A DNA stretch of 64,000 nucleotides. Origin: Escherichia phage Phi1. Below are positions 1 to 64,000 of this stretch, in pieces. The stretch lies in sequence record EF437941; one strand, written 5' to 3'. The notes beneath the pieces are model-generated. The model was given only the letters and a program-made list of their open reading frames with translations, ran no database searches and was not told the origin of the DNA. How positions within the stretch are numbered: the first letter of the stretch is position 1; every line of letters begins with the position of its first letter. The translations under genes were made by a program, and so were the position numbers.

Positions 1-221
1 TCTACTATGCTCCGTATGTTGCTCTGACTCCGCTGCGTGCAACTGACCCGCAGTCTTTCCACCCGGTTCTGGGCTTCAAGACTCGCTATGGCATCGGTAT
101 TAACCCGTTTGCAGACAGCAAATCCCAGGCACCGTCCGCTCGCATCACCTCCGGTATGTTGAGCAAAGACAGCGTAGGTAAAAACGCATACTTCCGTCGT
201 GTATGGGTTAAAGGTTGCTAA
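1..221 (+). CDS. 23: major capsid protein gp23, C-terminal fragment (5' end outside window)
   Basis: Frame ending at TAA 219-221 translates ...TRYGIGINPFADSKSQAPSARITSGMLSKDSVGKNAYFRRVWVKGC, matching the remembered T4 gp23 C-terminus; lies upstream of gp24 as in T4. Confidence 0.8.
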   Translation, partial: YYAPYVALTPLRATDPQSFHPVLGFKTRYGIGINPFADSKSQAPSARITSGMLSKDSVGKNAYFRRVWVKGC

Positions 222-305
222 TATAAGACATTCCTGAAAACTCCGGTCGGGTGCAATACCCGACTTATCATAAACCTTATGACAGTGTAAAGTGTTAATT
301 CCAAA

Positions 306-335
306 GGGAAGACTCGAAAGGGTCTTCCCTTTTTG
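306..335 (+). terminator. Rho-independent terminator after gene 23
   Basis: Stem GGGAAGAC / GTCTTCCC with loop tcgaaagg, followed by TTTTT. Confidence 0.7.
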
Positions 336-350
336 CGTATTATATCCCGT

Positions 351-358
351 TATAAATA
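351..358 (+). promoter_or_regulatory. TATAAATA late-promoter-like motif with no adjacent ORF
   Basis: Exact TATAAATA, but the nearest downstream CDS starts about 340 nt away at 699. Confidence 0.25.
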
Positions 359-698
359 AGGTTGCAAGCCTATATTCTACTGGGAGCGAAAATAGATACA
401 CACAACAAAGACAGGAAGATGCAGAACATCGGTGGCTATGATATGTGTGATTGCTTTTGATGCTGGATTTATTAAAACACAACAAACAATTTCACCAATT
501 TTCGTAGTAACTGCATGGCAAAGGACCAATGAATGAAATGAGCGTTCATGTTGATATTGGGTCGGATAGATTTGGTAGATATACAGATCTGGTGTATGTC
601 GACCTTGTTATGGCATTCCAGCGTGACGCTAGCGGTAATTTTTGGTTTTGGTACGCTGTTCCCTGAATTAACCCAAAATTCTCCATAAGGAGGAATGC

Positions 699-851
699 AT
701 GAGTAAGAAAGAAAACAGCTATGTTATGACTCGTAAGGAATACAACGAATTGATGTTAGCATTAGCTTATGCAATTATTCGTTCTGATCATGCAATTAAT
801 ATGGTAAACAAAGTTAACCGTAGCGTTGATAATGTTTCTAGGAAGAAGTAA
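699..851 (+). CDS. hypothetical small protein (50 aa)
   Basis: ATG at 699 preceded by strong RBS AAGGAGGA; translation MSKKENSYVMTRKEYNELMLALAYAIIRSDHAINMVNKVNRSVDNVSRKK; below the 60-aa cutoff of the ORF track. Confidence 0.45.
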   Translation: MSKKENSYVMTRKEYNELMLALAYAIIRSDHAINMVNKVNRSVDNVSRKK

Positions 852-889
852 GTTTATTTTGGAATCCTTCGGATTCCTTTTTCTTTTTG

Positions 890-897
890 TATAAATA
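890..897 (+). promoter_or_regulatory. T4-type late promoter (TATAAATA) for gene 24
   Basis: Exact TATAAATA about 38 nt upstream of the gp24 ATG at 935. Confidence 0.5.
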
Positions 898-934
898 TGA
901 TATATCCATTAAGGCAAATACAGGATTCATAAAC

Positions 935-2176
935 ATGACTCATATTTTTACTGAACTGTTGCGGGAATCTACTTCCTCAGTAGCTAACCAGACAGCGCGA
1001 CCGCAACTATTATCATTAACTCGCGCGGTAAACAACCTGATTTTCTCTGATCTGGTAGCGATCCAGCCAACGGATCAACCAGTATCTGCATTGTACGGCC
1101 TACGTTATCTTAATCATGATGGTCAGATGACTTTCCGAACTGCTGCAACCTACGGTGGAGCGGTTGGTGATCGCACAGAGATTGAAGAGTTTTCAAAAGA
1201 AAAATCTTATGACGAAGGCGCACTATTCAAATCAGGCGATGTTGTATACGAAGTTGTGACCGCTGGTACAGTCGGTGAAGATGCCGCAACTCCAGAAGCT
1301 GCGATCTTTAAAGGCGTAATGACAAACAAAATTCGTTTCTATAGCGATTGTGCATCGGTAGAATACTTTGAAGATAAAAACACCGAAATTGCGTCTACCT
1401 CTATGCAGTTTGACAAGTGGCAAGTTAATGTAGGTTCTCGTAAACTGAAAACCTCGTTCACCACTGAATTAATGCAGGATCTTGAGGCAAGCCAAATCAA
1501 CTCTGAAAACTCTGTAATTGATCTTCTGGCTACTGTTGCTTCCGAAGAGATCAACAAAGATATTATTCAGAAGTTGATCACTGTATCATCTCGCTATAAA
1601 ATTAAAGGGATCACCCCTGATGGCGTACTTTCTCTCGTTAGCGTTCAGGATGCACCAACACAAGCGCGTGAACTTTACCGCTATGCTTGCGAGATGAGCA
1701 ATCAAATGTTGCGGACTTCCTCCTTTGCTGGTACATACGTTTTGGCGTCTTCTCGCGTGGTTGGCCTCCTGCAATCTTCCGGTTGGATGGAAGAAACCGA
1801 CAATGCTCTAAGCGAAGGTCGTCTACGTTGCGGTCTGGAAGTGTACGCAGACACGACAACACCTTTCGATTATATGCTCGTTGGTTGTAAGCACATGATC
1901 GGTGATATGGAGAGTGTAGGTTCTCTGTTCTACTCCCCATATACAGAAGCCGACGGCGCTGGCGCGTATAAGAGTGTAATTGACCCTAATAGCTTCCAGC
2001 ATCATGTAGCTATTATGAATCGTTATTCACTCTCTGTCAACCCATACACATCAAAAGTTGATCAGGAAGAACACCAGGTCATCAAGGGTGACGATTGGGG
2101 TAAAATGGCTGGACGTTCAGAAATGTCCTACATTTTAGGAATCGAACTGCCACCGCTTGAGATTGACAACGCTTAA
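935..2176 (+). CDS. 24: head vertex protein gp24
   Basis: ORF 887..2176; N-terminus from internal ATG 935 (MTHIFTELLRESTSS...RPQLLSLTRAV...SDLVAIQPTDQPVSALYGLRYLN) parallels T4 gp24 (MAKINELLRESTTTNSNSIGRPNLVALTRATTKLIYSDIVATQRTNQPVAAFYGIKYLN). Codon 887 is TTG, so ATG 935 is preferred. Confidence 0.9.
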   Translation: MTHIFTELLRESTSSVANQTARPQLLSLTRAVNNLIFSDLVAIQPTDQPVSALYGLRYLNHDGQMTFRTAATYGGAVGDRTEIEEFSKEKSYDEGALFKSGDVVYEVVTAGTVGEDAATPEAAIFKGVMTNKIRFYSDCASVEYFEDKNTEIASTSMQFDKWQVNVGSRKLKTSFTTELMQDLEASQINSENSVIDLLATVASEEINKDIIQKLITVSSRYKIKGITPDGVLSLVSVQDAPTQARELYRYACEMSNQMLRTSSFAGTYVLASSRVVGLLQSSGWMEETDNALSEGRLRCGLEVYADTTTPFDYMLVGCKHMIGDMESVGSLFYSPYTEADGAGAYKSVIDPNSFQHHVAIMNRYSLSVNPYTSKVDQEEHQVIKGDDWGKMAGRSEMSYILGIELPPLEIDNA

Positions 2177-2764
2177 CTAAATATCTAACCAAGACAAGTC
2201 AGATCCGCCCAAGATTTTTTCGACGGCGGATCTATTTTCTTGATGATATAAGTTAAAACATGGTATCCCATGTCTACGGGCAACATAAACAGCAATTCGA
2301 GTTCCTCCCGAAACGATTCCATTAACTTCTTTCGCCCAGAATATCACACAATCTACAGGATCATCAAGTGTCTCACCTAAGACTTGAGCAACATTTCTAG
2401 AAAACAGATTTTGCATGTATAACGGTATAGAACGAGGATTATCATAAACGTGTTCTAATTCATCCATCGCCAGATTTTTTTGTTCTAAGGTTTGCCATGC
2501 AATCACATCATGACCGTTATGCTTGTGGTCATAAAACTTCCAATTTGGAATGAAAATTTTTCTATAATCTGGATCGTAATACTTCATGAAAGCATTGTCC
2601 ATACCGTAAGCCCCTCCAGAATGCGCTACAACGCGATTTTCTGACAATACCCTCCCAATGGTACTAGCCATTATCAAAATGTCGCTAGGCGCTTTTCTAG
2701 AGCCGATTAAAGCACATCTACGAAGTGGTTTTACTCCAAATAGATCTTGTAACTGGTCAAACAT
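2177..2764 (-). CDS. hypothetical protein, possible Rossmann-fold DprA/SLOG-like nucleotide-binding protein
   Basis: 195-aa ORF; motifs ALIGSRKAPSD...HSGGAYGMD resemble DprA/SLOG families. Lacks the KxDG ligase motif, so it is not the RnlB found at this position in T4. Confidence 0.4.
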   Translation of the reverse strand: MFDQLQDLFGVKPLRRCALIGSRKAPSDILIMASTIGRVLSENRVVAHSGGAYGMDNAFMKYYDPDYRKIFIPNWKFYDHKHNGHDVIAWQTLEQKNLAMDELEHVYDNPRSIPLYMQNLFSRNVAQVLGETLDDPVDCVIFWAKEVNGIVSGGTRIAVYVARRHGIPCFNLYHQENRSAVEKILGGSDLSWLDI

Positions 2765-2916
2765 AATATTTCCTCCATAGAAAGCAATATCATACTACAA
2801 GTTAATAACAAATACAAGTATCCGCGTAGCGGAAGCGAGCACAGCGAGCAATAAAACACTTCCAGTAATTGATTAATAAATGTTCGAAACAAATTTTTAT
2901 TATTCTATAAGATAAG

Positions 2917-2942
2917 TCTTCGTTTTGATCATAATTTAATCA
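2917..2942. repeat. direct repeat copy 1 (tcttcgttttgatcataatttaatca)
   Basis: 26-nt sequence repeated exactly at 3066..3091 within the 2765-3177 non-coding region. Confidence 0.7.
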
Positions 2943-3065
2943 TACATGTAAAAACTACACAAAAGGATATCGCTTCGCGAACTCCTACGGAGTATAACAT
3001 TTGTGTTACAATATGTAGTGATTAATAATTAACCAAAGATACATTTTCTATGTTCTAAAGATCTT

Positions 3066-3091
3066 TCTTCGTTTTGATCATAATTTAATCA
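3066..3091. repeat. direct repeat copy 2 (tcttcgttttgatcataatttaatca)
   Basis: Exact copy of 2917..2942, about 149 bp downstream. Confidence 0.7.
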
Positions 3092-3149
3092 AACAGTATT
3101 AATATTGTGCACATGTAAACTAAAATTATGTTAATAACAGATACAAAAA

Positions 3150-3169
3150 AGCCGCCCCAAAGGACGGCT
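3150..3169 (-). terminator. Rho-independent terminator (minus strand)
   Basis: Minus-strand hairpin AGCCGUCC-uuu-GGGGCGGCU (one G-U pair) followed by a U-tract (plus-strand A-run 3145-3149); lies just downstream of CDS 3178..3615. Confidence 0.55.
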
Positions 3170-3177
3170 AATGTTAA

Positions 3178-3615
3178 TTATTTGTTGATAACGATCTGAT
3201 TTCGGCGAATGGTAACATTACTCTTAGAGATGATCAGATCATCCGGCACTACGTTAGTTTTGTATGGTTGGAAGCGAACAAGCATCTGATTGCGTTTAGA
3301 CCCTTCCTTAATCTTGATTTCCATCTGGATATTGTTGCCTACGTGAGCAACCGCAATTTCACCTTTATTCTCATAGACCCACTTGCTGGTAACGTCTCCA
3401 GCAAAAGCCTTAATAACTTGCAATGCTTCGTCGTATGCGGTAGAGCTGTGAACTTTCAGAAGGCCAGCCGTAGCAAGACGTGAGCAGGTGATCGCCGGAG
3501 ATTGCCAAACATCAACATTAATTTGCTCAATCAGAGTAACACCGCCCTGATCAACTGCTTTAAATGCTTCGAACATTGCCTTTTTCATTGCTACGTGGTT
3601 TTTACGGAATTTCAT
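3178..3615 (-). CDS. hypothetical protein (145 aa)
   Basis: Long ORF with RBS-like sequence upstream; no recognisable motifs. Confidence 0.6.
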   Translation of the reverse strand: MKFRKNHVAMKKAMFEAFKAVDQGGVTLIEQINVDVWQSPAITCSRLATAGLLKVHSSTAYDEALQVIKAFAGDVTSKWVYENKGEIAVAHVGNNIQMEIKIKEGSKRNQMLVRFQPYKTNVVPDDLIISKSNVTIRRNQIVINK

Positions 3616-3661
3616 AATTAGTCACCTCTATTGATTAGTTATTCAGAATATTAATTACAAA

Positions 3662-3937
3662 TCAGGACATTGCCCGTTTGAATGCGTCCATTATAACAGT
3701 GTTATTTGGCTTGTCAACACGTTTTTGAACTTTATTTTTAAATTTTTTGTTGATGTGGTGTTTACGATAAACAACCTTTTCACGGTTGGCGTAAGCCTCG
3801 CGTGCGTCTTTTACCATCAACCATGCCTTAGCCGCATCTTGTCCGCTGATCCCGCCAATCTTCTTAGCAATATCAACAAAATTAAGACCGTGGTCTTCGC
3901 GTAGCATGTAAACCATTAACGCTGTTTTCTTGTCCAT
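3662..3937 (-). CDS. hypothetical protein with HTH-like segment
   Basis: Internal ATG 3935-3937 (MDKKTALMVYMLREDHGLNFVDIAKKIGGISGQDAAKAW...) overlaps the stop of the upstream membrane ORF (translational coupling); the helix-turn-helix call is pattern-level only. Confidence 0.45.
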   Translation of the reverse strand: MDKKTALMVYMLREDHGLNFVDIAKKIGGISGQDAAKAWLMVKDAREAYANREKVVYRKHHINKKFKNKVQKRVDKPNNTVIMDAFKRAMS

Positions 3938-4134
3938 CACTTCGCCCCATTGACGATTAACAGGATAGTGATCAGCACCGGAAACTGGATCATGATAGTG
4001 CCAATAAACCGGATAAATGCATTTTCTGACTTCCACACATGACATGCGACTAGCTGATAGACCATCGTTGAAACCAGAACTAGGATATAAACCGAAAGCG
4101 GTGTAACTTCGATTAGTCGGGAAATCTCATTCAT
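3937..4134 (-). CDS. small membrane protein (65 aa, two hydrophobic helices)
   Basis: ORF with GAGGTGA RBS 5 nt upstream of the ATG; hydrophobic segments LSVYILVLVSTMVYQLVA and FIGTIMIQFPVLITILLIV. Confidence 0.45.
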   Translation of the reverse strand: MNEISRLIEVTPLSVYILVLVSTMVYQLVACHVWKSENAFIRFIGTIMIQFPVLITILLIVNGAK

Positions 4135-4304
4135 ACTTCACCTCATACATTCATAAACACAACAACGAATAATACAGTAACAGTTATCAACGCCATTTTC
4201 AACCCCATATTCATAATATTTTCTTCGCCTCACTATGGACAATAGCATGTCGATGCGTGCCATTATAGGCATCTAAATCGCTCTGTCAAGCACAAAAACA
4301 AAAA

Positions 4305-4324
4305 AGCCACCCCGAAGGATGGCT
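4305..4324 (-). terminator. Rho-independent terminator after hoc (minus strand)
   Basis: Minus-strand hairpin AGCCAUCC-uucg-GGGUGGCU followed by a U-tract (plus A-run 4295-4304). Confidence 0.55.
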
Positions 4325-4335
4325 GATAGATTTCA

Positions 4336-5550
4336 TTAAGCAGGATGCGTTTCACGAATGCGTAGAACTCGCTCTAACGTCTCTCGGTCCAGTTTATGTA
4401 ACTCTTTGGAATGATACATGAAACCATTGCGAGATTCCATGCAAGTGCAATCACTATATTTTTCTTCCGCTGCCGCGATTGTCTCCAGATCTTTGGCGTA
4501 CTTGCTGGTTGAATAAACTTCTCGATCACGCCACTCTAACCCAGCCTCATTGAATTTAACAATCTCGTCAAATACCCACCATCCAATGTAGATAAATGAA
4601 GTTTTGCGCCACGGGATCGGGTGTACGTAACGAAACATTTTAACAACTTCCATTGAACATTTTCGGCTTGTACTTGCTGCAACTTCTACTGTTTCATCTT
4701 CGATCTGTTGATATAGTTTAGCAACACACCAGAATTTGGCTGTGTCATCGTAAGTAACACTCTCTTTGAACAGATGACCGTCTGGCATGATAGAAAATCC
4801 TTCCAGTGCTTCGCCGACCTCACTACCGATTAGAGTCGGTGACGGTTGCCCTTCGCGCTGCAAATACCAGTTATATTTGATCGTCAAATTAGGCATACCG
4901 CTAGAATCGCCTACAATGTCCTCTGACACAACATAATTAAGTGATATCTCATTACCTAGTGCCACGGTCTTTGATTCCACCACATCCTGATCTACGTTCA
5001 TTGTTGCCAGCATGATTTTAGTCGATGCGCTAGCGGCTGAATCTTCCGACTCACCCCACACTTTTACAGTATACAAGCCGTTTTTATCTGCTGTAAATTC
5101 TCGGATTGTAATATCCTGTTTTGTGTCTATAACGTCTTCGCCCTTACTCCAACTATAATGTAGTTCATAGTCGTCTGCTGGAGTCTTCCCACCAGAAAAT
5201 TTTACTGTTGCATGTAATTCTACGTCTTTTTGTGATGATACGTAAAAATGCTGCGGTTCGGTGATATTTACGATTAATTCAGCTTCTTCCATGAGGAAAA
5301 CTTCAGATTCTACTGATTCCGTCGTATCGGTATCTTGTACCGTTACTTTATAGCTACCCGCATTTTCACTTGTTGCGTCTGCTACAGTTAGCGTAGCTGT
5401 GTTATTTTCATGCGGTTGGTCGTCTTTTGTCCATGTATATGTCAAATTGCTGGGTAATGGTTCGTCACCCGCTACAGTCGCCGTTAAGGTGAAACCATCT
5501 CCAGCAAGAAAACATCTTTTGTTAGATTGTATTGATACTGTGAAAGCCAT
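4336..5550 (-). CDS. hoc: Hoc, highly immunogenic outer capsid protein (Ig-like repeats plus capsid-binding C-terminus)
   Basis: Ig-like repeats (TYTWTKDDQ...AGSYKVTV); C-terminus YVHPIPWRKTSFIYIGWWVFDEI...ESRNGFMYH matches T4 Hoc YVHPLPHRSSAYIWCGWWVMDEI...ESRNGYIIH. Confidence 0.85.
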   Translation of the reverse strand: MAFTVSIQSNKRCFLAGDGFTLTATVAGDEPLPSNLTYTWTKDDQPHENNTATLTVADATSENAGSYKVTVQDTDTTESVESEVFLMEEAELIVNITEPQHFYVSSQKDVELHATVKFSGGKTPADDYELHYSWSKGEDVIDTKQDITIREFTADKNGLYTVKVWGESEDSAASASTKIMLATMNVDQDVVESKTVALGNEISLNYVVSEDIVGDSSGMPNLTIKYNWYLQREGQPSPTLIGSEVGEALEGFSIMPDGHLFKESVTYDDTAKFWCVAKLYQQIEDETVEVAASTSRKCSMEVVKMFRYVHPIPWRKTSFIYIGWWVFDEIVKFNEAGLEWRDREVYSTSKYAKDLETIAAAEEKYSDCTCMESRNGFMYHSKELHKLDRETLERVLRIRETHPA

Positions 5551-5645
5551 ATAAAGCCACTCCCATCGAAAATCCGAATTTAATTAATTGAAATAGTTGA
5601 TTGTCATCAACCAGATAACCATTGCGAGATTCCAATACATGAGTA

Positions 5646-5810
5646 TTAGAATAGTGATGCAACGAGGCCGAAATAGTATCGATCTCGTCTGGGTATTTGT
5701 TCTGCTATAAAGTCTGCTGTACTAACAACAATCTTTAACAGAAGTGGATGACCAACGGAGCCATAAACCGGATCTTCTGTTTGATGTAATACATTGATTT
5801 TGTTAGACAT
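5646..5810 (-). CDS. hypothetical small protein (54 aa)
   Basis: Internal ATG at 5808-5810 preceded by GAGGA RBS; ORF-track entry 5646..5834. Confidence 0.4.
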   Translation of the reverse strand: MSNKINVLHQTEDPVYGSVGHPLLLKIVVSTADFIAEQIPRRDRYYFGLVASLF

Positions 5811-5890
5811 GTAGTATCCTCTTTTTAATTGCATAACGGAACTACAATTAAAATTATAACAAATATTTCACAACTTTTATCACCCAAAAA

Positions 5891-6616
5891 TTACTTGAGT
5901 GTGTGGAATTGGCTATGTTTAGTCTCTCGCACCTTGACAGACCCATCGCGTTTGATATAATAGATCAGTGACTTGAGGGTGTCGTGTACATACGCGTGCG
6001 GGAAACGCTCTGGATACTTCTTCCAATCTGGAGTATTAACGATCCAGTCGAAAATCCACCACGGGCAGGAGTAGTAACCACGACCGCCACCGATCAAACA
6101 AATGGTCGGACGGAAACCAGTAAGATCGCAAAATGAATCAGTGTCATGTGCTGGGGAACGATGTTCTGCTTCGTCAGAGAAAATGTTTGCTACCGGAGAT
6201 TTCACTTTAACTTCCGGTGCTTCTTCAACATCTGACTTAACTTCTTCGACCACTTGTTCAACTGCTGGAGATTCTTCTTTTGTTTCTTCAATGACGATCT
6301 CAGGTTCTTTCATTGCTTCACCCAGAGACGGATCAACTTCGTCAAATACTACTTTATCATCTGCGGTATCTGCTGCCAGAATAAGATCGTTAATACTGGT
6401 TCCTTCTGCCGGAGTTTCTTCTTCCATTTCGGAAGCCAGTTTAGTTAATTCGGTTTCTACGAACTCGATCATGTTCTCTAGCGAGAGCGTCTTTTTGACC
6501 TTTATATCAAATTGTTTTGCGTAGTCCGCTAATTCTGTTTTAGCTGTTTTCTGTGCTTCTTTGTCGTCGGACGCCGCAATAGCGCGGAGTTCTTCGAAAT
6601 ATTCTTTATCAAACAT
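5891..6616 (-). CDS. inh: Inh-like protein (putative prohead protease inhibitor) with acidic linker and Hoc-like C-terminal motif
   Basis: Lies between hoc and uvsW as in T4; C-terminal CPWWIFDWIVN...YYIKRDGS resembles the Hoc C-terminus IGWWVFDEIVK; acidic low-complexity middle region. Confidence 0.55.
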   Translation of the reverse strand: MFDKEYFEELRAIAASDDKEAQKTAKTELADYAKQFDIKVKKTLSLENMIEFVETELTKLASEMEEETPAEGTSINDLILAADTADDKVVFDEVDPSLGEAMKEPEIVIEETKEESPAVEQVVEEVKSDVEEAPEVKVKSPVANIFSDEAEHRSPAHDTDSFCDLTGFRPTICLIGGGRGYYSCPWWIFDWIVNTPDWKKYPERFPHAYVHDTLKSLIYYIKRDGSVKVRETKHSQFHTLK

Positions 6617-6687
6617 GTTATTCTCCTGATTGGGGGGTGTTTGTATAAATATTTGTATACTGTATTTATTGAGTGAGGCTATTCGCT

Positions 6688-8190
6688 ATGCAAGATATTA
6701 AAATTCACTTTCTGAACTACTCTCATGTTCAAATTGAATGTAGCGATTCAATTTTATTAGAAATGCGAGATTATTTTAGTTTTGAAGTCGAGGGAGCGCG
6801 GTTTCAAAAAAGATTTAAGTATGGTGGATGGGATGGGCGTATTCGTCTTTTAGATTACAACGGAAAGCTGCCAATCGGCCTAACTAAAACCGTGGGAATC
6901 TTCGCTAAAAATATGGGCTATAGCGTATGGGTAGATCCTCGCTTATTCGAAAAAGAACAAGTTACAGAAGAAGAAATTACAAAATGGTGTAATGACTTAG
7001 AATTATATTCCGGTGCTAACAGGATCACCCCTCATTGGTATCAATCAAAGGCCGTCTTTGAAGGTATTCATCATAAACGCCGTATGTTAGTTTTGCCTAC
7101 GTCCGCTGGTAAATCTGCGATTGCTTGTATGTTGTCTCGTTGGTACTTAGAGAATTACGAAGGGAAAGTGTTGATCATCGTTCCTACCACGTCGCTAGTG
7201 CTGCAAATGCGTGATGACTTTGTTGATTATCGCCAGTTTCCTTATGAAGCAATTCATACTATCATGAGCGGTACTAGTAAACACGTAGGTGATCGCCTGA
7301 TCGTTGTTAGTACGTGGCAATCTGCATGTAAACAACCTCGTGAGTGGTTCCAACAATTCGGGATGGTTATTGTTGACGAATGTCACAAAGCCACTGCTAA
7401 AAACCTGCTAAACATCGTTACTGATATGGATCATTGCCAATTTAAGATCGGCATGACTGGTTCCCCTCGTGACGGGAAAGCTAACATGATGCAGTATGTC
7501 GGGCTTTTCGGTGATATTTCTAAGATCGTGAGTATTGACCGCCTGATGGAAGAAGGGCAGGTGACAAAACTGAAAATTAACTGTCTTTTCCTTCGTTATA
7601 CCGATGAGGAATGTAGCGCGGTTAAGGGGCGAGAATATGCGGAAGAGATCAAGTATATTACGTCTAACCCACGACGAAATAAGTTTGCTTGTAATTTGGC
7701 GCTAAAACTCGCTAAGAAGGGAGAAAACGTATTCCTGATGTTCCGCAATACTAAGCACGGAAAACTTATGTATGATGCGTTACAGAAGGTACACGACAAG
7801 GTTTATTATATTGACGGTGGAGTTAAGACAGAAGAACGTGATGAATTTAAGAAAATGGCGGAGGGTGACACCGGGATCATTTGTGTTGCGTCTTATGGTG
7901 TGTTCTCTACTGGTGTTTCAATTAAGAATTTGCACCATGTTATTTTCGGTCATCCAGTGAAGGAATCAACTATCGTTCGTCAGAGTATCGGTCGTGCATT
8001 GCGTAAACATGGTTCGAAAGACATTGCAACGGTCTGGGATCTTATAGATCATCTGGCGGTGAAGACAAAGAGCAAGAATGCTAAGAAACAGTTTAGTCAC
8101 CTTAATTATGCTCTTAAACATGCCCTTGAAAGAATAAAAATTTACAACACCGACCGATTCGAATATGTCACGAAAACCATCGAGATATAA
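6688..8190 (+). CDS. uvsW: UvsW RNA-DNA/DNA-DNA helicase
   Basis: MQDIKIHFLNYSHVQIECSDS...RFKYGGWDGRIRLLDYN matches T4 UvsW MDIKVHFHDFSHVRIDCEES...RFRYGNWDGRIRLLDYN; helicase motifs LPTSAGKS and VDECH. ATG 6688 is preferred over the GTG at 6673. Confidence 0.9.
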   Translation: MQDIKIHFLNYSHVQIECSDSILLEMRDYFSFEVEGARFQKRFKYGGWDGRIRLLDYNGKLPIGLTKTVGIFAKNMGYSVWVDPRLFEKEQVTEEEITKWCNDLELYSGANRITPHWYQSKAVFEGIHHKRRMLVLPTSAGKSAIACMLSRWYLENYEGKVLIIVPTTSLVLQMRDDFVDYRQFPYEAIHTIMSGTSKHVGDRLIVVSTWQSACKQPREWFQQFGMVIVDECHKATAKNLLNIVTDMDHCQFKIGMTGSPRDGKANMMQYVGLFGDISKIVSIDRLMEEGQVTKLKINCLFLRYTDEECSAVKGREYAEEIKYITSNPRRNKFACNLALKLAKKGENVFLMFRNTKHGKLMYDALQKVHDKVYYIDGGVKTEERDEFKKMAEGDTGIICVASYGVFSTGVSIKNLHHVIFGHPVKESTIVRQSIGRALRKHGSKDIATVWDLIDHLAVKTKSKNAKKQFSHLNYALKHALERIKIYNTDRFEYVTKTIEI

Positions 8191-8233
8191 TAAATAGGGG
8201 CTTTAATGCCCCTCTATTCTACGGAGATTACAA

Positions 8234-8470
8234 ATGATTAGCTTTAAACGTTTTTTGGTTGAGGCCGCTATTGACGGTTTCATGCGTAAGATTTATTCTT
8301 GTAATACTATCGAGGGATTAAATGAACTTGAGGCATATTATGAGAAGCGCAAGAAAGAAACAGAATTGAAACCTGCTGATGATATTTCGATCCGTGATGC
8401 CATCGCTGGACGCCGTAAGCAATTGGAAGCGGACAACGAGCCAGAAGAGGAGCCGGAAGAGGATTTTTAA
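8234..8470 (+). CDS. uvsW.1: UvsW.1-like small protein
   Basis: 78-aa ORF immediately downstream of uvsW with acidic C-terminus; T4 encodes a separate ~76-aa UvsW.1 at this position. Confidence 0.65.
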   Translation: MISFKRFLVEAAIDGFMRKIYSCNTIEGLNELEAYYEKRKKETELKPADDISIRDAIAGRRKQLEADNEPEEEPEEDF

Positions 8471-8481
8471 GATATAAAAAA

Positions 8482-8500
8482 GCCCCATCAATGATGGGGC
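8482..8500 (-). terminator. hairpin terminator between the convergent uvsW.1 and uvsY operons
   Basis: Stem GCCCCATC / GATGGGGC with loop aat; a U-tract follows on the minus strand only. Confidence 0.5.
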
Positions 8501-8533
8501 AAAATAAACCAATTAAAATCGGTTATCAACAAA

Positions 8534-8710
8534 TTACATTAACAGCATTGTTTGCTCTACGAGTTGTTCTTGTTCTTCGCCGTTCGCATCTTCACTAATC
8601 GAACGTTCTGTTACTAGCTGTAAGCAGTAGCCAGTGTGAACAACGCCGTTTTCTGTCTGGACTGATAACGCATCCTCGACAGGTTGTTTACAACAAATAC
8701 AGATTTTCAT
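8534..8710 (-). CDS. small Cys-rich protein (58 aa), uvsY.-2-like by position
   Basis: ATG 8708-8710 with GGAGGA RBS; translation MKICICCKQPVEDALSVQTENGVVHTGYCLQLVTERSISEDANGEEQEQLVEQTMLLM; absent from the ORF track (under 60 aa). Confidence 0.5.
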   Translation of the reverse strand: MKICICCKQPVEDALSVQTENGVVHTGYCLQLVTERSISEDANGEEQEQLVEQTMLLM

Positions 8711-8731
8711 AAAAATTCCTCCTGCATGTAT

Positions 8732-9139
8732 TTAGCGACCAGATTCCAACATACGCAATTCTATAGCATTCTTGATCGCAAAGCCACGAGATTTAACGAT
8801 ATCAAGTGCGCGACCAGCAAAATCCATTACCATCTGGTAATATGCAATTTTTGTATCAAGCGGTAAGATCTCGTCGTCTGCTGCCATGACAACTTTCAAT
8901 TCTGATTTCTCATATTCAGCACGACACCAGTCATCACTACGGTTAGTGTAAAAGTCAAGACGATTTTTCATAGCCTTTTTCTTTTTAGCCTCAAGTGCAA
9001 TCGTCTCTCTTTTCGCCTCGCTGTAAATCCTTAACCACTTTGAGTATACTACCGGATTATTCAGCGCCTCCCATTGCAACTTAGTCGCATCGATCTTCAT
9101 GTCAGCTTCTAATTGTTCTTTCAAATCGTTTAGGTCCAT
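8732..9139 (-). CDS. uvsY: UvsY recombination mediator protein
   Basis: MDLNDLKEQLEADMKIDATKLQWEALNNPVVYSKWL...KSRGFAIKN matches T4 UvsY MRLEDLQEELKKDVFIDSTKLQYEAANNVMLYSKWL...KSRGFAIKH. Confidence 0.85.
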   Translation of the reverse strand: MDLNDLKEQLEADMKIDATKLQWEALNNPVVYSKWLRIYSEAKRETIALEAKKKKAMKNRLDFYTNRSDDWCRAEYEKSELKVVMAADDEILPLDTKIAYYQMVMDFAGRALDIVKSRGFAIKNAIELRMLESGR

Positions 9140-9186
9140 AATATCCCCTTATTCACACTAAGACCTATATCATATCACACACAAAA

Positions 9187-9573
9187 TCACTTTGCAAGTC
9201 TTATGCGTAGTTGTTCAAGATCATCTGGGTTATCTATTACTGAAAAGTAGATTGATACTATGATTGAGTTATCGTCGTACTGCGGAGTTACTTCTACTGT
9301 CAGGTTTCGGACCCGTGGTTCATAGTTTCGGATCGCCTCATTGATGTTTTTTGATAAGGTATCCACTGTCAGTGGGTTCATGTTCTCAAACAGTGATTTA
9401 TTGAGATCGCATCCAAACAGTGGATCAAATGGACGAGACCCCTTGCGAGTAGTCACGATCAGTAGAATAGAATCTTTAACCGCTTTAATACCTATGTTCT
9501 TTTTAACGTCGTTATTCCACGATCTGGATATATTGAGATCCAAATCAGTATACATCTGATTAATAGTTGCCAT
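9187..9573 (-). CDS. 25: baseplate wedge subunit gp25
   Basis: TTRKGSRPFDPLFGCDL...FENMNPLT...RNYEPR...FSVIDNPDD matches T4 gp25 TTRKGSRPFDPEFGCDL...FSVIDNPDD; start taken at the ATG giving MATINQMY. Confidence 0.85.
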   Translation of the reverse strand: MATINQMYTDLDLNISRSWNNDVKKNIGIKAVKDSILLIVTTRKGSRPFDPLFGCDLNKSLFENMNPLTVDTLSKNINEAIRNYEPRVRNLTVEVTPQYDDNSIIVSIYFSVIDNPDDLEQLRIRLAK

Positions 9574-9581
9574 GTTATACC

Positions 9582-10211
9582 TCAAAGAATTTTAAGGAAA
9601 CTGGATAGACCTGATAATGAATATACACCAGATTCCCCGCATTCGCACTTGATCGGTACTGCCAGCGTGATTTGATTTCTTGTTAGCTCGTCGATCACTT
9701 CTTCCACTTTATCCGTGGTAAGCATATCCAGCACGCGGTCAAAGTCCTGTGCGTTCAGGTCGTCTATATTGAATTGTTGATCGCCGATCACGATATATTC
9801 GATACATGCAATTACCATCTGCATAATATCAACATCTTCTGTAAACTTAGGTTGACGAAACTTGATTTTTACTTGTCCTAAGTCCAGAATATACGGTTCA
9901 ACTTCTGGTATCTGTGTGCGTGAAACATCAAGAGAATATACTTTCTCTTTATTGCATACACCACACACCCAAGTAGCATCAATTTTCATCTTATTGAGGC
10001 TGTGACACCATAAGAGAAGAAAAAGATATTCTGCTTCGCATTTCTCTAGCTCTAATGCATTGATCCCCGTACATTCATGTATGATCTCTATAACAACCTC
10101 TGACAGCTTGCCAGTCTCTTTTGCTGCTACCAGTTTTTGAAATTCGCCGAAGGTGAAAGCACGGGCGTGTATCAACTTTTCGCCTAATTGGATCTTGAAA
10201 AAGTATTGCAT
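9582..10211 (-). CDS. 26: baseplate hub subunit gp26
   Basis: 209-aa ORF between gp25 and gp51, matching T4 gp26 in size (208 aa) and position. Confidence 0.75.
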   Translation of the reverse strand: MQYFFKIQLGEKLIHARAFTFGEFQKLVAAKETGKLSEVVIEIIHECTGINALELEKCEAEYLFLLLWCHSLNKMKIDATWVCGVCNKEKVYSLDVSRTQIPEVEPYILDLGQVKIKFRQPKFTEDVDIMQMVIACIEYIVIGDQQFNIDDLNAQDFDRVLDMLTTDKVEEVIDELTRNQITLAVPIKCECGESGVYSLSGLSSFLKIL

Positions 10212-10253
10212 AATAAAACACCCTTTATAAACACATAGAATTATTTAGTATTT

Positions 10254-10261
10254 TATAAATA
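10254..10261 (+). promoter_or_regulatory. T4-type late promoter (TATAAATA) for gene 51
   Basis: Exact TATAAATA 20 nt upstream of the gp51 ATG. Confidence 0.45.
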
Positions 10262-10281
10262 CCCGAAAGGGGGATTATACC

Positions 10282-11052
10282 ATGAATATTATCCGAATAA
10301 AACTACCGGAAGGTGTGCAGAGATTTAAACCATTCACGGTAAAAGATTATAGAGATTTCCTTCTGGTGTCAACCGAAATTAAGATGAATCCAGAAGAAGA
10401 ACAAACGATTCTTGATGAGCTATTAGAAGAAATATATCCAGACGTAGATCCGGCATTTCGTGAATATATTTTCCTGAATGTCTTTACTAGTTCAATTGGT
10501 AAAACTAAAATACCTCTTTGTTTTACTTGCCCGACTTGCAACAAAGAAAGAAAAATGTTGCTTAACTTACAGGTTGAAGCACTAAAACCAATCGTTCTAG
10601 AGGCCGCAGGGCTTAAAATAACTTTCCGGTATGTTAAACCATCAACCGACTATGCAAAAACGTTTCTGGATGCGATAGAGCGTGTATCTGATGGTATTAA
10701 TGATTATCTATGGACTGAATTGCCGGAAGAAGTTAGAGAACAGGTTATCGATTCAATCTCATTTGCTGAATTTGAAGAAGTTGTTAAGCAGATGCACACA
10801 ATCAAGATCGAACAAAAGATATCTTGTTGTGAAAGTCATGACCTGAAATACATAGGTCTTCTTCCATTATTCAAATTGTTGTTGAATCCAGATGAGTTAT
10901 TCATCTTTTATCGAATAAACCATCTATTGGCAAAATCAAATTATTCTATCAGTGATCTTATGGATATGTTACCGGTCGAGAGAAACATTGCACTGACACT
11001 GGTCGAGAAAGACGTAAAAGAGGCAAATAATGCAAAGAACGGGGTTTCCTAA
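10282..11052 (+). CDS. 51: baseplate hub assembly protein gp51
   Basis: 256-aa ORF divergent from gp26 and followed by gp27, as in T4; contains C-x2-C...C-x2-C motif. Confidence 0.7.
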   Translation: MNIIRIKLPEGVQRFKPFTVKDYRDFLLVSTEIKMNPEEEQTILDELLEEIYPDVDPAFREYIFLNVFTSSIGKTKIPLCFTCPTCNKERKMLLNLQVEALKPIVLEAAGLKITFRYVKPSTDYAKTFLDAIERVSDGINDYLWTELPEEVREQVIDSISFAEFEEVVKQMHTIKIEQKISCCESHDLKYIGLLPLFKLLLNPDELFIFYRINHLLAKSNYSISDLMDMLPVERNIALTLVEKDVKEANNAKNGVS

Positions 11053-12139
11053 TGTCTCAATAAAACTTTATCAGGATTATGAGGCATTTCTAAATCATCG
11101 CTTTATAGAATTGGGTGCTACCTTTGTTACAATGACTCTGCGTGATTCGATTCGTGGGGTGAACGAAGGATTGTTGCAATTCTATGATAATAAGGCGATG
11201 CATACAAAATTAAACGGGAGAGAGATCATTCAGATTTCGCTATCCACTGCTAATACAGATGAAGTGTTTAACCGAATCTATGGTATCTCTCATAGTAATG
11301 TAACAATTGACCAAAAATCCGACAACATTTTAACATTCCAGTTAAAGAGCTATCACGAAACACTAAACCTTAAATTTTCTCGCTCATTGACAAATAACGC
11401 TGTTAATAACGTAACTAGCATGATTGATGCCATCTATAAGGAAGTTCCTTTATGGAAACCTACTATAAAGGGTGATAACGTTGTTATTCCTCGTTGTCCG
11501 TGGGTTAGTACCATAAATGACTATATGGATTTTGTGAGGGCATACGGGCAAAGCGTAGAAACAGAGTCTTTCGTGTATTGCTGGGAAGATTTTGATGGTA
11601 TAACGATCGCTGGACACGATACAATATTAAAAAATGAGCCAATACCAGCTATAATCTGTGAGCCTAGACTCATGGGGCAATTTATTGATATGTCGCCTAA
11701 TCTGATGGTTTTTAATTTCGAGTGGCAGACTAAGAGCAATGCTAAAGTTAAAAATTCATTTAGCAATGTGACATACACAACTATTGATTTTGTTACTAAG
11801 CAGTATAATAAAATTATTGTTGGTAATGGTGATAATATTGCACACTTTGCTCATGGTGGCGCTTATGGCGATTTAACTTATAAGAATGCGTTTTTGGAAG
11901 GATCTAAACTTGCCACAATAGAACAATATGATTCATATGCTACCGCCGTGTGTCACGGTAATTTTTCGTTGCGCCCCGGTATGGTTATTCGATTCTTTGA
12001 TGAGAAGCAACAAGCACGCAATGATTTTATTGTTGACGAAGTGGTGCATGAAATTAGCCGAGAGCAATCATTAACTCACCTGTATATGATCGGTAACAGC
12101 GAAGAATTACAGGAAGTCAAATTTGAAGGTAAGATATAA
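11030..12139 (+). CDS. 27: baseplate hub subunit gp27
   Basis: MQRTGFPNVSIKLYQDYEAF...RFIELGATFVTMTLRDS matches T4 gp27 [23 protein letters not shown]...RFVELAATITTLTMRDS; C-terminal VDEVVHEISREQSLTHLYM also matches. Confidence 0.9.
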   Translation: MQRTGFPNVSIKLYQDYEAFLNHRFIELGATFVTMTLRDSIRGVNEGLLQFYDNKAMHTKLNGREIIQISLSTANTDEVFNRIYGISHSNVTIDQKSDNILTFQLKSYHETLNLKFSRSLTNNAVNNVTSMIDAIYKEVPLWKPTIKGDNVVIPRCPWVSTINDYMDFVRAYGQSVETESFVYCWEDFDGITIAGHDTILKNEPIPAIICEPRLMGQFIDMSPNLMVFNFEWQTKSNAKVKNSFSNVTYTTIDFVTKQYNKIIVGNGDNIAHFAHGGAYGDLTYKNAFLEGSKLATIEQYDSYATAVCHGNFSLRPGMVIRFFDEKQQARNDFIVDEVVHEISREQSLTHLYMIGNSEELQEVKFEGKI

Positions 12140-12657
12140 TGACAGAAACTAAACCTATGTTAAAATTTGTTGTTCCTGTAAAAAAATTAGAGATAAACGG
12201 GAAACATATCAAGATCCCAAAAATGGGGATTAAGCAACATCGATTATTAAAAGATGTTCGTAGCTGTGATGAAACATTAAAGATTCTTCTTGATTCAATC
12301 TGTCCTGGGTTAAACGCTGCCGAGTCTGAATTGGTTATGCTTAACCTTTGTGCGTTTAATGGTAAGTGTCTGGAAGAAAAAGATGGTCTTAAGCTGTCTG
12401 ATGTGTATATTTGTACAGAGACTGAATTTACTTTAAATGGTAAAGTCTTTAAATTTAAAAATCCAATGTACACTTCTGACCCCATTATCGATGACGCTGA
12501 TTTCTTGAGTCATCATTATCACGATCCTAGTGTAGACTTCCATGATTTCCCAGCTTTTATTATGGATTGGGCTACAGGATTAAGAAAAACTATTGCGCTG
12601 GATACACCGGAAGGTACTATCTATGGTGGAATTAACATATTGGATCGCCTATCATGA
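12139..12657 (+). CDS. 28: baseplate hub distal subunit gp28
   Basis: 172-aa ORF overlapping the gp27 stop (ATGA), matching T4 gp28 (177 aa) by position. Confidence 0.75.
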   Translation: MTETKPMLKFVVPVKKLEINGKHIKIPKMGIKQHRLLKDVRSCDETLKILLDSICPGLNAAESELVMLNLCAFNGKCLEEKDGLKLSDVYICTETEFTLNGKVFKFKNPMYTSDPIIDDADFLSHHYHDPSVDFHDFPAFIMDWATGLRKTIALDTPEGTIYGGINILDRLS

Positions 12658-14387
12658 ATGACGCATTAACATCATTTCGCGGGATGCGCAAGGAAGCGGA
12701 AGAAAACCCGATTGATAAACTTAACAAATTAGATAAACTTGATTCTATTGATAATTTGCAAGCCGCTACCGAATTGGTGGCGGAGACAGTAGAACAAAAA
12801 TCTAATGAAGTTGTTGGTGCGGTCGAGGATAACACCGCAGCCAATGAATTGACGGCAGAAAATACACAATCTACCGCTGGCAATACCAAAAAAACTTATG
12901 AAGAATTGCAAAAACTCAATAATTTCTCTTCTCAGATGAATGAGAAATTACGTGGTTTTGGTGTTATGATGGAACGTAGATTTGGTGTTGTCAGTAAAAT
13001 GGCTAGCGGTATTGGTGCGATTGAAGAAGCACTGAAAAAACCGGAACAACCGCAAACAATGCCATCACCTCAGCCAGTTTTGCCTACTGTACCGGAACAG
13101 CCTAATAATGACAACTATCAAGGTCTTCCAAAGAAAAAACCGGATGTTGATGACCGAAAGAAAAAGAACGCCGCAGATAAGCGTAATGCCGATTCTATGG
13201 AAAATCTTCTTAAAGTTGTTCGTGGAGGATTTAAAGAAACCATAGGTATCTCTAATAAGGTCTTAGGGATGTTATTTAAGATCACCTTGACCGCTATGGC
13301 AGAAGCCGCAAAATGGGGTGCTATTTTGATGGGTATTGTTTTTGTCATTGATACCCTGATGGTTCATTTCAGATATTGGAGTGATTTATTCGAAACAAAA
13401 TTCAATGAATTTATGGATAAGGCCGGAGGATGGGCTGGTCCTATTAGCGATATTTTAACTACTGTTCGTCAGGTTCGAGATTATTGGTCTAAAGGAGAAT
13501 ATAAAGAATTAATTAAATCGCTGGTTATGGGTATTGGTGATGCATTCTATAAAACCTTTATCCAACTTGATCGAATTATCACTACTGGTATTGCTAAAAT
13601 TCTTCGTATGATCCCTGGTATGGGTGATTATGCCGATAAGTTAGAATACGGTGCTTTAAAGTCTGCTGTCGCTCAAGGCTATACGCCAAATGAAAGAGAA
13701 CTCGAATTAATGGATAAGGTCGAGTCTGAACATGAAGAAGACAAATATGGAGAGCGTACTGGTTGGACCGGAAAAGCCCGTGACATTGGCGAAGCTATTG
13801 GGGATTCTATTAAGGATAAAGTTAACGAAGGTCTTGTTAGTCTGGGCTGGAGAGATCAAAAGGATGTTGACGCAGAGAAACGACAAGAAGAATTAAAACG
13901 CGGGGAATATAAGTCTGTTTCTGCTGAACAACGATCTGCTAGTCGTAAACTTAGAATTAAAAGCGAGGGCGCGATCAATAATATTAATGAAGTTATGGAG
14001 AATTTGAGCGGTGACTATGACAAAGAAAGAATGGGAGAGTTGAAAAAGGATATTGATGTTTACCGTGAGCAAGTTCAAGATCCTACATTAGTTGAAAGTG
14101 ATCGTTCTCAGTTAGAGCGTCTTATTGAAAAATTTGATGAGATGTATGCTGATAAAACTAATGGTGTGGTTCCAACTAATCCTGTTCCTGCAACTGAAAC
14201 GGAAACAGCAAAACAAGCGGAACGTACTGAACAAATGCAGAAACAAGCTGCAATCCAGCAACAAACGACAAATCAGACCTCAAACGTAAATAATACACAA
14301 ATTGTAACAAACAATAGAACTGTTAAACAGGGTGCACCAACAACTAGAATTGATGCCCCCGGTACAATTAATATGGGGAACTTTTAA
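12654..14387 (+). CDS. 29: baseplate hub subunit / tail length determinator gp29
   Basis: 577-aa ORF following gp28, consistent with T4 gp29 (590 aa) in size and position; low-complexity and coiled-coil-rich. Confidence 0.75.
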   Translation: MNDALTSFRGMRKEAEENPIDKLNKLDKLDSIDNLQAATELVAETVEQKSNEVVGAVEDNTAANELTAENTQSTAGNTKKTYEELQKLNNFSSQMNEKLRGFGVMMERRFGVVSKMASGIGAIEEALKKPEQPQTMPSPQPVLPTVPEQPNNDNYQGLPKKKPDVDDRKKKNAADKRNADSMENLLKVVRGGFKETIGISNKVLGMLFKITLTAMAEAAKWGAILMGIVFVIDTLMVHFRYWSDLFETKFNEFMDKAGGWAGPISDILTTVRQVRDYWSKGEYKELIKSLVMGIGDAFYKTFIQLDRIITTGIAKILRMIPGMGDYADKLEYGALKSAVAQGYTPNERELELMDKVESEHEEDKYGERTGWTGKARDIGEAIGDSIKDKVNEGLVSLGWRDQKDVDAEKRQEELKRGEYKSVSAEQRSASRKLRIKSEGAINNINEVMENLSGDYDKERMGELKKDIDVYREQVQDPTLVESDRSQLERLIEKFDEMYADKTNGVVPTNPVPATETETAKQAERTEQMQKQAAIQQQTTNQTSNVNNTQIVTNNRTVKQGAPTTRIDAPGTINMGNF

Positions 14388-15445
14388 TGAAAATTAGTGT
14401 TATCAATGATGCCGTTGATAGCTTTAAAGCGGGGGTTAAAACCTCCGCTGGTTTTACCTCAAAAAATAAAGGGAAAACATTAACCGCTCAATTCCCCGCT
14501 GAACGTGCTAGCGGTAATGATGCTAGCGGTTATTATATCAACGACTTATATAATAATGGTCTGTTATTCACTGCATACGATTATACATCTCGTACTACTG
14601 GATCGTTGCGTGATTTCAGGAAAAAGAAAAATGTTGCTAGCGGTTTTGGCGGTAGCGTTAATATCGCTGGTTTTGATTTAAATTTGGGAGGGAGAAATGC
14701 TGCATTTGATCGAGAGGCAATTGCTAATATTCTTCTTCCTCGTAGTCAATCTGACGTTGACGCTGCTAGCCATAAGTTTAATGATGTTGGTGAATCTGTC
14801 ATTTCTCGCGGCGGTGGTACTTTAGGCGGTGCTCTTTCTAATATGGCATCTACTGCCGTTTTTGGTGGTATCGAAAGTATTACTGGTGGATACCTTGCCG
14901 ATCACGGTGAACAGATTTATAATACTGCGCGAAGCATGTATGCGGGTGCTGACGCACGAACTAAAAACTACGTATGGCATTTAACCCCACGTAGTATTGA
15001 AGACCTTCGCAATATTCTGATCATATACGAAACGTTTTTAGAATTGTCTTATGGATCTAGTGGTATTTCCAGCACCGCAAAAGAATTAAAAGCGGAAGTT
15101 GATGCGTGGTATAAAAATACACTATTGAGAAAATCCACCCCAGAGGAAGCGAAGAGAAATGATACTCTGTTTGAAGGGATCACCGATTTTCTATCAAACG
15201 CAATTACTGTATCTAACCCGACAATATGGATGATCTCTAACTTCGGTAAGCGTACATCGTTTGAAGGGCGTAGCGATGCATTTGGCCCCGCTCAGATCTC
15301 AAGTGTACGTCTGGACAAGTCGCCTGATGGTAAGTTTAATGGCCTTGCTATTTCTCCTAACTTGCCTAGTACATTTGTTCTTGAAGTATCATTTAGAGAG
15401 ATCTTGACACTTTCCCGTGGTACTATATTTGGGAGTGCGGTATAA
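14387..15445 (+). CDS. 48: baseplate tail tube cap gp48
   Basis: 352-aa ORF in the conserved 29-48-54 order, translationally coupled (ATGA overlaps). Confidence 0.75.
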   Translation: MKISVINDAVDSFKAGVKTSAGFTSKNKGKTLTAQFPAERASGNDASGYYINDLYNNGLLFTAYDYTSRTTGSLRDFRKKKNVASGFGGSVNIAGFDLNLGGRNAAFDREAIANILLPRSQSDVDAASHKFNDVGESVISRGGGTLGGALSNMASTAVFGGIESITGGYLADHGEQIYNTARSMYAGADARTKNYVWHLTPRSIEDLRNILIIYETFLELSYGSSGISSTAKELKAEVDAWYKNTLLRKSTPEEAKRNDTLFEGITDFLSNAITVSNPTIWMISNFGKRTSFEGRSDAFGPAQISSVRLDKSPDGKFNGLAISPNLPSTFVLEVSFREILTLSRGTIFGSAV

Positions 15446-16377
15446 TGTTTGATTTAAATGATTTTAACGAACAAGCCGCTAACCTTGACTTTCAGCGATC
15501 CAACTTATTCAGCGTGGCATTTGCCACCACTCCAAGTAATAAGACACAAGCGATCCTAGAAAGTATGGGCGGGGCGGTATATGATATTATACCAAATGCA
15601 TTAAATGACTATTTCGGGATTACTCGTGGTGATTATACTGACGCATTAACAAATCTTGCTGTACAGGGTGTTAGGCGTGCTGTTGATTCATCCGGTGTCA
15701 AAAAGTATCTTTTAGGTGCAATGTCATCCCGCGTAGTTCAATCTCTTCTGGGGCAATTTGATGTTGGTACATATGCGCTTGACTGGTTCAATATGGCATA
15801 TAAGACAAGCGGTCTTCTGGTGTATGCTGTTAAGGTTCCAGAAAACAGATTGAATTATGAAATGGACCGTAACCACAATGCGCCAAACATTCGAATTACC
15901 GGACGTGATTTTGATCCGCTTGTGTTGAGCTTTAGAATGGACTCTAGCGCATCAAACTATAGAGCAATGCAAGATTGGGTTAACTCAGTAGAAGACCCCG
16001 TCACAGGGCTTCGTGCGCTTCCTGTTGACGTTGAAGCGGATATTCAGGTCAACTTACATAACCGAATGGGAGTCCCTCACACGATCATGATGTTTAATGG
16101 TTGTGTTCCTGTTGGTGTGAGTGCACCGGAATTAACCTATGAAAACAACAACGAAATTACAACATTCGATGTTGTTTTTGCGTATAGGACTATGCAAACT
16201 GGTGCTGTAGGAGAGCAAGCCGCGCGAGAATGGATTGAGGATAAGGCAATAAACGCAATAACAAACACTTTCGGCAATAATTTACTTGATAGTGGGTTAT
16301 CTGCTGCTGGTAATGCTTTATCGCGTCTAAATGGCGTTGGTGGGCGTGTGGTGAATACTGTCACCAACTGGTTCTAA
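15445..16377 (+). CDS. 54: baseplate tail tube initiator gp54
   Basis: 310-aa ORF following gp48; T4 gp54 is 320 aa. Confidence 0.75.
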   Translation: MFDLNDFNEQAANLDFQRSNLFSVAFATTPSNKTQAILESMGGAVYDIIPNALNDYFGITRGDYTDALTNLAVQGVRRAVDSSGVKKYLLGAMSSRVVQSLLGQFDVGTYALDWFNMAYKTSGLLVYAVKVPENRLNYEMDRNHNAPNIRITGRDFDPLVLSFRMDSSASNYRAMQDWVNSVEDPVTGLRALPVDVEADIQVNLHNRMGVPHTIMMFNGCVPVGVSAPELTYENNNEITTFDVVFAYRTMQTGAVGEQAAREWIEDKAINAITNTFGNNLLDSGLSAAGNALSRLNGVGGRVVNTVTNWF

Positions 16378-16386
16378 TAAGCGAAA

Positions 16387-16410
16387 GGCGGGGATAATCC
16401 CCGCCTTTTT
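16387..16410 (+). terminator. Rho-independent terminator after gene 54
   Basis: Stem GGCGGGGA / TCCCCGCC with loop taa, followed by TTTTT. Confidence 0.65.
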
Positions 16411-16894
16411 ATTTTGCTAAATCATTGCAATATTTTAGTGCCTTAGTTTGAAATTCTGCGCTGTTAAGTTCTTCATAACGGTCATAATCACCGTTTAATG
16501 CTGCCTTTCTTGCTTCTTGCTCTATCTGCATGTCAGACATGATAATACAGCGATCCCGCGCTTTCATCTTCTCAAGTTGTATAGACTCTTCTTTCTGCTT
16601 GCGCAATTCTTCTTGACGCTTCTTTTCTTCTTGTGCTTTCTCTTCCCGCGCTTCTTTGATTGCATCCTTGAACATCTGCGTTTGTGGTGCTAAACCAACT
16701 TTAACGCGATCCACGTCTCGACGTTCCATTTTAGAAATAAAGCATGATTCGATCTGATCATCACTTGCATATGCTGCTTTACATTCACGAAGCAAGAAAA
16801 CCGGATCTGATTTAGCATTCATCATAGCTTCCATGTTGGCACAACCAGTAAGCATGAATGCAGCCGCAAGACCAATCAGTTTAATCATTTTCAT
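16409..16894 (-). CDS. putative lipoprotein (signal peptide plus lipobox LTGC), coiled-coil-rich
   Basis: N-terminus MKMIKLIGLAAAFMLTGCANM is a typical lipoprotein signal; start overlaps the stop of the upstream ART-like gene (ATGA). Confidence 0.65.
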   Translation of the reverse strand: MKMIKLIGLAAAFMLTGCANMEAMMNAKSDPVFLLRECKAAYASDDQIESCFISKMERRDVDRVKVGLAPQTQMFKDAIKEAREEKAQEEKKRQEELRKQKEESIQLEKMKARDRCIIMSDMQIEQEARKAALNGDYDRYEELNSAEFQTKALKYCNDLAK

Positions 16895-17715
16895 TTAGTC
16901 ACCTCACCGAAAATTGTAAATTGTCTACGATTCTCATCGCCGAAAGATTCTACTACGTCGTTTACCTTGACGCAAGTCCCGCGCGGTAAAATTACTTCAC
17001 ATTCGCAAGGGTTCCATGCAATTGACCCAACAACAAAACCTTTATGATCTTTTACGTCAATTACCCATGATACATTACAAGAATGTTGCATCTTTCCGGT
17101 CATGGATTCATATCGATTCTCACAATAAAGGCTAGTGCTATTTGAAAGCCAGCCTCCAAAGATGATCGGTGTCATGCTGGTCGATACAAAGTTTTTAAAG
17201 GTAAACTCCTTATCTTCAATAATACGCTCTATTGTCTGAATGTCAAGATGTTGACCGCGATAAAGAGTACCGTTTAACTTTTCGGTTTTATCCATGACAC
17301 AATCCATCAAATCAACAATCTCTGATATCTCATCGGTCATGTCTTCTTCCCCTAAGAGAGCACCATTTACCCATTCGTATTGTTCAGACACATAATCACA
17401 GATTGCATTATATTCTGCTGGGGTTATGTTGTTATGTTTGTAATGTTTGAATACATTATCTCCAAAGTCTTCGGAGTGTACTTCATACATCACATTAATG
17501 ATTTTCTTGACAAATCCATAATCTTGTGTCTCACGCTCAAGGAAGCGGATAACCTTCACATAATCATCAAAGTTAATCTGATCGCTGATCATCTCAGTGA
17601 TCATGTAACCATTAATCCCCTCAATGTCATATGTTTCGATGTAATTATCCATACGTTCCATCATTGATTCGCGTGATTCTTCTGAAAGACGAAAATCCTG
17701 TAATTTCTTGAACAT
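16891..17715 (-). CDS. Alt-like ADP-ribosyltransferase paralog (ART domain)
   Basis: Carries the Alt C-terminal motifs: LYRGQ, FTFKNFVSTSMTPIIFGGW (compare Alt AFYFKNYVSTSLAPNIFGGW) and ECEVILPRG; 274 aa. Confidence 0.65.
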   Translation of the reverse strand: MFKKLQDFRLSEESRESMMERMDNYIETYDIEGINGYMITEMISDQINFDDYVKVIRFLERETQDYGFVKKIINVMYEVHSEDFGDNVFKHYKHNNITPAEYNAICDYVSEQYEWVNGALLGEEDMTDEISEIVDLMDCVMDKTEKLNGTLYRGQHLDIQTIERIIEDKEFTFKNFVSTSMTPIIFGGWLSNSTSLYCENRYESMTGKMQHSCNVSWVIDVKDHKGFVVGSIAWNPCECEVILPRGTCVKVNDVVESFGDENRRQFTIFGEVTK

Positions 17716-17737
17716 TTTAAACCTCCCATATAACAGA

Positions 17738-17769
17738 AAACGGGGCTAGTATAAAACTAGTCCCCGTTT
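17738..17769 (-). terminator. Rho-independent terminator after alt (minus strand)
   Basis: 12-13 bp stem AACGGGGCTAGT / ACTAGTCCCCGTT with loop ataaa; U-tract on the minus strand. Confidence 0.55.
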
Positions 17770-17793
17770 GAGTCAACCATTATTTCTTAAAAA

Positions 17794-19845
17794 TTACATT
17801 TTAAATTTATCTGGCATTGCGTCTACAGATACCAGATCAGCGATAAGCTGACGTAGAGTTGCCTTATCTGCTTTCTTACGTTCGGTTTTAGCTTCGCTAA
17901 TGAAGCTGGAGAAAGACAGGTCAGAAGCAGGTTTAACAACACCTTCACGGATGAATGCATCACCGTCCGCGATCATCTCACCAGATTCTTGTAATGCTGC
18001 CAGTTCACTTTTGTTCATAATATGTGCCTCAATGTAATAAGTTTCTTGTGAATCCGTAGATGCCGTAGCACGAGTTACCGTATCAAAGGATAACACAACA
18101 CCGCGAGGAAGTAAAATCTCGCATTCTTTGTAAGCAAATGCTTTGTTACCTACTGGCAATACAGGGATGTTTTCCGCGCCAGCAATGGAGAAAGCAACAT
18201 TAGCGCCACCTTCACCGCGAGATCCAGCCATAGAATCTACCCCAGCAACGGCACTAGCCACGTTTGCATTCCAGCCGCCAAAAATGTTAGGTGCAAGGGA
18301 AGTGCTCACGTAGTTTTTAAAGTAAAACGCTTTTTGCTTACGTGCAGTTTCCCACATTTGAGACCGGAAGTCCATACCACGATACAGAATAGTACCCGGA
18401 TCAAGTTTAACGCCATAGTTAGAGAAGGCATTATCCAGTGCATCGCACATCTTGACCAATTCTTCTGGATCTGCGATTCCCTCAAACTCTTCCAGCTTGC
18501 GATCAGTTAGGAAGTTGTTCATATTGATGTATGCTGCATCGGCATATTCGCTCAACACAAAACCTTCCGCGCCCGGCAGATCAAGATCAATATCTGCCAT
18601 CATTTCACCCATGTTGCTAGCAATTGCTTCAAACATACCGGACGCAACATTACGAAGGGCATCGGTTTTAATCTGGGTGATATGACTACGCAGCATTTCA
18701 GCTTTTACATCTGCTGGCATAGACTGGTCTACTCGATCCATTGCCAGGGCGGTGATCTTGTTTTCGAATACTTCCTCGCTCATGATTTCTTTTAAGCGTT
18801 TGATTGATGCTGCGATAACTTCCGCAGACAACGGATCATATTGATCCTGAACTTTTACCAGTTCGCTTACTGCGTATTTTGCATCGGCTTCGCTTTCAAA
18901 AATAGTACGCATGAAACCATAGCGAGTGATAATATCACTTGTCCAGTCATTCAGAGAACGGGCGGTTGAACGTTCTAAGGCTTGACGGTCAATCAGAGTA
19001 TTAAACTGTTTCTTAGGTTCTGCTTCGGTGATATCTTCTTCCGGTTTAAGATTAATTTTTTCTGGATGATTCACATAGTCGCTGTTATAGGTCGCTTGAG
19101 TTTTCAGCATTTCTTCTTTAGTCAAACGAGATTTAGCCGCTACGCGTTGTTCCGCTTCCGCGTTTCGTTCTTCTTCTGACACAAGACTAGCCGCATATGC
19201 CTCATCTTTAGTCAGAGATTCACCAGTAGCCTTAGATACCCAGCGATCACCTAAATCACTTTCTACTTTAGTGAACAAGGATTCATCAAGTTTAATCCCT
19301 TTAATCTTATCAATCGCCATCCCGCGACGCTTGACAACAACTAAAGCGATCTTTTTGCTGGTCATTACTTCCTGCTGGAATACTTCAAACTTCGGTGTAC
19401 GACGCACCAAACGCTCTATAACGCGCTTAACCAGTTCGGTCTTACCTTTCATGCGGGATACGTTAAAACGGAACATAACAGCGTCTAATTGCGCTTTACG
19501 GGCTGTTTCCATAACCACATCAAACGCACTTGCCATAACTGCAATCGGGTTATCGCCTAGACCATTTTTAAGCTGTACAATACGACCGCTTTTGTTCATT
19601 TCGCACAGTACAACATGTGCGGTCTTGTCACCCATACGAATGATTTTAGGTGTTTTGTTGGTGAAGTTACAAAGACGGACAATCACATCTTTATCGCGTG
19701 TCTGTACTGCAAAAAGCTGTTTAGGATTCTGCTTCGGCTTTAAGCACTGTACCGGAGCAATACTGCCAAAGTTTTCTTCCTCTTCCGTCAACAGCCATTT
19801 CTCGAAAGATTCAATCATTAGATCGTCGATTTCTAAGTTAAACAT
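17794..19845 (-). CDS. alt: Alt ADP-ribosyltransferase
   Basis: 683 aa (T4 Alt is 682 aa); FTKVESDLGD, YRGMDFRS, AFYFKNYVSTSLAPNIFGGWN and EILLPRG match T4 Alt FTKVESKVGD, VFYFRNFVSTSLYPNIFGTWM and EVILPRG. Confidence 0.85.
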   Translation of the reverse strand: MFNLEIDDLMIESFEKWLLTEEEENFGSIAPVQCLKPKQNPKQLFAVQTRDKDVIVRLCNFTNKTPKIIRMGDKTAHVVLCEMNKSGRIVQLKNGLGDNPIAVMASAFDVVMETARKAQLDAVMFRFNVSRMKGKTELVKRVIERLVRRTPKFEVFQQEVMTSKKIALVVVKRRGMAIDKIKGIKLDESLFTKVESDLGDRWVSKATGESLTKDEAYAASLVSEEERNAEAEQRVAAKSRLTKEEMLKTQATYNSDYVNHPEKINLKPEEDITEAEPKKQFNTLIDRQALERSTARSLNDWTSDIITRYGFMRTIFESEADAKYAVSELVKVQDQYDPLSAEVIAASIKRLKEIMSEEVFENKITALAMDRVDQSMPADVKAEMLRSHITQIKTDALRNVASGMFEAIASNMGEMMADIDLDLPGAEGFVLSEYADAAYINMNNFLTDRKLEEFEGIADPEELVKMCDALDNAFSNYGVKLDPGTILYRGMDFRSQMWETARKQKAFYFKNYVSTSLAPNIFGGWNANVASAVAGVDSMAGSRGEGGANVAFSIAGAENIPVLPVGNKAFAYKECEILLPRGVVLSFDTVTRATASTDSQETYYIEAHIMNKSELAALQESGEMIADGDAFIREGVVKPASDLSFSSFISEAKTERKKADKATLRQLIADLVSVDAMPDKFKM

Positions 19846-19891
19846 TTTATATCCTCTAGTTGATAACCTATAAACCTATATTTATGAAAAA

Positions 19892-19906
19892 GGGGCTTAA
19901 CGCCCC
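19892..19906 (-). terminator. hairpin terminator upstream of alt (minus strand)
   Basis: GGGGC-ttaac-GCCCC hairpin with flanking U-tract on the minus strand; lies between gene 19914..20126 and alt. Confidence 0.4.
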
Positions 19907-19913
19907 CCTTTTA

Positions 19914-20126
19914 TTATAATGCACCATCGAGCAATTGCTCTAAGGTGTATCCTGAATAGTCTTTTTCAATCAGGGTATATTTTCCTACTCGTTTAATACA
20001 ACCGCGCATTTCAACGTATTCTGCGTAGTTGATGGTACGAGTTGTTCCATCTTCCAGTAATGCAGTACCGATTTCGTTAATGCGGTCATAAGTTACGTCG
20101 GTAATGATGATTTCGATGTTAGCCAT
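19914..20126 (-). CDS. hypothetical protein (70 aa)
   Basis: ORF preceded by the conserved PeSL leader and RBS. Confidence 0.55.
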   Translation of the reverse strand: MANIEIIITDVTYDRINEIGTALLEDGTTRTINYAEYVEMRGCIKRVGKYTLIEKDYSGYTLEQLLDGAL

Positions 20127-20156
20127 TTGATACTCCTTAGTAGTTCGTTTCGGTAT

Positions 20157-20191
20157 GGGTGTATTATGATATACACCCTCTGTTATGTCAA
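20157..20191 (-). promoter_or_regulatory. PeSL-type early promoter cassette (stem-loop plus -35 TTGACA)
   Basis: Plus tgtcaa at 20186-20191 (minus TTGACA); palindrome gggtgtat-tatgat-atacaccc at 20157-20178; conserved leader gtttcggtatgggtgtattat and RBS before the ATG at 20126. Confidence 0.6.
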
Positions 20192-20198
20192 CAACTTT

Positions 20199-20378
20199 TT
20201 AGAACATTTTTGAAATTAATTTTGCTTTGATTTCGCAGAGAACACCTAAAGATTTCTCGTCACCCGCTTTTGCTGCTTCTGATTGCATTTTTGAAATGGC
20301 TTCAATGTCAGTGCAATTATAAGCCGCTTGAACTTTAGCGATTGCGATGATTGCCGATTCGATGGTTAAGTGTTTCAT
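20199..20378 (-). CDS. hypothetical small protein (59 aa)
   Basis: ATG 20376-20378 preceded by GGAGAATCAAAC leader; translation MKHLTIESAIIAIAKVQAAYNCTDIEAISKMQSEAAKAGDEKSLGVLCEIKAKLISKMF. Confidence 0.45.
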   Translation of the reverse strand: MKHLTIESAIIAIAKVQAAYNCTDIEAISKMQSEAAKAGDEKSLGVLCEIKAKLISKMF

Positions 20379-20415
20379 GTTTGATTCTCCTTTCGTTTCG
20401 GTATGTGTGTATTAT

Positions 20416-20440
20416 GGGGGATCACCGATCCCCCTGTCAA
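20416..20440 (-). promoter_or_regulatory. PeSL-type early promoter cassette
   Basis: Palindrome gggggatcaccgatcccc (20416-20434) abutting plus tgtcaa 20435-20440; conserved leader downstream. Confidence 0.6.
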
Positions 20441-20447
20441 CAACTTT

Positions 20448-21002
20448 TTAGTTATTTTTTAATTGCTCATCTTGCAATAGGGAAATCACATGCTGGCGAT
20501 GTTCTTCCGATTGAGGGACACCGAAAAAGTTTGTTTTGTAGAAATACTCTAATCGGTCTTCTCGTGTGCTCTCTTCCATCATGATCGCGGGTAGTCCGAG
20601 ATTTCGGAAACGTCGCTTTTCTGCTGGCGTAAAATCACTGTAATACAGCATAGAATCATCGTTACCAGCAATGCTAAACTCATCATTCATGAAGGAGAAT
20701 ATTGCGTTTAAACGCTGTTTACCGTCCACGATTTCGATCTCATAGCGAGAGCCATCATCAATCTTAGCCATTGCGATAGCACCAACCGGAAAATCATTAA
20801 TCAGGTTTTCGATAAACATACGTTTGTTTTCGGTGTCCCATACCAAAGGACGCTGATAATCTGGGTTCATGTTGATATAGCCATCTTCTAACCACGCCTC
20901 ATAAACAGAGATGACAAAGTTTTTAGTATTGGTATAGTAACGGCGTTTAGGCGTTAAACGGTTCATGTTATAGTCTCCTGAATGGATCATCACGTAAATC
21001 AA
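20448..21002 (-). CDS. DUF262 (ParB-like nuclease/NTPase domain) protein
   Basis: Motifs NPDYQRPLVWD and VDGKQRLNAIFSF match the DUF262 signature (FQR..W ... DGQQR). Confidence 0.65.
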   Translation of the reverse strand: MIYVMIHSGDYNMNRLTPKRRYYTNTKNFVISVYEAWLEDGYINMNPDYQRPLVWDTENKRMFIENLINDFPVGAIAMAKIDDGSRYEIEIVDGKQRLNAIFSFMNDEFSIAGNDDSMLYYSDFTPAEKRRFRNLGLPAIMMEESTREDRLEYFYKTNFFGVPQSEEHRQHVISLLQDEQLKNN

Positions 21003-21300
21003 TATCTTTTAAGAACTCATCCCATGAATGGCGGATATTGTTCTTAATTCTCCAGATAAGCGCAGGGATTGAACGCTCTCCCATCTGGAAGTAAGGATCA
21101 TATGATCCGTATGCCCAATATGCTACTACAATTCCACAATCAGCGCAATAATATTCTATTTCACTTGCTGGCGACCAAAGTCCATCAATATGATCGGTGA
21201 TCCTGCTTTCGATGTTATGGCTATGGCAATCAGGGCAACGGATGCAATGACCTTGTTTATCGTAATTTGACGTTAGCGAATACTTAAACAATCTCATCAT
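20968..21300 (-). CDS. zinc-ribbon protein (CxxC...CxxC)
   Basis: CIRCPDCHSH ... YYCADCG Cys pairs; overlaps neighbouring genes at both ends (coupled operon). Confidence 0.5.
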   Translation of the reverse strand: MMRLFKYSLTSNYDKQGHCIRCPDCHSHNIESRITDHIDGLWSPASEIEYYCADCGIVVAYWAYGSYDPYFQMGERSIPALIWRIKNNIRHSWDEFLKDIDLRDDPFRRL

Positions 21301-22013
21301 AGATCCTTATTGGCTTCAAATACTGCCTTTGCGAATCCTCGCGGGGTAAGTGACCTGATAGTCTTTGTTCTGGTTCCTTTCCCGCCTAGCTTAGAATGCT
21401 GTTTACTGTACCCTTTATTAATATGCAACGGTTTCTTTTCTGGCATTATAAAGCCTTGTCCGGTCCATAAGCAAGTCTTTTTCGGGTACATATCACGGGC
21501 GGCAATATACTCAGGAAACGTAGGATGTTTATCATCTTCCGGCAAATAACCGCCATATTCCCACGGATGGAACATGTAATCAGGCTTACGCCACATACTA
21601 GAGATAACGCTTACAGGATTCTCTATCATGTAGGGAACTCCTAGCCATTCACCCAAATAAGCGGTTATTTTAGCTGCCCGTACATCATGAACTTGAATCA
21701 ATGGTCCTTGTTCTCGTTTCTTTCGTTCAAAGTGTGCAGCGCCACTAACAGCTAAATTGGTGCACGGTGGGAATGCAAATATAATATCCGGTTTCCCCCA
21801 TTCAAGGTCCATTGCTCTTTCCAGCCAGTTCAAATCAATCCAGGTGTTTACATAAGTAATGTTTGGATGTTCAAATCTGGTATTATACTTTTTGTATGTA
21901 CCGTGGTCGGCGTCATCCGCATTAAAGCAGACTACCTTATGACCTGCTTTAGCCCATTCTAGCCCCATTATCCCCGATCCGTCAAAGTTGCAGAATATTA
22001 ATTTTTGTTTCAT
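21297..22013 (-). CDS. short C5-cytosine methyltransferase-like protein (putative)
   Basis: FCNFDGSGIMG (motif I-like FxGxG), IIFAFPPCTNLAVSGA (motif IV-like PC catalytic dipeptide), MIENPV (motif VI-like ENV). At 238 aa it is too short to hold a full target-recognition domain. Confidence 0.45.
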   Translation of the reverse strand: MKQKLIFCNFDGSGIMGLEWAKAGHKVVCFNADDADHGTYKKYNTRFEHPNITYVNTWIDLNWLERAMDLEWGKPDIIFAFPPCTNLAVSGAAHFERKKREQGPLIQVHDVRAAKITAYLGEWLGVPYMIENPVSVISSMWRKPDYMFHPWEYGGYLPEDDKHPTFPEYIAARDMYPKKTCLWTGQGFIMPEKKPLHINKGYSKQHSKLGGKGTRTKTIRSLTPRGFAKAVFEANKDL

Positions 22014-22255
22014 ATACGACCCTTTAACCCAGCACAGATTTTAGTCGGTTCTTTACCGTGCCACATTAAGTAAAGTCCGTTAATGCGACCTTGTTTTGTG
22101 TGTGATTCTTTTCTGATCTTCTTATAGTGTCGTGCTTCCTCAACTGATTGTTTAGAATACCAATCATAAAGGAAGAGGCACAAAGGCCAACCATTAGCGG
22201 CCTTAATGCAGTTATTAAGAAATTCCTTATTGCGTTTAATTAATTTTCTTTTCAC
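22010..22255 (-). CDS. hypothetical basic protein (81 aa)
   Basis: ORF translationally coupled to neighbours (4-nt overlaps). Confidence 0.5.
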   Translation of the reverse strand: MKRKLIKRNKEFLNNCIKAANGWPLCLFLYDWYSKQSVEEARHYKKIRKESHTKQGRINGLYLMWHGKEPTKICAGLKGRI

Positions 22256-22503
22256 GCTGCCCCCATTGGTTTGATAGTAACAGAATCTAAAAGACCTTTG
22301 TTAGCCAGTTCGCGGCAAGTTTTCAGATCCGTAACTTCCCAGCCAGCCGCAATCAGGTTATCGATGAGGCTGTTAGCTACTTCCTCGCTCATGAAAGAGC
22401 ACTGTTTGCCGATGGTGTAGCGCACACGATGTAATTTCAGTTTACGGAAGCCTTTAACGTTCAGGTCTTTAGCGATTTTCTTTGCGGTTTCGATGTTAGC
22501 CAT
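22252..22503 (-). CDS. hypothetical protein (83 aa), first gene of the operon
   Basis: Preceded by PeSL leader GGAGAATCAAACA and a promoter cassette. Confidence 0.55.
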   Translation of the reverse strand: MANIETAKKIAKDLNVKGFRKLKLHRVRYTIGKQCSFMSEEVANSLIDNLIAAGWEVTDLKTCRELANKGLLDSVTIKPMGAA

Positions 22504-22550
22504 TGTTTGATTCTCCTAAGTGGTATCTCGTTTCGATGGTTGTATTGTAG

Positions 22551-22573
22551 GGGGAGTTATCCTCCCCTGTCAA
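22551..22573 (-). promoter_or_regulatory. PeSL-type early promoter cassette
   Basis: Hairpin ggggag-ttatc-ctcccc (22551-22567) abutting plus tgtcaa 22568-22573. Confidence 0.55.
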
Positions 22574-22587
22574 CACTTTTTATAAAA

Positions 22588-22755
22588 TTATTTGTTAATT
22601 TCTGGTGCGTTGCTAGGATAGTAACCTTCTTTAACTCCGAGGTATTTCGCAACCATCCCTACAATCTTCTGTGCTACTACAATGTCAAATTTCAGATAAT
22701 CTTCGCCGTGGGTTTCAATGATATATGCTTCACATGCTGCTTTAGTCTCGAACAT
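22588..22755 (-). CDS. hypothetical small protein (55 aa), duplicated gene copy 1
   Basis: MFETKAACEAYIIETHGEDYLKFDIVVAQKIVGMVAKYLGVKEGYYPSNAPEINK; about 90% aa identity to CDS 25863..26030. Confidence 0.55.
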   Translation of the reverse strand: MFETKAACEAYIIETHGEDYLKFDIVVAQKIVGMVAKYLGVKEGYYPSNAPEINK

Positions 22756-22794
22756 TTTGATTCTCCTATTTCGTTTCGGTATGTGTGTAGTATA

Positions 22795-22817
22795 GGGGAT
22801 CTCCCGACCCCCGTCAA
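22795..22817 (-). promoter_or_regulatory. PeSL-type early promoter cassette (imperfect hairpin)
   Basis: ggggatctcccgacccc (one substitution from the palindrome at 27233) followed by plus cgtcaa (minus TTGACG). Confidence 0.5.
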
Positions 22818-22831
22818 CAACTTTTTTAAAA

Positions 22832-23113
22832 TTATTCGTGATTAGTTTCGATGTTGTGCATTTTGCACCAGTTCAACCAATCACCCATATCTTGATAGTT
22901 GATGCTTTTATCTGCTGCCATCGTTTTTGTCTTGATACCCATATGTGCGTTATGAGTAAGCATTTTTACAGTGAACTCAATTTTATCGCCTTTAGCTTTA
23001 ACATCAACCAGTTTGGTCCACTGGCTACCAGCGCCGCGAATGTTCATACCAACGATGTTTCCGATGTATGCTTCTTTGTTTTTCAGGATTTCGGTTGCTT
23101 TGATGAATTTCAT
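22832..23113 (-). CDS. hypothetical protein (93 aa)
   Basis: ORF with conserved PeSL leader upstream. Confidence 0.55.
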   Translation of the reverse strand: MKFIKATEILKNKEAYIGNIVGMNIRGAGSQWTKLVDVKAKGDKIEFTVKMLTHNAHMGIKTKTMAADKSINYQDMGDWLNWCKMHNIETNHE

Positions 23114-23170
23114 TTTTGATTCTCCAGTTCGTTTCGGTATGGGTGTATTATGCTATGTTCTTACTTTGGT

Positions 23171-23176
23171 GTCAAC
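23171..23176 (-). promoter_or_regulatory. early promoter -35 element with conserved leader, no clear stem-loop
   Basis: Plus gtcaac (minus GTTGAC) with leader gtttcggtatgggtgtattat and RBS before the ATG at 23113. Confidence 0.4.
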
Positions 23177-23183
23177 AACTTTT

Positions 23184-23453
23184 TTAGATATTTTCAGAAA
23201 TAAATTTTAAAACTTGACGTAAATGTTTCTCATCTTTGATAGTCGCCGGAAGTTCTTCTTTTACTTCCTGTGCAAGATAGATATTTCCGTTCCAAGTGAA
23301 AGATCCGTCTTTGTTTACGCGATAGCTGAACATCCACTCGCAATCATTTTCGATTTCATATACACACAGAAGGGTGTAATCGTTAAAGCTATTGATTTCA
23401 AGGTCGAAGCCGTGACGTTTTGCAAAGTTGGTAGTGGTTTTAGTCAGTGCCAT
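23184..23453 (-). CDS. hypothetical protein (89 aa)
   Basis: ORF with conserved leader upstream. Confidence 0.55.
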   Translation of the reverse strand: MALTKTTTNFAKRHGFDLEINSFNDYTLLCVYEIENDCEWMFSYRVNKDGSFTWNGNIYLAQEVKEELPATIKDEKHLRQVLKFISENI

Positions 23454-23516
23454 TGTTTGATTCTCCTAAGTGGTATCTCGTTTCGATGGGTGTATTATGC
23501 TATAGGTCGGATCTGG

Positions 23517-23522
23517 TGTCAA
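23517..23522 (-). promoter_or_regulatory. early promoter -35 element with conserved leader
   Basis: Plus tgtcaa (minus TTGACA) preceded on the minus strand by an A-tract; conserved leader follows. Confidence 0.4.
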
Positions 23523-23552
23523 TTCTTTTTTTAAAATTTTATGCAATAAAAA

Positions 23553-23572
23553 AGCCGACGCTAAGGTCGGCT
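23553..23572 (-). terminator. Rho-independent terminator (minus strand)
   Basis: Stem AGCCGAC / GTCGGCT with loop gctaag; minus-strand U-tract (plus A-run 23546-23552). Confidence 0.55.
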
Positions 23573-23579
23573 AATAAAA

Positions 23580-23888
23580 TCATTTAGACAAATAATCATT
23601 CAGTGCAATCCGGTCGGCGTATGCTGGTGTTACGTCAATCGCAATCACTTTAACGCGTGCTTTCTTGCGACCTGGGTTTTCACGTAACCAGTGCTCATGA
23701 CCGTGAACATTTTTATACTGCGATGCTTCTTCGAAGGTACGGATCGGACCTGGGTAATCAGCGTAAAGGATCTCTAGATCTTCGGTGATGTAAAAATATA
23801 CATCATAATTACTGTTCTCTAGTTTAAGCAGAGACTTTCGGAACATTGGGAGATTTTCGCGGGTAAATTCAAAGATATTATCTTTCAT
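23580..23888 (-). CDS. HxHW-motif small protein, paralog family member 1 of 6
   Basis: YDVYFYITEDLEILYADY...HGHEHWLRENPG...VKVIAIDVTPAYADRI; shares the family pattern with five other ORFs. Confidence 0.6.
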   Translation of the reverse strand: MKDNIFEFTRENLPMFRKSLLKLENSNYDVYFYITEDLEILYADYPGPIRTFEEASQYKNVHGHEHWLRENPGRKKARVKVIAIDVTPAYADRIALNDYLSK

Positions 23889-23916
23889 AGTATTATCCTC
23901 AATAGTTGGATGAGAA

Positions 23917-23932
23917 GGGGCGTTAACGCCCC
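23917..23932 (-). terminator. GC hairpin, possible terminator or RNA-stabilising 3' structure
   Basis: GGGGCG-ttaa-CGCCCC; flanking U-tract is weak. Confidence 0.3.
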
Positions 23933-23938
23933 CATATA

Positions 23939-24226
23939 TTAAAACAGTCCTTCATGTACACCGTAGTAGAGTTCGTCGCTGATAATTTCATTAATGCGAC
24001 GGTGTGCATATTCCTGATTTGCGAAGTTGTCAGCAAGTTCTACTTTAGTTTCGCCGTCATGAGTCCATTTAGTGATAACTTTACCATCTGCAAATTTGAA
24101 GTTGAACTCTTTAGCTACTGCATCGCGTACCAGACGTGCAAACTTATTGTTGCGGATTGCATTGTCGGTTTCGTGTGAAGCGTGAGCAAATTTGTTAACT
24201 TTCAGAGTGATAGTGATGTATGCCAT
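23939..24226 (-). CDS. hypothetical protein (95 aa)
   Basis: ORF with PeSL leader; weak similarity to CDS 27265..27576 (shared AKEFN motif). Confidence 0.55.
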   Translation of the reverse strand: MAYITITLKVNKFAHASHETDNAIRNNKFARLVRDAVAKEFNFKFADGKVITKWTHDGETKVELADNFANQEYAHRRINEIISDELYYGVHEGLF

Positions 24227-24266
24227 AATTTGATTCTCCTAGTTAGAAAGTGTATCTCGTTTTGAT

Positions 24267-24301
24267 GGGGATATTATGCTATATCCCCGATCCGGTGTCA
24301 A
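24267..24301 (-). promoter_or_regulatory. PeSL-type early promoter cassette
   Basis: Palindrome ggggatat-tatgct-atatcccc (24267-24288), which contains the -10 CATAAT on the minus strand; plus tgtcaa at 24296-24301 with 17-nt spacer. Confidence 0.6.
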
Positions 24302-24307
24302 CACTTT

Positions 24308-24586
24308 TTATAAAATAATTTTTTGATATTTTTCTATGATGTTCGTGTAAGTCACATCAACCGCTAGCACCGTTGCTTCGAATCCACCGTTTAGCCAATG
24401 GCTATGATCATGGTCGTGAAAGAAACCTAGACCAGTACGAAGACCTTCTTTATATTCTGCGCGTACATTCAGTTTGTCGTCGATAAACAGATAAAACCAT
24501 GAATTTTTACTAGGATTGATGATACAACCTTTCAGATTAGGGAGAATATCACGACTAAGAATAAACTTATCACCTACTTTGAACAT
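24308..24586 (-). CDS. HxHW-motif small protein, paralog family member 2 of 6
   Basis: SWFYLFIDDKLNVRAEY...HDHDHSHWLNGGFEATVLAVDVT; start taken at ATG 24584-24586, which has a GAGGA RBS. Confidence 0.6.
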   Translation of the reverse strand: MFKVGDKFILSRDILPNLKGCIINPSKNSWFYLFIDDKLNVRAEYKEGLRTGLGFFHDHDHSHWLNGGFEATVLAVDVTYTNIIEKYQKIIL

Positions 24587-24590
24587 AATA

Positions 24591-24911
24591 TTAGTCCTCA
24601 CTTATAAGGTCAAACCAATTGTTTTTCGCATAATGCTTAATGCGTGCTTGATCTGCTTCCGCTGGTGATAGATTCCATGCAACCACTACAACTTCTGACG
24701 CATCGTCATCCGTTTCTGATACCCAATGATTGTGATTCATACAGTTATTTGCTATCGAGTGAGCAAATGATTTCATCACTGGAGACGTATAATCATAGTA
24801 ACGGATTTTCAGATTTTCATCAACATACAAATAGATCGTATAAGGTTTATATTCAGTAACCAGTAACAGACAGTTACGCAATTCTGGGAAAATCTTTTTA
24901 GTTAATTTCAT
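24591..24911 (-). CDS. HxHW-motif small protein, paralog family member 3 of 6
   Basis: YTIYLYVDENLKIRYYDY...NHNHWVSETDDDASEVVVVAWNLSPAEADQ. Confidence 0.6.
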   Translation of the reverse strand: MKLTKKIFPELRNCLLLVTEYKPYTIYLYVDENLKIRYYDYTSPVMKSFAHSIANNCMNHNHWVSETDDDASEVVVVAWNLSPAEADQARIKHYAKNNWFDLISED

Positions 24912-25113
24912 ATTCTAGTTCTCCGTAATACACGGTAATCCATTTTTCTTCATACTTTGTATCTTTCCAACACACAATACCGTTTACTGTGCAATCTTTG
25001 GAATTGACGAATGATTCATATTGTTCCGCATCTTCCATCATTTCATGAGCGGTCTTTTCATCGAATATATCGCAGATCGCTTTATATGCTCGATAATCTT
25101 TAAATTTGCTCAT
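24898..25113 (-). CDS. hypothetical small protein, tandem paralog A (MSKFKDY family)
   Basis: MSKFKDYRAYKAICDIFDEKTAHEMMEDAEQ... is paralogous to the adjacent 25116..25325 product (MSKFKDYKAYQQILRVYEPEFAEKMMEDAS). Confidence 0.55.
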   Translation of the reverse strand: MSKFKDYRAYKAICDIFDEKTAHEMMEDAEQYESFVNSKDCTVNGIVCWKDTKYEEKWITVYYGELEYEIN

Positions 25114-25115
25114 AA

Positions 25116-25325
25116 TTAACACCACTCAAGAGTTTTTGAAAACACATCTATCCATTGTTGAGTATATGCGGTTTCTTTCCATGATACAATACCAGTCGAA
25201 TAATGGTTTTTGTTTCCAGAAAAGGACGGGCATTTTGATGCATCTTCCATCATCTTTTCGGCGAACTCTGGTTCGTATACTCGCAAGATCTGTTGATATG
25301 CTTTATAATCTTTAAACTTACTCAT
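25116..25325 (-). CDS. hypothetical small protein, tandem paralog B (MSKFKDY family)
   Basis: See paralog A; start overlaps the upstream stop (ATGA). Confidence 0.55.
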   Translation of the reverse strand: MSKFKDYKAYQQILRVYEPEFAEKMMEDASKCPSFSGNKNHYSTGIVSWKETAYTQQWIDVFSKTLEWC

Positions 25326-25606
25326 AACAACACCACCGATACATCGTAATCATTCGCGGCCTTATCGGCTTCTTCAACCGACATAATACCTTCTGCGACA
25401 ATTGGCATAGGGTGATCGTGATTCCACCAATGGTCATGTATATCAATTTCAGTTTTGCCGGAAAATGAATCATGTTTGACGTTTTTCACTTTATACCCGA
25501 TGTGACCGTCGTGGTCAATAAAGATATAGTTTCCGAAAATCGGTGTCTGTAAAATCATACCGAAAAATTTTTCTTTGTTGTTCGGGTCGAGTGTAATCAT
25601 TTTCAT
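25322..25606 (-). CDS. HxHW-motif small protein, paralog family member 4 of 6
   Basis: NYIFIDHDGHIGYKV...IDIHDHWWNHDHPMPIVAEGIMSVEEADKA. Confidence 0.55.
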   Translation of the reverse strand: MKMITLDPNNKEKFFGMILQTPIFGNYIFIDHDGHIGYKVKNVKHDSFSGKTEIDIHDHWWNHDHPMPIVAEGIMSVEEADKAANDYDVSVVLL

Positions 25607-25619
25607 AATATATTCCTCT

Positions 25620-25799
25620 TAGAAAGGGATGGTCATTTCTTGAGCTTGTACATTCTCATTAGGATTAAACTTAATCCAACCGATATTGTCTACCAGCATA
25701 TGCACATTTTTATCATATCCTACGTGAGTAGTCAACACTAAATGTGATTTACCTTCAACGATGATTTCCATGTACTTCTGAACTTCGATAGCTTTCATT
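25620..25799 (-). CDS. hypothetical small protein (59 aa)
   Basis: ATG 25797-25799 preceded by GGAGAATCAAA leader; translation MKAIEVQKYMEIIVEGKSHLVLTTHVGYDKNVHMLVDNIGWIKFNPNENVQAQEMTIPF. Confidence 0.45.
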
Positions 25800-25825
25800 T
25801 TGATTCTCCGTTTGTTGTCTTGATG

Positions 25826-25860
25826 GGAGTATCTTACTACTCCCTTTAATCATTGTCAAC
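25826..25860 (-). promoter_or_regulatory. PeSL-type early promoter cassette
   Basis: Palindrome gggagta-tcttac-tactccc (25826-25845); plus tgtcaa at 25855-25860; minus-strand -10 TAAGAT sits in the loop. Confidence 0.55.
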
Positions 25861-25862
25861 TA

Positions 25863-26030
25863 TTATTTGTTAATTTCCGGTGCGTTGCTTGGATAGTAAC
25901 CTTCTTTAACACCCAGATATTTTGCAACCATTCCGGTGATCTTCTGTGCTACTACGATATCGAATTTCAGGTAGTCTTCACCGTGGGTTGCTACAAAGTA
26001 TGCTTCGCATTCTGCTTTAGTCTGGAACAT
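25863..26030 (-). CDS. hypothetical small protein (55 aa), duplicated gene copy 2
   Basis: MFQTKAECEAYFVATHGEDYLKFDIVVAQKITGMVAKYLGVKEGYYPSNAPEINK; the ORF-track entry 25863..26117 reads through the promoter, so the start is set at ATG 26028-26030. Confidence 0.55.
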   Translation of the reverse strand: MFQTKAECEAYFVATHGEDYLKFDIVVAQKITGMVAKYLGVKEGYYPSNAPEINK

Positions 26031-26069
26031 TTTGATTCTCCTATATCTCGTTGGTATGTGTGTAGTATA

Positions 26070-26092
26070 GGGGATCGGTGATCCCCTGTCAA
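26070..26092 (-). promoter_or_regulatory. PeSL-type early promoter cassette
   Basis: Minus strand reads TTGACA-ggggatcaccgatcccc-TATACT: the 17-nt palindrome forms the spacer exactly. Confidence 0.65.
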
Positions 26093-26100
26093 CAACTTTT

Positions 26101-26409
26101 TTATTCTTCATCTTCATTTTTATCTTTATATGCGTACTTCATAAATTTGTCTGCTACTTTGTCCGCGTTTTCAGGTTCTACGTCTGACGCTAGGACAACA
26201 GCTAGTTCGGTTTTGTCGTTTCCATCATACCAATGATTATGAGTGTCGTTTTCTTCGATATAAAACGAATCATTTGGAGTTGTGCGACAATATACGTCTA
26301 AATTCCCATCGATATAAAAGATCCAATCCGAATACAAAATGATTGCGTTAGCCAGATTTTTATTGTCTCTTACAAAAGGTTCCGCGACAAATAGCTTAGT
26401 TTGTTCCAT
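26101..26409 (-). CDS. HxHW-motif small protein, paralog family member 5 of 6
   Basis: DWIFYIDGNLDVYCRT...NDTHNHWYDGNDKTELAVVLASDVEPENADK; start at ATG 26407-26409 with GAGGAA RBS. Confidence 0.55.
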   Translation of the reverse strand: MEQTKLFVAEPFVRDNKNLANAIILYSDWIFYIDGNLDVYCRTTPNDSFYIEENDTHNHWYDGNDKTELAVVLASDVEPENADKVADKFMKYAYKDKNEDEE

Positions 26410-26425
26410 AATATTTTCCTCAAAA

Positions 26426-26617
26426 TTATACAGCTTCGTAAACTTCCCAATGTTCAGCGCCAACACGCTTAACGAAAAGGTTTTCTTTGATGTTATTCAT
26501 AAACGTCTGGATGGATTTAATGCGGTTGGAAGGTTTCCAGTCTTCGTTGGCATTGCGATGATACATAATAACATTACCAGTTCGCTTATATTCAGCAACC
26601 ATTTTAAGACCACACAT
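26426..26617 (-). CDS. hypothetical protein (63 aa)
   Basis: ORF with GAGGA RBS 8 nt upstream of the ATG. Confidence 0.45.
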   Translation of the reverse strand: MCGLKMVAEYKRTGNVIMYHRNANEDWKPSNRIKSIQTFMNNIKENLFVKRVGAEHWEVYEAV

Positions 26618-26674
26618 AATATTATCCTCAATTTGTGGGAGAGTATTACCCCTCCCAATGATTGTTATGTTATA

Positions 26675-26995
26675 TCACACAAAATGGCGTGTCAATGCTT
26701 CTTTTGCGGTTCCGCTAAGACTTTCGATCTCGCCTGGCATAACATCAACCGCCAGAACTTCTACAACATCCTCGGACCCTAACCAGTGAGTATGGCCTTT
26801 GTAGAACTTGATAACCAGACTACCTTCCTCATCCCATTTAACACTATCGCTAGCCCACCACACATCACCGTCGATAAAGTTGATGTAAAGCACACTACGC
26901 CACATTGAATTAATTACTTTCAATACTGCGCCTTTCATCTCTTCCACGGTATGGTCTTCCATTTTGAAGACCTCACCTACCTGAACTTTTGCCAT
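26675..26995 (-). CDS. HxHW-motif small protein, paralog family member 6 of 6
   Basis: SVLYINFIDGDVWWASD...YKGHTHWLGSEDVVEVLAVDVMPGEIESL. Confidence 0.6.
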   Translation of the reverse strand: MAKVQVGEVFKMEDHTVEEMKGAVLKVINSMWRSVLYINFIDGDVWWASDSVKWDEEGSLVIKFYKGHTHWLGSEDVVEVLAVDVMPGEIESLSGTAKEALTRHFV

Positions 26996-27012
26996 TTAGT
27001 CACCTCTCTTTA

Positions 27013-27192
27013 TTACATAACAATCACGCCAGCCGTTGAAAGTTGATGTTTCAACTGAGCATTTTCTGCTACCGTCAAATCAATGATTTCTTGTGACGCT
27101 GCAATCATATATCCATTGGTGATATTGTTTTGCATCAGTTCAATGGTTTCTTCGTTGTAGCGGATTTTAGCGATGATTTCGTTGAAGTTCAT
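27013..27192 (-). CDS. hypothetical small protein (59 aa)
   Basis: ATG 27190-27192 with GGAGAATCAATC leader; translation MNFNEIIAKIRYNEETIELMQNNITNGYMIAASQEIIDLTVAENAQLKHQLSTAGVIVM. Confidence 0.45.
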   Translation of the reverse strand: MNFNEIIAKIRYNEETIELMQNNITNGYMIAASQEIIDLTVAENAQLKHQLSTAGVIVM

Positions 27193-27232
27193 GATTGATT
27201 CTCCTAGTTCGTTTCGGTATGTGTGTATTATA

Positions 27233-27256
27233 GGGGATCTCCCGATCCCCTGTCAA
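27233..27256 (-). promoter_or_regulatory. PeSL-type early promoter cassette
   Basis: Palindrome ggggatc-tccc-gatcccc (27233-27250) abutting plus tgtcaa 27251-27256; -10 TATAAT on the minus strand. Confidence 0.65.
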
Positions 27257-27264
27257 CAACTTTT

Positions 27265-27576
27265 TTAAAGTTTTTCCATGATAACGGTCATAATTACATC
27301 TTCTGCGCGAGCGGTCAGATTATCAGCGTCAGCATGTGGGCGGTTGGTTGTTACAGAGATAACACCGTTGCGCACTGGTTTGATATTGATATCAAGATGA
27401 TCCGCGAAACGTTCGCCAGTTACAGAATGAATTTTGGTGTTAAATTCTTTTGCCAGTGCCTTGCGAACTTCACGAATCAGGGTAGCGTTTTTCAGTTGGT
27501 TCTCCGCGCTCATGGTCTTCTGGGTGTTCATGGTTCCGTCGAAGTCAATCATTGGCAGCGTTACGATGTATTTCAT
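27265..27576 (-). CDS. hypothetical protein (103 aa)
   Basis: ORF with PeSL leader. Confidence 0.55.
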   Translation of the reverse strand: MKYIVTLPMIDFDGTMNTQKTMSAENQLKNATLIREVRKALAKEFNTKIHSVTGERFADHLDINIKPVRNGVISVTTNRPHADADNLTARAEDVIMTVIMEKL

Positions 27577-27628
27577 TTTTGATTCTCCGTTTAAGAAAGT
27601 GTGTTTCGTTTTGATGTGTGTATTATAA

Positions 27629-27651
27629 GGGGATCACCGATCCCCTGTCAA
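27629..27651 (-). promoter_or_regulatory. PeSL-type early promoter cassette
   Basis: Palindrome ggggatcaccgatcccc (27629-27645) abutting plus tgtcaa 27646-27651. Confidence 0.65.
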
Positions 27652-27663
27652 CAACTTTTTGAA

Positions 27664-28140
27664 TTATTTTTCTTGATGCTCGCGCTCGTACTTTTCGAAA
27701 TAAAATTCTACTGGCTGATCGTGGATTGAAAGCAAGCCAAAGCGTTTAGCCGCTCGCAATCCCATATTGCGCTGAATGTACTTCTGGAAGTTCTCGCGTA
27801 TACACTTACGCCAGGATTCTAAGCCCATACAGCTTTTATAAAGATTGCATTGCACACACGCCGGATTCATGTTATCAAGTATATCATGCTCCGGTTTATG
27901 CATTCCTACAACCTTATACTTCCACGATCCATCATCATTACGAGCAATTCGTCCATTTTCATCATAGACTACCTTTGAGCGTCGTAATACTGGTTTGATG
28001 TGGTCTGCGTGCCAGCGATCCCCTAGTTCCTCGCCACAATAGGCACAACGTCCACCATATTTCATTTTCAGGATCTGGCGTTGCTCTTTCTTTGACAATT
28101 TTTTAGGTTTAGGGGCTTTCGCCCCTTCATTATCACACAT
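27664..28140 (-). CDS. HNH endonuclease (putative homing endonuclease)
   Basis: HNH signature CAYCGEEL...WHADHIKP...NMNPACVQCN; start overlaps the 3' end of the DNA ligase gene. Confidence 0.7.
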   Translation of the reverse strand: MCDNEGAKAPKPKKLSKKEQRQILKMKYGGRCAYCGEELGDRWHADHIKPVLRRSKVVYDENGRIARNDDGSWKYKVVGMHKPEHDILDNMNPACVQCNLYKSCMGLESWRKCIRENFQKYIQRNMGLRAAKRFGLLSIHDQPVEFYFEKYEREHQEK

Positions 28141-29635
28141 CGAATACCTCTTTTACTGTATTTGCAGTGGTCTTGTCGTAGCGAATACGTTTGATGATCG
28201 GGAGAAATAAAGAGAACTCCGGTTCATCTTCTTTACGTGATTTGCTTCGAATGTACCCGTTGCATGTCATCTCAATGACTTTTCCGACCAGGTTATGCCG
28301 TTCAGCCCATAACATTTCTCGGTCAAGATCATTTCGACGATCGAACGGAATTACACGTTCAATACCATCATCACATTTTTCGGTTGTGGTGTCAGTCAAT
28401 CCCGATCCGGTGTTAGTCATCATTCGTCCGCACGCACTACGGACAGTAAAACCGCCCACCTTATTAGGATCTTTACTATGCGGATATACATCAACAATTT
28501 CCGCGTCGAAGTCAATCACTTCTTTAAATTTAACCTGATCTTTACTGCGACGATCTTCAAATACACCATGTAAATTTTTAAGGATAATACCTTCTAATCC
28601 CATGTTTACATAGCGATGATATACTTCGCGAGCTTCATCGAGATTGTTAACTACGGTATTTTCGATTATCTGAACACGAGGATCGTTAAGTTCTTCAACA
28701 ATCTGTTTTAGTTCCTCAAATCGATCTTTATACTGCTTCGTTGCTTTCTCGTTACCGTAGTACACATCACGGTCGATAACATCCCAGACAGTGTAAACAA
28801 TACATTGGGCTTCTTCTTTTGGAATAGTTCCTTTCAGTGATTTGTTGAGGATACCATTTCCGGTCTGACGATCTGCAACAACGGATTCTTTCACTGCTTC
28901 CGTTACTGGCGTTAATGGCATTTCCTCTTCTTCAAATATCCATGACAGAGTACCATCATAAACGCTCTCAACGAAGTTCTGCGCTGGTGTTTGCGAAAGG
29001 GTAGGCATATATACCAATTCGCCATCTAGAACAATTCCACGGCCTCGTAAACGCTCTAAAACCGCAAACAAATCATCAAGCCCTTGATAGGTATTACCTG
29101 AGCGGGTATAGATTGCTAATGTTTCCCCGTCAATATCAGCCATCCCACGAGCGCCATCGCTTTTAAGTTGTGCATACGCCGGATACTTGATATTAGCAAT
29201 AGTCTTGTCAGAACATGACGATGCAAGGTGGCACGGCTGCTGGGGGATCAGTTTCTTCCATACCTTGTTTGCAGTGGTAGCGGAACAACCGCATTCCAGG
29301 TCACGATTCAGGACCATCATTGCAACTTTAGCATCATCCTCTGACAAGCAAGTCAGAGTATCGGTAACTAGCTGTAATGCTGCATTACCAGTTACTTGAC
29401 GCGTGGCAAGTTTATTTTTAAAGACCTGTAATGCACCGGATAAAGACAATACAGACGAATAACGCGATGGTTTATCGTATTTCTTTACGCCAAACGTAAC
29501 CTGTTTGCAATATGCCAGATAAAAGCATTCTTTCAGCGTTTCATTGCTCGCGGATTCTTTCAGAATCTTTTCTTTCAGCGATGTTTTGTCTGTTGCTGCA
29601 AGCTGATTAATGATATTAAGAATTGACATTTTCAC
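28133..29635 (-). CDS. 30: ATP-dependent DNA ligase gp30
   Basis: Matches T4 ligase blocks: AMMVLNRDLECG...ANKVWKKLIPQQP, KADGAR, GELVY, NKSLKGTIPKEEAQC, EGIILKN, KFKEVIDFDAEIV. Confidence 0.9.
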   Translation of the reverse strand: MKMSILNIINQLAATDKTSLKEKILKESASNETLKECFYLAYCKQVTFGVKKYDKPSRYSSVLSLSGALQVFKNKLATRQVTGNAALQLVTDTLTCLSEDDAKVAMMVLNRDLECGCSATTANKVWKKLIPQQPCHLASSCSDKTIANIKYPAYAQLKSDGARGMADIDGETLAIYTRSGNTYQGLDDLFAVLERLRGRGIVLDGELVYMPTLSQTPAQNFVESVYDGTLSWIFEEEEMPLTPVTEAVKESVVADRQTGNGILNKSLKGTIPKEEAQCIVYTVWDVIDRDVYYGNEKATKQYKDRFEELKQIVEELNDPRVQIIENTVVNNLDEAREVYHRYVNMGLEGIILKNLHGVFEDRRSKDQVKFKEVIDFDAEIVDVYPHSKDPNKVGGFTVRSACGRMMTNTGSGLTDTTTEKCDDGIERVIPFDRRNDLDREMLWAERHNLVGKVIEMTCNGYIRSKSRKEDEPEFSLFLPIIKRIRYDKTTANTVKEVFDV

Positions 29636-30095
29636 CTCGTTTTGTTAAACGTTCACGAATATCATTGAGGATACTACAAAATTCCGATTCAGTCAATATA
29701 GTCTTTAACGGATCAGTTCCACCTATACTATGACGCAATTTCTTATTTCCGGTAGCGAGTAATGCTTTACAAAATTCTGGGTTATTCCGTGCCATCGTAA
29801 CAAATGCCAGATGTACCAGTCTGTAATAATGCTCACTCATTCGATGAATCGGGCGACCCTGAAAATATAACATGTGATTCTCTATCTTTTCGGTCCTTCC
29901 GGTTCTTTTTGCTTTGCCACCGTGCATCAAAAAGATTTCTCTTTGTCTCTGAGGGTTCTTAAATCTTAGCCCCTGTAAAAATCCTTCTGTGCTGTTAATA
30001 TCGCAACCAAATAGACGGAATGGTCTTTTATTGAAATTACTCAATTCACCCGATGGATAAGGTCCACCCGCATAGATATCAATTTCAGAAGTCAT
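29616..30095 (-). CDS. NADAR-domain (YbiA/DUF1768-like) protein, putative
   Basis: GELSNF...FGCDINSTEGFLQGLRF...ALLATGNKKL parallels E. coli YbiA FSNF...W.TSEHYFQAQKF...LLLAT as remembered. Confidence 0.4.
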   Translation of the reverse strand: MTSEIDIYAGGPYPSGELSNFNKRPFRLFGCDINSTEGFLQGLRFKNPQRQREIFLMHGGKAKRTGRTEKIENHMLYFQGRPIHRMSEHYYRLVHLAFVTMARNNPEFCKALLATGNKKLRHSIGGTDPLKTILTESEFCSILNDIRERLTKRGENVNS

Positions 30096-30249
30096 TGAAA
30101 CTAATCTCGCTAATCAGAGAGAACGGATCATAATCGTCACTAGGAATATCGATAGTAATCGAGTGAGGGTTTACCCATACACCAAACTGGTCTTCTTCGG
30201 TGAATACTTCGGTATGGATTTCGTGGATGTTTACATTCATAGTTTTCAT
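30085..30249 (-). CDS. hypothetical small protein (54 aa)
   Basis: ATG 30247-30249 with AAGGAA RBS; translation MKTMNVNIHEIHTEVFTEEDQFGVWVNPHSITIDIPSDDYDPFSLISEISFNDF. Confidence 0.4.
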   Translation of the reverse strand: MKTMNVNIHEIHTEVFTEEDQFGVWVNPHSITIDIPSDDYDPFSLISEISFNDF

Positions 30250-30301
30250 AATAAAATTCCTTAATAATCAATAACTTACAAAATCATATAGCCAAAATAT
30301 A

Positions 30302-30320
30302 GGCGGGATTATTACCCGCC
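30302..30320 (-). terminator. hairpin terminator after gene 31 (minus strand)
   Basis: GGCGGG-attatt-ACCCGCC hairpin with U-rich flank on the minus strand. Confidence 0.45.
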
Positions 30321-30332
30321 GTTTAAAAATCA

Positions 30333-30656
30333 TTAACCGTAAACTACCACAATATTCTGTTTGTGCGTTACAGTCCATTTCAGGTCGATCTCTTCTTCCT
30401 TCTTAACGCCGTTAATAACGTCTGGATGAGGAACTTTATTCATCTTTCCATGTGGCAGTAAAACAGTTTTACCCAGCAATTCTTTATCTACCGTCTCGCC
30501 AATATCAATAATCTTACCTACCAGCGGAATCTCACCCATAGTGCGCTTTTGCTCAATAATGATCCCCATAGAGCTTTTTACTTCGGTCCCTGCGCTTTCT
30601 GCTTTAGCTTCGATAATTACATAATCACCAAGTGCTTTAGGAGTTTTAACGGTCAT
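30333..30656 (-). CDS. 31: co-chaperonin gp31 (GroES-like)
   Basis: 107 aa; GDYVIIEAKAE...VPHP pattern resembles T4 gp31 (GEYVILVSEPAQAGDEE...NVPHP); T4 gp31 is 111 aa. Confidence 0.7.
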   Translation of the reverse strand: MTVKTPKALGDYVIIEAKAESAGTEVKSSMGIIIEQKRTMGEIPLVGKIIDIGETVDKELLGKTVLLPHGKMNKVPHPDVINGVKKEEEIDLKWTVTHKQNIVVVYG

Positions 30657-30697
30657 AATTTTATTACCTCTTCAAATCAATACAGTTTAATGATGAA

Positions 30698-31018
30698 TTA
30701 TTTATAAATTTCGACGATCTGCGCTGGAGTCAGCCCGTCTACATTAATCAGACTATCAAGCCCAAAACTACGGAAACCTTCAACTGCAATTTCATATACT
30801 GGCAAAGATGTTTCTGATTCTTTACGCGGTTTTTCGACATTAGGAACTAACCACTTTTCGTATGTTTCGAAAGGCATCAGTGCCGGATCTCGCGTGGCGA
30901 TCATCTCGCGGACAGTACCATCTTTCTTAGTAAACTGCAAAGAGTGAGTACCGACCGAAAACATTTTCTTTAGTGCTTCACGAAGTGCGATATTATCAAT
31001 TTGTTCAGTCATTATCAA
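30698..31018 (-). CDS. hypothetical protein (about 105 aa)
   Basis: ORF between cd and gene 31; start may be the third codon (MTEQ...). Confidence 0.55.
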   Translation of the reverse strand: MIMTEQIDNIALREALKKMFSVGTHSLQFTKKDGTVREMIATRDPALMPFETYEKWLVPNVEKPRKESETSLPVYEIAVEGFRSFGLDSLINVDGLTPAQIVEIYK

Positions 31019-31511
31019 TACCCTTCAAATCAGTCAATAATTCTTTTGGAATACGAGTGATCGTAATATCTGCATTGTTCAGAATATCAGCCCAATCACG
31101 CCCACCATTTCGATCATATGTGTCGCAATAATATAGATGTTTAATTCCACTGTTTGCAATTGCTTTAGCGCAATCTGGACATGGTGAAGCAGTACACCAC
31201 ATACTAGCGCCTTCAATCGATACACCGCTACGGGCAGCAAACAAAATAGCATTTAATTCAGCGTGGATCTCGTTTTTCTGTGACCATGCACTATGCTCTG
31301 GTCGTTTTTCTGGGATCATTTTGCCTTCATCATCCAGCCAACCGCTTTTATGTGCATGACAGCTACAATTTACTTGCCCTGCTGGAGTGCCGTTAAATCC
31401 AGTAGAAATAATTCGCCCGTCTTTTTCGATTAGTGCTCCTACCTTCCACGAAACACATTTAGAGTTCTTTGCGATTAGATAGGCGATCTGCATGTAAGTT
31501 TGTGACAACAT
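31005..31511 (-). CDS. cd: dCMP deaminase
   Basis: Cytidine/dCMP deaminase zinc motifs HAELNAI and PCPDCAKAI. Confidence 0.85.
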   Translation of the reverse strand: MLSQTYMQIAYLIAKNSKCVSWKVGALIEKDGRIISTGFNGTPAGQVNCSCHAHKSGWLDDEGKMIPEKRPEHSAWSQKNEIHAELNAILFAARSGVSIEGASMWCTASPCPDCAKAIANSGIKHLYYCDTYDRNGGRDWADILNNADITITRIPKELLTDLKGIDND

Positions 31512-31532
31512 AATATAATCCTCACATATTAA

Positions 31533-31736
31533 TTAACCGTATACGCGAAAGTATTCTACTGATCCGTCGCTATACTGTTTTACATTGAATGTATTCACAC
31601 CATGATTATTTCTCATGATGACATATACACTGCGACGTTCATCGCTAAACGGCATAACTGGCGCTGGTTCAATATCAACACTAAAACCACGTTTAGCAAG
31701 TGCTTCGCCTAATTGCTTGAGTTTATCGGTAAACAT
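31533..31736 (-). CDS. hypothetical protein (67 aa)
   Basis: ORF between pseT and cd. Confidence 0.5.
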   Translation of the reverse strand: MFTDKLKQLGEALAKRGFSVDIEPAPVMPFSDERRSVYVIMRNNHGVNTFNVKQYSDGSVEYFRVYG

Positions 31737-32614
31737 TAAAAGTCTCCGTAGTTAACCTGAAAACATTCTACACCAATTGAGCGGTACATGTCAACCACTT
31801 GATCACGGTCATCTACTGCCAAAACAACATGATAACGCGGTGCAATTTCAGAGAAGAAAATCTCTTTCTTCACTTCATGATCAGGACGACGATCATTAGT
31901 TTCACGTTGAAAGTGATCACTAGGTTCAATACCCTGTTCACGCAACCATTGCAGAGTATCTTCTTCGCAAACATCCTCACGTCCTGAGCATGTAATGATA
32001 CGATAACCATTATCACGATACAGTTTAAGCATTTCGATCACTTGCGGACGCGGTTTATCTTCTTTGACCTTTGTCCAGTCAAACGGATGACGACCGCCCT
32101 TATCCGCTAATGTCCCATCAATATCAAAGATCACTGCCTTTGGCAGCATGGTATTCGGTTTGTATACTTCTTGACCCATATATTCCTGCATCAGATAAAA
32201 TTGGTTGCGCAAATGAGAAAGTGGAATTGCTTTCTCTCCGCGATAGAAATTACGTTTCTTTAGTGTCTCAAATGATTCATTGAACACTTGTTCAGTATAC
32301 ACCGCGTTAAATTCTTTTGCAAGTTCTTTGTAGAATACACGATGTTTTTCTTTCAGGTTAGTATCAGAGATAATGATACTTAATCCGCGTGATAGAGTCT
32401 CACGAGCAATCATTCTCTGAATAGTCTCTACCAGCTTTTCTTTTTCCTTAGTATACTTGTATTTCAAATGTGAGTCAACACCAAACAACATAAGACGAAG
32501 GTCATCACGATTCACATTACGATAATTACTAAACCGTTTACATGTCTCCATAGCCCATGTAGTTTTACCGGACCCAGAACAACCAACGGTTAAAATCACT
32601 TCACATTTCGGCAT
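31736..32614 (-). CDS. pseT: polynucleotide 5'-kinase/3'-phosphatase PseT
   Basis: VILTVGCSGSGKTTWA, NRDD, ISDTNL, AVIFDIDGTLA, VKKEIF, AVDDRDQVVDMYRSIGVECFQV...GDF match T4 Pnk. Confidence 0.9.
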   Translation of the reverse strand: MPKCEVILTVGCSGSGKTTWAMETCKRFSNYRNVNRDDLRLMLFGVDSHLKYKYTKEKEKLVETIQRMIARETLSRGLSIIISDTNLKEKHRVFYKELAKEFNAVYTEQVFNESFETLKKRNFYRGEKAIPLSHLRNQFYLMQEYMGQEVYKPNTMLPKAVIFDIDGTLADKGGRHPFDWTKVKEDKPRPQVIEMLKLYRDNGYRIITCSGREDVCEEDTLQWLREQGIEPSDHFQRETNDRRPDHEVKKEIFFSEIAPRYHVVLAVDDRDQVVDMYRSIGVECFQVNYGDF

Positions 32615-33066
32615 TATTTCTCCTTCGGTTTGCACCGTTCCTCATTAAGTTCTTTTCGATAATAACACATGATCAACTTACTTTCAAGTGTATATCTCTT
32701 AATATCCGCAAGCCAGACTCTGAATTTTTGGGAGTCCTCCCACGACATAGAAACTCTAGGTTTACCGTCTATTGTATCCACTTTCAGGTCAATGTCAACT
32801 TTTTCTATTGGTGCTGGTAGTGGAGGATGTAATTTCGGTTCCTGTGAATAATGGTCCATTGTACACGAAGAAAGCGCAAATACAATAGGCACAGCGAAGA
32901 CATGGATTATGGCGGTCTGAAAATTCTTATGTGCTTTCTTAAACATCCAGTGTATCACGAAAATTGAAAACACCATCAGGATAATAATGCTTGCACCTAT
33001 CCACAGATAATCAACCAGATTAAAATTGCTTATCTGCTCTTGTGTAGGCAATATTTCTATGCTCAT
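32614..33066 (-). CDS. membrane/lipoprotein, candidate o-spanin-like component
   Basis: Two hydrophobic segments, the second ending in lipobox-like ALSSC followed by a Pro-rich stretch; AGGAGG RBS; lies beside pseT where T4 encodes its spanins. Confidence 0.4.
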   Translation of the reverse strand: MSIEILPTQEQISNFNLVDYLWIGASIIILMVFSIFVIHWMFKKAHKNFQTAIIHVFAVPIVFALSSCTMDHYSQEPKLHPPLPAPIEKVDIDLKVDTIDGKPRVSMSWEDSQKFRVWLADIKRYTLESKLIMCYYRKELNEERCKPKEK

Positions 33067-33386
33067 TTAGTAGCCTCCTTTAATTCTTCGGTAAACTCCT
33101 TAAATGAATCATTAAGCTGTTTCTCTACCAACTTGGGTTTTTGTGCTACTACGTAGCCTCGTGTAGCGTCTTTCATTGCTTTGTTTTGTTCTTCTGTAAA
33201 CTTAGTTCTTATTCCGTACATCTCCTTTTGTAGTGAGTCTACGACCTTCATCTTTTCATCGGTCTTTTTCTTATACTCTGTAAATTCCTGATTCAGTCGA
33301 TCTACCTCCTTTTTATTTTCCCACCACATATTGCCACCTACCCCCAGCAACGCAGATATGATAACAATGTATATCAGCTTTGACAT
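33063..33386 (-). CDS. candidate i-spanin (N-terminal TM helix plus coiled-coil periplasmic domain)
   Basis: From ATG 33384-33386: MSKLIYIVIISALLGVGGNMWW then charged coiled-coil; start overlaps the downstream gene by 4 nt. Confidence 0.4.
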   Translation of the reverse strand: MSKLIYIVIISALLGVGGNMWWENKKEVDRLNQEFTEYKKKTDEKMKVVDSLQKEMYGIRTKFTEEQNKAMKDATRGYVVAQKPKLVEKQLNDSFKEFTEELKEATK

Positions 33387-33406
33387 ATTACCCCCAACGA
33401 CAAAAG

Positions 33407-33424
33407 GCGGGGAACTAGCCCCGC
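33407..33424 (-). terminator. hairpin terminator after rnlA (minus strand), tentative
   Basis: GCGGGG-aactag-CCCCGC with minus-strand U-tract; sits just upstream of the candidate i-spanin start. Confidence 0.35.
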
Positions 33425-33430
33425 TTATTA

Positions 33431-34600
33431 TTACCAATCAATCTTATCAGCCGGAATCAGTTTCTTATAATTCCGTAGATAGTAAGTTTTCATTGAATCC
33501 AGAATACGGTCATAATCAAGACCATCAAATGCAATCATCAGACACATGAAAATATATGCTTGTGCATCACCATGTTTACGCGATTCGATAGTCGCATTGG
33601 ACGCATATGTCTTTCTGTCTTCTCCCGCGTGTGCGTTATAAAATTCTGTTGCTGTCGTAAAGGCATTGCGAAGAATAGACCTGAATGCTTCCTCGAATAG
33701 CTCGATTCGTTCCAGTGCTTCCGGTTCTCCTTCATATGCAGCACGCAAATCATCGGTTTCGCTTTCTACGACATAGTAGATCAGGTTATTAGGAAACATC
33801 GATGTGTTTTTAATGTTATGCACACCAATATACCATTCACTCTTCACCTTGAACATTTGACCGTCTTTAGTGCGTGCAACAATTCCTTCGATACCTTCTG
33901 CGGTCCGAACTTCATCAAGAATATTGCTAAAACGCGCTGAATCAACCTGTAACGCATTTACCAGATGAGGACGTAGGATTGAATCGGCGAATAGCATTTG
34001 ATGCGGCACATACTCTCCTGTGACGTTATGGCGTACATTCAGAAGTGTTAGCGACGGTTCAGAATATTCTACAACAATTCGGTTGCTGGGTGCTGTATAT
34101 TCAAAGTTGAAAGTATAATCAGACCCAATATCAGCAATCTTAGCGCGTAGATCCGCATACTTCTCTGAATACAGAAGACCGTTTGCTCTCTCTGCCTGGC
34201 TTGAGTACAAGGCCGCTTTAGACTTCAACTGAACATAGCCGTTATCAATGTATGTGCTTACTAGACTACCGTCCATTTTGTCCATGACCATTTCCACATC
34301 TTCCGGCTTAAAGCGAGCGCGATCATTCTCACCCAAATTAAAAAACTTCTCCATAGGACGAGATGCAATGCGGACAGGTCGGTCTTTATCATCGATTTCA
34401 AACATGATCCCGCGACACTCTAACGCATCTGGTTTATTCCACATTTCCGGTTTGCTCAAGTACAGATAACTAAAAATGCGCATACGGGTTTGCATCGCCG
34501 TAATTTCATCTTTGTAATAGAACGTATCAGATCCGTCACATAGTGCCATCAGATTTTTGAACAATGCTAAAACTTTTTTGTTGTTTTCTTTTGTTGACAT
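33431..34600 (-). CDS. rnlA: RNA ligase 1 (RnlA)
   Basis: LFKNLMALC, RIFSYLYLS, DALECRGIMFEIDDKDRPVRIASRPMEKFFNLGEN, DGSLVSTY, NFEYTAPSNRIV, LLNVRHNVTGEY, RKTYA, LRNYKKLIP match T4 RnlA. Confidence 0.9.
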   Translation of the reverse strand: MSTKENNKKVLALFKNLMALCDGSDTFYYKDEITAMQTRMRIFSYLYLSKPEMWNKPDALECRGIMFEIDDKDRPVRIASRPMEKFFNLGENDRARFKPEDVEMVMDKMDGSLVSTYIDNGYVQLKSKAALYSSQAERANGLLYSEKYADLRAKIADIGSDYTFNFEYTAPSNRIVVEYSEPSLTLLNVRHNVTGEYVPHQMLFADSILRPHLVNALQVDSARFSNILDEVRTAEGIEGIVARTKDGQMFKVKSEWYIGVHNIKNTSMFPNNLIYYVVESETDDLRAAYEGEPEALERIELFEEAFRSILRNAFTTATEFYNAHAGEDRKTYASNATIESRKHGDAQAYIFMCLMIAFDGLDYDRILDSMKTYYLRNYKKLIPADKIDW

Positions 34601-34997
34601 AATTTGTGTTCCATTCTGGTTTAAATTTGGTGATCAAAACAGGTTCTTCGATATCGGCAGTGCTTATAATATCCTTACCCGTTGGATTCTCAATATATAA
34701 CTCAAAGCACTGGCGGTAATAGAATGTTACTGTCTTACCTTCCTCTAGCGCCTTATGAATATTCTTACTCTTGCGAGTATCCGCTGTTGGTGTTTGTCTG
34801 TTAATGCTAGTCCGGTAATAATTGATCCGCTTTCTGAGATTGACAGTCTGTCCAATATATACCAGTTCATCATCAACCACAATAGCATAAAGAACATTTA
34901 AACGGTTCTTCTGAGGCGGTAGAATCACATCACCATCTTTACACTCTAAACATGAATATTTAACGAATCCATAGTTTTCTATTAGCTCATTAATCAT
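34536..34997 (-). CDS. GIY-YIG domain protein (putative homing endonuclease)
   Basis: LYAIVVDDELVYIGQTVNLRKRINYY fits the GIY-YIG motif; 3' end overlaps the rnlA start by about 65 nt. Confidence 0.55.
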   Translation of the reverse strand: MINELIENYGFVKYSCLECKDGDVILPPQKNRLNVLYAIVVDDELVYIGQTVNLRKRINYYRTSINRQTPTADTRKSKNIHKALEEGKTVTFYYRQCFELYIENPTGKDIISTADIEEPVLITKFKPEWNTNYVNKRKQQKSFSIVQKSDGTM

Positions 34998-35047
34998 TAT
35001 CCTTTCCTCACGTCACAACAAAGGCGGGATTTCTCCCGCCCACCTTA

Positions 35048-35446
35048 TTAACTTTCCAGAATATCGCGAGCTTCGTTACGCTCCTTGATGATTTTCAGGA
35101 CAAATTCCAGTTTTTCTTTGTTCAGTGTTCCATTTTCCATCGCTTCTTTGACGGTAAACACCCCGCCACCTTGCCCGTATACAGTGACAGTGATTTCACC
35201 TAACATCGTGGTATGAAAACCGCCAATTTTCGGTGATTCGAAAGAAACAATTACCTCGCGGACAGTATTACCGTCGTTGATTTCTGAGAGGGTAATGTCG
35301 TTTTTGTAGGCGGTTGCTTTAACCATACGGATCAGCATAGTCTGATCTGGGGAGATGGTCATTTTGTCCATTGCATGTTGCAATGCAGCGTAACCGAAAA
35401 CTTTAACGAAGTCCAGAACGTCTTTGCGAGTTTGAAATTTAATCAT
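35048..35446 (-). CDS. hypothetical protein (132 aa)
   Basis: ORF with PeSL upstream. Confidence 0.55.
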   Translation of the reverse strand: MIKFQTRKDVLDFVKVFGYAALQHAMDKMTISPDQTMLIRMVKATAYKNDITLSEINDGNTVREVIVSFESPKIGGFHTTMLGEITVTVYGQGGGVFTVKEAMENGTLNKEKLEFVLKIIKERNEARDILES

Positions 35447-35473
35447 CTTGATACTCCTTAGTTGTTTTGGTAT

Positions 35474-35508
35474 GGGAGTATCTTACTACTCCCGTGATAT
35501 GCTGTCAA
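35474..35508 (-). promoter_or_regulatory. PeSL-type early promoter cassette
   Basis: Palindrome gggagta-tcttac-tactccc (35474-35493); plus tgtcaa at 35503-35508. Confidence 0.55.
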
Positions 35509-35516
35509 CTGCTTTT

Positions 35517-35666
35517 TTATGCAACCGCAAACATCAACATTTGAACATTCTTGGCTGTCTGGCTTTCAAAGTTCTGACATTCTTTGATAATGTCCTCTAC
35601 TTTCTCGCCGGAGATCTCCGCGTAAGTTTCGATTGCCATTTTCAGTACCGCGTCAAAGTTGTTCAT
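35517..35666 (-). CDS. hypothetical small protein (49 aa)
   Basis: ATG 35664-35666 with GGAGAATCAA leader; translation MNNFDAVLKMAIETYAEISGEKVEDIIKECQNFESQTAKNVQMLMFAVA. Confidence 0.4.
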   Translation of the reverse strand: MNNFDAVLKMAIETYAEISGEKVEDIIKECQNFESQTAKNVQMLMFAVA

Positions 35667-35698
35667 TTGATTCTCCTTAAAGTGTATTTCGTTTCGAT

Positions 35699-35733
35699 GG
35701 GGGTATATTAATACCCCCGTTATTCAGTGTCAA
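35699..35733 (-). promoter_or_regulatory. PeSL-type early promoter cassette
   Basis: Palindrome gggggtat-atta-ataccccc (35699-35718); plus tgtcaa at 35728-35733. Confidence 0.55.
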
Positions 35734-35952
35734 CTACTTTTTAATGACAAGTTCGAATTTTGCTACCTTGCGTCCGCGTTTATTGAAAGCAACCCACGGA
35801 CGGTTTTCAATGTAGAACAATTCTTCGCCAATAATGAATACTGGCTGATTGTAAAGTCGACCCATCAGGTCACGTTGACGAATAGTAGTAGATTCGTATA
35901 CTTCGCCCACTACAAAGTGTTTGTTGATAGAGTCGGTGCAAATAAATTTCAT
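35734..35952 (-). CDS. hypothetical protein (72 aa)
   Basis: ORF with PeSL leader. Confidence 0.5.
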   Translation of the reverse strand: MKFICTDSINKHFVVGEVYESTTIRQRDLMGRLYNQPVFIIGEELFYIENRPWVAFNKRGRKVAKFELVIKK

Positions 35953-35979
35953 TTTGATTCTCCTTTGTTTCGTTTCGAT

Positions 35980-36014
35980 GGGAGTATCTTACTACCCCCT
36001 TTATTCAGTGTCAA
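35980..36014 (-). promoter_or_regulatory. PeSL-type early promoter cassette (imperfect hairpin)
   Basis: gggagtatcttactaccccc (one mismatch in the stem); plus tgtcaa at 36009-36014. Confidence 0.5.
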
Positions 36015-36020
36015 CTACTT

Positions 36021-36239
36021 TTACTTGTTATATTCATTCCACCATTGGGTGAGCTTATCAATTATTTTTGTGTTTCTATCCAACTTCTCCCACCGTTTTC
36101 GAGGGTTTATCAACCGGAATAGGTAAGGTGTACTTGTTAAACTAACTCGGTCAAAGTAATATTTGATCAGTTGACATTCAATGATGAGTTTCATCTTTTT
36201 ACGATGAAAATATGCAATGACTTGTTCTTCTGTTTCCAT
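36021..36239 (-). CDS. hypothetical protein (72 aa)
   Basis: ORF with RBS and a -35 element upstream. Confidence 0.5.
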   Translation of the reverse strand: METEEQVIAYFHRKKMKLIIECQLIKYYFDRVSLTSTPYLFRLINPRKRWEKLDRNTKIIDKLTQWWNEYNK

Positions 36240-36285
36240 ATGTTCCTCCGTTTCGGATGTGTATTATGCTATGGCAAGATCCGAT

Positions 36286-36291
36286 TGTCAA
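36286..36291 (-). promoter_or_regulatory. early promoter -35 element (TTGACA), no stem-loop
   Basis: Plus tgtcaa with conserved leader tttcggatgtgtattat; sits immediately after a terminator. Confidence 0.4.
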
Positions 36292-36308
36292 CACCCAACA
36301 ACAAAAAA

Positions 36309-36328
36309 AGTCGCCACTATGGGCGACT
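36309..36328 (-). terminator. Rho-independent terminator (minus strand)
   Basis: Stem AGTCGCC / GGCGACT with loop actatg; 7-nt U-tract on the minus strand (plus A-run 36302-36308). Confidence 0.6.
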
Positions 36329-36339
36329 TTGAACAAACA

Positions 36340-36816
36340 TTAATCATGACCGTGATTTGCAATATCCGCTCGCGTCTTATCTTTGTGATTTCCTACGTCA
36401 AAGACACGATAACCATTTTCACGCAAAACTTTAATCACTTCTGGGTTATCCTCAAAGACTCCGACAACTTCATCTTTATCAAAGGATTTAATTACCTCTA
36501 ATTTGATGTGATAGTCTTTACGAGAATCGGTACGGCCTCTCATAAAGATTTTATCAAAACACACTCCGTTAGAAATTAACCAATCAATTGTTTCCATGTA
36601 AGCATGTGAACTTCGTCCGGTGAGGATGTAAATCAAATGCCCGTTGTCGGAAAGAGCATTAATAACACGAATTACATCGTAAATGGGGGAATCTCCCCCA
36701 CATGCCTTGTTATATTCGATCCATGACTCGACTTTATCAAGATTTTCGGTTGGCATCTTTGCTAGTCGATGTGTTGGATCTGTGATCGTAAAATCTAAAT
36801 CGACAAAATATATCAT
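36340..36816 (-). CDS. HAD-superfamily phosphatase-like protein
   Basis: HAD motif I FVDLDFT (DxDxT) and motif II ILTGR; overlaps the nrdB stop (coupled). Confidence 0.5.
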   Translation of the reverse strand: MIYFVDLDFTITDPTHRLAKMPTENLDKVESWIEYNKACGGDSPIYDVIRVINALSDNGHLIYILTGRSSHAYMETIDWLISNGVCFDKIFMRGRTDSRKDYHIKLEVIKSFDKDEVVGVFEDNPEVIKVLRENGYRVFDVGNHKDKTRADIANHGHD

Positions 36817-37973
36817 AGATATTTCCCGAATCGGTTGTAGTCATCGTCTGTTAAATCGGTATTAACCTGAGATACCAGATACATGATCTCGACTTCTTGC
36901 GCTGCATTCTGTACTTCGTCAGAGTTCAACCATTTACGCATCCACGGTAACGGATGACGACGAACACTAAACGGGCTTTTCAGTCCGGCAGCACGCATAC
37001 GGGAATCTGCCAGGTATTCTACATAGGTTTTCAGAATTTCCGGTGACAGGTTAGGAATTGCCCCCATTGCGAATAGGTGGTCTACCCATTCTTTTTCTTG
37101 CTCGACAACATCCAGAAAGATTTTCGTTGCTTCGCCTTCAAGTTCTTCCGCAATCTGTTTCCACTCATCACCATCAGCCCCCGTTTGCCATTGACGAATA
37201 ATGTATTGTGTGCCTTTTAAGTGAAGTTGTTCATCACGAGCAATAAATTTCATGATCTTCGCGTTACCTTCCAGTAAGCCACGTTCGGCAAAGCTGAAAG
37301 TACATGCAAAGGACACATAAAAACGGATTGCTTCCAGTGCATTAACGCAGTGTGCACACAGATAAATCGAAGCCATCAGATCTCGTTTTGTATCTTCAAA
37401 AAATCTTCTTGCATCATCTAATGCTGTATGATCGTCTCGTTCTTCCCAATAGCGGAGATCTTCTTTTGCATTCTCATACTTACGAATCCAATAAAGAACA
37501 TCATCATAATATTGCCCGATAGATTCCGCTCGCTTCATGATAGCGGGGTTATCGATGATCTGGTCGAACTCACTAGCCGGATCAATGAAACAGTTACGCA
37601 TAATGTGTGTATAGCTTCGGCTATGAATCGTTTCGCTGAATGTCCATGTTTGCAACCATGTATCGAGAGTTGGATCAGATACAATTGGACCAAATGCTGC
37701 GGACGGTGCGCGACCTTGAATAGAATCAAGTAATGTCTGATACTTCAAATTTTCGGTAAAGAAACGCTTTTCAACGTCACCCATATTAAGATATTGAATG
37801 CGGTCGGTTGCAAGTGAAATTTCTTCGGGGCGCCAAAAAAATGACAATTGCTTTTCGATCAGTTCTTCAAATACTTGATGACGCTGAATATCATAGCGAG
37901 CGATACCCAACCCACTACCCAGAAACATTGGTTCGTTCATAATATCAACATGTTCGCGGTTAAATACGCTCAT
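36813..37973 (-). CDS. nrdB: ribonucleotide reductase beta subunit NrdB
   Basis: 386-aa ORF with class Ia R2 hallmarks (FFWRPEE, iron-ligand E/H-rich helices) immediately downstream of nrdA, as in T4. Confidence 0.85.
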   Translation of the reverse strand: MSVFNREHVDIMNEPMFLGSGLGIARYDIQRHQVFEELIEKQLSFFWRPEEISLATDRIQYLNMGDVEKRFFTENLKYQTLLDSIQGRAPSAAFGPIVSDPTLDTWLQTWTFSETIHSRSYTHIMRNCFIDPASEFDQIIDNPAIMKRAESIGQYYDDVLYWIRKYENAKEDLRYWEERDDHTALDDARRFFEDTKRDLMASIYLCAHCVNALEAIRFYVSFACTFSFAERGLLEGNAKIMKFIARDEQLHLKGTQYIIRQWQTGADGDEWKQIAEELEGEATKIFLDVVEQEKEWVDHLFAMGAIPNLSPEILKTYVEYLADSRMRAAGLKSPFSVRRHPLPWMRKWLNSDEVQNAAQEVEIMYLVSQVNTDLTDDDYNRFGKYL

Positions 37974-37988
37974 TAATTCACCTCACTA

Positions 37989-38156
37989 TCACTTTTTAAC
38001 ACAAAAGAACTTAGTATTTCTGTTAACTTCGCTATCCCGTTGCAATTCCTGCATGGCTTCAAAACAATTTTGATGTGATGAAAACTCTACGCTGGTAACA
38101 GTTCCTTTATTATATGATCCTACGCTAACGGAAAGCAATAACCATAATGTAGCCAT
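37989..38156 (-). CDS. small protein with hydrophobic N-terminus, tandem paralog 2 (55 aa)
   Basis: MATLWLLLSVSVGSYNKGTVTSVEFSSHQNCFEAMQELQRDSEVNRNTKFFCVKK; paralog of 38156..38329. Confidence 0.45.
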   Translation of the reverse strand: MATLWLLLSVSVGSYNKGTVTSVEFSSHQNCFEAMQELQRDSEVNRNTKFFCVKK

Positions 38157-38329
38157 TAGTTCACCTTTTGTTTTTCAACGCAATATAGATTCATAAAGCG
38201 TTTATTGTCTTCGCGGATAATCTCGCGAGCTTTAACGCAATCCTGCTTTGTTGCAAACTCAATGCTTGACATATTTCCGTAATTATACATTGAATTGCTT
38301 ATTGCAATCAATAACCATACAGTAGCCAT
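38156..38329 (-). CDS. small protein with hydrophobic N-terminus, tandem paralog 1 (57 aa)
   Basis: MATVWLLIAISNSMYNYGNMSSIEFATKQDCVKAREIIREDNKRFMNLYCVEKQKVN; TAATG stop/start overlaps at both ends. Confidence 0.45.
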   Translation of the reverse strand: MATVWLLIAISNSMYNYGNMSSIEFATKQDCVKAREIIREDNKRFMNLYCVEKQKVN

Positions 38330-38496
38330 TATTCGACAACCTCAAAACATTTATCACCAGGAAGAATAGCCCATTCTATGCCGTATTCATCCTCAACGTA
38401 GTAGCAAGCCCCATCATGTCGAGCATCATATACATCACCGACAACAAAGCTATCAGCTAGTTCAAAATCTACAGCAACACATTTTAATTTGGTCAT
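38329..38496 (-). CDS. hypothetical small protein (55 aa)
   Basis: Start at ATG 38494-38496 (GAGGA RBS): MTKLKCVAVDFELADSFVVGDVYDARHDGACYYVEDEYGIEWAILPGDKCFEVVE; ORF-track entry 38329..38559 reads through the promoter. Confidence 0.5.
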   Translation of the reverse strand: MTKLKCVAVDFELADSFVVGDVYDARHDGACYYVEDEYGIEWAILPGDKCFEVVE

Positions 38497-38533
38497 AATA
38501 AAATCCTCACTTGTTTTTGATGGTTGTATTATA

Positions 38534-38556
38534 GCGGGGATTTCTCCCCGCGTCAA
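38534..38556 (-). promoter_or_regulatory. PeSL-type early promoter cassette
   Basis: Minus strand reads TTGACG-cggggagaaatccccgc-TATAAT: 17-nt palindromic spacer, perfect -10. Confidence 0.6.
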
Positions 38557-38564
38557 CACTTATT

Positions 38565-40808
38565 TTACAGCTTGCAAGATGAGCACTCGCTAGAGTCTTC
38601 CGTACCATCTGCACCGTCGCGAACGTTCGCATAATACAGGGTTTTCAGACCGTAATATTGAGCAAACAACATATCATCTAACACATCAGCAATATCGACT
38701 TTACCAGTCTTATAAGTGCTTGGATCGTAGGATGTATTGGAACTAATCGCCTGATCCACAAACTTCTGCATGATCGCTGCCAGTGTCAGATAAGGCTTGT
38801 TACCTTTCTTGATCAGTGTCCAAAGCAGGTCAATAACATCAGCATTATTCTCTACGTTCGGAATAACCTGATTAAATTGCCCTTCTTTCGATCCTTTAAC
38901 CGATACAATCCCGCGAGGCGGTTCAATACCGTTTGTGCTGTTAGATACCTGAGAAGACGACTCACAAGGCATCAGAGCCGAAAGCGTACTATTACGAATG
39001 CCATATTTTTTCAGGTCTTCGCGCAGTTCTTCCCAATCCATCTCATACACCGGATCAACCAGTTCATCTACTGTCTTTTTGTACCAGTCGATAGGAAGTT
39101 CACCGCGACCATAGCGTGTTTCGTGCATCAGTTCGCAAGCACCCTTCTCTTTAGCCAGTCGCACACTAGCTTTAATCAGAGCATATTGCAAGCGTTCAAA
39201 CGTTTTATGCGTAAACTCGTTAGCGTCTTCATATGTGAAGAAATTATCTGCTAGATATGATGCAAAGTTAGTTACACCAACACCCAGAGAGCGACGTTTT
39301 TTGGCTGTCAGAGCTTGTTCTACAGGATAATCCTGATAATCTAACAGGTTGTCAAGTGCACGCACCATAACCATAGCAATGCGTTCTACTTCTTCCATAT
39401 TTTCGATATCAAAGTTTCCTAAAACATATGCTGCCAAAGTGCATAGGCTGATCTCTGAATCATCACGACCCATCGGTTTTGTAGGCAGAGCAATTTCACA
39501 ACACAGGTTAGATTGTTTAATTGGTGCTACATTACGAATAAACGCCCCGTGATTGTTCATGTTGTCTGTGAACGTTGGGTAGATTCGACCAGTGTTAAAA
39601 CGTTCAATTGCCACCGCTAAAAACAGGTCTTCGGCTTTAACACGAGTTTTACGAACACTCGGATCTTTTTCCAGTTTTTCGTAAAGCTGACGGAAACCTT
39701 CCTCATCTCGGAAGTATAGATCCCACAACAAGCCACCTGCAACATCTGGACTAAACAGAGTAATGTAATCCCGTTTAAGGAATCGCTCTACCATCAGGTT
39801 ATTAATCTGTACGCCGTAGTCAAGATGGCGAATGCGGTTATCTTCCACCCCCTTATTGTTCTTTAACACAATCAGACTTTCAAACTCTAAATGCCACATT
39901 GGGTAATAGAGAGTCGCCGCCCCGCCACGAATACCGCCTTGTGAGCATGACTTAACGGCAGTCTGAAAATGTTTCCAGAATGGGATAACGCCAGTATGAC
40001 GAACTTCACCATGCCCGATCTTAGATCCTTCCGCGCGAATCATGCCAGCGTTGATACCGATACCAGCACGCTTGCTAATATACTTGATGATTGCATTTGC
40101 TGTTTCGTTGATGCCCTGCAATGAGTCATCACTTTCAATCACCACACACGAACTAAATTGGCGTGTTGGGGTACGCACACCTGCCATAATCGGAGTAGGC
40201 AGAGAGATTTGCTTATTCGCAACAGCATTATAAAAATCAATCACATGTTCAAGTCGATTTTCTGTCTCTTCTTGATGCAAGCACATACCGATCAGCATAT
40301 ACGCAAATTGCGGTGTTTCGATGATTTTCTTAGTGCTGCGATCCTGAACAAGATATTTCTCTTTTAACTGCATCGCACCAGCATAGGTCATTTTAAAATC
40401 AAGTTTATGGTCGATGAATTTCTCCAGATATTCCACTTCTTCACGGGAATACTTTTGCAGAATTTCGCGATCATATTTTCCGGTTGCAATATTGCGCTCA
40501 ATATGGCAGTAAAAATCAATCGGTTGGAATTGTCCGTATACTGATTTGCGAAGCGCGAACATTGCAAGGTTACTTGCTACATATTGATAATCTGGTGTTT
40601 CTACAGTAATGTTATCTGCTGCGACCTTAATCAATACTTTCTGGATATCATTGGTAGACATACCTTCTGTCAGAAGTGGTTCAACCATATCAAACAATTC
40701 ATATGGATCAACGTTATGACCTTCGGCTGCCGCTTCCAGAATTTTCATTACTTTTTCTTTTTCAAACGGAACAGTCAGACCGGAAGACTTAACAACATTT
40801 TTAATCAT
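38565..40808 (-). CDS. nrdA: ribonucleotide reductase alpha subunit NrdA
   Basis: 747 aa (T4 NrdA is about 754 aa); ATP-cone N-terminus and class I RNR catalytic blocks (NLCCEI, active-site Cys regions, C-terminal CSSCKL-type Cys pair). Confidence 0.9.
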   Translation of the reverse strand: MIKNVVKSSGLTVPFEKEKVMKILEAAAEGHNVDPYELFDMVEPLLTEGMSTNDIQKVLIKVAADNITVETPDYQYVASNLAMFALRKSVYGQFQPIDFYCHIERNIATGKYDREILQKYSREEVEYLEKFIDHKLDFKMTYAGAMQLKEKYLVQDRSTKKIIETPQFAYMLIGMCLHQEETENRLEHVIDFYNAVANKQISLPTPIMAGVRTPTRQFSSCVVIESDDSLQGINETANAIIKYISKRAGIGINAGMIRAEGSKIGHGEVRHTGVIPFWKHFQTAVKSCSQGGIRGGAATLYYPMWHLEFESLIVLKNNKGVEDNRIRHLDYGVQINNLMVERFLKRDYITLFSPDVAGGLLWDLYFRDEEGFRQLYEKLEKDPSVRKTRVKAEDLFLAVAIERFNTGRIYPTFTDNMNNHGAFIRNVAPIKQSNLCCEIALPTKPMGRDDSEISLCTLAAYVLGNFDIENMEEVERIAMVMVRALDNLLDYQDYPVEQALTAKKRRSLGVGVTNFASYLADNFFTYEDANEFTHKTFERLQYALIKASVRLAKEKGACELMHETRYGRGELPIDWYKKTVDELVDPVYEMDWEELREDLKKYGIRNSTLSALMPCESSSQVSNSTNGIEPPRGIVSVKGSKEGQFNQVIPNVENNADVIDLLWTLIKKGNKPYLTLAAIMQKFVDQAISSNTSYDPSTYKTGKVDIADVLDDMLFAQYYGLKTLYYANVRDGADGTEDSSECSSCKL

Positions 40809-40877
40809 ATTACCTCACTTCATATTTTAGCAGGAACAAGTTTATCCTCCATATTGGGGGCTTTCGCCCCCTTTTGT

Positions 40878-42098
40878 TTATACTGCCATTTGAGCGGTGA
40901 TCGCTGGATGGCTTTGATAGTTGTGAATTTTAAAGTCTTTCGGAGTCTTTGTCAATACCTCATCTAAAGATTTAAATTCCGGCAACTCAATTGTTGGTTT
41001 ATCAAACGGAACACGGCTTAACTGTTCCATAACTTGATCAAAATGGTTTTTGTAAATGTGAGTATCTCCACCAGAGAAAATCAGTTCTCCTACCTCAAGA
41101 TCACACATTTTCGCTATGATGTGAGTTAACAGCGCATAGCTGGCGACGTTAAAGGGCAAGCCCAAAAAGCTGTCTACGCTTCGCTGAAACCACATACAAG
41201 ACAGTTTACCCTCATTGACATAGAATTGCACGAACGGATGACATACACCTAATACAGCATTATGTGTTCCTTGTACGTTCCACGAGTCAATAATGATCCG
41301 GCGATCCGTTGGATTGTTTTTAATTTGTTCAATCACGTTTTGTAACTGGTCTTCCCAAATCTTCGGGCGATAGACATATTCTTCATCGTCTTTAGTGCTC
41401 GATGTGTCTACGTCCATACTAACAAAGATCGTGGTATCCGGTGCTAAAATGTCACCGCCCAGATAATCACTATCAAGCAGATAATCGAAATAACCACTAT
41501 CTACCCATTCCTGGAATCCCCACAAGCAATATGCATCATTAACAAAATTAGATTGAGTCTTCCAGTGGTCTGCTACCAGAATACAATCAAACTCTTCATA
41601 AATCATACCACGCCAGATAGCACATAAACGGTCTTCTGTGTCATTGGTTGGCGTAAAGTCTTCTACCCACGGGTGTTTAAATGTATGTGTATATTTGCTC
41701 TTAACGCGCTTAATTTTGATTTCACCGTGTGGATGAATCGGTTTGCGTCGCCATGACATACCATACATATTTCCGACATTATAACCATTGAATCGCAAAG
41801 GATTCTTTTCTTTCATATCAAGACAGTTGCCGCGCCAAATGTCGAAGGCTTCTTCGTCAAACTTACCGCGTGTAATTTCCTGTAAGCGACGGCGGTCGAG
41901 TGATCCCTCCATAAACCATAGCAACTCGCCAATTACAGAGGATGTAGCCATCTTTTTAGTGGTCAGTAAGGGGAAACCCTTGCTTAAATCAATTCGCATC
42001 TCTGCGCCGAATTTAGAGAGCGTACCTACCCCCGTTCGATCTTCACGAGGCCAGCCATTATCAAGAACATCACGCAATAGTTTCAAATATTCTTTCAT
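40878..42098 (-). CDS. td: thymidylate synthase with a ~130-aa in-frame insertion
   Basis: N- and C-terminal thirds align with T4 Td (RTGVGT, LLWFM, YGMSWRR ... NPTDRRIIIDSWNV, KLSCMWFQRSVDSFLGLPFNVASYALLTHIIAKMCDL, SGGDTHIY, HPAITAQMAV); residues ~119-248 have no counterpart in T4 Td or E. coli ThyA. Confidence 0.8.
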   Translation of the reverse strand: MKEYLKLLRDVLDNGWPREDRTGVGTLSKFGAEMRIDLSKGFPLLTTKKMATSSVIGELLWFMEGSLDRRRLQEITRGKFDEEAFDIWRGNCLDMKEKNPLRFNGYNVGNMYGMSWRRKPIHPHGEIKIKRVKSKYTHTFKHPWVEDFTPTNDTEDRLCAIWRGMIYEEFDCILVADHWKTQSNFVNDAYCLWGFQEWVDSGYFDYLLDSDYLGGDILAPDTTIFVSMDVDTSSTKDDEEYVYRPKIWEDQLQNVIEQIKNNPTDRRIIIDSWNVQGTHNAVLGVCHPFVQFYVNEGKLSCMWFQRSVDSFLGLPFNVASYALLTHIIAKMCDLEVGELIFSGGDTHIYKNHFDQVMEQLSRVPFDKPTIELPEFKSLDEVLTKTPKDFKIHNYQSHPAITAQMAV

Positions 42099-42339
42099 CC
42101 CACATCACCTTTTTCTTATTGATTGCTTTCTTACGCAGTTTTGCTACTGTCTCGTCAATATTGATAAAGACAACGCCCGGATCGAATACAGTAGCAGGTC
42201 TTGAAATGTCGCTATTTTCCTGTACTGGAAGCCATGATGCGCTCGCTTCATCATAGAGATATTGTAAACCGTAATAATCTACGGCTACTGCGTAGTTTTC
42301 ACTGGTAGCCGTCCATAATTGAATAATACCGACTTTCAT
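42070..42339 (-). CDS. hypothetical protein (89 aa)
   Basis: Start at ATG 42337-42339 (MKVGIIQLW...); overlaps the td start. Confidence 0.45.
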   Translation of the reverse strand: MKVGIIQLWTATSENYAVAVDYYGLQYLYDEASASWLPVQENSDISRPATVFDPGVVFINIDETVAKLRKKAINKKKVMWDERIFETIA

Positions 42340-42431
42340 TATTGTTCCCGTCCGCAATGTAAGCACCGACTACCAGCAAACATCAAAGATTCACCACAAT
42401 GTTTGCACTCATAATCTGTAAGAATTTTCAT
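42339..42431 (-). CDS. tiny zinc-ribbon peptide (30 aa), tentative
   Basis: MKILTDYECKHCGESLMFAGSRCLHCGREQ; two CxxC pairs; TAATG overlap with the downstream gene. Confidence 0.3.
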   Translation of the reverse strand: MKILTDYECKHCGESLMFAGSRCLHCGREQ

Positions 42432-42432
42432 G

Positions 42433-43014
42433 TTACGCCTTCTTACGTTCTAAAATTTGTTCGCTGATCAGGTAATTATCAAGGAAGTAATTATGTTCTT
42501 CTTTGGTTACAAAGTCAAAATATAATTCCTGAATCATTTCCTTAGAGATACCAACATCATATTCAAATGGATCGTTGATTCCTGAACGTTGAACATACGT
42601 TAACACAATACGGTCCGCAAAGTCAACCGCTTTTTCAATCAGGGAAGGTCCACCAATAACGCTTACCAAACCTTGCAATTTCTCTATGACTTCTAATAAT
42701 TCCTTCAATCCACCATCATTAGTAATCGCGGTATACACATCAGGTTGTTCGCCGTTTTTTGCTTTCGGTGCTGGCTTACTGGTATCGGTACTAACAACCA
42801 CATTCACACGACCTTCCAGTGCTTTAGGGAGACTTTCAAAGGTATTACGTCCCATTACTACCGCCGCAAGTTCAACATCTCCCATAGTGCGCATTTTAAA
42901 GTTTTCCATGTCCTTTTTGATTGGACGACCCCACGGTAAACCGCCTTTAAAACCAAAAGCCCAATTTTCATCTGACATTTTAGTGTCACCAATCGCAAAT
43001 ACACATTGAATCAT
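42433..43014 (-). CDS. frd: dihydrofolate reductase
   Basis: 193 aa, the same length as T4 Frd; DHFR-like IGDTK...GLPWG-type N-terminus; lies upstream of td as in T4. Confidence 0.8.
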   Translation of the reverse strand: MIQCVFAIGDTKMSDENWAFGFKGGLPWGRPIKKDMENFKMRTMGDVELAAVVMGRNTFESLPKALEGRVNVVVSTDTSKPAPKAKNGEQPDVYTAITNDGGLKELLEVIEKLQGLVSVIGGPSLIEKAVDFADRIVLTYVQRSGINDPFEYDVGISKEMIQELYFDFVTKEEHNYFLDNYLISEQILERKKA

Positions 43015-43029
43015 AATATAAATCTCCCA

Positions 43030-43359
43030 TCAAATCAGTTTGAAATAGTTTTCGTTTACATTTTCTTCTGTGATTGCTGTCTTAAATTCTTGACCGTTAT
43101 CCGGTGTGATGAAATAACGATCAGAATAATCACGAAAACGTTTTAAGTGAGATACCCCAACATTAACACCATTTTCCCAAAAACGAAAGGTAATCATTTT
43201 TGGTTCATATCGATAGTCGCTGGTTAACACAGTACCGTCACCGCGACGGGCTTCATAAACCGTAATACATTCACGATTAGCGGCTTTAAGGCATTCTTCA
43301 ATAGTGCCGCACGAGATAATACTTACCTTTTCATCTACGATTTGTTCTACAGTCCACAT
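43030..43359 (-). CDS. hypothetical protein (109 aa)
   Basis: ORF with GAGGA RBS; a -35 element lies upstream. Confidence 0.55.
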   Translation of the reverse strand: MWTVEQIVDEKVSIISCGTIEECLKAANRECITVYEARRGDGTVLTSDYRYEPKMITFRFWENGVNVGVSHLKRFRDYSDRYFITPDNGQEFKTAITEENVNENYFKLI

Positions 43360-43406
43360 AATATAGTCCTCACTTTGTTTCGATGTTTGTATTATACACT
43401 GTTGCG

Positions 43407-44789
43407 TTACGCTGTCAACTCTTTTTCAAAAGATTTTACGATATACATGATAGTGCTCAATTCAGACGGCGCTACTGTTTCTGTGTAGCCATCCGGCATA
43501 TCTTCTTTTGATATATAGGAAGTTTTATCTTTCATTGCTTCCTTGATCTTGTTCTCTAAGTCTAAGATCTTTTGACCGTCTTGTAAAGTCAATTCATAAA
43601 AGATCTCGTGATCGAACTTAGAAACACGAGATTGGTTTCTCATTCGTTCTTGTGTTGTTAAATTGGTTATTCCAAACTTAACTGCCGTTAACGATTTATG
43701 TTTGTTTAGTTTCTGTACATAAAATGTTCCAGGTTTTATAGGTTGATAGCCCATTTTAGAACATTTTCTGCATCTTGTTCCAGATTGTACAAATTTACTA
43801 TATGTTGGTGTATACTCATGACCCATTTCACATGTAATTTTTAATCTTGTTTCGACCCCAGAATAGCTACCTCCACAAAATCCGTGAAATTTATTATTAC
43901 CCAACACGGAAATTATATTTTTTATTGCATCGTCTTCGTTCCTGCGACCACTACATACTCCACATCTATATCCACCATGAAAAAAATCACTAAACGCAAT
44001 ATTGTACTCGTGTCCATTATTACACGTCATATTAAGTCTCGTCCTTATATTTTCGTATTTTCCACCAACAAATCCATTGAAAATATGGTCTCCTTTGACC
44101 GAATTAATTCTATCTAACGCGGTAGTTTCTGTTAAACGCTTGGTCCCGCAGCATTCTGGGCATCTAGTTCCTTGAATAAAATGACCATACGTTGGTTGAT
44201 ATATGTGTCCATTATTACACTCTATTATTAACTTTGTTTTATGTGCACCAATGTAAGCACCACCAACAAATCCATGAAATTTTTCATCGACCAGTGCGTT
44301 GATGATATTTTGTATAGCTTCATCATTCGATTTTTTGTGTTTATTATTGCAAATTGGACATGTATTGACACCACCAATTATGCTGGAATAACATCTATGG
44401 TATTCGTGACCGTGTTCTTTACATTTTAATATAATTTTAGATGTCGATACATTTTTAAACTCTTCTGTCGTGAAACCCATAAACTCGCTATCTGTTAATG
44501 AAGATTTGATATCATCAATAACTTGTTCGGTTGATTTCTTTGCATTGGGTGCGCATAAACCACACTTGGTTTTTCTTCCAACTAGTGTTTTAATAGTTTT
44601 TGTGTGTGTTGTGTGTCCTTTATCGCACATTATACATACCCTTGTATCACATCCTTTCCAATCATCAACAAACCCGAGAAATTTGTAATTTATAGAGTGA
44701 CAATATTCGCGTACTGTATTCTCGTGAATTGTCGGTTGTTTTTGTCTCTTACCAACGCAAATGTCCTTAGCAAAGTATGTTTTCATCAT
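43407..44789 (-). CDS. multi-zinc-ribbon repeat protein with C-terminal GIY-YIG/T5orf172-like domain (putative mobile endonuclease-like)
   Basis: Four tandem ~50-aa modules of pattern hGF.GG.Y...L...C..GHEY...Y..F..G.RC..C plus an N-terminal zinc ribbon; C-terminus GTFYVQKL...LTAVKFGITNLTTQERMRNQ. Start set at the ATG pair with GGAGGA RBS (44787-44789). Confidence 0.55.
   Translation of the reverse strand: MMKTYFAKDICVGKRQKQPTIHENTVREYCHSINYKFLGFVDDWKGCDTRVCIMCDKGHTTHTKTIKTLVGRKTKCGLCAPNAKKSTEQVIDDIKSSLTDSEFMGFTTEEFKNVSTSKIILKCKEHGHEYHRCYSSIIGGVNTCPICNNKHKKSNDEAIQNIINALVDEKFHGFVGGAYIGAHKTKLIIECNNGHIYQPTYGHFIQGTRCPECCGTKRLTETTALDRINSVKGDHIFNGFVGGKYENIRTRLNMTCNNGHEYNIAFSDFFHGGYRCGVCSGRRNEDDAIKNIISVLGNNKFHGFCGGSYSGVETRLKITCEMGHEYTPTYSKFVQSGTRCRKCSKMGYQPIKPGTFYVQKLNKHKSLTAVKFGITNLTTQERMRNQSRVSKFDHEIFYELTLQDGQKILDLENKIKEAMKDKTSYISKEDMPDGYTETVAPSELSTIMYIVKSFEKELTA
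43413..43418 (-). promoter_or_regulatory. early promoter -35 element (TTGACA) with conserved leader
   Basis: Plus tgtcaa; leader tttcgatgtttgtattata; no obvious stem-loop. Confidence 0.4.
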
Positions 44790-44839
44790 TTTTATCCTCC
44801 GTTGTTCGATGTGTGCATGATACATGACCACATAAGCAT

Positions 44840-44845
44840 GTCAAC
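44840..44845 (-). promoter_or_regulatory. early promoter -35 element (TTGACA)
   Basis: Plus tgtcaa with minus-strand A-tract upstream; the -10 is ambiguous. Confidence 0.35.
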
Positions 44846-44876
44846 ACCTTTTTCATAAATTTTTAGGCAATAAAAA

Positions 44877-44896
44877 AGCCTCCCCGAAGGGAGGCT
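44877..44896 (-). terminator. Rho-independent terminator after gene 32 (minus strand)
   Basis: Stem AGCCTCCC / GGGAGGCT with loop cgaa; minus-strand U-tract (plus A-run 44871-44876). Confidence 0.65.
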
Positions 44897-44906
44897 GTAA
44901 AATTCA

Positions 44907-45881
44907 TTACATCGCTAACAGAGAGTCCAGGTCATCCAGATCAGAAGCGGAGGAAGTACCGCCACCCAGATCCAGCGATGCCATCAGGTCATCAGCGGAA
45001 GAATCTAACGCCGTGCTAGCTGCGTTAATACCAACTACAGTGCTAGCTGCGGTAATACCAGCGTCGAATGCATTCATCTGTGCGTCAAAATCATCAAGCT
45101 GGCTGTTAATCGCTGCCGCAGCACTGGAAGCCGCAGCACCAGCTACCATAGACACACCCATAGTTTTCTTAAATTTGGTTTCCAGTTCATCGAACGGTTT
45201 AAACTGGCTAGGCGCTACAATCTCACTCAGATCAACCATGTTTTCCATCAGGTATTTCTGATATGCTTCGTCTTCAATCTTCGGAAGCTGTGATTGCTGC
45301 ATGACACGAGAATCATCATAGTTGTGGTGTATATCAACCTTCTTAGCTTTCAGGACGAAGTTAGCGCCAGAGAACACACAAGTTACATCTACCGGAACTT
45401 GGCCCATATCGGTATTCACGTTCACCATTGCAACGATCTTATCATAAATTTTCTGACCGAAGCGGAATTTGAATACCTTACCTTCATTTTCTGGTGCTTG
45501 AGGATCTTTCAGTACCAGAATATTTGCGTAGTAGGACGCTTTACGCTTAATCAGTTGCCATTCGGTTTTATCGGTATTGTATAGGTCTTTTTCGTTAATA
45601 TATTTGCACACAGGGCAAGAATCAAAATCACCGTGGGTGCTTGAGCAGTTTTCCCAATACCATTTGCCATTAACTTTGAAGGAATGGTTTACCAGTTTCA
45701 CAATCGGCAGACCGTCTTCTGTCTTAGACGGCAGGAAGCGAATCAGGGCTTCACCGTTACCTGCTGCATCAGTCTTAATCTTCCACTCTTTCGGATCTTC
45801 TTTGGAGAAACCGTTGCCACCTTTCAGTGCGGCCAGTTGAGCTTGCAGTTTGGAGCTATCTTGACGTTTAAACATATTCAC
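44907..45881 (-). CDS. 32: single-stranded DNA-binding protein gp32
   Basis: [51 protein letters not shown]...[16 protein letters not shown]...[30 protein letters not shown] matches T4 gp32; the start may be the second ATG at 45875. Confidence 0.9.
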
Positions 45882-45935
45882 TATTCCTTCTTTTGATTAA
45901 TTTACTAGACTATTATACAGATTTAAATTTACTTG

Positions 45936-46616
45936 TCAACTATTTGTTTCGGCTTTTAATTGAGATATTTCTTTACACTCTTTAACTACTTTAACAAATA
46001 ATGCTCTTGCTTTTGCGGCGTCAATAACAAGTAGTTTCTTGTACGCCTTCATTTTAACACTATAAGTTTGCCAAATCAAGTCTTTGGCTACCTTGTCGTG
46101 TTCGTCGATTATATTTAGAAAGCTATCTAACAACATAAACGACTCAAACGATATAATCCGATTTTGCAGTAGTTTAAATATACCGCTAGTTTCGGTTGCG
46201 GGATTGTATGTAATTAGCTCTTTAAGAGTAACCCCGCGTTTCTCGGAGAAGTATACCAGACTTTTAATGTCATCGTCAAATCTTGTTGCTGCATCGGTTA
46301 TCTTTCCTATGTATTCCATATAAAAGCCGTATGCGTCAACATCAGTGATTTCACCTACCCATGCATCGGTATTAGCTACCAGATTGCTTAGGAATAGGAA
46401 GTATAATTCTCTTAGATTGTACTTTTCCGCTAATTTTGCGAAATAATACTTATCTCTGCGTTTATTGAATGCGGCATCAGACAACCGCATCCTCCAATTG
46501 TATTTTACGCAATCATAACGCCCGTTCATGTGAGCTTTCATCATGCAATATAACATATACACAGATTTAGCATTAATTCGCATATCTGGATCTGGAGGAA
46601 GACGGTTTCTGATCAT
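45936..46616 (-). CDS. 59: helicase loader gp59
   Basis: GRYDCVKYNWRMRLSDAAFNKRRDKYYFAKL...NLVANTDAWVGEI...LLQNRIISFESFMLLDSFLNIIDEHDK matches T4 gp59. Confidence 0.9.
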   Translation of the reverse strand: MIRNRLPPDPDMRINAKSVYMLYCMMKAHMNGRYDCVKYNWRMRLSDAAFNKRRDKYYFAKLAEKYNLRELYFLFLSNLVANTDAWVGEITDVDAYGFYMEYIGKITDAATRFDDDIKSLVYFSEKRGVTLKELITYNPATETSGIFKLLQNRIISFESFMLLDSFLNIIDEHDKVAKDLIWQTYSVKMKAYKKLLVIDAAKARALFVKVVKECKEISQLKAETNS

Positions 46617-46625
46617 ACATACCCC

Positions 46626-46895
46626 TTAAATATCGAGAGTGTTGGTCGGTTCGTCGATCACTCCCTTCCTGAGCGTTCTATTTACTATACATTCTTGTGT
46701 GATCTTGTCAATAATGGACACCGGAATATACTTCTGATAGTGACCATATTCTATAGAGTTTTCCTCTACAAACTGAGTTGTCGCTTCAAGATAAGTCAAT
46801 CCCTCTTCAACAACCAATTTTTCGATTGCAAGACCGTTTGCTGTTTTGTTCGCGGCTTTTACCGCATGTTCATTAAGCATTGAACACCCGATCAT
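46626..46895 (-). CDS. 33: gp33-like late transcription accessory protein (by synteny)
   Basis: Small ORF in the T4 position of gene 33 (32-59-33-dsbA-rnh); sequence match not verified from memory; alternative starts at 46880 or 46873. Confidence 0.45.
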   Translation of the reverse strand: MIGCSMLNEHAVKAANKTANGLAIEKLVVEEGLTYLEATTQFVEENSIEYGHYQKYIPVSIIDKITQECIVNRTLRKGVIDEPTNTLDI

Positions 46896-47148
46896 AGAGT
46901 TCTACCGCTTCGTCGCGTTCTGCTTCGAAGGTTTCGCGCTGTTGCTGGTGATACAGTTTAAACAGAATGCCCCACATTTTACCATCTACGCCTAATTCTT
47001 CTTTAGCACGCTGTTTGATCTCTTTGATCTTATCGCCATATGCTTCTTGAATGGTTTTCTGATCGCTGGCTTCTTTAATCAGTTGTGCCAGGGTATTTCC
47101 GTGCACTGCTTCGTCAAATACTACTTTTTCTTTTTTCTGTTCAGTCAT
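46873..47148 (-). CDS. dsbA: DsbA-like dsDNA-binding protein (by synteny)
   Basis: 91 aa (T4 DsbA is 89 aa), in the T4 dsbA position upstream of gp33. Confidence 0.45.
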   Translation of the reverse strand: MTEQKKEKVVFDEAVHGNTLAQLIKEASDQKTIQEAYGDKIKEIKQRAKEELGVDGKMWGILFKLYHQQQRETFEAERDEAVELYDRVFNA

Positions 47149-47152
47149 AATA

Positions 47153-47752
47153 TTAACCCTCTTTAGTCATTAATTGAAAACCACGTTCAGCTTTTGAGAT
47201 TTCGCTAGGACTTAAATCGTCACCCACATATTCTAGCATCATTTCTCGGATAATGTCAAGTGCTTTTTCATCACCTGATTTTAACTCGAACTCAAGTTCA
47301 TAATGAGCAGTGTCGCCCAATCCTTCGCCTACTTTGCCATAATAGAAAGTGTCTTTGCACATTTCCACTATACCACAACCCATATCTAGAGTCAATGACT
47401 TTCGATATGTCATTACTTGCATTATTGTAGTGATATAGTCGGAGTTTACCCCTAGACTATCAATAAAATGGACGAACTCATCCCAGTTTGAAAATGTCAT
47501 TTCATCGCGGTTGAATAGTCCAGATTCATTATCACCCATTTTGATCATGATCTCTGATTTTCTACAGTCAAGTCGTGCATAAATTCCTTTTTGACGTAGA
47601 GCATGATCTTCGGTATCATAATAAAATTCGTGTTTTAATATGTTATCTCGATCGACGATATTATAACCGTCATACATTGCCACCCACAAATCACAGATGG
47701 TTTCGACGCCAATTTGTGAGTGTGCATAGTATTTTAACTCAAGTTCTTTCAT
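47153..47752 (-). CDS. CYTH-domain protein (CyaB/ThTPase-like triphosphate tunnel metalloenzyme), putative
   Basis: N-terminal KELELKYY (the ExExK motif) and C-terminal YELEFELK acidic strand motif typical of CYTH domains; 199 aa. Confidence 0.45.
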   Translation of the reverse strand: MKELELKYYAHSQIGVETICDLWVAMYDGYNIVDRDNILKHEFYYDTEDHALRQKGIYARLDCRKSEIMIKMGDNESGLFNRDEMTFSNWDEFVHFIDSLGVNSDYITTIMQVMTYRKSLTLDMGCGIVEMCKDTFYYGKVGEGLGDTAHYELEFELKSGDEKALDIIREMMLEYVGDDLSPSEISKAERGFQLMTKEG

Positions 47753-47762
47753 GTGTCAACCC

Positions 47763-48707
47763 TTAGAACTCACCAATTTTCTGCAACATTTTAACTAACG
47801 CATTTGTTACAAAATAGTTATAAATTTTACCGCGTGGTGCTGGTTTAGATTTTTCCCATGACTCAAGAATCTGATTCTGAATATCATCTGGGATGTAATC
47901 GAAGTCAATAAGTTCGCGGTTTTCGTCAAAACGTCGTGCTTCTTCTTCTGTCATCAAAGACTTTGGATCTTCGGCATCGAAAATTTGCTCTAACCATTTG
48001 GTTGCAACTGGTTTAGCTCGTTCCCCTTCCAGTCTAGAGATAATGAAATCACTACGACACTTGACAGAAGCCACACCGTCTTTTGCGTCACCCTTAACAC
48101 ATTTTACCATAAGGTCTTTGTAAGGGCTACCATATTTGCATTTCTTCCATGCTTTCTGTACTGGCGCCCACTGTTTCACGTTTTTGTATTTGTGCAACTG
48201 CGTGTAGTCACCATCACCTGAGTTGATCAGCACCTGGCGACCTTCTACAGAAAACTTTTTAGTTAATACAGCGATTATATCATCTGCTTCAACTTTGTCA
48301 ACCTTAATAACGTGATAAGGCATGTTCTCTTTAAACTCTTCGGTGATCTTATTGATCGCAGCAAAGATCATCTCCCAATCACGCGGATCTGCGTCTCGTT
48401 TTTCCTTACGGTTGCGTTTATAGTAAGGGGCGATATCACGTCGCCAGTAACCTTTGCTTGAATCAAAAGCAAGCACCGTAATAGGGTATTGCTCTTTGAA
48501 TTTTGTCATATTATAACGCATGGTGTCAAGAATAAGATGACGGATCATGCCTTCATTAATAGATCTCCGGTTAAAGGTATGCGAGATAGTCGCAATCATA
48601 AGCTGCGACATATCAATCAAATGCACACCTTCCGGCAGTTTATCTTCTGGATCATCGAAGAAATCATTAAGTGTAGCGGTAGTTTTTGTAAACGGGTTAT
48701 ACGTCAT
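47763..48707 (-). CDS. rnh: RNase H (5'-3' exonuclease, FEN-1 family)
   Basis: IRHLILDTMRYN, KGYWRRDIAPYYKRNR, PYHVIKVDKVEADDIIAVLTKKFSVEG, SGDGDYTQLHKYKNVKQW, ASVKCRSDF, ISRLEGER, LIDFDYIPDDI, PRGKIYNYFV match T4 RNase H. Confidence 0.9.
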   Translation of the reverse strand: MTYNPFTKTTATLNDFFDDPEDKLPEGVHLIDMSQLMIATISHTFNRRSINEGMIRHLILDTMRYNMTKFKEQYPITVLAFDSSKGYWRRDIAPYYKRNRKEKRDADPRDWEMIFAAINKITEEFKENMPYHVIKVDKVEADDIIAVLTKKFSVEGRQVLINSGDGDYTQLHKYKNVKQWAPVQKAWKKCKYGSPYKDLMVKCVKGDAKDGVASVKCRSDFIISRLEGERAKPVATKWLEQIFDAEDPKSLMTEEEARRFDENRELIDFDYIPDDIQNQILESWEKSKPAPRGKIYNYFVTNALVKMLQKIGEF

Positions 48708-48892
48708 ATAGTTCTCTCCACTCTCACAACAACATATTCTCCAAACGAGTTAGATACTTCACGATCATACCCGTATTTCTCCATAACTCGCAGAATTGCA
48801 TTGTTTAATTCGGCGCGGAAATAATTGTAATCCTTATCAGGGATTCTGTCAACTACCCATTTTGCACCGTCTGACAAATCAACTTTAACCAT
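48704..48892 (-). CDS. hypothetical protein (62 aa)
   Basis: ORF overlapping the rnh start (ATGA); first gene of the minus-strand unit that diverges from gene 34. Confidence 0.5.
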   Translation of the reverse strand: MVKVDLSDGAKWVVDRIPDKDYNYFRAELNNAILRVMEKYGYDREVSNSFGEYVVVRVERTI

Positions 48893-48928
48893 AATATATC
48901 ATCCTCTTTGTTTCTATCAAGCCTTATT

Positions 48929-48936
48929 TATAAATA
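48929..48936 (+). promoter_or_regulatory. T4-type late promoter (TATAAATA) for gene 34
   Basis: Exact TATAAATA 28 nt upstream of the gp34 ATG; AAGGAGA RBS in between. Confidence 0.55.
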
Positions 48937-48964
48937 TGATCATACTATAAAAGGAGACCCAATA

Positions 48965-51900
48965 ATGGCAGATTTTTCTCAACATTTCAAGGCCACATTT
49001 GGCTTTGACGCTGGTAATGAAAAGGTCGTCAATGTAGCATTGGCTGATAAGAATGTCAACACCGATGCGGTCAACGTTGAATTTTTCAATTACCATAATG
49101 GTATTACTCAGTATGACACAACTCGCGGTTATGATCAATACGGAACTACAATCTATCAAAACCGTCCGTATTATGCAAAAGAAGATATCACAAAGCCAGC
49201 AGGTGATTTTGACCCGACTAAATGGCAAGCACTGCGCACGGACCCACGTTGGGATTATATTGCAGCAACTTCCGGTGATACTCCTTTACAGTCTGGTGAT
49301 TATATCGCAGCAGATGGTCAATTTGCAAACTTGACTTTCTCTATGCCAACTAAACCAGCAGAGGGAGACACTATAACAGTAAAAGATATCGGTGGCAAGT
49401 GTGGTGTTAACGAATTATCGTTCTTGAGTTCAGGACATGAGTTTTACCATAACGGTAATGTGTATAACCGAAAATGGTATTGTACTACCCCGTATGCAAT
49501 GAACTATTTCATCTTTGTTCGTAATCGTTGGCATGTTTATCAGACAGGAACAGAGCCACGCGGTGTGTACGCACAGCCAGCGATTGATGCTATTCAAATG
49601 CAGAATGGTGATCAGGTATTTCGTCGTAGTTCATTGGGTAATATTACCTTAGTGCTTCCTAAGTTTGCCAACAATGGCGACATGATCCAGACTACAGACC
49701 TTGACGGATTAACCGCAACCAACCACGTTACGGTTAAAGTTCATGAGCACGCAGAAGAACAATCAATTGGCACGTCCGGTCTAAAAGAGATTATCGGTAA
49801 GCGTAGCGGTCATGGTGTATTCATCTTTGACAAGACGGAAAACTTATGGCGTTTGTGGGATGGTGATCAGTCTGTTCGTCTTAAACCGATCATCGATGAC
49901 ACTCGCTTGCAACCTAATAGCTATGTTGCTGTATTTGGTGATCGTGATGTTACTCTGACGCTGCCGACCAATGTCGAGCCGGGTGATCGTATTCAAGTTT
50001 CTATGCAGTATATGCACGGAAACCAGAATTGCCGTATTATCACCGCCACAGAGGATACAAAAATCCTTATGTCGAAAAACATGGTTCAGTTGCCGAAGCG
50101 TAGCGAGTACCCATTCAATGGGACCGATACATGGAAGGAAGTGTCTGAATTGTCGTTCAATGCGGCTAGTGATTATGTACCTTATCTGGAGTTCTCTTAT
50201 TCAGAAGGTGATGATGGTAAGAAACATTGGCTGGTAGCACACTCTCATCCGATCGTCGAACGAGTAGACCCTACTCGTAAAGAGCGTGTGGGTGTAATTG
50301 CACTGGCTACCCAAACTGAAACGAATAAAAACCATGAAGAGAATCCTAGCGACGAAGTTGCAGTAACACCAAAAATGCTGGCTAATAAAACCGCCAACGA
50401 AACTCGACGCGGTATTGCTCGCATTGCGACTCAAGCGGAAACGCATCAAGATACTGGTTCTAACTTCCTGGATGATGTTATCGTTACGCCTAAAAAGTTA
50501 AATGACTGTGTTGCTACCGAAGCCCGTCGTGGTGTGATGGAAATTGCAACCCAGCACGAAACCAATGAAGGTTTAGACGATACCCGCGCTATTACTCCTA
50601 AGAAATTAGAAGAACGTCGCGCTTCCGAAGATCTCGCTGGTATTGCTGAAATTGTTCAGGTTGGCGGTAGTGCTGCCGCTCGACGCGGCGAAGCTGGTAC
50701 AGGGATCTATAACATCAATGACCATGCTAAAATTGTTACGCCAAAAAACATCAACGAAGTCAAGGCGACCGAAACTTCCCGTGGTGTTGGCTATCTGGCA
50801 ACTGACGCGGAAGTGCAAGGGGCTACAGAATCAACCCCGCAAGATGCTTTACTAATCACGACTCGCACGCTAACGAAACGTACTGCTACCGAATCGCGCA
50901 CTGGTATCGCTGAAATTGCAACTCAGGAAGAAACAAACTTAGGTCAAAGTGATAACCATATCATCACGCCTAAAAAGCTGCATACTCGCCGTGCAACGGA
51001 AACTTTACACGGTTTAGCAGAAATTGCAACTCAGCCGGAATTTGACGCAGGTCTTGACGATGCTCGCATTTCTACCCCATTGAAGATTAAAACCTTCTTT
51101 GAGAATGCACAGCGTTTGAAAGTAGATCCGACTCAGGGGCTTAACCTTACTGGTGATTTGTGGCAAGGTATCATGATCCGCGGTCTGGACGCAACCGAAG
51201 ACACAAAAGGTGTCGCTAAAGTTGCTACTACTCAGCTTACGGATGCTGGTCAAGATGATACTACAATCATCACGCCTAAAAAGCTGCAAGGCAAAAAGGC
51301 CACAGAAGGTAAAGAAGGTATTATCCGAGTTGGTACTCAAGCCGAAACCGTGGCTGGTACACTGGCTAATGTAGCAATTTCTCCGAAGAACTTCAAATAT
51401 GTTGTTCAGACAGAGGATACATGGAAAGCAACCGAAGCGCGTCGTGGATTCTTGAAAGTTGCTACTCAGGAAAACTGTTTTGTTGGTGATAATCTGCAAG
51501 GTTCTACTCAAGAACTAGGAAACTACCAGCATGACGGAATTGCTGTTACCCCGAAAGGATTAAACTACGCACTTGCTAATTTCTTACCTAAGATGGCAAC
51601 CGCTCAGAATAGTTTGAAATTAGGTAACGTAGAGGCCGCTAAATGGGCGCGTAGAGACATTGACCAGACCATAGAGAGCAATTACACGTTTAATAAAAAC
51701 GTTAACGTGAAGGGCGATTTAGAGTGCTTAAAATCAGGTTCCTTTGAAACTCTGTATGTGACTAAGAACTCTACTGATGATCCGAGTAATGGTCATCTGG
51801 TGTTGGGTGAGCGTGGAGTTGACGGTCACACCGGAATTACTCTGCATGGCACAACCGCATCGGAAGGCATGAAAAACTCCTGGTCTATTATCGTTGGTGG

Positions 51901-52705
51901 TACTGGAACGGCGCAAGCAGTTAATAGTGGCGCTATCGCTTTCGGTCAAATCAATGATGGTGGAGTCGTCGAGCATTACGCCTTTGCTATGGAACACACT
52001 GGCGACGCGACAGCATATAGAAACTTTATGGCAGGTCGTAACCTGTATGCAAAACAAGGCGGTTTATACATTGTTGACCTGTCTAATCCGGCAATGACTC
52101 GTTCCTCAGATGGTATGCTGAATATCGGTCACGGTGGAAGTGTTAACATCAAGGCAGGTTATCAGAATCTGACTACAGAGATCGCCGGACAGAAATATCA
52201 GATCGTACACACAGGAAACGCTGACGAAGTTCTTAACCGTCAGTTTGTTAAGAATGCTGGCGATACAATGGTCGGTAAGCTGACTATGGATAATGCGCCT
52301 ATTGTTTCTGTTAAGCATGAAGCTAGCGCGGCAACCGCCCCGGCAATCGGTAACATCGGTTTCTGGAATATGCGAGTTACTACCCAGAACATCAAAGAAA
52401 CTTATCCAGAGAAGAAAAACGGTACTCTGATGCAATGGGGTACTGACGCGGACGGGCTTACCCAGCTTTGGTCCCCTGATGGTACTCATAAACATTATAT
52501 CCGTTCCGGTACTGGTGGTCAATGGACCGCATGGGGTGAAATTTACACCAAACAGAACAAACCTACCGCCCAGGAAATCGGGGCAGTAGTTGCAGAAGGT
52601 GGTTTAATGAACTCTATGACGGTGCGTGACTGGATCAAGGTTGGTAATGTTAAAATCATCGCCAATAATCTGACTCGTACCGTAGACTTTATCTGGGAAG
52701 ACTAA
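48965..52705 (+). CDS. 34: long tail fibre proximal subunit gp34
   Basis: From ATG 48965: MADFSQHFKATFGFDAGNEKVVNVALADKNVNTDAVNVEFF parallels T4 gp34 MAEIKREFRAEDGLDAGGDKIINVALADRTVGTDGVNVDYL; about 1246 aa. Confidence 0.9.
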   Translation: MADFSQHFKATFGFDAGNEKVVNVALADKNVNTDAVNVEFFNYHNGITQYDTTRGYDQYGTTIYQNRPYYAKEDITKPAGDFDPTKWQALRTDPRWDYIAATSGDTPLQSGDYIAADGQFANLTFSMPTKPAEGDTITVKDIGGKCGVNELSFLSSGHEFYHNGNVYNRKWYCTTPYAMNYFIFVRNRWHVYQTGTEPRGVYAQPAIDAIQMQNGDQVFRRSSLGNITLVLPKFANNGDMIQTTDLDGLTATNHVTVKVHEHAEEQSIGTSGLKEIIGKRSGHGVFIFDKTENLWRLWDGDQSVRLKPIIDDTRLQPNSYVAVFGDRDVTLTLPTNVEPGDRIQVSMQYMHGNQNCRIITATEDTKILMSKNMVQLPKRSEYPFNGTDTWKEVSELSFNAASDYVPYLEFSYSEGDDGKKHWLVAHSHPIVERVDPTRKERVGVIALATQTETNKNHEENPSDEVAVTPKMLANKTANETRRGIARIATQAETHQDTGSNFLDDVIVTPKKLNDCVATEARRGVMEIATQHETNEGLDDTRAITPKKLEERRASEDLAGIAEIVQVGGSAAARRGEAGTGIYNINDHAKIVTPKNINEVKATETSRGVGYLATDAEVQGATESTPQDALLITTRTLTKRTATESRTGIAEIATQEETNLGQSDNHIITPKKLHTRRATETLHGLAEIATQPEFDAGLDDARISTPLKIKTFFENAQRLKVDPTQGLNLTGDLWQGIMIRGLDATEDTKGVAKVATTQLTDAGQDDTTIITPKKLQGKKATEGKEGIIRVGTQAETVAGTLANVAISPKNFKYVVQTEDTWKATEARRGFLKVATQENCFVGDNLQGSTQELGNYQHDGIAVTPKGLNYALANFLPKMATAQNSLKLGNVEAAKWARRDIDQTIESNYTFNKNVNVKGDLECLKSGSFETLYVTKNSTDDPSNGHLVLGERGVDGHTGITLHGTTASEGMKNSWSIIVGGTGTAQAVNSGAIAFGQINDGGVVEHYAFAMEHTGDATAYRNFMAGRNLYAKQGGLYIVDLSNPAMTRSSDGMLNIGHGGSVNIKAGYQNLTTEIAGQKYQIVHTGNADEVLNRQFVKNAGDTMVGKLTMDNAPIVSVKHEASAATAPAIGNIGFWNMRVTTQNIKETYPEKKNGTLMQWGTDADGLTQLWSPDGTHKHYIRSGTGGQWTAWGEIYTKQNKPTAQEIGAVVAEGGLMNSMTVRDWIKVGNVKIIANNLTRTVDFIWED

Positions 52706-52739
52706 TTAAAGGGGGCGAAAGCCCCCATATGGGGTTATT

Positions 52740-53879
52740 ATGACACAAGAGATAGAATTACGCAACACTGGAATTAGGTTTGCGCATTTCGACGAAGACT
52801 CTGCGACATTTACCAGCATTTCAGAAAATAACTCTGTGATGTATAAGCTGGAAGTGCGCGGATCTAATGCGGATTCTACCAAACCAGCAAGAATTAGATT
52901 TAATGGAGTGGAGATTGTTGGCACTGGCTATGAAAATGGCCTAAATTTTAAAGTTCTTACTCCAACTGGACAATTACACGAAGAAAAGGTATTCTATGGT
53001 CGCGGTGCTGTTTTGGCAATGCGTGATTATCTTTCTTTGCTGAAAGGTGACTATATCATTGCGATGGCAACGCATGGAGAATTGTTTGCAGATCCGATAA
53101 GTGATGATGTATTTTCTAAGCTGGGATCTGTATCATTCCCGAATCACATTTTGTTACAGCAAATGCCTCGTGTATCATATGCAGCAATTTATTCTACTAA
53201 AATGGGTAAAATTGTGTGCGAAGGTATGCAAGCGACCCACGGGGAAGGACAAGATTCATCTATACAAATTGAGAAAGTCTATGATACTATAGATGATCTT
53301 GCTATAACAGGAACACCACAACGATTTTTAGATTATCCGGTTGAGTATGTGAGCGAAGATGCCGAACATTTCGAGCTAATACAATGGCCTCACGATGAGA
53401 TCAGCGCCCCACTTGAGGATTTTAACATAAAGGCAGGTGACAAACTATCAATATCCTTTGAATTGTTCCGTGATAGTGCCGCAGCCGCAGCCAACGTAAC
53501 AGCGCGTTTCTATCACAACTACTTCACCGATGGACAATATCAAACTGGTGTTCGATACAATGCCAGCAAAAAAGACCAATGGGAAAAGTTTGAAGCCGTC
53601 TATACCGTACCGGAAGGAGTTGATAGTGTAGTAACTGGTTGTATCAGATATCCAACCAACTCCAATGAAGGTATTGTTAAAATTAGAAACATACTAATAA
53701 CGCCGATCAGTGGAGTCGTCAAAACTACTGGTCCTACTTCATTTGGTGTTAATGGTGTTAGAACAACTCATATTCAGGATAACGGTGATTTTACTAACCC
53801 TGTAATGAGTCTTCTTAAACTACCCAGAGATAATAAACACATCACATCCAACAACTTTAAAGAGTTTGATGTTGATTAA
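52740..53879 (+). CDS. 35: long tail fibre hinge protein gp35 (by synteny and size)
   Basis: 379 aa between gp34 and gp36 (T4 gp35 is 372 aa); sequence not verified from memory. Confidence 0.55.
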   Translation: MTQEIELRNTGIRFAHFDEDSATFTSISENNSVMYKLEVRGSNADSTKPARIRFNGVEIVGTGYENGLNFKVLTPTGQLHEEKVFYGRGAVLAMRDYLSLLKGDYIIAMATHGELFADPISDDVFSKLGSVSFPNHILLQQMPRVSYAAIYSTKMGKIVCEGMQATHGEGQDSSIQIEKVYDTIDDLAITGTPQRFLDYPVEYVSEDAEHFELIQWPHDEISAPLEDFNIKAGDKLSISFELFRDSAAAAANVTARFYHNYFTDGQYQTGVRYNASKKDQWEKFEAVYTVPEGVDSVVTGCIRYPTNSNEGIVKIRNILITPISGVVKTTGPTSFGVNGVRTTHIQDNGDFTNPVMSLLKLPRDNKHITSNNFKEFDVD

Positions 53880-53889
53880 CATTTTTTAC

Positions 53890-53920
53890 AAGCCGATCCA
53901 TGTGGTCGGCTTTATTTTTA
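53890..53920 (+). terminator. Rho-independent terminator after gene 35
   Basis: Stem AAGCCGA / TCGGCTT with loop tccatgtgg, followed by TATTTTTAT. Confidence 0.5.
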
Positions 53921-54040
53921 TACAGTTGGTTAAAATGTAACCAAAACGAAGAAAGATCTTTAGAATAATAGAAAATTTGTTTCGGTTAAAAATTAGTCAG
54001 TGCCTACGGCACGTCGCGAAGCGATATTTTGTTAACATTC

Positions 54041-54048
54041 TATAAATA
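54041..54048 (+). promoter_or_regulatory. T4-type late promoter (TATAAATA) for gene 36
   Basis: Exact TATAAATA 33 nt upstream of the gp36 ATG. Confidence 0.5.
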
Positions 54049-54081
54049 CTCGGAACTATAACTAATTTTTGAGGTTACTTT

Positions 54082-55572
54082 ATGGCAGATTTGAAATATG
54101 GATCTACTGTAGGTGGATCTCCCATTTGGACGCAAGGAAACTTGACGATCCAGCCAGCGGGGGATCAGCTTTTCTACAAAGGTCATAAAATCTATACCGC
54201 TTTTGATAGACCTTCGGCTACCGATTTTGATGCTGTTAGTGCATCCGAAGGTGGCACATTTCAAAAGCAAGTTCATTTCGAGGAAGGTTTAAGCGTAGGT
54301 AGCGCATCGGCTGGAGAAACTAAAAAGAATGGTATCTTTAAAGGTCAGAGTGACGCTGCTAATTTTGACGGTGTAAGCTGGGGTTTGCATTCATGGAAGT
54401 CAATCGGCTTTGTTAATGCCCGTGATGGCGTTATAATGGCGTATATTGACACCACAACGGGCGAATTTAAGTCTAAAGGGACTATCGAAGGGACAACCAT
54501 TAAAGACACAGGTCAACGCGTCTATAGCCCTGTTAATAAACCAACGAATAATGATTTAGATTTGGTGTCTCGTCGCGGTGATACCCTCACAGGAACATAT
54601 AATTTAAACACCGTCACTGTTAAACTATCGGTTGATTCGAAATTAATTGCAAGGGAACGTGATTTAATTAATTTTGATGCGACTAAGATCTATTATGGTA
54701 ACGTTCTTGATACGTTGGTATTCCGAAGTAAAGATGAGCCTACCATTTTTGTTAATGGCAAAGAAGGTCGTTTTTATCACACCAACAATAAACCAACTAA
54801 AGCCGATGTTGGACTAGGCAATGTCACCAATGATGCACAGGTTAAACGTGCTGGTGATATTATGGAAGGTAACTTGCAAGCGCCTAGAATGTTGGCGACA
54901 AACGATCCTGCTGGTCCGAATGAATTGGTTCGTTTGAGCTACTTTGAGAGAAAATCAATGGTAGCAAATCCAACCATCATTGGAAACGTTGATTGGAACA
55001 CTCTTATTAATCGCGGTATCTATCGTGTGGAAAATGCTGGGTCGGGTACTAATAAACCGTCTGATAGCTATTATAACGGCGTTTTGATGGTATATCGCCC
55101 AGAAGATGCGGTCGGTACTCGTCGAATTGTTCAGGTGTATTATCCTGAATCTATTGACCATCCGATGTGCTGGCGTTCTTGTTCTAATGAATCATGGACT
55201 GCATGGAACTATGTAGATCACCGTAAATTAGCCGATATTCGCTATGTTAACGTAACTGGCGATACCATGACAGGACCGTTAACTGTTCCGGCGGCAAACG
55301 GTGTTAGAACAGCTAAAACTAACTATAATGGGGATAATTGCTATGCAGCCTTAAGTGGTGCTGATGGCACTGCTATGATTCACCGTATCAGTGATATTAA
55401 AGGGACCGAAAAGCTGGGGATCACCCACGACTCAAAGGTCGTGTTTTTCCGTTCTAGAAACAATACTCAAACCGTGGACCGCTATCAGCTTTATCATGAA
55501 GGTAATAAACCTACTCCGGCTGATGTTGGCGCAGTTCCACTTAATGCGGTGATTGATTTTGGTACTTTCTAA
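54082..55572 (+). CDS. 36: long tail fibre distal connector gp36 (enlarged)
   Basis: MADLKYGSTVGGSPIWTQGNLTIQPAGDQLFYKGHKIYTAF matches T4 gp36 MADLKVGSTTGGSVIWHQGNFPLNPAGDDVLYKSFKIYSEY; 496 aa versus 221 aa in T4. Confidence 0.8.
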   Translation: MADLKYGSTVGGSPIWTQGNLTIQPAGDQLFYKGHKIYTAFDRPSATDFDAVSASEGGTFQKQVHFEEGLSVGSASAGETKKNGIFKGQSDAANFDGVSWGLHSWKSIGFVNARDGVIMAYIDTTTGEFKSKGTIEGTTIKDTGQRVYSPVNKPTNNDLDLVSRRGDTLTGTYNLNTVTVKLSVDSKLIARERDLINFDATKIYYGNVLDTLVFRSKDEPTIFVNGKEGRFYHTNNKPTKADVGLGNVTNDAQVKRAGDIMEGNLQAPRMLATNDPAGPNELVRLSYFERKSMVANPTIIGNVDWNTLINRGIYRVENAGSGTNKPSDSYYNGVLMVYRPEDAVGTRRIVQVYYPESIDHPMCWRSCSNESWTAWNYVDHRKLADIRYVNVTGDTMTGPLTVPAANGVRTAKTNYNGDNCYAALSGADGTAMIHRISDIKGTEKLGITHDSKVVFFRSRNNTQTVDRYQLYHEGNKPTPADVGAVPLNAVIDFGTF

Positions 55573-55577
55573 TTTTA

Positions 55578-55601
55578 GCGGGGATTATCTCCCCGCTTTT
55601 C
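55578..55601 (+). terminator. Rho-independent terminator after gene 36
   Basis: Stem GCGGGGA / TCCCCGC with loop ttatc, followed by TTTT. Confidence 0.55.
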
Positions 55602-55642
55602 TAAATAATATTATTCTAATAACCGTTTAAGGATTTTATAAA

Positions 55643-58585
55643 ATGGCAGATTTAAGCAGAATCCAATTTAAACGCACTAGCACTAAAGGTCGTAAACCTG
55701 ATGCTAGTACGATGAATCCGGGGGAATTGGCAATCAACCTTGCGGATCAATATCTTCTTACTAAAAATGATTCCGGTGCTATTATCAATTTAAGTTGTCC
55801 TCCGGTTTATGACCGCGATGTTACAATGGCGGGTAAGGTTAAAGGTAATAATTATATCTTAAGTAAAACCGCCAACTATCTGGAAGATCAGACAGCGCGA
55901 GATCTTAATTACTTTGGTGCTTTCCGAACTAATGGACAAGATGGTCTTTTAGATCTAACTCTTAATGTTCCTCATTCTGCTGGCGTTAATCATGGTCGAG
56001 GATTTACTTTCCGTTATGCGACTGGCGGATCTCGTGTTGAAACCTATGGGTATAATGCACAGGGACAAAAAGCATTTAGCTATAAAATGTATCATGAAGG
56101 TGATAAACCTACCCCATCGGAATTGAACGTTTATAGCAAACAAGAAGTTGACCGTATGTTTGTTAAAACCGTTAAACTTGCTACAGTTCCTGTTGATATC
56201 GTTGACGGTTATTTTAAATTAGCAACTGCAATGATTCCGCAAAACGGTCGTAGTGTATTTTTCCGTATTCATGGTGGTAACGGATATAACGTTACTGCAT
56301 ACGATCAAGTTGATATTGTAGAAATTGTTATTCGCAGTGGAAATAATCGTCCTAAAGGTGTTAACGTTATTGCATACCGCCGAAATACAAACAAAGCATT
56401 TGATGTTTTGGCTGTTAATACTTCGGGTGATAACTATGATATCTACGTGAAATATCAGCGTTACACTGATAACGTTATTGTTGAATTTGGTAAAAGTGTT
56501 GATGTTGATCTGGTGGTTCATGACGTTCCAGACTTTGTTGTTGATCGTCCTGTTGGCGATAATGTTATTGGCGGTCGCGCGGTAACTCTTTTCAACACCG
56601 AAAACAAACGAGGTGTGTTGAGTTTTGACGATAACACACAAAATAGTTATGATATTGTTCACTTGAGTAATGATAGGGGTACTGGACGGAAATATATTCG
56701 TAAATTCCGTAGCAACTATAACGAAATGATCTGGCATGAGACGGTTCAAGGTTCTACTTATCGACTCGCCACGGGTAGTACAGATGCCCAGGAGATTCTA
56801 TCCGTTGAATCTAGTAGCTCTATTGCTGGGACTCATAAAGGTAATATTCTTTCTGGTCGAATGATGTTGGGTGGTGGTAGTAATGTTATTACCTTGCGGC
56901 GTCCTGCTGGTCAATCCAACCATATTACGTTTCAAGATAATCGGACTGGATCTATTACCCGTCAAGGGTGGATCGGTTATGGTAATGCTGATACTAACGT
57001 TTTTGAATGGTATAGTGATGTGGGTGGTAGTTCTATTCGTCACCACATCGACGGACAGATCGAATTTCAGACAGGTAACACAAAACGAGTTTATACTAAC
57101 GCTCAATTCATCTCAATGAATAGCGACGCCTACCGAATGCTCTACGGTAATTACGGTGCATTCTGGCGTAATGACGGCGTTAAAGTTTATCTTCTTTCTA
57201 CTGCCGAAAATGATAAATTGGGCGGGTGGAATGCCTATCGTCCATTCATTTATGATTTAACTTCCGGTAACGTTCAATTAGGCGGTGATGGTAACGAAGA
57301 TGCATTAACGTTAGAACGTGCTTCTCGTGCCGCTCGATTTAGTAATGACGTTTACATTAAGAAAGGGCATTTGACTTTCGACGCTGGGCGATTAAATTCC
57401 CGCGATTATTTCCGGTTTAACCATTGGGGTGATAGCAATAACGCGCGTGATAACATCTTACAGCTTGACGATAGCATGGGTGCACACTTCACCACTGAAC
57501 GTACTTTAGCAACTGGTGCAATTAAAACTAAATTCTTCGGTAATTTGGAATCTGCTGGTCAAATTAAATGGGGTAAAGGGACCGCCACATCTACGTTTAC
57601 TCTACGTGTATGGGGTAGCGATAGCCGTAAACAAATATTTGAATGCGGCGATGAAAGCGGGTGGCATTGGTATACCCAACGCGCGGGCGGTCCGGATACT
57701 TCTGCAATTGAGTTTGCCATCAACGGTACTCTTAGGCCGCAAGCAATTACCACTGGCGGTAATATTATTTTGGGCGGTTCTGATATTGATTTTCGTCGCA
57801 CTGGTAATAAGCATATCTGGTTTAGAGATCCGAACGGTTTAGAGTTAGGCTTGATGTACTGCGATGATGCTGGTGTTATTCGCTTCCGTGGTCAGAAACA
57901 AGCTCAGGCGTGGAAATTTGCAGATAAAATGATCCAGTTGGAATCTGGCACTGTATCCGGTGGCGGTAATGGCCTGATTCGTGGTGAAGTTGCTGGCGGT
58001 AGTTGGGCTAGCTGGCGTGACCGTCCTGCTGGTCTTATGGTTGGGTGTCCTCAATCCGTTGACTCGGCACATAACGTATGGAAAGCGACGCATTGGGGTA
58101 AATATCACATTGCAGCAATGGGTGTACATGTTCCTAGTGGTACTATTACCAATGCTTTAGCTCGCCTAAACGTTCATGACGCCAACTTTGACTTTAGCGC
58201 CTCCGGTGATATGACGATAGGTCGTAACGGTTCGTTTAACGATGTTTACATTCGTTCTGATGCTCGCCTTAAAATCAATAAGGAAGAGTATAAAGAGAAT
58301 GCCACAGATAAAGTTAATCGCTTGACGGTATACACCTATGACAAGGTTAAATCTTTAACCGACCGTACTGTCATTGCTCATGAAGTTGGTATTATTGCTC
58401 AGGATCTTGAAAAAGAATTGCCGGAAGCCGTAACAACTTCTAAGATCGGCGACCCAGATAATCCAGAAGAGATCTTAACAATTTCTAACTCTGCTGTCAA
58501 CGCTCTTTTAATTAAGGCGTTTCAGGAAATGAGCGAAGAATTGAAAGCCGTTAAAGCTGAACTAGCGGAACTTAAAAAGAATTAA
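55643..58585 (+). CDS. 37: long tail fibre distal subunit gp37 with C-terminal intramolecular-chaperone-like domain
   Basis: MADLSRIQFKRTSTKGRKPDASTMNPGELAINLADQ matches T4 gp37 [36 protein letters not shown]; the C-terminal ~110 aa (VYIRSDARLKINKEEYK...NALLIKAFQEMSEELKAVKAEL) looks like a self-cleaving tail-spike chaperone domain. Confidence 0.85.
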   Translation: MADLSRIQFKRTSTKGRKPDASTMNPGELAINLADQYLLTKNDSGAIINLSCPPVYDRDVTMAGKVKGNNYILSKTANYLEDQTARDLNYFGAFRTNGQDGLLDLTLNVPHSAGVNHGRGFTFRYATGGSRVETYGYNAQGQKAFSYKMYHEGDKPTPSELNVYSKQEVDRMFVKTVKLATVPVDIVDGYFKLATAMIPQNGRSVFFRIHGGNGYNVTAYDQVDIVEIVIRSGNNRPKGVNVIAYRRNTNKAFDVLAVNTSGDNYDIYVKYQRYTDNVIVEFGKSVDVDLVVHDVPDFVVDRPVGDNVIGGRAVTLFNTENKRGVLSFDDNTQNSYDIVHLSNDRGTGRKYIRKFRSNYNEMIWHETVQGSTYRLATGSTDAQEILSVESSSSIAGTHKGNILSGRMMLGGGSNVITLRRPAGQSNHITFQDNRTGSITRQGWIGYGNADTNVFEWYSDVGGSSIRHHIDGQIEFQTGNTKRVYTNAQFISMNSDAYRMLYGNYGAFWRNDGVKVYLLSTAENDKLGGWNAYRPFIYDLTSGNVQLGGDGNEDALTLERASRAARFSNDVYIKKGHLTFDAGRLNSRDYFRFNHWGDSNNARDNILQLDDSMGAHFTTERTLATGAIKTKFFGNLESAGQIKWGKGTATSTFTLRVWGSDSRKQIFECGDESGWHWYTQRAGGPDTSAIEFAINGTLRPQAITTGGNIILGGSDIDFRRTGNKHIWFRDPNGLELGLMYCDDAGVIRFRGQKQAQAWKFADKMIQLESGTVSGGGNGLIRGEVAGGSWASWRDRPAGLMVGCPQSVDSAHNVWKATHWGKYHIAAMGVHVPSGTITNALARLNVHDANFDFSASGDMTIGRNGSFNDVYIRSDARLKINKEEYKENATDKVNRLTVYTYDKVKSLTDRTVIAHEVGIIAQDLEKELPEAVTTSKIGDPDNPEEILTISNSAVNALLIKAFQEMSEELKAVKAELAELKKN

Positions 58586-58626
58586 GGAAAACTCCCAGGG
58601 AAGGGAACTACTAAGGAGAAACGGCT

Positions 58627-58866
58627 ATGGTCTATAATATCGTCATTGGTGCTTTGTCTAATTTCGGAATGAAATTATTGTCAAAGTTAATTAGTGAAAA
58701 GATGCTCACTAAAATTTTCTTCTATTGCGCTCGTCGTCTTGCGGCTTATACCAATACGCCAATTGATGATCGTTTTGTGGAAGAACTTTATAAGGAGTTT
58801 AATAAAAATCAGTCAGAAGATAGTAACGAGCAAGATAAACCTAGTGATAGTCAACTACCTAAATAA
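58627..58866 (+). CDS. hypothetical protein (79 aa) in the position of T4 gene 38
   Basis: ORF between gp37 and holin t; no resemblance to T4 gp38 recognised. Confidence 0.45.
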   Translation: MVYNIVIGALSNFGMKLLSKLISEKMLTKIFFYCARRLAAYTNTPIDDRFVEELYKEFNKNQSEDSNEQDKPSDSQLPK

Positions 58867-58899
58867 GAGTACACTGTCATAGTTATCTTAGGGCGTTAT

Positions 58900-59556
58900 A
58901 TGCAAGTTTCTGAAAAAGGGAAAGACTTTGCTATCTCAAATGTCCTGCGCGCTATTTTCACAACTAAAAGCACGGAGTTGCTCGTACTTCGTGTTTTTGC
59001 TGCCGTCGTGTTGTCCATATTGGCATTTGTCGTTTATAGTAAAAACGAGTTATTTGCGCTTTATAAAGAGACTCGTTATGAGACTTATGCTCACATTCTC
59101 CAGGTAGAGAAAGACCGCAATTTTGATAATGCAGCACAGGAGCAGTTACAGATAGTTCATGTGTCGGCTGATGCCGATTTTTCTGCTGTTTTTAGTTTTC
59201 GTCCGAAAAACCTAAACTATTTTGTTGATTTGGTGGCATATGAAGGAAAGCTACCGCACACAATCGATGAAAAAAATTTAGGCGGATTCCCTATCAATAA
59301 AACGAGTGAAGAATATCGTAGGCATCTTTTAGGTAAATCCTATTTTACCGATAAAGATTTCCAGTATATTCCATCAAGAGAAAAGAAATTAGAGAATATC
59401 GATATAGGTTTCATGTATTCTTGTCCTATATTCAATCTCGATAATGTCTATTCTGGTAGTATCGCCATTTCATGGAAGAATAAACCGGATATTGACATTG
59501 AGAATTTAGATACTCTTTGCAATCAATCTGCCAGAATCCTCGGAAGGATTAGATAA
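58900..59556 (+). CDS. t: holin T
   Basis: 218 aa, the same length as T4 T; YKETRYETYAHILQVEKDR...EQLQIVHVSADADFSAVFSFRPKNLNYFVDLVAYEGKLPHTIDEKNLGG...MYSCPIFNLDNVYSG...ARILGRIR matches T4 holin. Confidence 0.9.
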   Translation: MQVSEKGKDFAISNVLRAIFTTKSTELLVLRVFAAVVLSILAFVVYSKNELFALYKETRYETYAHILQVEKDRNFDNAAQEQLQIVHVSADADFSAVFSFRPKNLNYFVDLVAYEGKLPHTIDEKNLGGFPINKTSEEYRRHLLGKSYFTDKDFQYIPSREKKLENIDIGFMYSCPIFNLDNVYSGSIAISWKNKPDIDIENLDTLCNQSARILGRIR

Positions 59557-59562
59557 CTTAAA

Positions 59563-59593
59563 GGGGAAGCCTTTCGGCCTCCCCTTCTTTTTA
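59563..59593 (+). terminator. terminator hairpin between the convergent holin t and minus-strand genes
   Basis: GGGGAAGCC-tttc-GGCCTCCCC (one mismatch) followed by TTCTTTTTATT. Confidence 0.5.
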
Positions 59594-59839
59594 TTGACGC
59601 ATAGAAGCCCCTGAATCACATTTTGACGCTGTATGATGAAAACAGGTAGCGTACCAGTCATCGGCTTGTTTGTCTTCGTCAGAAAACGCGTAATTTCGTT
59701 GTATGCCGTTTTCTACTTTGACCAGTGCAATGGCTGTTTCTGGAAGATCGATCAATCGTACAAAATCACCATCTTCCCACTCTACACGAGCAATATCATA
59801 ACCCATCTCAAAATAAACAATCGCTTGTTCTAATTTCAT
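59591..59839 (-). CDS. hypothetical protein (82 aa)
   Basis: ORF; overlaps the upstream gene's stop. Confidence 0.5.
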   Translation of the reverse strand: MKLEQAIVYFEMGYDIARVEWEDGDFVRLIDLPETAIALVKVENGIQRNYAFSDEDKQADDWYATCFHHTASKCDSGASMRQ

Positions 59840-60159
59840 TCTGGAAACTTCCCGTAAACATTCTCTGCTAATTTACGTGCATCTTTTACAATATCTTTCA
59901 TGTAATGACTATAATTTTTAGCTAGATCAATGATGCAATCAACAAAGAAGTAATAGCGTCGCAGTGCTACCAGCTCAACATCTTCAAGATGACCATTTTC
60001 TCCAATCGCTGAAATATGTTTAAATTCCTTTCGGATCGCGTCCATCGCGACATTAACTTCTTTTATAATATCTTTCGTATTATATGCACCTCGACTAATC
60101 AAAATTTTGGTTAGGTCTTCTGCTTTTTCGTGAAAGTTGTCAATTTCAAACTCGATCAT
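59836..60159 (-). CDS. hypothetical protein (107 aa), paralog of 60274..60606
   Basis: C-terminal DIVKDARKLAENVYGKFPE resembles the neighbour's IIDEARIMTENIFGKF. Confidence 0.5.
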   Translation of the reverse strand: MIEFEIDNFHEKAEDLTKILISRGAYNTKDIIKEVNVAMDAIRKEFKHISAIGENGHLEDVELVALRRYYFFVDCIIDLAKNYSHYMKDIVKDARKLAENVYGKFPE

Positions 60160-60273
60160 AATAACCTCTCATAATTTCACGCTGTTGTGTCAACATTTTT
60201 TCGTGGTTTGCTAATTCTATACATTGTAATAGCATAACCAGTGCAATTTTCAATGATTCATCATCTTTCATAA

Positions 60274-60606
60274 TCAAAATTTACCGAAAATATTCTCTGT
60301 CATAATTCTTGCTTCGTCGATTATTTTCGTCATGTTCATGGTGTAGTTATGATCATTTAGTGCTTTAATGACAACGAGCAAGGAATCTAAAAACACTCGA
60401 TACCGGGTATATTCTACGCTATTTGTGAATACCGATGTTTTCTCTACTTTATCGATCAGATAGCCTAAAACCGATAGCGCCTCGTTTACTTCCCTTGTTA
60501 CTTTATCGGCGCTAAACAACACCGGATAAAGACGCGGTGTGATTAACCGCGCTGCCTCTTTCAATTCTGTCGCTTTCCATGATTCATATTTGTCATAATT
60601 AAACAT
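60274..60606 (-). CDS. hypothetical protein (110 aa), paralog of 59836..60159
   Basis: See the paralog entry. Confidence 0.5.
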   Translation of the reverse strand: MFNYDKYESWKATELKEAARLITPRLYPVLFSADKVTREVNEALSVLGYLIDKVEKTSVFTNSVEYTRYRVFLDSLLVVIKALNDHNYTMNMTKIIDEARIMTENIFGKF

Positions 60607-60618
60607 TATACAATACCC

Positions 60619-60951
60619 TTACAGATGAAAACCTGTTACGATCACCGCATCGATCATACCGCTAGGAATAAACGGTTCGCCCTCTTTTATTTCAACTTTG
60701 AATTGATGCCATTTCGCTAATACTTCTTCCGGTACACCCAGCGATTCGGCGTCTGCTTTAGTTTCATCCATAATCCAACTAGGCTGCATGAGAGCATAGT
60801 TTACATAGTCCATTTCTGTGGTCATGTCATCAATGTTAATATATTTGCAATTGACGCGTTTCAGAATTTCAAATTCTTTATTGTCAACCTGTACCATGTA
60901 TAATTCAGTAGTTTCTGGAATCAGTTCCCACACAATCAGTACATTTTTCAT
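60619..60951 (-). CDS. hypothetical protein (about 110 aa)
   Basis: Start at ATG 60949-60951 with GTGAGG RBS (MKNVLIVWELIPE...). Confidence 0.5.
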   Translation of the reverse strand: MKNVLIVWELIPETTELYMVQVDNKEFEILKRVNCKYINIDDMTTEMDYVNYALMQPSWIMDETKADAESLGVPEEVLAKWHQFKVEIKEGEPFIPSGMIDAVIVTGFHL

Positions 60952-60959
60952 AGTTCGCC

Positions 60960-61328
60960 TCACTTAACAAAGATTTTCTTTAATGCTTTCAGGATCGTTG
61001 CTTCCGGCGCTTCTTCCGGTGGAGGAAGCAATTCTACCACTTCCTCTTCCAACTCGATATAGTCTACCAGATATTCTACATAGAATGCAAGTGCTTCCAT
61101 GAAATTAGATGCTACATCCGATTCGCCACACGCGCCCACATGCATTGTATAAACATCACTGCGATCAAGTTTGTGGATGCTTCCCAGATAGTTTCGGTTA
61201 TACCAGACTTCCCACACTTTCAACTTTCCTGTTTTGGTTGCTGTTTTATAATCCGTTTCATAATGATGCAATTGACGTTGCAAATCATTGATAATAACAC
61301 ATTTTTCGTAATTGTTTTGAATTTCCAT
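60960..61328 (-). CDS. hypothetical protein (122 aa)
   Basis: ORF with acidic, Pro-rich C-terminus. Confidence 0.5.
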   Translation of the reverse strand: MEIQNNYEKCVIINDLQRQLHHYETDYKTATKTGKLKVWEVWYNRNYLGSIHKLDRSDVYTMHVGACGESDVASNFMEALAFYVEYLVDYIELEEEVVELLPPPEEAPEATILKALKKIFVK

Positions 61329-61338
61329 GATGTAATCC

Positions 61339-61530
61339 TCACTTATCGTTAAGAAGTTCTAAAACTTTCTGCCGTACTTTGTCAATATTAGTTGATTCAA
61401 AAACTGTACGGTATCCCCAACTTTGACCGTATGATCGCGAGCAATCCCCATATCCCCATTGTTCAACCTGATAGTATTCAAGGAATGGGTGCTGCCGAAC
61501 TATGATACCATCGCGATTAAAAATTACCAT
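61339..61530 (-). CDS. hypothetical protein (63 aa)
   Basis: ORF immediately downstream of the 3 x 27-bp tandem repeat, with GAGGA RBS. Confidence 0.5.
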   Translation of the reverse strand: MVIFNRDGIIVRQHPFLEYYQVEQWGYGDCSRSYGQSWGYRTVFESTNIDKVRQKVLELLNDK

Positions 61531-61544
61531 AATATAATCCTCAC

Positions 61545-61625
61545 GTCAACAACTTATTTTCGGTTGTACTTGTCAACAACTTATTTTCGGTTGTACTTGT
61601 CAACAACTTATTTTCGGTTGTACTT
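61545..61625. repeat. perfect tandem direct repeat, 3 x 27 bp (gtcaacaacttattttcggttgtactt)
   Basis: Three identical head-to-tail copies at 61545-61571, 61572-61598 and 61599-61625; each holds a minus-strand GTTGTTGAC -35-like element. Confidence 0.85.
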
Positions 61626-61889
61626 CTGCCACTTTCGGTAATACTGCTTGTAATATTGTTTAATGTTTGGTGGTTCGTCACTATACATGTTATCAACCAT
61701 CATGTCAATAAGACCTTCCGGTGTTTGATAGTTACCCGCTCGAATGAGTTCCTTAATCAAAAGATCTTGTGTCGCTTTATACTTGACAATAACAACTGTC
61801 TTTTCTGCCTTTCCAATTCCGATCCGGTCGTTAGCTCTCATAGCATCCCACCAATCTTTTTTAAACTTCATGTTGTTAAATTTCATCAT
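61608..61889 (-). CDS. hypothetical basic protein (93 aa)
   Basis: ORF whose 3' end overlaps the third repeat unit. Confidence 0.45.
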   Translation of the reverse strand: MMKFNNMKFKKDWWDAMRANDRIGIGKAEKTVVIVKYKATQDLLIKELIRAGNYQTPEGLIDMMVDNMYSDEPPNIKQYYKQYYRKWQKYNRK

Positions 61890-62690
61890 TTAACCCTTCT
61901 TATATTCGCAAACATATTGAGTACCATAATCATAGCTAATGCGACCTTTCTCGATTACTTCAAAGCGGATTTCATCGTTTTCCCCTACCCACATTTTGTA
62001 CTCGTTGAAGTATCCTGCTACATCCGGTTTGCTCATACCAACAACCATATTTTTATATTGTTTGCTGTGTGTCAGATTTGATTTAAACACTTCGCGCTCA
62101 TCAACATATACGAAAGAAGACAATTCACCTTCGGTCATGGTCATTTTCAGCTTGCCGCCCTTGTTGCCATAAGTAGAGTTGCCATACAATGGATCTTTGC
62201 GGCTGTCTGTTTCAATACCATCAATGATTTTCCATGTAAATTTTGCAATGCACTGATAAGTGATAGATCCAGAGATTTTCTCTTCTTTCTTCTGTTCTTC
62301 CACCACTTTTGCTTCGTGTTTCGGTTGTTCTTCTTCAACCTTCACAGAAGTCTCTGAATCGCTTTCTGACGCGGTTTCTTCTTTAGGTAATACATTCATC
62401 AAGTTTTGGATTTGAGCGTTGTATACAGCCTCCAGTGGCTGAATCTGCCCGATATTGATCATTGTATCACGAACAGTTTTATTCCAGTTGCGTTGCTCTT
62501 GTTTAAGAGACGGATCAATCTTAACAGCCTTAACATATACCTCATGAAGTTTAGAATCAAGTGCTGAGATTGACTCATTAGCACAAATAAACTTCTCTGA
62601 TTTGGTAGTAGCTTTAGCGCAATCAAAGGACGCAGCATTAGCACCGAAAGTAGTAGCAGAAAGAACGATAGCAGCGATAATGTTTTTCAT
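61890..62690 (-). CDS. secreted protein with LprI/DUF1311-like N-terminal domain (putative)
   Basis: Signal peptide MKNIIAAIVLSATTFGANA; then FDCAKATTKSEKFICANESISALDSKLHEVYVKAV...QRNW resembling the DUF1311 two-Cys motif; acidic linker; C-terminal beta-rich domain. Confidence 0.5.
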   Translation of the reverse strand: MKNIIAAIVLSATTFGANAASFDCAKATTKSEKFICANESISALDSKLHEVYVKAVKIDPSLKQEQRNWNKTVRDTMINIGQIQPLEAVYNAQIQNLMNVLPKEETASESDSETSVKVEEEQPKHEAKVVEEQKKEEKISGSITYQCIAKFTWKIIDGIETDSRKDPLYGNSTYGNKGGKLKMTMTEGELSSFVYVDEREVFKSNLTHSKQYKNMVVGMSKPDVAGYFNEYKMWVGENDEIRFEVIEKGRISYDYGTQYVCEYKKG

Positions 62691-62720
62691 AATATATATT
62701 CCTCAGTGTTTTGTCTTGAT

Positions 62721-62755
62721 GAGAGTATCTTACTACTCCCTTAATCCGGTGTCAA
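62721..62755 (-). promoter_or_regulatory. PeSL-type early promoter cassette (imperfect hairpin)
   Basis: gagagtatcttactactccc (one mismatch in the stem); plus tgtcaa at 62750-62755. Confidence 0.5.
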
Positions 62756-62762
62756 CCACTTT

Positions 62763-62918
62763 TTAAATTTCTTCTACAGTAAAGTCTTCAATGTTGTTGT
62801 GCTCGGCGAACGTTGCTAGACCAGCATCCCATGCATCATCCTCAGAGAAGAATACACCGTAACGTTCATATCCTTTAGCGCCTTCAAATTTAACCATTAA
62901 TTTGTGAGTATGTTTCAT
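62763..62918 (-). CDS. hypothetical small protein (51 aa)
   Basis: Start at ATG 62916-62918 with AGGAGAATCAAA leader; the ORF-track entry 62763..62978 reads through the promoter. Confidence 0.5.
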   Translation of the reverse strand: MKHTHKLMVKFEGAKGYERYGVFFSEDDAWDAGLATFAEHNNIEDFTVEEI

Positions 62919-62955
62919 TTTGATTCTCCTTCGTTGTCTTGATGAGTTTAGTATA

Positions 62956-62978
62956 GGGGATCGCCGATCCCCTGTCAA
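62956..62978 (-). promoter_or_regulatory. PeSL-type early promoter cassette
   Basis: Palindrome ggggatcgccgatcccc (62956-62972) abutting plus tgtcaa 62973-62978. Confidence 0.65.
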
Positions 62979-62989
62979 CTATTTTTAAA

Positions 62990-63250
62990 CTATTTTCGCC
63001 ATTCACCGGAAACGATGAAGTTTGTAAAGTGATTGTGGTCCGTGATAATGTCATTAAGTACCATATGCGGATATGCTTTAGTGTAATCACGTTTACGATC
63101 AGTCATCCAGCCAACGAAAGTCGGTGCAAAGTACGGCACACCGTCAGACGATGCCATATTAAACCCTTTATCAGCCATAAATGCAGCCGCCCTAAGATTT
63201 TTAATTGAAGTAGTGCGACTAATTTCAAAAACTTTATCGGTAAAATTCAT
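62990..63250 (-). CDS. hypothetical protein (about 86 aa)
   Basis: Start taken at ATG 63248-63250, just after the stop of the upstream gene. Confidence 0.45.
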   Translation of the reverse strand: MNFTDKVFEISRTTSIKNLRAAAFMADKGFNMASSDGVPYFAPTFVGWMTDRKRDYTKAYPHMVLNDIITDHNHFTNFIVSGEWRK

Positions 63251-63251
63251 T

Positions 63252-63464
63252 TTAATAAGCCCCCACTCGTGCATTAATGCGCATTTTCTGCATAGCCATG
63301 ATCTGGTTTACTGCTTCTTCTTTGCGTTTTTGCGTGATAACGTGACCAGATTCCGCAAACTCTCCCGCAACTTCTTCTACGATCTCGCGAACTTGAGAAC
63401 GTCCAAAGATGCGGTTTCCTTCGTAGCTCATAAATTCAGTCACTACTTGCTCAATAGATTTCAT
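63252..63464 (-). CDS. hypothetical protein (70 aa)
   Basis: ORF with GGAGAATCACA leader and a PeSL upstream. Confidence 0.5.
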   Translation of the reverse strand: MKSIEQVVTEFMSYEGNRIFGRSQVREIVEEVAGEFAESGHVITQKRKEEAVNQIMAMQKMRINARVGAY

Positions 63465-63491
63465 GTGATTCTCCTTCTTTCGTTTCGGTGT

Positions 63492-63526
63492 GGGAGTATG
63501 TTAATACTCCCATTTCTTTACGTCAA
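63492..63526 (-). promoter_or_regulatory. PeSL-type early promoter cassette
   Basis: Palindrome gggagtat-gtta-atactccc (63492-63511); plus cgtcaa at 63521-63526. Confidence 0.55.
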
Positions 63527-63529
63527 CAA

Positions 63530-63691
63530 CTATTTTAAATTATTTTCGACCTTCATCCATTCCGCGTATTCTTGCGCGGCTACTTTCGGATTTAGTCCGT
63601 CTTCGTACATTGCTTCAAGTAATTCTTCGTCGGTGGGCTTATACCCTAGATAAGCCTCCACCTGATTTTTCCAAATTTTATACCAGTTCAT
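63530..63691 (-). CDS. hypothetical small protein (53 aa)
   Basis: Start at ATG 63689-63691 (MNWYKIWKNQVEAYLGYKPTDEELLEAMYEDGLNPKVAAQEYAEWMKVENNLK). Confidence 0.45.
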   Translation of the reverse strand: MNWYKIWKNQVEAYLGYKPTDEELLEAMYEDGLNPKVAAQEYAEWMKVENNLK

Positions 63692-63695
63692 ATTA

Positions 63696-63968
63696 TCACC
63701 AATCAAGAGCGCGTGTCTCTGCGTCTTCCCATGCTTGATCCATAACAGCCTTGAAAACATATTCTAGAGTATCATCTTTAGAGAATCCGAAGACCTTAGA
63801 CGGGATATCTTCAATTGCTACTCCCACAACTTCTGCATTACGCGCTTGGCAGTAATGCAACTCTAAGTTATCGAGATAGCGACCGCCTAATTTCTCCATA
63901 TCATCCCAGCATTTCCAGTAACCTACTTTATCTGCAATTGCTAACACTTTGCTGTTTTTGTTGCTCAT
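63696..63968 (-). CDS. hypothetical protein (90 aa)
   Basis: ORF; the conserved leader ctttgattctcc... begins at 63969, so another PeSL is cut off by the window edge. Confidence 0.5.
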   Translation of the reverse strand: MSNKNSKVLAIADKVGYWKCWDDMEKLGGRYLDNLELHYCQARNAEVVGVAIEDIPSKVFGFSKDDTLEYVFKAVMDQAWEDAETRALDW

Positions 63969-64000
63969 CTTTGATTCTCCTTTTGTCTGGTATGTGTGTA

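Follow-up and report, generated by a model that had tools for sequence, protein, structure and literature searches.

A C-terminal intramolecular chaperone on gp37 of Escherichia phage Phi1, a displaced g38 in its Krischvirus relatives, and a PM2 P18-like gene beside the holin

The DNA examined in this study, a 64-kb stretch from Escherichia phage Phi1 (hereafter the window), comes from a Krischvirus, that is, an RB49-like coliphage. The gene order g34-g35-g36-g37-Dc5-t is common to RB49 and the window, where we refer to Dc5 as orf79 (Table 1); the RB49 locus tags are RB49p251 for gp37 and RB49p252/253 for Dc5. From g37 to t the nucleotide identity is 95% to phages Ec_Makalu_003 and ECD7 and 89-95% across RB49 and Krischvirus. 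A pattern search for the T4-type late-promoter consensus TATAAATA placed the closest upstream match for g37, orf79 and t ahead of g36, and none was found between these three genes. The lack of an intervening late promoter suggests that orf79 is probably transcribed together with g36 and g37.

Table 1. Coordinates of the distal tail fibre genes, the lysis-proximal genes and associated signals in the window.
Feature	Coordinates	Strand	Basis
TATAAATA, T4-type late-promoter consensus, 5' of g36	54041..54048	+	pattern search
g36, small distal fibre subunit, 496 aa	54082..55572	+	PHROG 16472, full-length match; annotated in RB49 synteny
g37, long tail fibre distal subunit precursor, 980 aa	55643..58585	+	ORF; PHROG 1699
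D867-V-Y-I-R871, predicted new C-terminus of mature gp37 and gp38 docking strand	58241..58255	+	identity to fPS-phage site
Peptidase_S74 intramolecular chaperone domain, aa 872-980 (S872-N980)	58256..58582	+	PF13884 and profile matches
AAGGAG ribosome-binding site, 8 nt before orf79 ATG	58613..58618	+	read from sequence
orf79 (Dc5 in RB49), 79 aa	58627..58866	+	PHROG 402; PM2 P18/gp l family
Gene t, T4-type holin, 218 aa	58900..59556	+	Pfam Phage_holin_T, E 4.5e-61; PHROG 860 holin, E 5e-88

gp37 falls in PHROG 1699, "long tail fiber protein distal subunit" (E 3e-197), and its residues 473-537 form a gp34-like trimerisation domain (Gp34_trimer). A preliminary description of this DNA had proposed that the last ~110 residues are an intramolecular chaperone (IMC) with a cleavage serine in an SD.R.K context, and had suggested a profile comparison with the Peptidase_S74 chaperones. 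Both the domain and the comparison hold up. The peptide quoted there lies exactly at the C-terminus of the 980-aa ORF, and Pfam PF13884 (Peptidase_S74, "Chaperone of endosialidase") matches residues 872-931 over profile positions 1-58 of 58, with an E-value of 1.2e-11 and a score of 45.1 bits, where the curated cut-off is 22. A homologue search with the C-terminal 127 residues returned only 18 fragmentary near-relatives, which offered too little diversity, and the set was rebuilt from phage records as a profile of 13 diverse C-terminal domains from Krischvirus, Tequatrovirus, T5-like, Drexlerviridae, Aeromonas, Klebsiella and Streptococcus phage fibres. This profile matches the solved IMC-bearing chain of S16 gp37 (6F45_A, E 8e-21), MYRF (7DC3_A, E 3.5e-10) and the GA-1 neck appendage (3GUD_A, E 0.0035); in the last of these, a released chaperone chain, residue 1 is the serine that aligns with Ser872. 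Ser872, Asp873, Arg875 and Lys877 are invariant in all 13 aligned domains. The Phi1 domain, which occupies the extreme C-terminus of the distal fibre subunit, is 98% identical to that of RB49-like relatives, 66% identical to that of the Tequatrovirus fPS-90 and ~30% identical to that of S16. By these matches, residues 872-980 of gp37 are an IMC domain.

Structure prediction did not confirm the fold. AlphaFold2 monomer models were of low confidence (pLDDT 44 for residues 760-980 and 59 for residues 866-980), and we regard them as uninformative because the protein is an obligate intertwined trimer and the alignment is shallow. The low-pLDDT model of the IMC does predict a long C-terminal helix, which is compatible with the IMC fold (helix/beta, with a trimeric coiled coil at its end), and a Foldseek search of the 866-980 model against the PDB gave nothing with E < 0.1, only spurious PadR-type matches.

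The cleavage-site motif of gp37 reads NDVYIR^S872-D-A-R-L-K877, where the Ser872 codon (58256-58258) begins at position 58256 of the window and the Lys877 codon occupies 58271-58273. The stretch DVYIR^SDxRLKI is identical to the site analysed in fPS phages, DVYIR^SD.RLKI, which has been aligned to the S16 cleavage site DLNVS^SDRRIKK (PMC7917993). Identity over NDVYIR^SD extends to fPS-90, kvi and BCPSen_003, all three of which encode an adjacent gp38. The homologous C-terminal domain of S16 is autocleaved (PMC7917993), T2 and T6 gp37 are proteolytically processed (PMC3157838), and RB49 gp37 has been described with a self-cleaving chaperone and with gp38 as the receptor-binding protein (PMC9569957). 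On the strength of this homology and literature, autoproteolytic release of the IMC is predicted to occur between R871 and S872 in Phi1 as well.

In the window there is no g38 next to g37, as the preliminary description had said: orf79 alone separates g37 from t, and a tblastn search with RB49 gp38 gave no match anywhere in the 64 kb (best E-value 5). A six-frame scan of the window for glycine-rich ORFs returned fibre and baseplate proteins only. The ORFs at 5891-6616(-) and 21297-22013(-) were considered as a hidden gp38 and rejected, as neither has a Pfam or PDB match to GP38. The further claim that no gp38 is recognisable does not extend to the lineage. In RB49, RB49p079 (45367-46143, minus strand) is the displaced g38, matching GP38 (E 7e-72) and Gp38_N (E 6e-18), and its displacement was published in 2011 (PMC3157838). 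Of the 30 closest records, at least 22 have a gene with both domains (PF05268 and PF21721), at this conserved distal locus or adjoining g37, and the encoded N-termini retain a GW.GSS...GQRW motif. The distance between g37 and g38 is ~105 kb in RB49, ECD7 (g38 at 46728-47501, g37 at 153372), Ec_Makalu_003 (g38 at 45283-46059, g37 at 150346) and other close relatives, with g38 on the opposite strand. The window maps to about 95.8-159.1 kb of phage GEC-3S, whose g38 at 45.7 kb lies ~50 kb outside the equivalent stretch. The g38 of Phi1 itself would be expected beyond the window, at the same ~105 kb from g37 as in relatives. The canonical arrangement, with g38 directly 3' of g37, also occurs in Krischvirus: in phage kvi, which is placed in the same species, the order is g37-g38-Dc5-t, with no distal copy of g38. 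Immediately 5' of the displaced RB49 g38 we found a terminator-like hairpin but no TATAAATA.

The occupant of the interval between g37 and t probably belongs to another functional class. orf79 falls in PHROG 402 (E 5.6e-20), and homologues 61-91% identical to it carry the precomputed annotation PF26925 (Phage_PM2_Gpl). An hhalign comparison of the orf79 family with PM2 gp l gave a probability of 86% and an E-value of 5e-6 over 40 columns; pairwise BLAST of the two proteins was not significant (E 0.42). A Pfam scan of orf79 returned sub-threshold noise only (DUF1287, TPR_LAA1_C), because the scanned set did not include PF26925. PM2 P18 (gp l, gene XVIII) is a small helical protein that shares conserved E, A and D positions with orf79 and is encoded beside other lysis genes, as orf79 is beside the holin; the Phi1 protein differs in an additional acidic C-terminal tail of ~25 aa. 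A 2007 paper (PMC1950889) pointed out that RB49 and Felix O1 have P18 homologues, and in the account of Krupovic 2007 given in PMC9502842, P18 is a lysis factor needed for outer-membrane disruption at lysis. Homologues of orf79 adjoin a holin or endolysin gene in four lineages. The gene lies upstream of t in the window, in kvi and in a metagenomic contig (L011), upstream of a "putative holin" in Kolesnikvirus, and directly 3' of a GH108 endolysin gene, away from the fibre genes, in Vibrio phage 1.036.O. Taken together with the literature on P18, these relationships predict that orf79 is a small lysis factor of the PM2 P18/gp l family and a non-fibre protein. Unlike PM2, which is without spanins, RB49 has the T4-type proteins (PMC6139136), so the role of orf79 in lysis may be auxiliary or redundant. 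Other assignments were considered. A classical holin was rejected, the maximum 19-residue Kyte-Doolittle mean being 1.31 with no clear transmembrane segment; no family match links orf79 to a T4 rIII-like antiholin; and a tie to S74 fibres fails in that the Felix O1-type fibre that precedes a homologue has gp37_trimer and gp37_C and no S74 domain.

Comparison with T4 shows how far the two fibres diverge at the tip. Genes g34-g36 and the gp37 N-terminus are homologous in T4 and Phi1, and holin t lies downstream in both. T4 gp37 is not known to have an IMC, and its own C-terminal needle binds the receptor; T4 gp38 is a trans-acting chaperone, unrelated to the adhesin gp38 and not known from virions, and gp57A is a further T4 chaperone. 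The preliminary description, in speaking of a "chaperone/adhesin gp38" of T4, had thus merged two unrelated proteins. It was right that tip maturation is unlike that of T4. Pfam finds only Gp34_trimer and Peptidase_S74 in Phi1 gp37 and no gp37_C (PF12604), which the same scan does detect in the Felix O1-type fibre.

The closer counterpart is the tip of S16 (PDB 6F45), T2 and T6. There gp37 loses its C-terminal S74 IMC by a cut at ...^SDxRxK, and the end that this exposes takes up a gp38 adhesin, in which an N-terminal domain with Trp residues is joined to a receptor-binding domain rich in polyglycine; the arrangement is ascribed to "the vast majority" of T-even-like phages (PMC7917993, PMC9569957). 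Since the IMC is cleaved off before gp38 docks, the suggestion that it is an alternative to gp38 is not supported. Two differences remain: S16 has DLNVS before the cut where Phi1 gp37 has DVYIR, and g38 lies directly between g37 and t in S16, T2 and fPS-90 but at a distant locus in RB49 and other close relatives of Phi1. The K1F endosialidase endoNF, the GA-1 neck appendage, T5 pb1 and MYRF carry the same Pfam Peptidase_S74 domain, likewise as the last domain of a trimeric fibre or spike with a beta-helical fold, with the same spacing of Ser and Lys (i, i+5) in SDxRxK. In these proteins cleavage merely matures the fibre or spike, exposing in T5 the receptor-binding tip itself, whereas in Phi1 gp37 it would create a docking site for a second protein.

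The Phi1 fibre is therefore best described, with high confidence, as a standard T2/T6/S16-type tip whose g38 would be displaced, as in relatives, and whose neighbour orf79 is a predicted lysis gene beside the holin. Under this model, gp37 would be made as a 980-aa precursor in which S872-N980 (109 residues) serves as the S74 chaperone and brings the beta-structured tip ahead of it to trimerise and fold. The Ser872/Lys877 dyad would then cut the R871-S872 bond, and the chaperone would remove itself. The new C-terminal strands, ...NDVYIR, would provide the surface on which a separate gp38 of ~258 aa docks through its conserved N-terminal domain with Trp, and docked gp38 would contact the receptor, which in RB49 is OmpA and some O antigens. 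The g38 gene itself would lie, as in the clade, ~105 kb from g37 on the opposite strand and beyond the window, and orf79, as a PM2 P18/gp l homologue, would be grouped with the holin and not with the fibre.

A competing view of the tip is that the IMC replaces gp38, such that the phage has none and the cleaved gp37 tip binds the receptor itself, as in pb1, the L-shaped fibre of T5. The absence of gp38 from the window agrees with this, as does the similarity of gp37 residues ~760-870 to the tips of T5-like pb1 and Drexlerviridae lateral fibres (35-41% identity), downstream of whose genes we found no adjacent GP38-family gene. We nevertheless judge it extremely unlikely, given the GP38/Gp38_N genes of the closest records, the mapping of RB49 host-range mutations E230K/Y231S to gp38 (PMC9569957), and the retention in gp37 of the DVYIR docking strand, which the T5-like fibres (...STSDIRLK at the site) do not have. 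The same homology to tips with no gp38 gene beside them raises the prospect that residues ~760-871 keep a receptor-binding site of their own, possibly for glycans, and that the fibre has two binding modules, the gp37 tip and gp38. Such an arrangement is improbable; if true, it could help explain a published puzzle, namely that OmpA and several unrelated O antigens are all recognised by RB49-like phages through a single small adhesin. That the C-terminal domain is instead a relic that does not cleave itself and remains part of the mature fibre is barely credible. The poor structure models of gp37 would allow it, but the 13 homologues show no variation in the catalytic Ser and Lys or in the rest of the motif, the similarity to the fPS-90 domain is high, the more distant S16 domain is autocleaved, T2 and T6 gp37 are processed, and IMC removal is required for gp38 docking.

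A different kind of alternative assigns orf79 to the fibre, as an assembly factor or novel small adhesin that fills the gp38 slot functionally. Its position directly 3' of a tail fibre gene, in both Krischvirus and Felixounavirus/Kolesnikvirus, and its probable co-transcription with g36 and g37 speak for such a role. We consider it very unlikely, however. The preliminary description had spoken of an unrelated 79-aa ORF in the gp38 slot, but orf79, the sole ORF between g37 and t, does not sit in that slot: in kvi and contig L011 the orf79 homologue is placed between g38 and t. Dc5 coexists there with an adjacent g38 and is consequently a resident gene and no gp38 substitute. The Felix O1-type fibre upstream of a homologue lacks the S74 domain, the Vibrio phage 1.036.O homologue lies away from fibre genes, and in all other cases a holin or putative holin gene comes next. 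The family, PF26925, also includes P18 of PM2, a lysis factor in a phage that has no tail fibres.

These results leave current understanding unchanged, and all the essentials are already in the literature. Their main value is for annotation. The lack of a gp38 gene beside g37 in a T-even-like phage does not equal the lack of an adhesin, and an S74 domain on gp37 predicts a gp38-type adhesin elsewhere in the genome. For Krischvirus therapy candidates, the receptor-binding determinant should be sought ~105 kb from the fibre genes when host range is to be predicted or fibres engineered, and the appropriate annotation for Dc5 beside g37 is a PM2 P18-like lysis factor, not a fibre protein. Relative to RB49 and its Krischvirus relatives, the fibre region of Phi1 shows allelic differences only, with 96% aa identity in orf79, and among the relatives gp37 is mosaic in its distal half.

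The Phi1 window encodes a T4-like long-tail-fibre module on its plus strand. The stretch from g37 to the holin gene t matches three phages of the genus Krischvirus, the Escherichia phages Ec_Makalu_003 and ECD7 at 95% identity and RB49 at 89%, and the window ends correspond to approximately 95.8 kb and 159.1 kb on the GEC-3S genome. The genes g36, g37, orf79 and t are probably co-transcribed, since the closest upstream copy of the late promoter TATAAATA lies at 54041 and none occurs between these genes.

Features of the fibre region and its surroundings (window positions)
Feature	Position	Strand	Remarks
g34	48965-52705	+	
g35	52740-53879	+	
g36	54082-55572	+	
g37	55643-58585	+	980 aa
Gp34_trimer domain of gp37	57059-57253		aa 473-537; PF21446, E 1.6e-25
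Tip domain of gp37	57920-58255		aa ~760-871
Ser872 codon of gp37	starts at 58256		
orf79	58627-58866	+	79 aa
t	58900-59556	+	Pfam Phage_holin_T, E 4.5e-61
82-aa ORF	59591-59839	-	PF11195, E 3.4e-6, 27.9 bits (cut-off 25)
Tandem repeat	61545-61625		27 bp x 3, perfect
266-aa ORF	61890-62690	-	LprI domain, E 2e-5, 25.3 bits (cut-off 22)

The peptide that the preliminary description had regarded as chaperone-like is the true C-terminus of gp37, and its assignment was confirmed. Residues 872-931 match the full Peptidase_S74 profile ('Chaperone of endosialidase') with an E-value of 1.2e-11 and a score of 45.1 bits (curated Pfam cut-off, 22 bits). A hit to an S74 profile was the check that the preliminary description had proposed, and it came out positive. 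We aligned this intramolecular chaperone (IMC) domain with fibre C-termini from Krischvirus, two Tequatroviruses, a T5-like Epseptimavirus pb1, a Drexlerviridae lateral fibre, a Klebsiella phage, Streptococcus PblB and two Aeromonas phages, Aeh1 and 44RR2.8t (gp12 for 44RR2.8t); Ser872, Asp873, Arg875 and Lys877 showed no variation. The resulting profile matches S16 gp37 (6F45_A, E 8e-21), myelin regulatory factor (7DC3_A, E 3.5e-10) and the GA-1 neck appendage chaperone (3GUD_A, E 0.0035), whose chain begins with the aligned Ser, and weakly matches a phage L-shaped tail fibre (8HQZ_d, E 0.048). The Pfam match, the invariant motif and the profile matches to solved chains thus make for a solid sequence-based assignment. 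AlphaFold2 monomer models had low confidence, and a Foldseek search gave no significant match. The short tail fibre gp12 of the Aeromonas T4-like phage 44RR2.8t likewise has the S74 domain (SDRRLK) at its end (L014 362-736), so this domain moves from one type of fibre to another.

In phage S16, gp37 is cut at DLNVS^SDRRIKK to release an IMC of the last 113 residues, and this site was aligned with DVYIR^SDGRLKI of the fPS phages, in which the DVYIR strands provide the face that takes the tryptophan prongs of the gp38 N-terminal domain (Salem et al. 2021, PMC7917993). Phi1 gp37 has NDVYIR^SDARLKI at the corresponding site, where cleavage would leave a mature protein of 871 residues and set free a 109-residue chaperone. 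By homology, and from published work on S16, T2 and RB49, autoproteolysis at R871/S872 would depend on trimerisation and employ a Ser872-Lys877 dyad, after which one gp38 would dock on the exposed gp37 tip and recognise the receptor. The gp38 N-terminus, GW(V/I)GSS...ETGQRWMS, is kept in RB49, Ec_Makalu_003, kvi and fPS-90. T5-like and Drexlerviridae fibres share with gp37 the IMC and a tip domain of ~100 residues ahead of it, at 35-41% identity to Epseptimavirus pb1 and Drexlerviridae lateral tail fibre tips; unlike gp37 they read ...STSDIRLK, without DVYIR, and the genes adjoining them downstream are not of the GP38 family. The same tip domain shares 58-60% identity with certain Tequatrovirus gp37 proteins but is unrelated to other T2-like tips, and the mosaic junction sits just a few residues ahead of DVYIR. 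That this pb1-like domain adds a binding site of its own is speculative and very improbable. Further upstream, the Gp34_trimer domain of gp37 matches solved T4 gp34 structures (4UXE and 5NXF), which indicates that proximal and distal fibre subunits share modules.

The slot downstream of g37 does lack gp38, and nothing gp38-like was found between g37 and t or elsewhere in the 64 kb. While the preliminary description was right on the chaperone domain and on the difference from T4, its proposal that the IMC replaces gp38, or that it signals a new receptor-binding arrangement, is very probably wrong, as in relatives g38 occupies a conserved distal site or lies beside g37. RB49p079 (L002 45367-46143, minus strand, 258 aa) is a gp38 (GP38, E 7e-72; Gp38_N, E 6e-18), and at least 22 of the 30 closest records hold a homologue ~105 kb from g37 by tblastn, including Ec_Makalu_003 (g38 at 45283-46059, g37 at 150346) and ECD7 (46728-47501 and 153372). 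This locus maps ~50 kb ahead of the window start, so g38 could not have been seen earlier. RB49 host-range mutants, moreover, were isolated with E230K/Y231S substitutions in gp38 (Efimov et al., PMC9569957). The fibre tip is very probably of the textbook T2/S16 type, with g38 relocated as known from RB49. Both elements are already in the literature: the displacement of g38 in RB49 (Trojet et al., PMC3157838), and the self-cleaving chaperone of RB49 gp37 with gp38 as its receptor-binding protein (PMC9569957).

In phage kvi (MN850615), of the species Krischvirus RB49, the order is g37, g38 (L018 4314-5093; GP38, E 1.5e-69), Dc5 (the RB49 name of orf79) and t, and the distal syntenic locus lacks g38, with 61 bp between the flanking genes (L019 6719-6781). 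Within one species-level taxon g38 is thus adjacent (kvi) or distal (RB49, Makalu_003), never both in the genomes checked, and behaves as a movable cassette. The gp38 of kvi shares only 68% identity with that of RB49, and its N-terminus resembles that of Tequatrovirus fPS-90, which suggests acquisition of the g37-tip and g38 module through recombination. Directly upstream of the displaced RB49 g38 (L002 46144-46200) lies a terminator-like hairpin (GCCCCTTAATTGGGGC and a T-run), and no canonical late promoter was found there; in Ec_Makalu_003 a terminator is annotated after g38.

The neighbouring orf79 is a real gene, with an AAGGAG site 8 nt ahead of its ATG and 95-99% conservation across Krischvirus. 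It was rejected as a stand-in for gp38 because it coexists with an adjacent g38 in kvi, where Dc5 is 98.7% identical to it, and on a metagenomic contig with identical gene order (IMC, GP38, orf79 homologue, holin T). Its homologues contain Pfam PF26925 ('Phage_PM2_Gpl'), and its family profile matches PM2 gp l with 86% probability (E 5e-6). The PM2 lysis protein P18 has homologues in Felix O1 and RB49 (Krupovic and Bamford 2007, PMC1950889), and P18 is needed for outer-membrane disruption (PMC9502842). Homologues of orf79 precede a putative holin in Kolesnikvirus, directly follow a GH108 endolysin in a Vibrio phage and, in Felixounavirus, end the fibre block ahead of a small ORF, the nearby fibre having no S74 domain. 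No clear transmembrane segment was seen in orf79. By homology, orf79 probably acts in lysis, where this P18-like protein may have an auxiliary role, since T4-type spanins are present in RB49 as well (PMC6139136).

Beyond t, the 82-aa ORF matches the 'Tad2-like' family (Thoeris anti-defence 2-like), as weakly as does its homologue on the metagenomic contig, and is a possible anti-defence gene. The tandem repeat (GTCAACAACTTATTTTCGGTTGTACTT) lies in and just upstream of the end of a minus-strand ORF (61608-61889), and the 266-aa ORF combines a signal-peptide-like N-terminus with an LprI (lysozyme inhibitor) domain.

Follow-up and report, generated by a model that had tools for sequence, protein, structure and literature searches.

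Strain-specific triplication, recent and probably neutral, of a truncated PeSL unit in an early-operon spacer of a Krischvirus

INTRODUCTION

Ahead of a small early gene of an RB49-like T4-type coliphage (Krischvirus), a 27-bp unit stands three times in a row without a mismatch. This raises the question of whether the array works for the phage, as stacked promoters, iteron-like protein-binding sites or a recombination hotspot (the roles proposed for it in a sequence-only reading), or whether it is the trace of a recent duplication with little consequence. The question bears on the promoter-early stem-loop (PeSL) cassette of RB49/phi1-type T4-like phages (Arbiol et al. 2010, PMC2839356; Comeau et al. 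2014, PMC4122927). A complete PeSL has five parts: (i) the stop codon of the upstream gene in an AT-rich tract, (ii) a sigma70-like -35 element, (iii) a -10 element, (iv) a stable stem-loop, and (v) the Shine-Dalgarno (SD) sequence and start codon of the next gene (PMC2839356). PeSLs typically lie at mosaic boundaries (PMC2839356; PMC4122927). In the following, the window means the whole 64-kb stretch of DNA that was analysed.

RESULTS

Anatomy of the array and its operon

The array region consists of small ORFs in close succession, every one of them encoded on the minus strand. The array and the two ORFs that flank it are as follows.

61608..61889, minus strand: 93-aa ORF upstream of the array, RB49ORF259c homologue, PHROG 15915 (E = 2.5e-52)
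61625->61599, minus strand: copy 1 of the 27-nt unit
61598->61572, minus strand: copy 2 of the 27-nt unit
61571->61545, minus strand: copy 3 of the 27-nt unit
61339..61530, minus strand: 63-aa ORF downstream of the array, RB49ORF258c homologue, PHROG 6957

The interval 61545..61625 (minus strand) is a tandem array in which a 27-bp unit is repeated exactly, 81 bp in total, and for which Tandem Repeats Finder gave a period of 27, 3.0 copies, 100% matches, no indels and a score of 162, confirming the perfect repeat that had been reported. It is the strongest tandem repeat of the window, the runner-up array scoring 48. With up to three mismatches allowed, the 27-mer has three matches in the window, all of them inside the array, against an expectation of 0 and with no match of any kind in the shuffle control (0/100 shuffles). 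The repeat stops sharply at both edges, and neither flanking base extends it: the base preceding the array is G versus C as the final base of the unit, and the base following it is G, where the unit starts with A. Microhomology across these edges amounts to 0 nt, both in the window and in the nearest relatives.

On the minus strand the unit reads AAGTACAACCGAAAATAAGTTGTTGAC, which in the coding frame corresponds to the codons AAG, TAC, AAC, CGA and AAA and the stop codon TAA, followed by GTTGTTGAC; it thus comprises the end of the 93-aa ORF (five codons, K Y N R K, with the stop) and 9 nt of spacer. Unit 1 begins with the last 18 nt of this ORF (stop at 61610..61608) and continues into GTTGTTGAC, so that the overlap with the 3' end of ORF 61608..61889 had been read correctly. 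Because copy 1 already includes the stop codon, the 93-aa product is unaltered by the triplication, and an identical protein is present in 47 blocks of public assemblies. Behind copy 3, the start signals of the 63-aa ORF (SD GAGGA at 61542..61538, ATG at 61530..61528) stand in the intact context GTTGTTGAC-GTGAGGATTATATT-ATG, exactly matching the relatives. The sole physical change is the lengthening of the intercistronic gap from 23 to 77 nt, in an operon whose gaps are otherwise no longer than 23 nt in relatives. Neither flanking ORF has a Pfam match or a PHROG-assigned function.

Two neighbouring ORFs, both on the minus strand, gave domain matches. The 266-aa ORF at 61890..62690 has a signal-peptide-like N terminus and matches Pfam LprI (lysozyme inhibitor, PF07007) at 25.3 bits versus a cutoff of 22, and variants of 252 or 272 aa take its place in relatives. 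The 122-aa ORF at 60960..61328, directly downstream of the 63-aa ORF, is assigned to Pfam PF26821 (Phage_T4_Y16F) by precomputed matches of identical public-contig proteins, and PF26821 was unreported by our own Pfam scan at E <= 0.01.

Two sites upstream of the array are relevant to its transcription.

62727..62755, minus strand: nearest upstream full PeSL-type early promoter, TTGACA-17-TAAGAT
61680..61708, minus strand: sigma70-like site TTGACA-17-TATAGT within the 93-aa ORF, 11/12 consensus matches

The first of these has an AT-rich upstream region and a stem-loop that overlaps its -10, and the minus strand from there to the array showed no terminator-like site. Reading from 62755 to 62727, it likely drives the packed early operon through the array to about 59591. 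The second lies ~55 nt ahead of the array, and both of its hexamers are kept in all three diverged alleles of the 93-aa ORF; it is without the AT-rich upstream tract of PeSLs and scores only 2.2 bits in total with the position weight matrices (PWMs) described below. It could be an internal promoter, or its conservation could merely reflect a conserved LIDM...YS peptide motif. If the site is active, the array would form part of the 5' leader of the 63-aa gene transcript.

Copy number in relatives and age of the expansion

Identity of the array region is 99.1% with phage GEC-3S and 97 to 98% with many other phages, while over a 24-kb comparison the best deposited genome of the phage collection is only ~96% identical. 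GEC-3S, RB49 and JSE each carry the unit once. The gap between the 93-aa and 63-aa genes is 22 to 23 nt, versus 77 nt here, in all of 20 further independent assemblies from public data (isolates and metagenomes of human, pig and other origin, encoding exactly the same 93-aa or 63-aa protein), and the unit was single copy in 24/24 Krischvirus loci whose junction was read directly.

Searches for the duplication junction gave the same picture. Megablast returned no match to it in the phage collection, and blastn on the same collection returned full-coverage matches that span just 27 nt of record and contain no duplication junction; these were rejected as duplications, one copy having been matched by both halves of the query. 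Nor was the junction found in IMG/VR, allele-tolerant patterns included. Metagenome contigs and GTDB genomes contained two 20-mer junction matches with unrelated flanks, which were judged to be due to chance rather than real arrays, about one such match being expected in ~6e11 bases by our own estimate. Other copy-number variants of the unit were likewise not found in the phage collection, IMG/VR, the metagenome contigs or the GTDB genomes.

Among relatives the single copy varies at ~9 positions (TAC/TAT, TAA-G/TAG-T/TAA-T, GAC-G/GAC-A, TTGGC, CGA/AGA and a 1-nt deletion). The array shows no such variation between its three copies. Since the sequence is polymorphic as a single copy and uniform as an array, the expansion is recent, which bears out the earlier argument from perfect identity.

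Promoter content of the unit

The motif AAGTTGTTGAC has 10 matches in the window, versus 0.07 expected by chance; three belong to the array and seven to full PeSL cassettes, and every one is on the minus strand. The proposal that each unit carries the A-tract and -35 part of the PeSL consensus therefore holds, the unit being identical over 11 nt to seven full PeSLs of the window. The likeness extends to the order of the parts: each unit has the stop codon of the upstream gene in an AT-rich tract (CGAAAATAA), followed by GTTGTTGAC(A/G), as can be compared with the full PeSL at 63526, which reads CGAAAATAAtttaaaataGTTGTTGACG. Like PeSLs, the array is also intergenic, lies in the hyperplastic region on the early-gene strand and stands at a mosaic boundary. 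The three units present the -35 hexamers TTGACA, TTGACA and TTGACG.

61598..61603, minus strand: perfect -35 TTGACA, new at the junction of copy 1 and copy 2
61576->61571, minus strand: second junction-made TTGACA, also new
61549->61544, minus strand: native -35 TTGACG of copy 3

The units were scored with PWMs trained on 24 full PeSLs of the same window. In the upstream/-35 block they reached 17.0, 17.0 and 15.1 bits, within the range of the real PeSLs (8.3 to 26.1 bits). The best -10 block at a distance of 16 to 18 nt, on the other hand, gave -12.9, -12.9 and -6.1 bits versus +4.7 to +11.4 bits in the real PeSLs, so that no usable -10 hexamer stands 16 to 18 nt from the -35 of any unit. Total scores were 4.1 to 8.9 bits for the units versus at least 17.7 bits for the real PeSLs, and this lowest real-PeSL total is reached at only 26 positions window-wide. 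A generic promoter consensus scan found nothing inside the array. The only -10-like hexamer, TAATTT, follows copy 3 and is present in all single-copy relatives; it could not serve the 63-aa gene, because it lies past the ATG of that gene. Minus-strand positions noted alongside the PWM scan included 27651, 27256, 26092, 22817, 20440, 62978 and 63526.

The stem-loop, the part of a PeSL with a terminator/attenuator role, is missing as well. The array contains no inverted repeat of at least 6 nt and no terminator-like site, and its RNA folds at -22.5 kcal/mol versus a shuffle mean of -25.1 (z = +0.78), no better than the shuffles. Rfam gave no match at E <= 1 over 61200..62000 on either strand. 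On these grounds (z score, inverted repeats and Rfam) a structured RNA or terminator was rejected as the identity of the array. Unlike a PeSL, then, the array is without the two defining features of the cassette, its -10 box and its GGGG...CCCC stem-loop, and its -35 is joined directly to the SD sequence of the next gene. Because both the -10 and the stem-loop are lacking, the units are three truncated, promoter-dead PeSL halves and not stacked promoters.

Iterons of plasmids and phages are direct repeats bound by an initiator, and the array resembles them in being three direct repeats with units of about 20 to 30 bp. It differs from them in that (i) it is not conserved, the unit being single copy in all relatives (24 of 24 loci), (ii) no initiator gene or AT-rich unwinding element adjoins it, and (iii) its units are partly coding sequence of the upstream ORF. 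Given the single copy in all relatives, a function as iteron-like protein-binding sites is unlikely. Taken together, a reading as functional stacked early promoters or as iterons is hardly credible, for all that every unit carries the PeSL upstream/-35 motif, given the -10 and total scores, the empty consensus scan, the absent stem-loop, the misplaced TAATTT and the single copy in relatives.

Word searches of the literature found no tandem repetition of a PeSL fragment in the two PeSL papers (PMC2839356, PMC4122927), no mention in PMC4122927 of PeSLs that are duplicated, partial or degenerate, nothing on the ORF258/259 locus in PMC2839356, and no match for tandem repeats combined with Krischvirus in the paper library searched.

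The single-copy element as a possible PeSL relic

The 3' flank of the array, GTGAGGAyTwTATTATG, equals the SD/start context found behind the full PeSLs at 43418 and 38556. The ORF259c/ORF258c junction looks like a PeSL minus its core (spacer/stem-loop, -10 and leader), with the -35 fused to the SD sequence. In favour of this reading are also the identity of the 5' part with seven full PeSLs and the complete promoter that the same small gene carries in the rV5-like phage FV3 (see below). This fused state is common to all krischviruses examined, and no full PeSL was found at the junction among them.

The 93-aa ORF occurs in three diverged alleles among krischviruses, namely, the window/GEC-3S, RB49 and JSE types. 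When about 61225..61985 of the window (minus strand) was compared with the RB49-type allele in 40-nt bins, identity was 45 to 85% in all bins upstream of the unit and 92 to 100% beginning with its first base (boundary at 61625). This step in identity places the unit exactly on a mosaic/recombination boundary. The suggestion of a recombination hotspot is compatible with this conserved patch on a mosaic boundary, but the position of the unit does not establish any activity of the array itself.

DISCUSSION

Origin and probable neutrality of the array

We consider it probable that the array arose by a recent and strain-specific triplication, neutral in effect, the triplicated piece being a promoter-dead PeSL fragment in the spacer between two genes of the operon. 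The array shares with VNTR-type duplications its perfect head-to-tail copies, the difference of three copies here versus one in relatives that are up to 99% identical in the flanks, and intact coding sequences. It differs from them in two respects: the flanking microhomology usual for slipped mispairing is lacking (0 nt), and the expansion is found in one genome, with no series of 1, 2, 3 or more copies. Given this lack of microhomology, we infer that the first duplication would have been an illegitimate event rather than classical slipped mispairing. The step from two to three copies could then have followed by slippage or by unequal homologous exchange between the 27-bp copies, and a third copy may be easily gained in the highly recombinogenic replication system of T4-type phages, in which recombination reportedly needs only small patches of homology (<50 bp) (PMC2839356, citing Singer et al. 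1982). It counts against this account that three copies cannot be reached in one simple step, but require two events or more, or else a single event of greater complexity. A PeSL at 45939, which has an 11-nt match to the junction GTTGACAAGTA, was considered as a template for the duplication and was dropped, the match being compatible with chance.

The expansion left both proteins and the SD/ATG context as they were and created no functional promoter or terminator; since only the length of the spacer was altered, we infer that the array is likely neutral or nearly so. The 54 nt of additional spacer and the two extra perfect TTGACA hexamers could nevertheless have altered translational coupling or RNA polymerase occupancy.

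Alternative explanations

This last possibility is developed in the alternative that the expansion is functional and tunes expression of the 63-aa gene and the genes that follow it, which we regard as unlikely. Two routes can be envisaged: (i) translational uncoupling by the longer gap, and (ii) a -35 decoy or roadblock, in which the three AT-rich/-35 modules would act as putative non-productive binding sites for sigma70 RNA polymerase within the early operon. In its favour, the upstream/-35 block of every unit is of PeSL grade (15 to 17 bits), the two junctions yield perfect TTGACA hexamers, the operon is otherwise tight, and the array would belong to a 5' leader if the candidate internal promoter at 61708->61680 is used. 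Set against this, the array occurs in this genome alone among the 24 loci and all collections searched, so that no conserved function can be claimed for it; the SD/ATG context of the 63-aa gene is unaltered; and no stable RNA structure was gained. The -35 element of sigma70 promoters is, moreover, insufficient by itself for stable open complexes.

A sequencing or assembly artefact, or a mis-resolved copy number (e.g., truly two, or more than three), is improbable. Such an origin would agree with the junction being present in no other public sequence searched, with the genome itself being absent from the deposited phage records searched (best ~96%), which leaves no independent copy for comparison, and with the tendency of perfect short tandem repeats to make cycles in small-k assembly graphs. 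The array of 81 bp is, however, shorter than ordinary reads; its flanks are colinear with relatives to the single base; and the junction k-mer GTTGTTGAC|AAGTAC cannot be invented by an assembler, requiring reads that contain the junction. From this behaviour of assemblers, at least two copies should be real, and we consider it very likely that at least a duplication took place.

A further alternative, to which we give only a slim chance, is that the triplication is a footprint of the PeSL recombination mechanism itself, left by repeated mis-resolution at a relic PeSL on a mosaic boundary. Here the break or strand exchange would be targeted to the AT-rich/-35 part of a PeSL-like sequence, the part to which phi1 crossovers have been mapped (Arbiol et al., PMC2839356). 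If this were true, such arrays would mark active, sequence-targeted sites of shuffling and not random slippage.

Meaning of the array

As a probably neutral triplication, the array adds an instance of a known phenomenon, a tandem duplication polymorphism built from PeSL-derived sequence, and matters little in itself. It is a clear case of micro-duplication, very recent in date, within the hyperplastic early region of a T4-type phage, and the duplicated piece is a fragment of the very cassette to which gene shuffling in this region has been attributed. The 54-bp length polymorphism is a possible strain marker, and if the copy number should be unstable on passage, PCR across the locus would offer an easy assay of slippage or recombination in sequence derived from PeSLs. 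The case also cautions that promoters should not be annotated from -35-like motifs alone.

The 63-aa gene in other phage lineages

Homologues of the 63-aa protein with ~89% amino acid identity are found in rV5-like Vequintavirus phages, which are unrelated to T4-type phages. In the rV5-like phage FV3, the homologue (701..892) has its own complete promoter, TTGACA-17-TATAAT, and homology between FV3 and the window starts only at the SD/ATG of the gene. Judging from these matches, the small 63-aa ORF appears to have passed between phage lineages; because of its rV5-like homologues and the separate promoter in FV3, it fits the type of a small, mobile, promoter-associated ORF. The FV3 promoter was also considered as direct proof that a core had been deleted from the ORF259c/ORF258c junction, and was rejected as such, being a full sigma70 promoter that is not PeSL-like upstream. 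Among the further matches, four records named as Campylobacter phages (MG065658, MG065659, MG065666 and MG065690) encode an rV5-like homologue of the 63-aa protein with 87 to 89% identity and are ~135 to 143 kb long, as in E. coli rV5-like phages, which suggests that they are mislabelled or contaminating phages.

Follow-up and report, generated by a model that had tools for sequence, protein, structure and literature searches.

In the genome of Escherichia phage Phi1 (sequence record EF437941; 'the window' below is the whole stretch of 64,000 nt that was analysed), a 266-aa ORF encodes a predicted periplasmic protein in which a helical LprI/DUF1311 head is tethered by an acidic linker to a β-barrel. 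Judged by comparison of its homologues, the barrel exists in at least four discrete ancient allelic classes, joined to a head that has recently been shared or homogenized. The most likely function, which we propose tentatively and by analogy, is that of a periplasmic inhibitor of incoming cell-wall hydrolases, i.e. an analogue of T4 Spackle.

The analysis established the ORF, its domain family, its fold, its mosaic structure, its distribution and the direction of its transfer. The domain call itself is already public annotation and is not new. Nolan et al. (2006) recorded a weak DUF1311 match for RB49ORF260c (E = 0.2; PMC1524935). In UniProt the RB49 orthologue appears as 'Lysozyme inhibitor LprI-like N-terminal domain-containing protein', the E. 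coli copies are listed in RefSeq as 'lysozyme inhibitor LprI family protein', and PHROGs has the family as phrog_14799 with function listed as unknown; a literature search found no paper on the function of this gene. New are the head/barrel mosaic, the orphan barrel, the traffic between lytic phages and prophages with its clear footprint and the genomic context without detectable Spackle. The first-pass annotation of this DNA lacked what is most informative, namely the prophage copies and the combination of an unchanging head with a polymorphic barrel.

The gene and its predicted product

The window comes from a T4-like coliphage of the genus Krischvirus (RB49/JSE/GEC-3S group), and its gene region is 97–98% identical to those of phages E26, MIZ2/3/6 and GEC-3S. 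The 266-aa ORF, proposed in the first-pass annotation without a strand, is real and lies on the minus strand (61890..62690, with an ATG start and the stop codon at 61890–61892). It is found 2.3 kb past the holin gene t (a 218-aa ORF at 58900..59556 on the plus strand, 100% identical to RB49 t), to which it is convergent, inside a minus-strand cluster of small ORFs that extends from gene 52 towards t. Essentially every Krischvirus genome (∼57 sequenced) carries the gene: ∼58 records match it, vs 57–58 records with Krischvirus gp5 or t.

A candidate promoter was identified upstream of the gene by consensus match (Table 1); the GEC-3S record HE978309 has a promoter annotated at the position equivalent to 62755..62727. 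The type and position of this promoter suggest early expression of the LprI-like gene. The minus-strand ORFs farther upstream (window ∼62990–63290 and 62763–62978) form an indel hotspot. Here a segment of ∼300 nt (about −598 to −298 from the ATG) is common to the window and the IMG/VR contig L012 only, and a larger stretch (about −540 to −120 from the ATG) differs in GEC-3S and PTE-Eco09.

Table 1. Features of the LprI-like gene and its surroundings, in window coordinates
Feature	Position	Strand	Details
Candidate sigma-70-like promoter, TTGACA-17 nt-TAAGAT	62727..62755	−	Consensus scan, 10/12 matches; 36 nt upstream of ATG
Shine-Dalgarno sequence GAGG	62700..62703	−	10–13 nt upstream of ATG; direct sequence reading
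Predicted Sec signal peptide, aa 1–19, MKNIIAAIVLSATTFGANA	62634..62690	−	Predicted SPase I cleavage ANA/ASFDC; pLDDT <50
LprI/DUF1311 helical domain, aa 20–101	62388..62633	−	Cys24-Cys36
Acidic disordered linker, aa 102–139	62274..62387	−	13 D/E in 38 residues; pLDDT 34–47
8-stranded β-barrel domain, aa 140–266	61893..62273	−	Allele 'type A'; bracketed by Cys147 and Cys261
93-aa gene, phrog_15915	61608..61889	−	No signal peptide; 3′ part of the variable cassette

The signal peptide has canonical Sec features: one K in the n-region, a hydrophobic core (maximal 10-aa Kyte-Doolittle hydropathy of 2.54) and A-x-A at −3/−1; sequence inspection found no lipobox. The mature N-terminus 'ASFDC' is kept in homologues of 35–45% identity from Klebsiella, Aeromonas and Salmonella phages. 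Residues 24–76 match the Pfam family LprI/DUF1311 (PF07007) with 25.3 bits (E = 2.1e-5) against a gathering cutoff of 22 bits, the match being partial and spanning profile positions 1–71 of 106; the homologues from RB49, JSE, P0019, Marfa, AS-sw and SSU5 each pass the same cutoff (22.4–30 bits). An AlphaFold2 model built from an alignment of 22 sequences has four helices over aa 30–98 (pLDDT 71–87), with the same helical fold as DUF1311 proteins of known structure, and a disordered acidic stretch over aa 105–138. Across the 22 sequences neither Cys24 nor Cys36 varies. Every homologue has exactly two Cys per domain, and the barrel pair sits in the first and last strands. We infer that the protein is exported by Sec, cleaved after Ala19 and oxidized to form two disulfides, one per domain. 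The cleavable signal peptide, the DUF1311-like two-Cys N-terminal domain and the acidic linker described in the first-pass annotation all hold; the two features on which it had staked its description, DUF1311 profile support and a signal peptide, are both present.

In the same model the C-terminal domain has eight strands over aa 141–263 (pLDDT 86–90), which bears out the earlier description of this part as β-rich. A Foldseek search against PDB gave only weak lipocalin and TbpB-type matches, none at E ≤ 1e-3; the barrel resembles those of the calycin type (lipocalins, TbpB, fHbp, NHBA). Among viral folds in BFVD the search returned only the RB49 orthologue and uncharacterized phage proteins. 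Comparison of aa 140–266 with 1.84 billion representatives by phmmer recovered only its own cluster; a profile of barrel types A, C and D (described below) run against 5.8 billion proteins recovered only two truncated copies of the same gene. Species-representative bacterial genomes yielded distant DUF1311 N-domains only (28–57% identity) and no full-length relative, and PADLOC and NCBIfam matched nothing in the LprI-like protein or its downstream neighbour. In the databases searched the barrel thus appears to be an orphan, with no relatives outside this gene.

Membership of the barrel in the MliC/PliC family was considered and rejected, the similarity of fold being generic. No match to PF09864 was found even at E ≤ 10, and NCBIfam was empty as well. 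The motifs SxSGAxY and YxxxTKG, which are the conserved lysozyme-contacting motifs of P. aeruginosa MliC, are absent from every allele, as determined by a regular-expression search.

Mosaic structure and barrel alleles

Only 21 homologous clusters were found among the 5.8 billion proteins searched. In the alignment of homologues, residues 1 to ∼120 are almost invariant and the C-terminal domain falls into discrete types: A (the window, GEC-3S, E26 and MIZ2/3/6), A′ (prophage copies), B and B′ (JSE and prophage copies), C (RB49), and D and D′. At the DNA level the alleles are 93–100% identical up to gene nt ∼360, then 17–63% identical through the barrel and the downstream 93-aa gene, with identity recovering to 97–100% ∼340 nt beyond the stop codon. 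The mosaic junction lies in the linker (gene nt ∼360–418, window about 62273–62331).

Synonymous divergence (dS) is 0.08–0.28 in the N-module vs 1–2 or saturated in the barrel, and dN/dS (Nei-Gojobori) is 0–0.3 both within and between barrel types. Low dN/dS together with high dS marks the barrels as long-separated allelic lineages that purifying selection maintains. On the same dN/dS values, positive (diversifying) selection of the barrel was rejected, the alleles being old and not fast-evolving. Type A DNA was detected in only nine phage records, all with at least 98.4% identity, and intermediates were not found.

Types A, C and D can be aligned with one another at 33–44% identity. Homology of these types to type B was not accepted (hhalign probability 2.3%, with the first strand alone alignable). 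A second AlphaFold2 model, made for type B, shows the same succession of eight strands with less confidence (pLDDT 62); as modelled, the fold is likely to be common to type B and types A, C and D.

The 93-aa gene has 48–75% aa identity between Krischviruses, with flanking DNA at 97–100%, and no Pfam match. It occurs in two forms: those of the window, GEC-3S and JSE are 74–99% identical to one another and 48–51% identical to the form of RB49, PTE09 and L012. The two forms have no one-to-one correspondence with the barrel types. At window 61545–61625 a perfect tandem repeat of 27 bp × 3, GTCAACAACTTATTTTCGGTTGTACTT, overlaps the end of the 93-aa ORF (final codons and stop) as well as the intergenic DNA ahead of the ORF at 61339..61530. 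The Krischvirus alignment is gapped or poorly conserved at this repeat, which suggests copy-number variation.

No co-variation was found between barrel type and the gp5 lysozyme, the distal fibre tip or holin T. The fibre tips closest to that of the window belong to non-A phages, and type A phages have different tips. Holin T is 97–100% identical across all Krischviruses, whatever the barrel allele; the gp5 lysozyme is 98–100% conserved among them, in parallel to the invariant N-module.

These comparisons bear on two alternative readings. According to one, the barrel would bind an envelope component that varies (LPS, a lipid intermediate or an outer-membrane receptor from its periplasmic side) and block adsorption or DNA entry of competitors, for which the literature offers the precedent of T5 Llp and FhuA. 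The resemblance of the barrel to ligand- or protein-binding calycin-type barrels is in line with such masking, and discrete alleles would suit variable targets; however, the protein is not a lipoprotein, as it has no lipobox, and barrel type does not follow the phage's own fibre tip. We regard masking as quite improbable. According to the other reading, implied in the first-pass annotation by its placing of the gene after holin t, the protein would be a lysis-timing factor, acting like an antiholin on the endolysin or on the part of holin T that lies in the periplasm. Apart from the short distance to t, this reading has in its favour that T4 RI is likewise a secreted periplasmic regulator (RB49 record note on t and rI). 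Yet RB49 already has its own rI antiholin, T does not change with the barrel allele, the prophage copies reside in genomes without T holin, the putative endolysin is an M15 peptidase and not a lysozyme, and the gene is convergent to t with a promoter of early type. A link to holin t and lysis timing is therefore very hard to sustain.

Copies in E. coli prophages and in other phages

A chromosomal copy of the gene is present in 26 of 5426 complete E. coli genomes. The E. coli copy is situated at the outer end of a prophage, adjoining a truncated hicB, and in IMG/VR prophage contigs of ∼35 kb the copy is within ∼1.4 kb of the contig ends. N-module DNA of the prophage copies is 95–97% identical to that of the window. 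Homology between phage and prophage begins 6 nt before the ATG, and a 76-nt remnant behind the prophage gene encodes the first 26 codons of the Krischvirus downstream 93-aa gene. The GC content of the prophage gene (0.38) is near that of Krischvirus (0.40), unlike the E. coli flank (0.49). A tblastx search of the prophage region for other T4-like genes found this gene and the short downstream remnant only. The prophage copies have their own terminator-like hairpin. The limits of homology, the remnant and the GC content imply that the prophage copies derive from a fragment of a T4-like genome; this shows that capture went from T4-like phage to E. coli prophages.

Prophage and Krischvirus barrels fall into the same classes, but the divergence between them is deep (dS 1.7–2.0). 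This suggests that recombination over the shared head took place repeatedly, and not that the entire gene was transferred once and recently.

In E. coli O55:H7 DEC5A (NZ_CP038394.1, ∼2749900–2758100) the copy is the outermost gene of an AT-rich stretch (GC 0.34–0.43) of hypothetical genes, with a gpA-type terminase on one side and the truncated hicB on the other. Genes of this stretch had no PADLOC match and no significant Pfam match.

The prophage setting invites comparison with orphan immunity genes. Several periplasmic DUF1311-only proteins with signal peptides are, by report or prediction, immunity partners of effectors that are lysozyme-like or transglycosylases: EHEC Etsi4 against the T6SS peptidoglycan-hydrolase effector Etse4 (PMC12981562), Salmonella SED_RS06230 against a T6SS peptidoglycan hydrolase (PMC8867033), a Pantoea DUF1311 protein in T6SS immunity (PMC9796082) and the DUF1311 partners of WHIX effectors (PMC12135965). 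The phage protein could similarly protect the infected cell or the lysogen, through its head, its barrel or both, against T6SS or bacteriocin periplasmic cell-wall hydrolases of neighbouring bacteria, with barrel alleles matching effector families. Orphan immunity genes are commonly polymorphic and mobile, and a moron position in a prophage suits a trait benefiting the lysogen. However, no copy adjoins an effector gene (the neighbours are small phage ORFs of no assigned function in Krischviruses, and unassigned AT-rich genes and hicAB in prophages), and known immunity families include nothing related to the barrel. Such immunity would also be of less benefit to a strictly lytic phage, whose cycle is short, yet the gene occurs throughout the genus. 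We consider immunity of this kind unlikely.

More distant relatives, in Marfa-like Klebsiella phages, Aeromonas T4-like phages and SSU5, share the signal peptide, the LprI domain and the linker; their C-terminal domain is different and has two Cys. In Klebsiella phage Marfa (NC_048798.1, 13555–16670) the LprI-like gp026 and gp032, annotated as spackle, both belong to the primase region and are only ∼2 kb apart.

Proposed function and comparison with known systems

T4 Spackle (gp61.3) is an early, signal-peptide-bearing, disulfide-bonded periplasmic inhibitor of gp5 lysozyme (PMC7677548, PMC7650644). There are 903 other phage records with Spackle. With T4 and Marfa Spackle as queries, tblastn found nothing in the window, and a tblastn search covering RB49 1–100 kb and 155–161 kb together with the window (∼160 kb examined) found no Spackle homologue. 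In the syntenic 61-41 interval, RB49 has dc1/dc2 where T4 has 61.2-61.4/sp; dc1 and dc2 (11585–12628) have no Pfam match. The LprI-like protein itself did not recover Spackle (6x6o) in a phmmer search against PDB sequences.

In the inhibitor reading, the gene would be transcribed early from its own sigma-70-type promoter, and its Sec-exported, cleaved and oxidized product would be a soluble periplasmic protein with a near-invariant LprI head and an exchangeable eight-stranded barrel on a flexible acidic tether. The protein would bind and neutralize cell-wall-degrading enzymes that reach the periplasm from outside, foremost the tail-spike lysozymes of superinfecting T-even-type phages. The outcome would be superinfection exclusion and resistance to lysis from without, as with Spackle in T4. 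The invariant LprI module might serve for a conserved target and the barrel allele for a second, variable specificity. E. coli prophages, having captured the gene from a T4-like phage, would use the protein to protect the lysogen.

Several observations are consistent with this scheme. The DUF1311 family context points to the cell wall, given the immunity proteins against peptidoglycan hydrolases listed above and M. tuberculosis LprI, in which DUF1311 is joined to a barrel that inhibits lysozyme. Near-universal presence in Krischviruses and prophage capture fit a role in exclusion or defence, and independent capture at a moron-like position with an own terminator is what would be expected of such a gene. 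RB49 gp5 carries a Phage_lysozyme domain, and the putative RB49 endolysin ORF102c (54719–55108) is a Peptidase_M15_4 protein, not a T4 e-type lysozyme/muramidase; a muramidase inhibitor would therefore not block the phage's own lysis. Modulation of the envelope or of lysozyme, or superinfection exclusion, as suggested in the first-pass annotation, is accordingly plausible and, by analogy, the best reading.

Other observations count against it. Anti-lysozyme activity of the LprI domain itself is unproven, and Salmonella ScwA has none (PMC7933661); the literature is divided on inhibition of lysozyme or peptidoglycan hydrolases by DUF1311 proteins. Spackle and an LprI-like homologue occur together in Klebsiella phage Marfa, which means that one does not simply stand in for the other. 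The barrel alleles track neither the phage's own gp5 lysozyme, fibre tip nor holin, the barrel is not an MliC/PliC member and the Pfam match covers only part of the profile.

ScwA provides the precedent for another reading. Its LprI domain is part of a soluble periplasmic protein whose disulfides are functional; the protein controls the level of MltD and confers no lysozyme resistance (PMC7933661). In a similar way the phage LprI domain might bind a lytic transglycosylase or a similar host peptidoglycan enzyme and stabilize or remodel the sacculus, e.g. against premature lysis or for assembly. The invariant N-module fits a conserved host target; however, neither the discrete ancient barrel alleles nor the capture and retention of the gene by prophages would be explained, and in ScwA the LprI domain is C-terminal in a different, larger protein. 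Our estimate for modulation of a host enzyme is low.

The inhibitor reading, which we prefer, can be extended to a polymorphic 'specificity cassette' exclusion system common to lytic and temperate coliphages. The constant LprI head would disable a conserved step of envelope penetration, and the barrel alleles, ancient, preserved by balancing selection and reassorted by recombination in the linker, would set which competing phages or incoming enzymes are recognized; Krischviruses and E. coli prophages would then form exclusion groups like colicin-immunity types. This extension is speculative and probably goes too far.

If the protein is an inhibitor as proposed, it would explain superinfection exclusion by Krischviruses that have no detectable Spackle, show what a phage-borne part of the large, poorly characterized DUF1311 family does and illustrate clearly how temperate prophages can acquire an exclusion gene of a lytic phage. 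The barrel alleles, being ancient and discrete, are a natural experiment on specificity and could matter for the choice of Krischviruses in phage cocktails. Whatever the function, the mosaic records that genes have recently passed between lytic T4-like phages and prophages of E. coli.

Among known systems, Spackle resembles the predicted phage protein as an early phage gene product with a cleaved signal peptide and a disulfide-bonded helical periplasmic module; unlike the phage protein, Spackle is a single 75-aa domain without a barrel. Proteins of the PF07007 family such as P. putida PP0307 (PDB 3gi7) share with the N-domain the helical fold, the Cys pair and secretion; other examples are the EHEC T6SS immunity protein Etsi4 and Salmonella ScwA, and the start 'signal peptide-ASFDC' is common to the phage protein and hundreds of proteobacterial DUF1311 proteins. 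Unlike these examples, the phage protein has an acidic linker and an orphan barrel fused to the domain, is encoded by lytic phages and prophages and has no adjacent effector. The β-barrel inhibitors of lysozymes and peptidoglycan hydrolases, i.e. MliC/PliC, Neisseria ACP and Brucella PhiA, are also among the closest known systems. M. tuberculosis LprI is a lipoprotein that combines DUF1311 with the β-barrel lysozyme inhibitor MliC, to which its anti-lysozyme activity is attributed; conserved cysteines are a feature of the LprI family (PMC7933661). The phage protein has the same order of secretion signal, DUF1311 domain and small β-barrel as M. tuberculosis LprI and differs from it in that its barrel lacks MliC sequence membership, is part of a predicted soluble rather than lipidated protein and is polymorphic.
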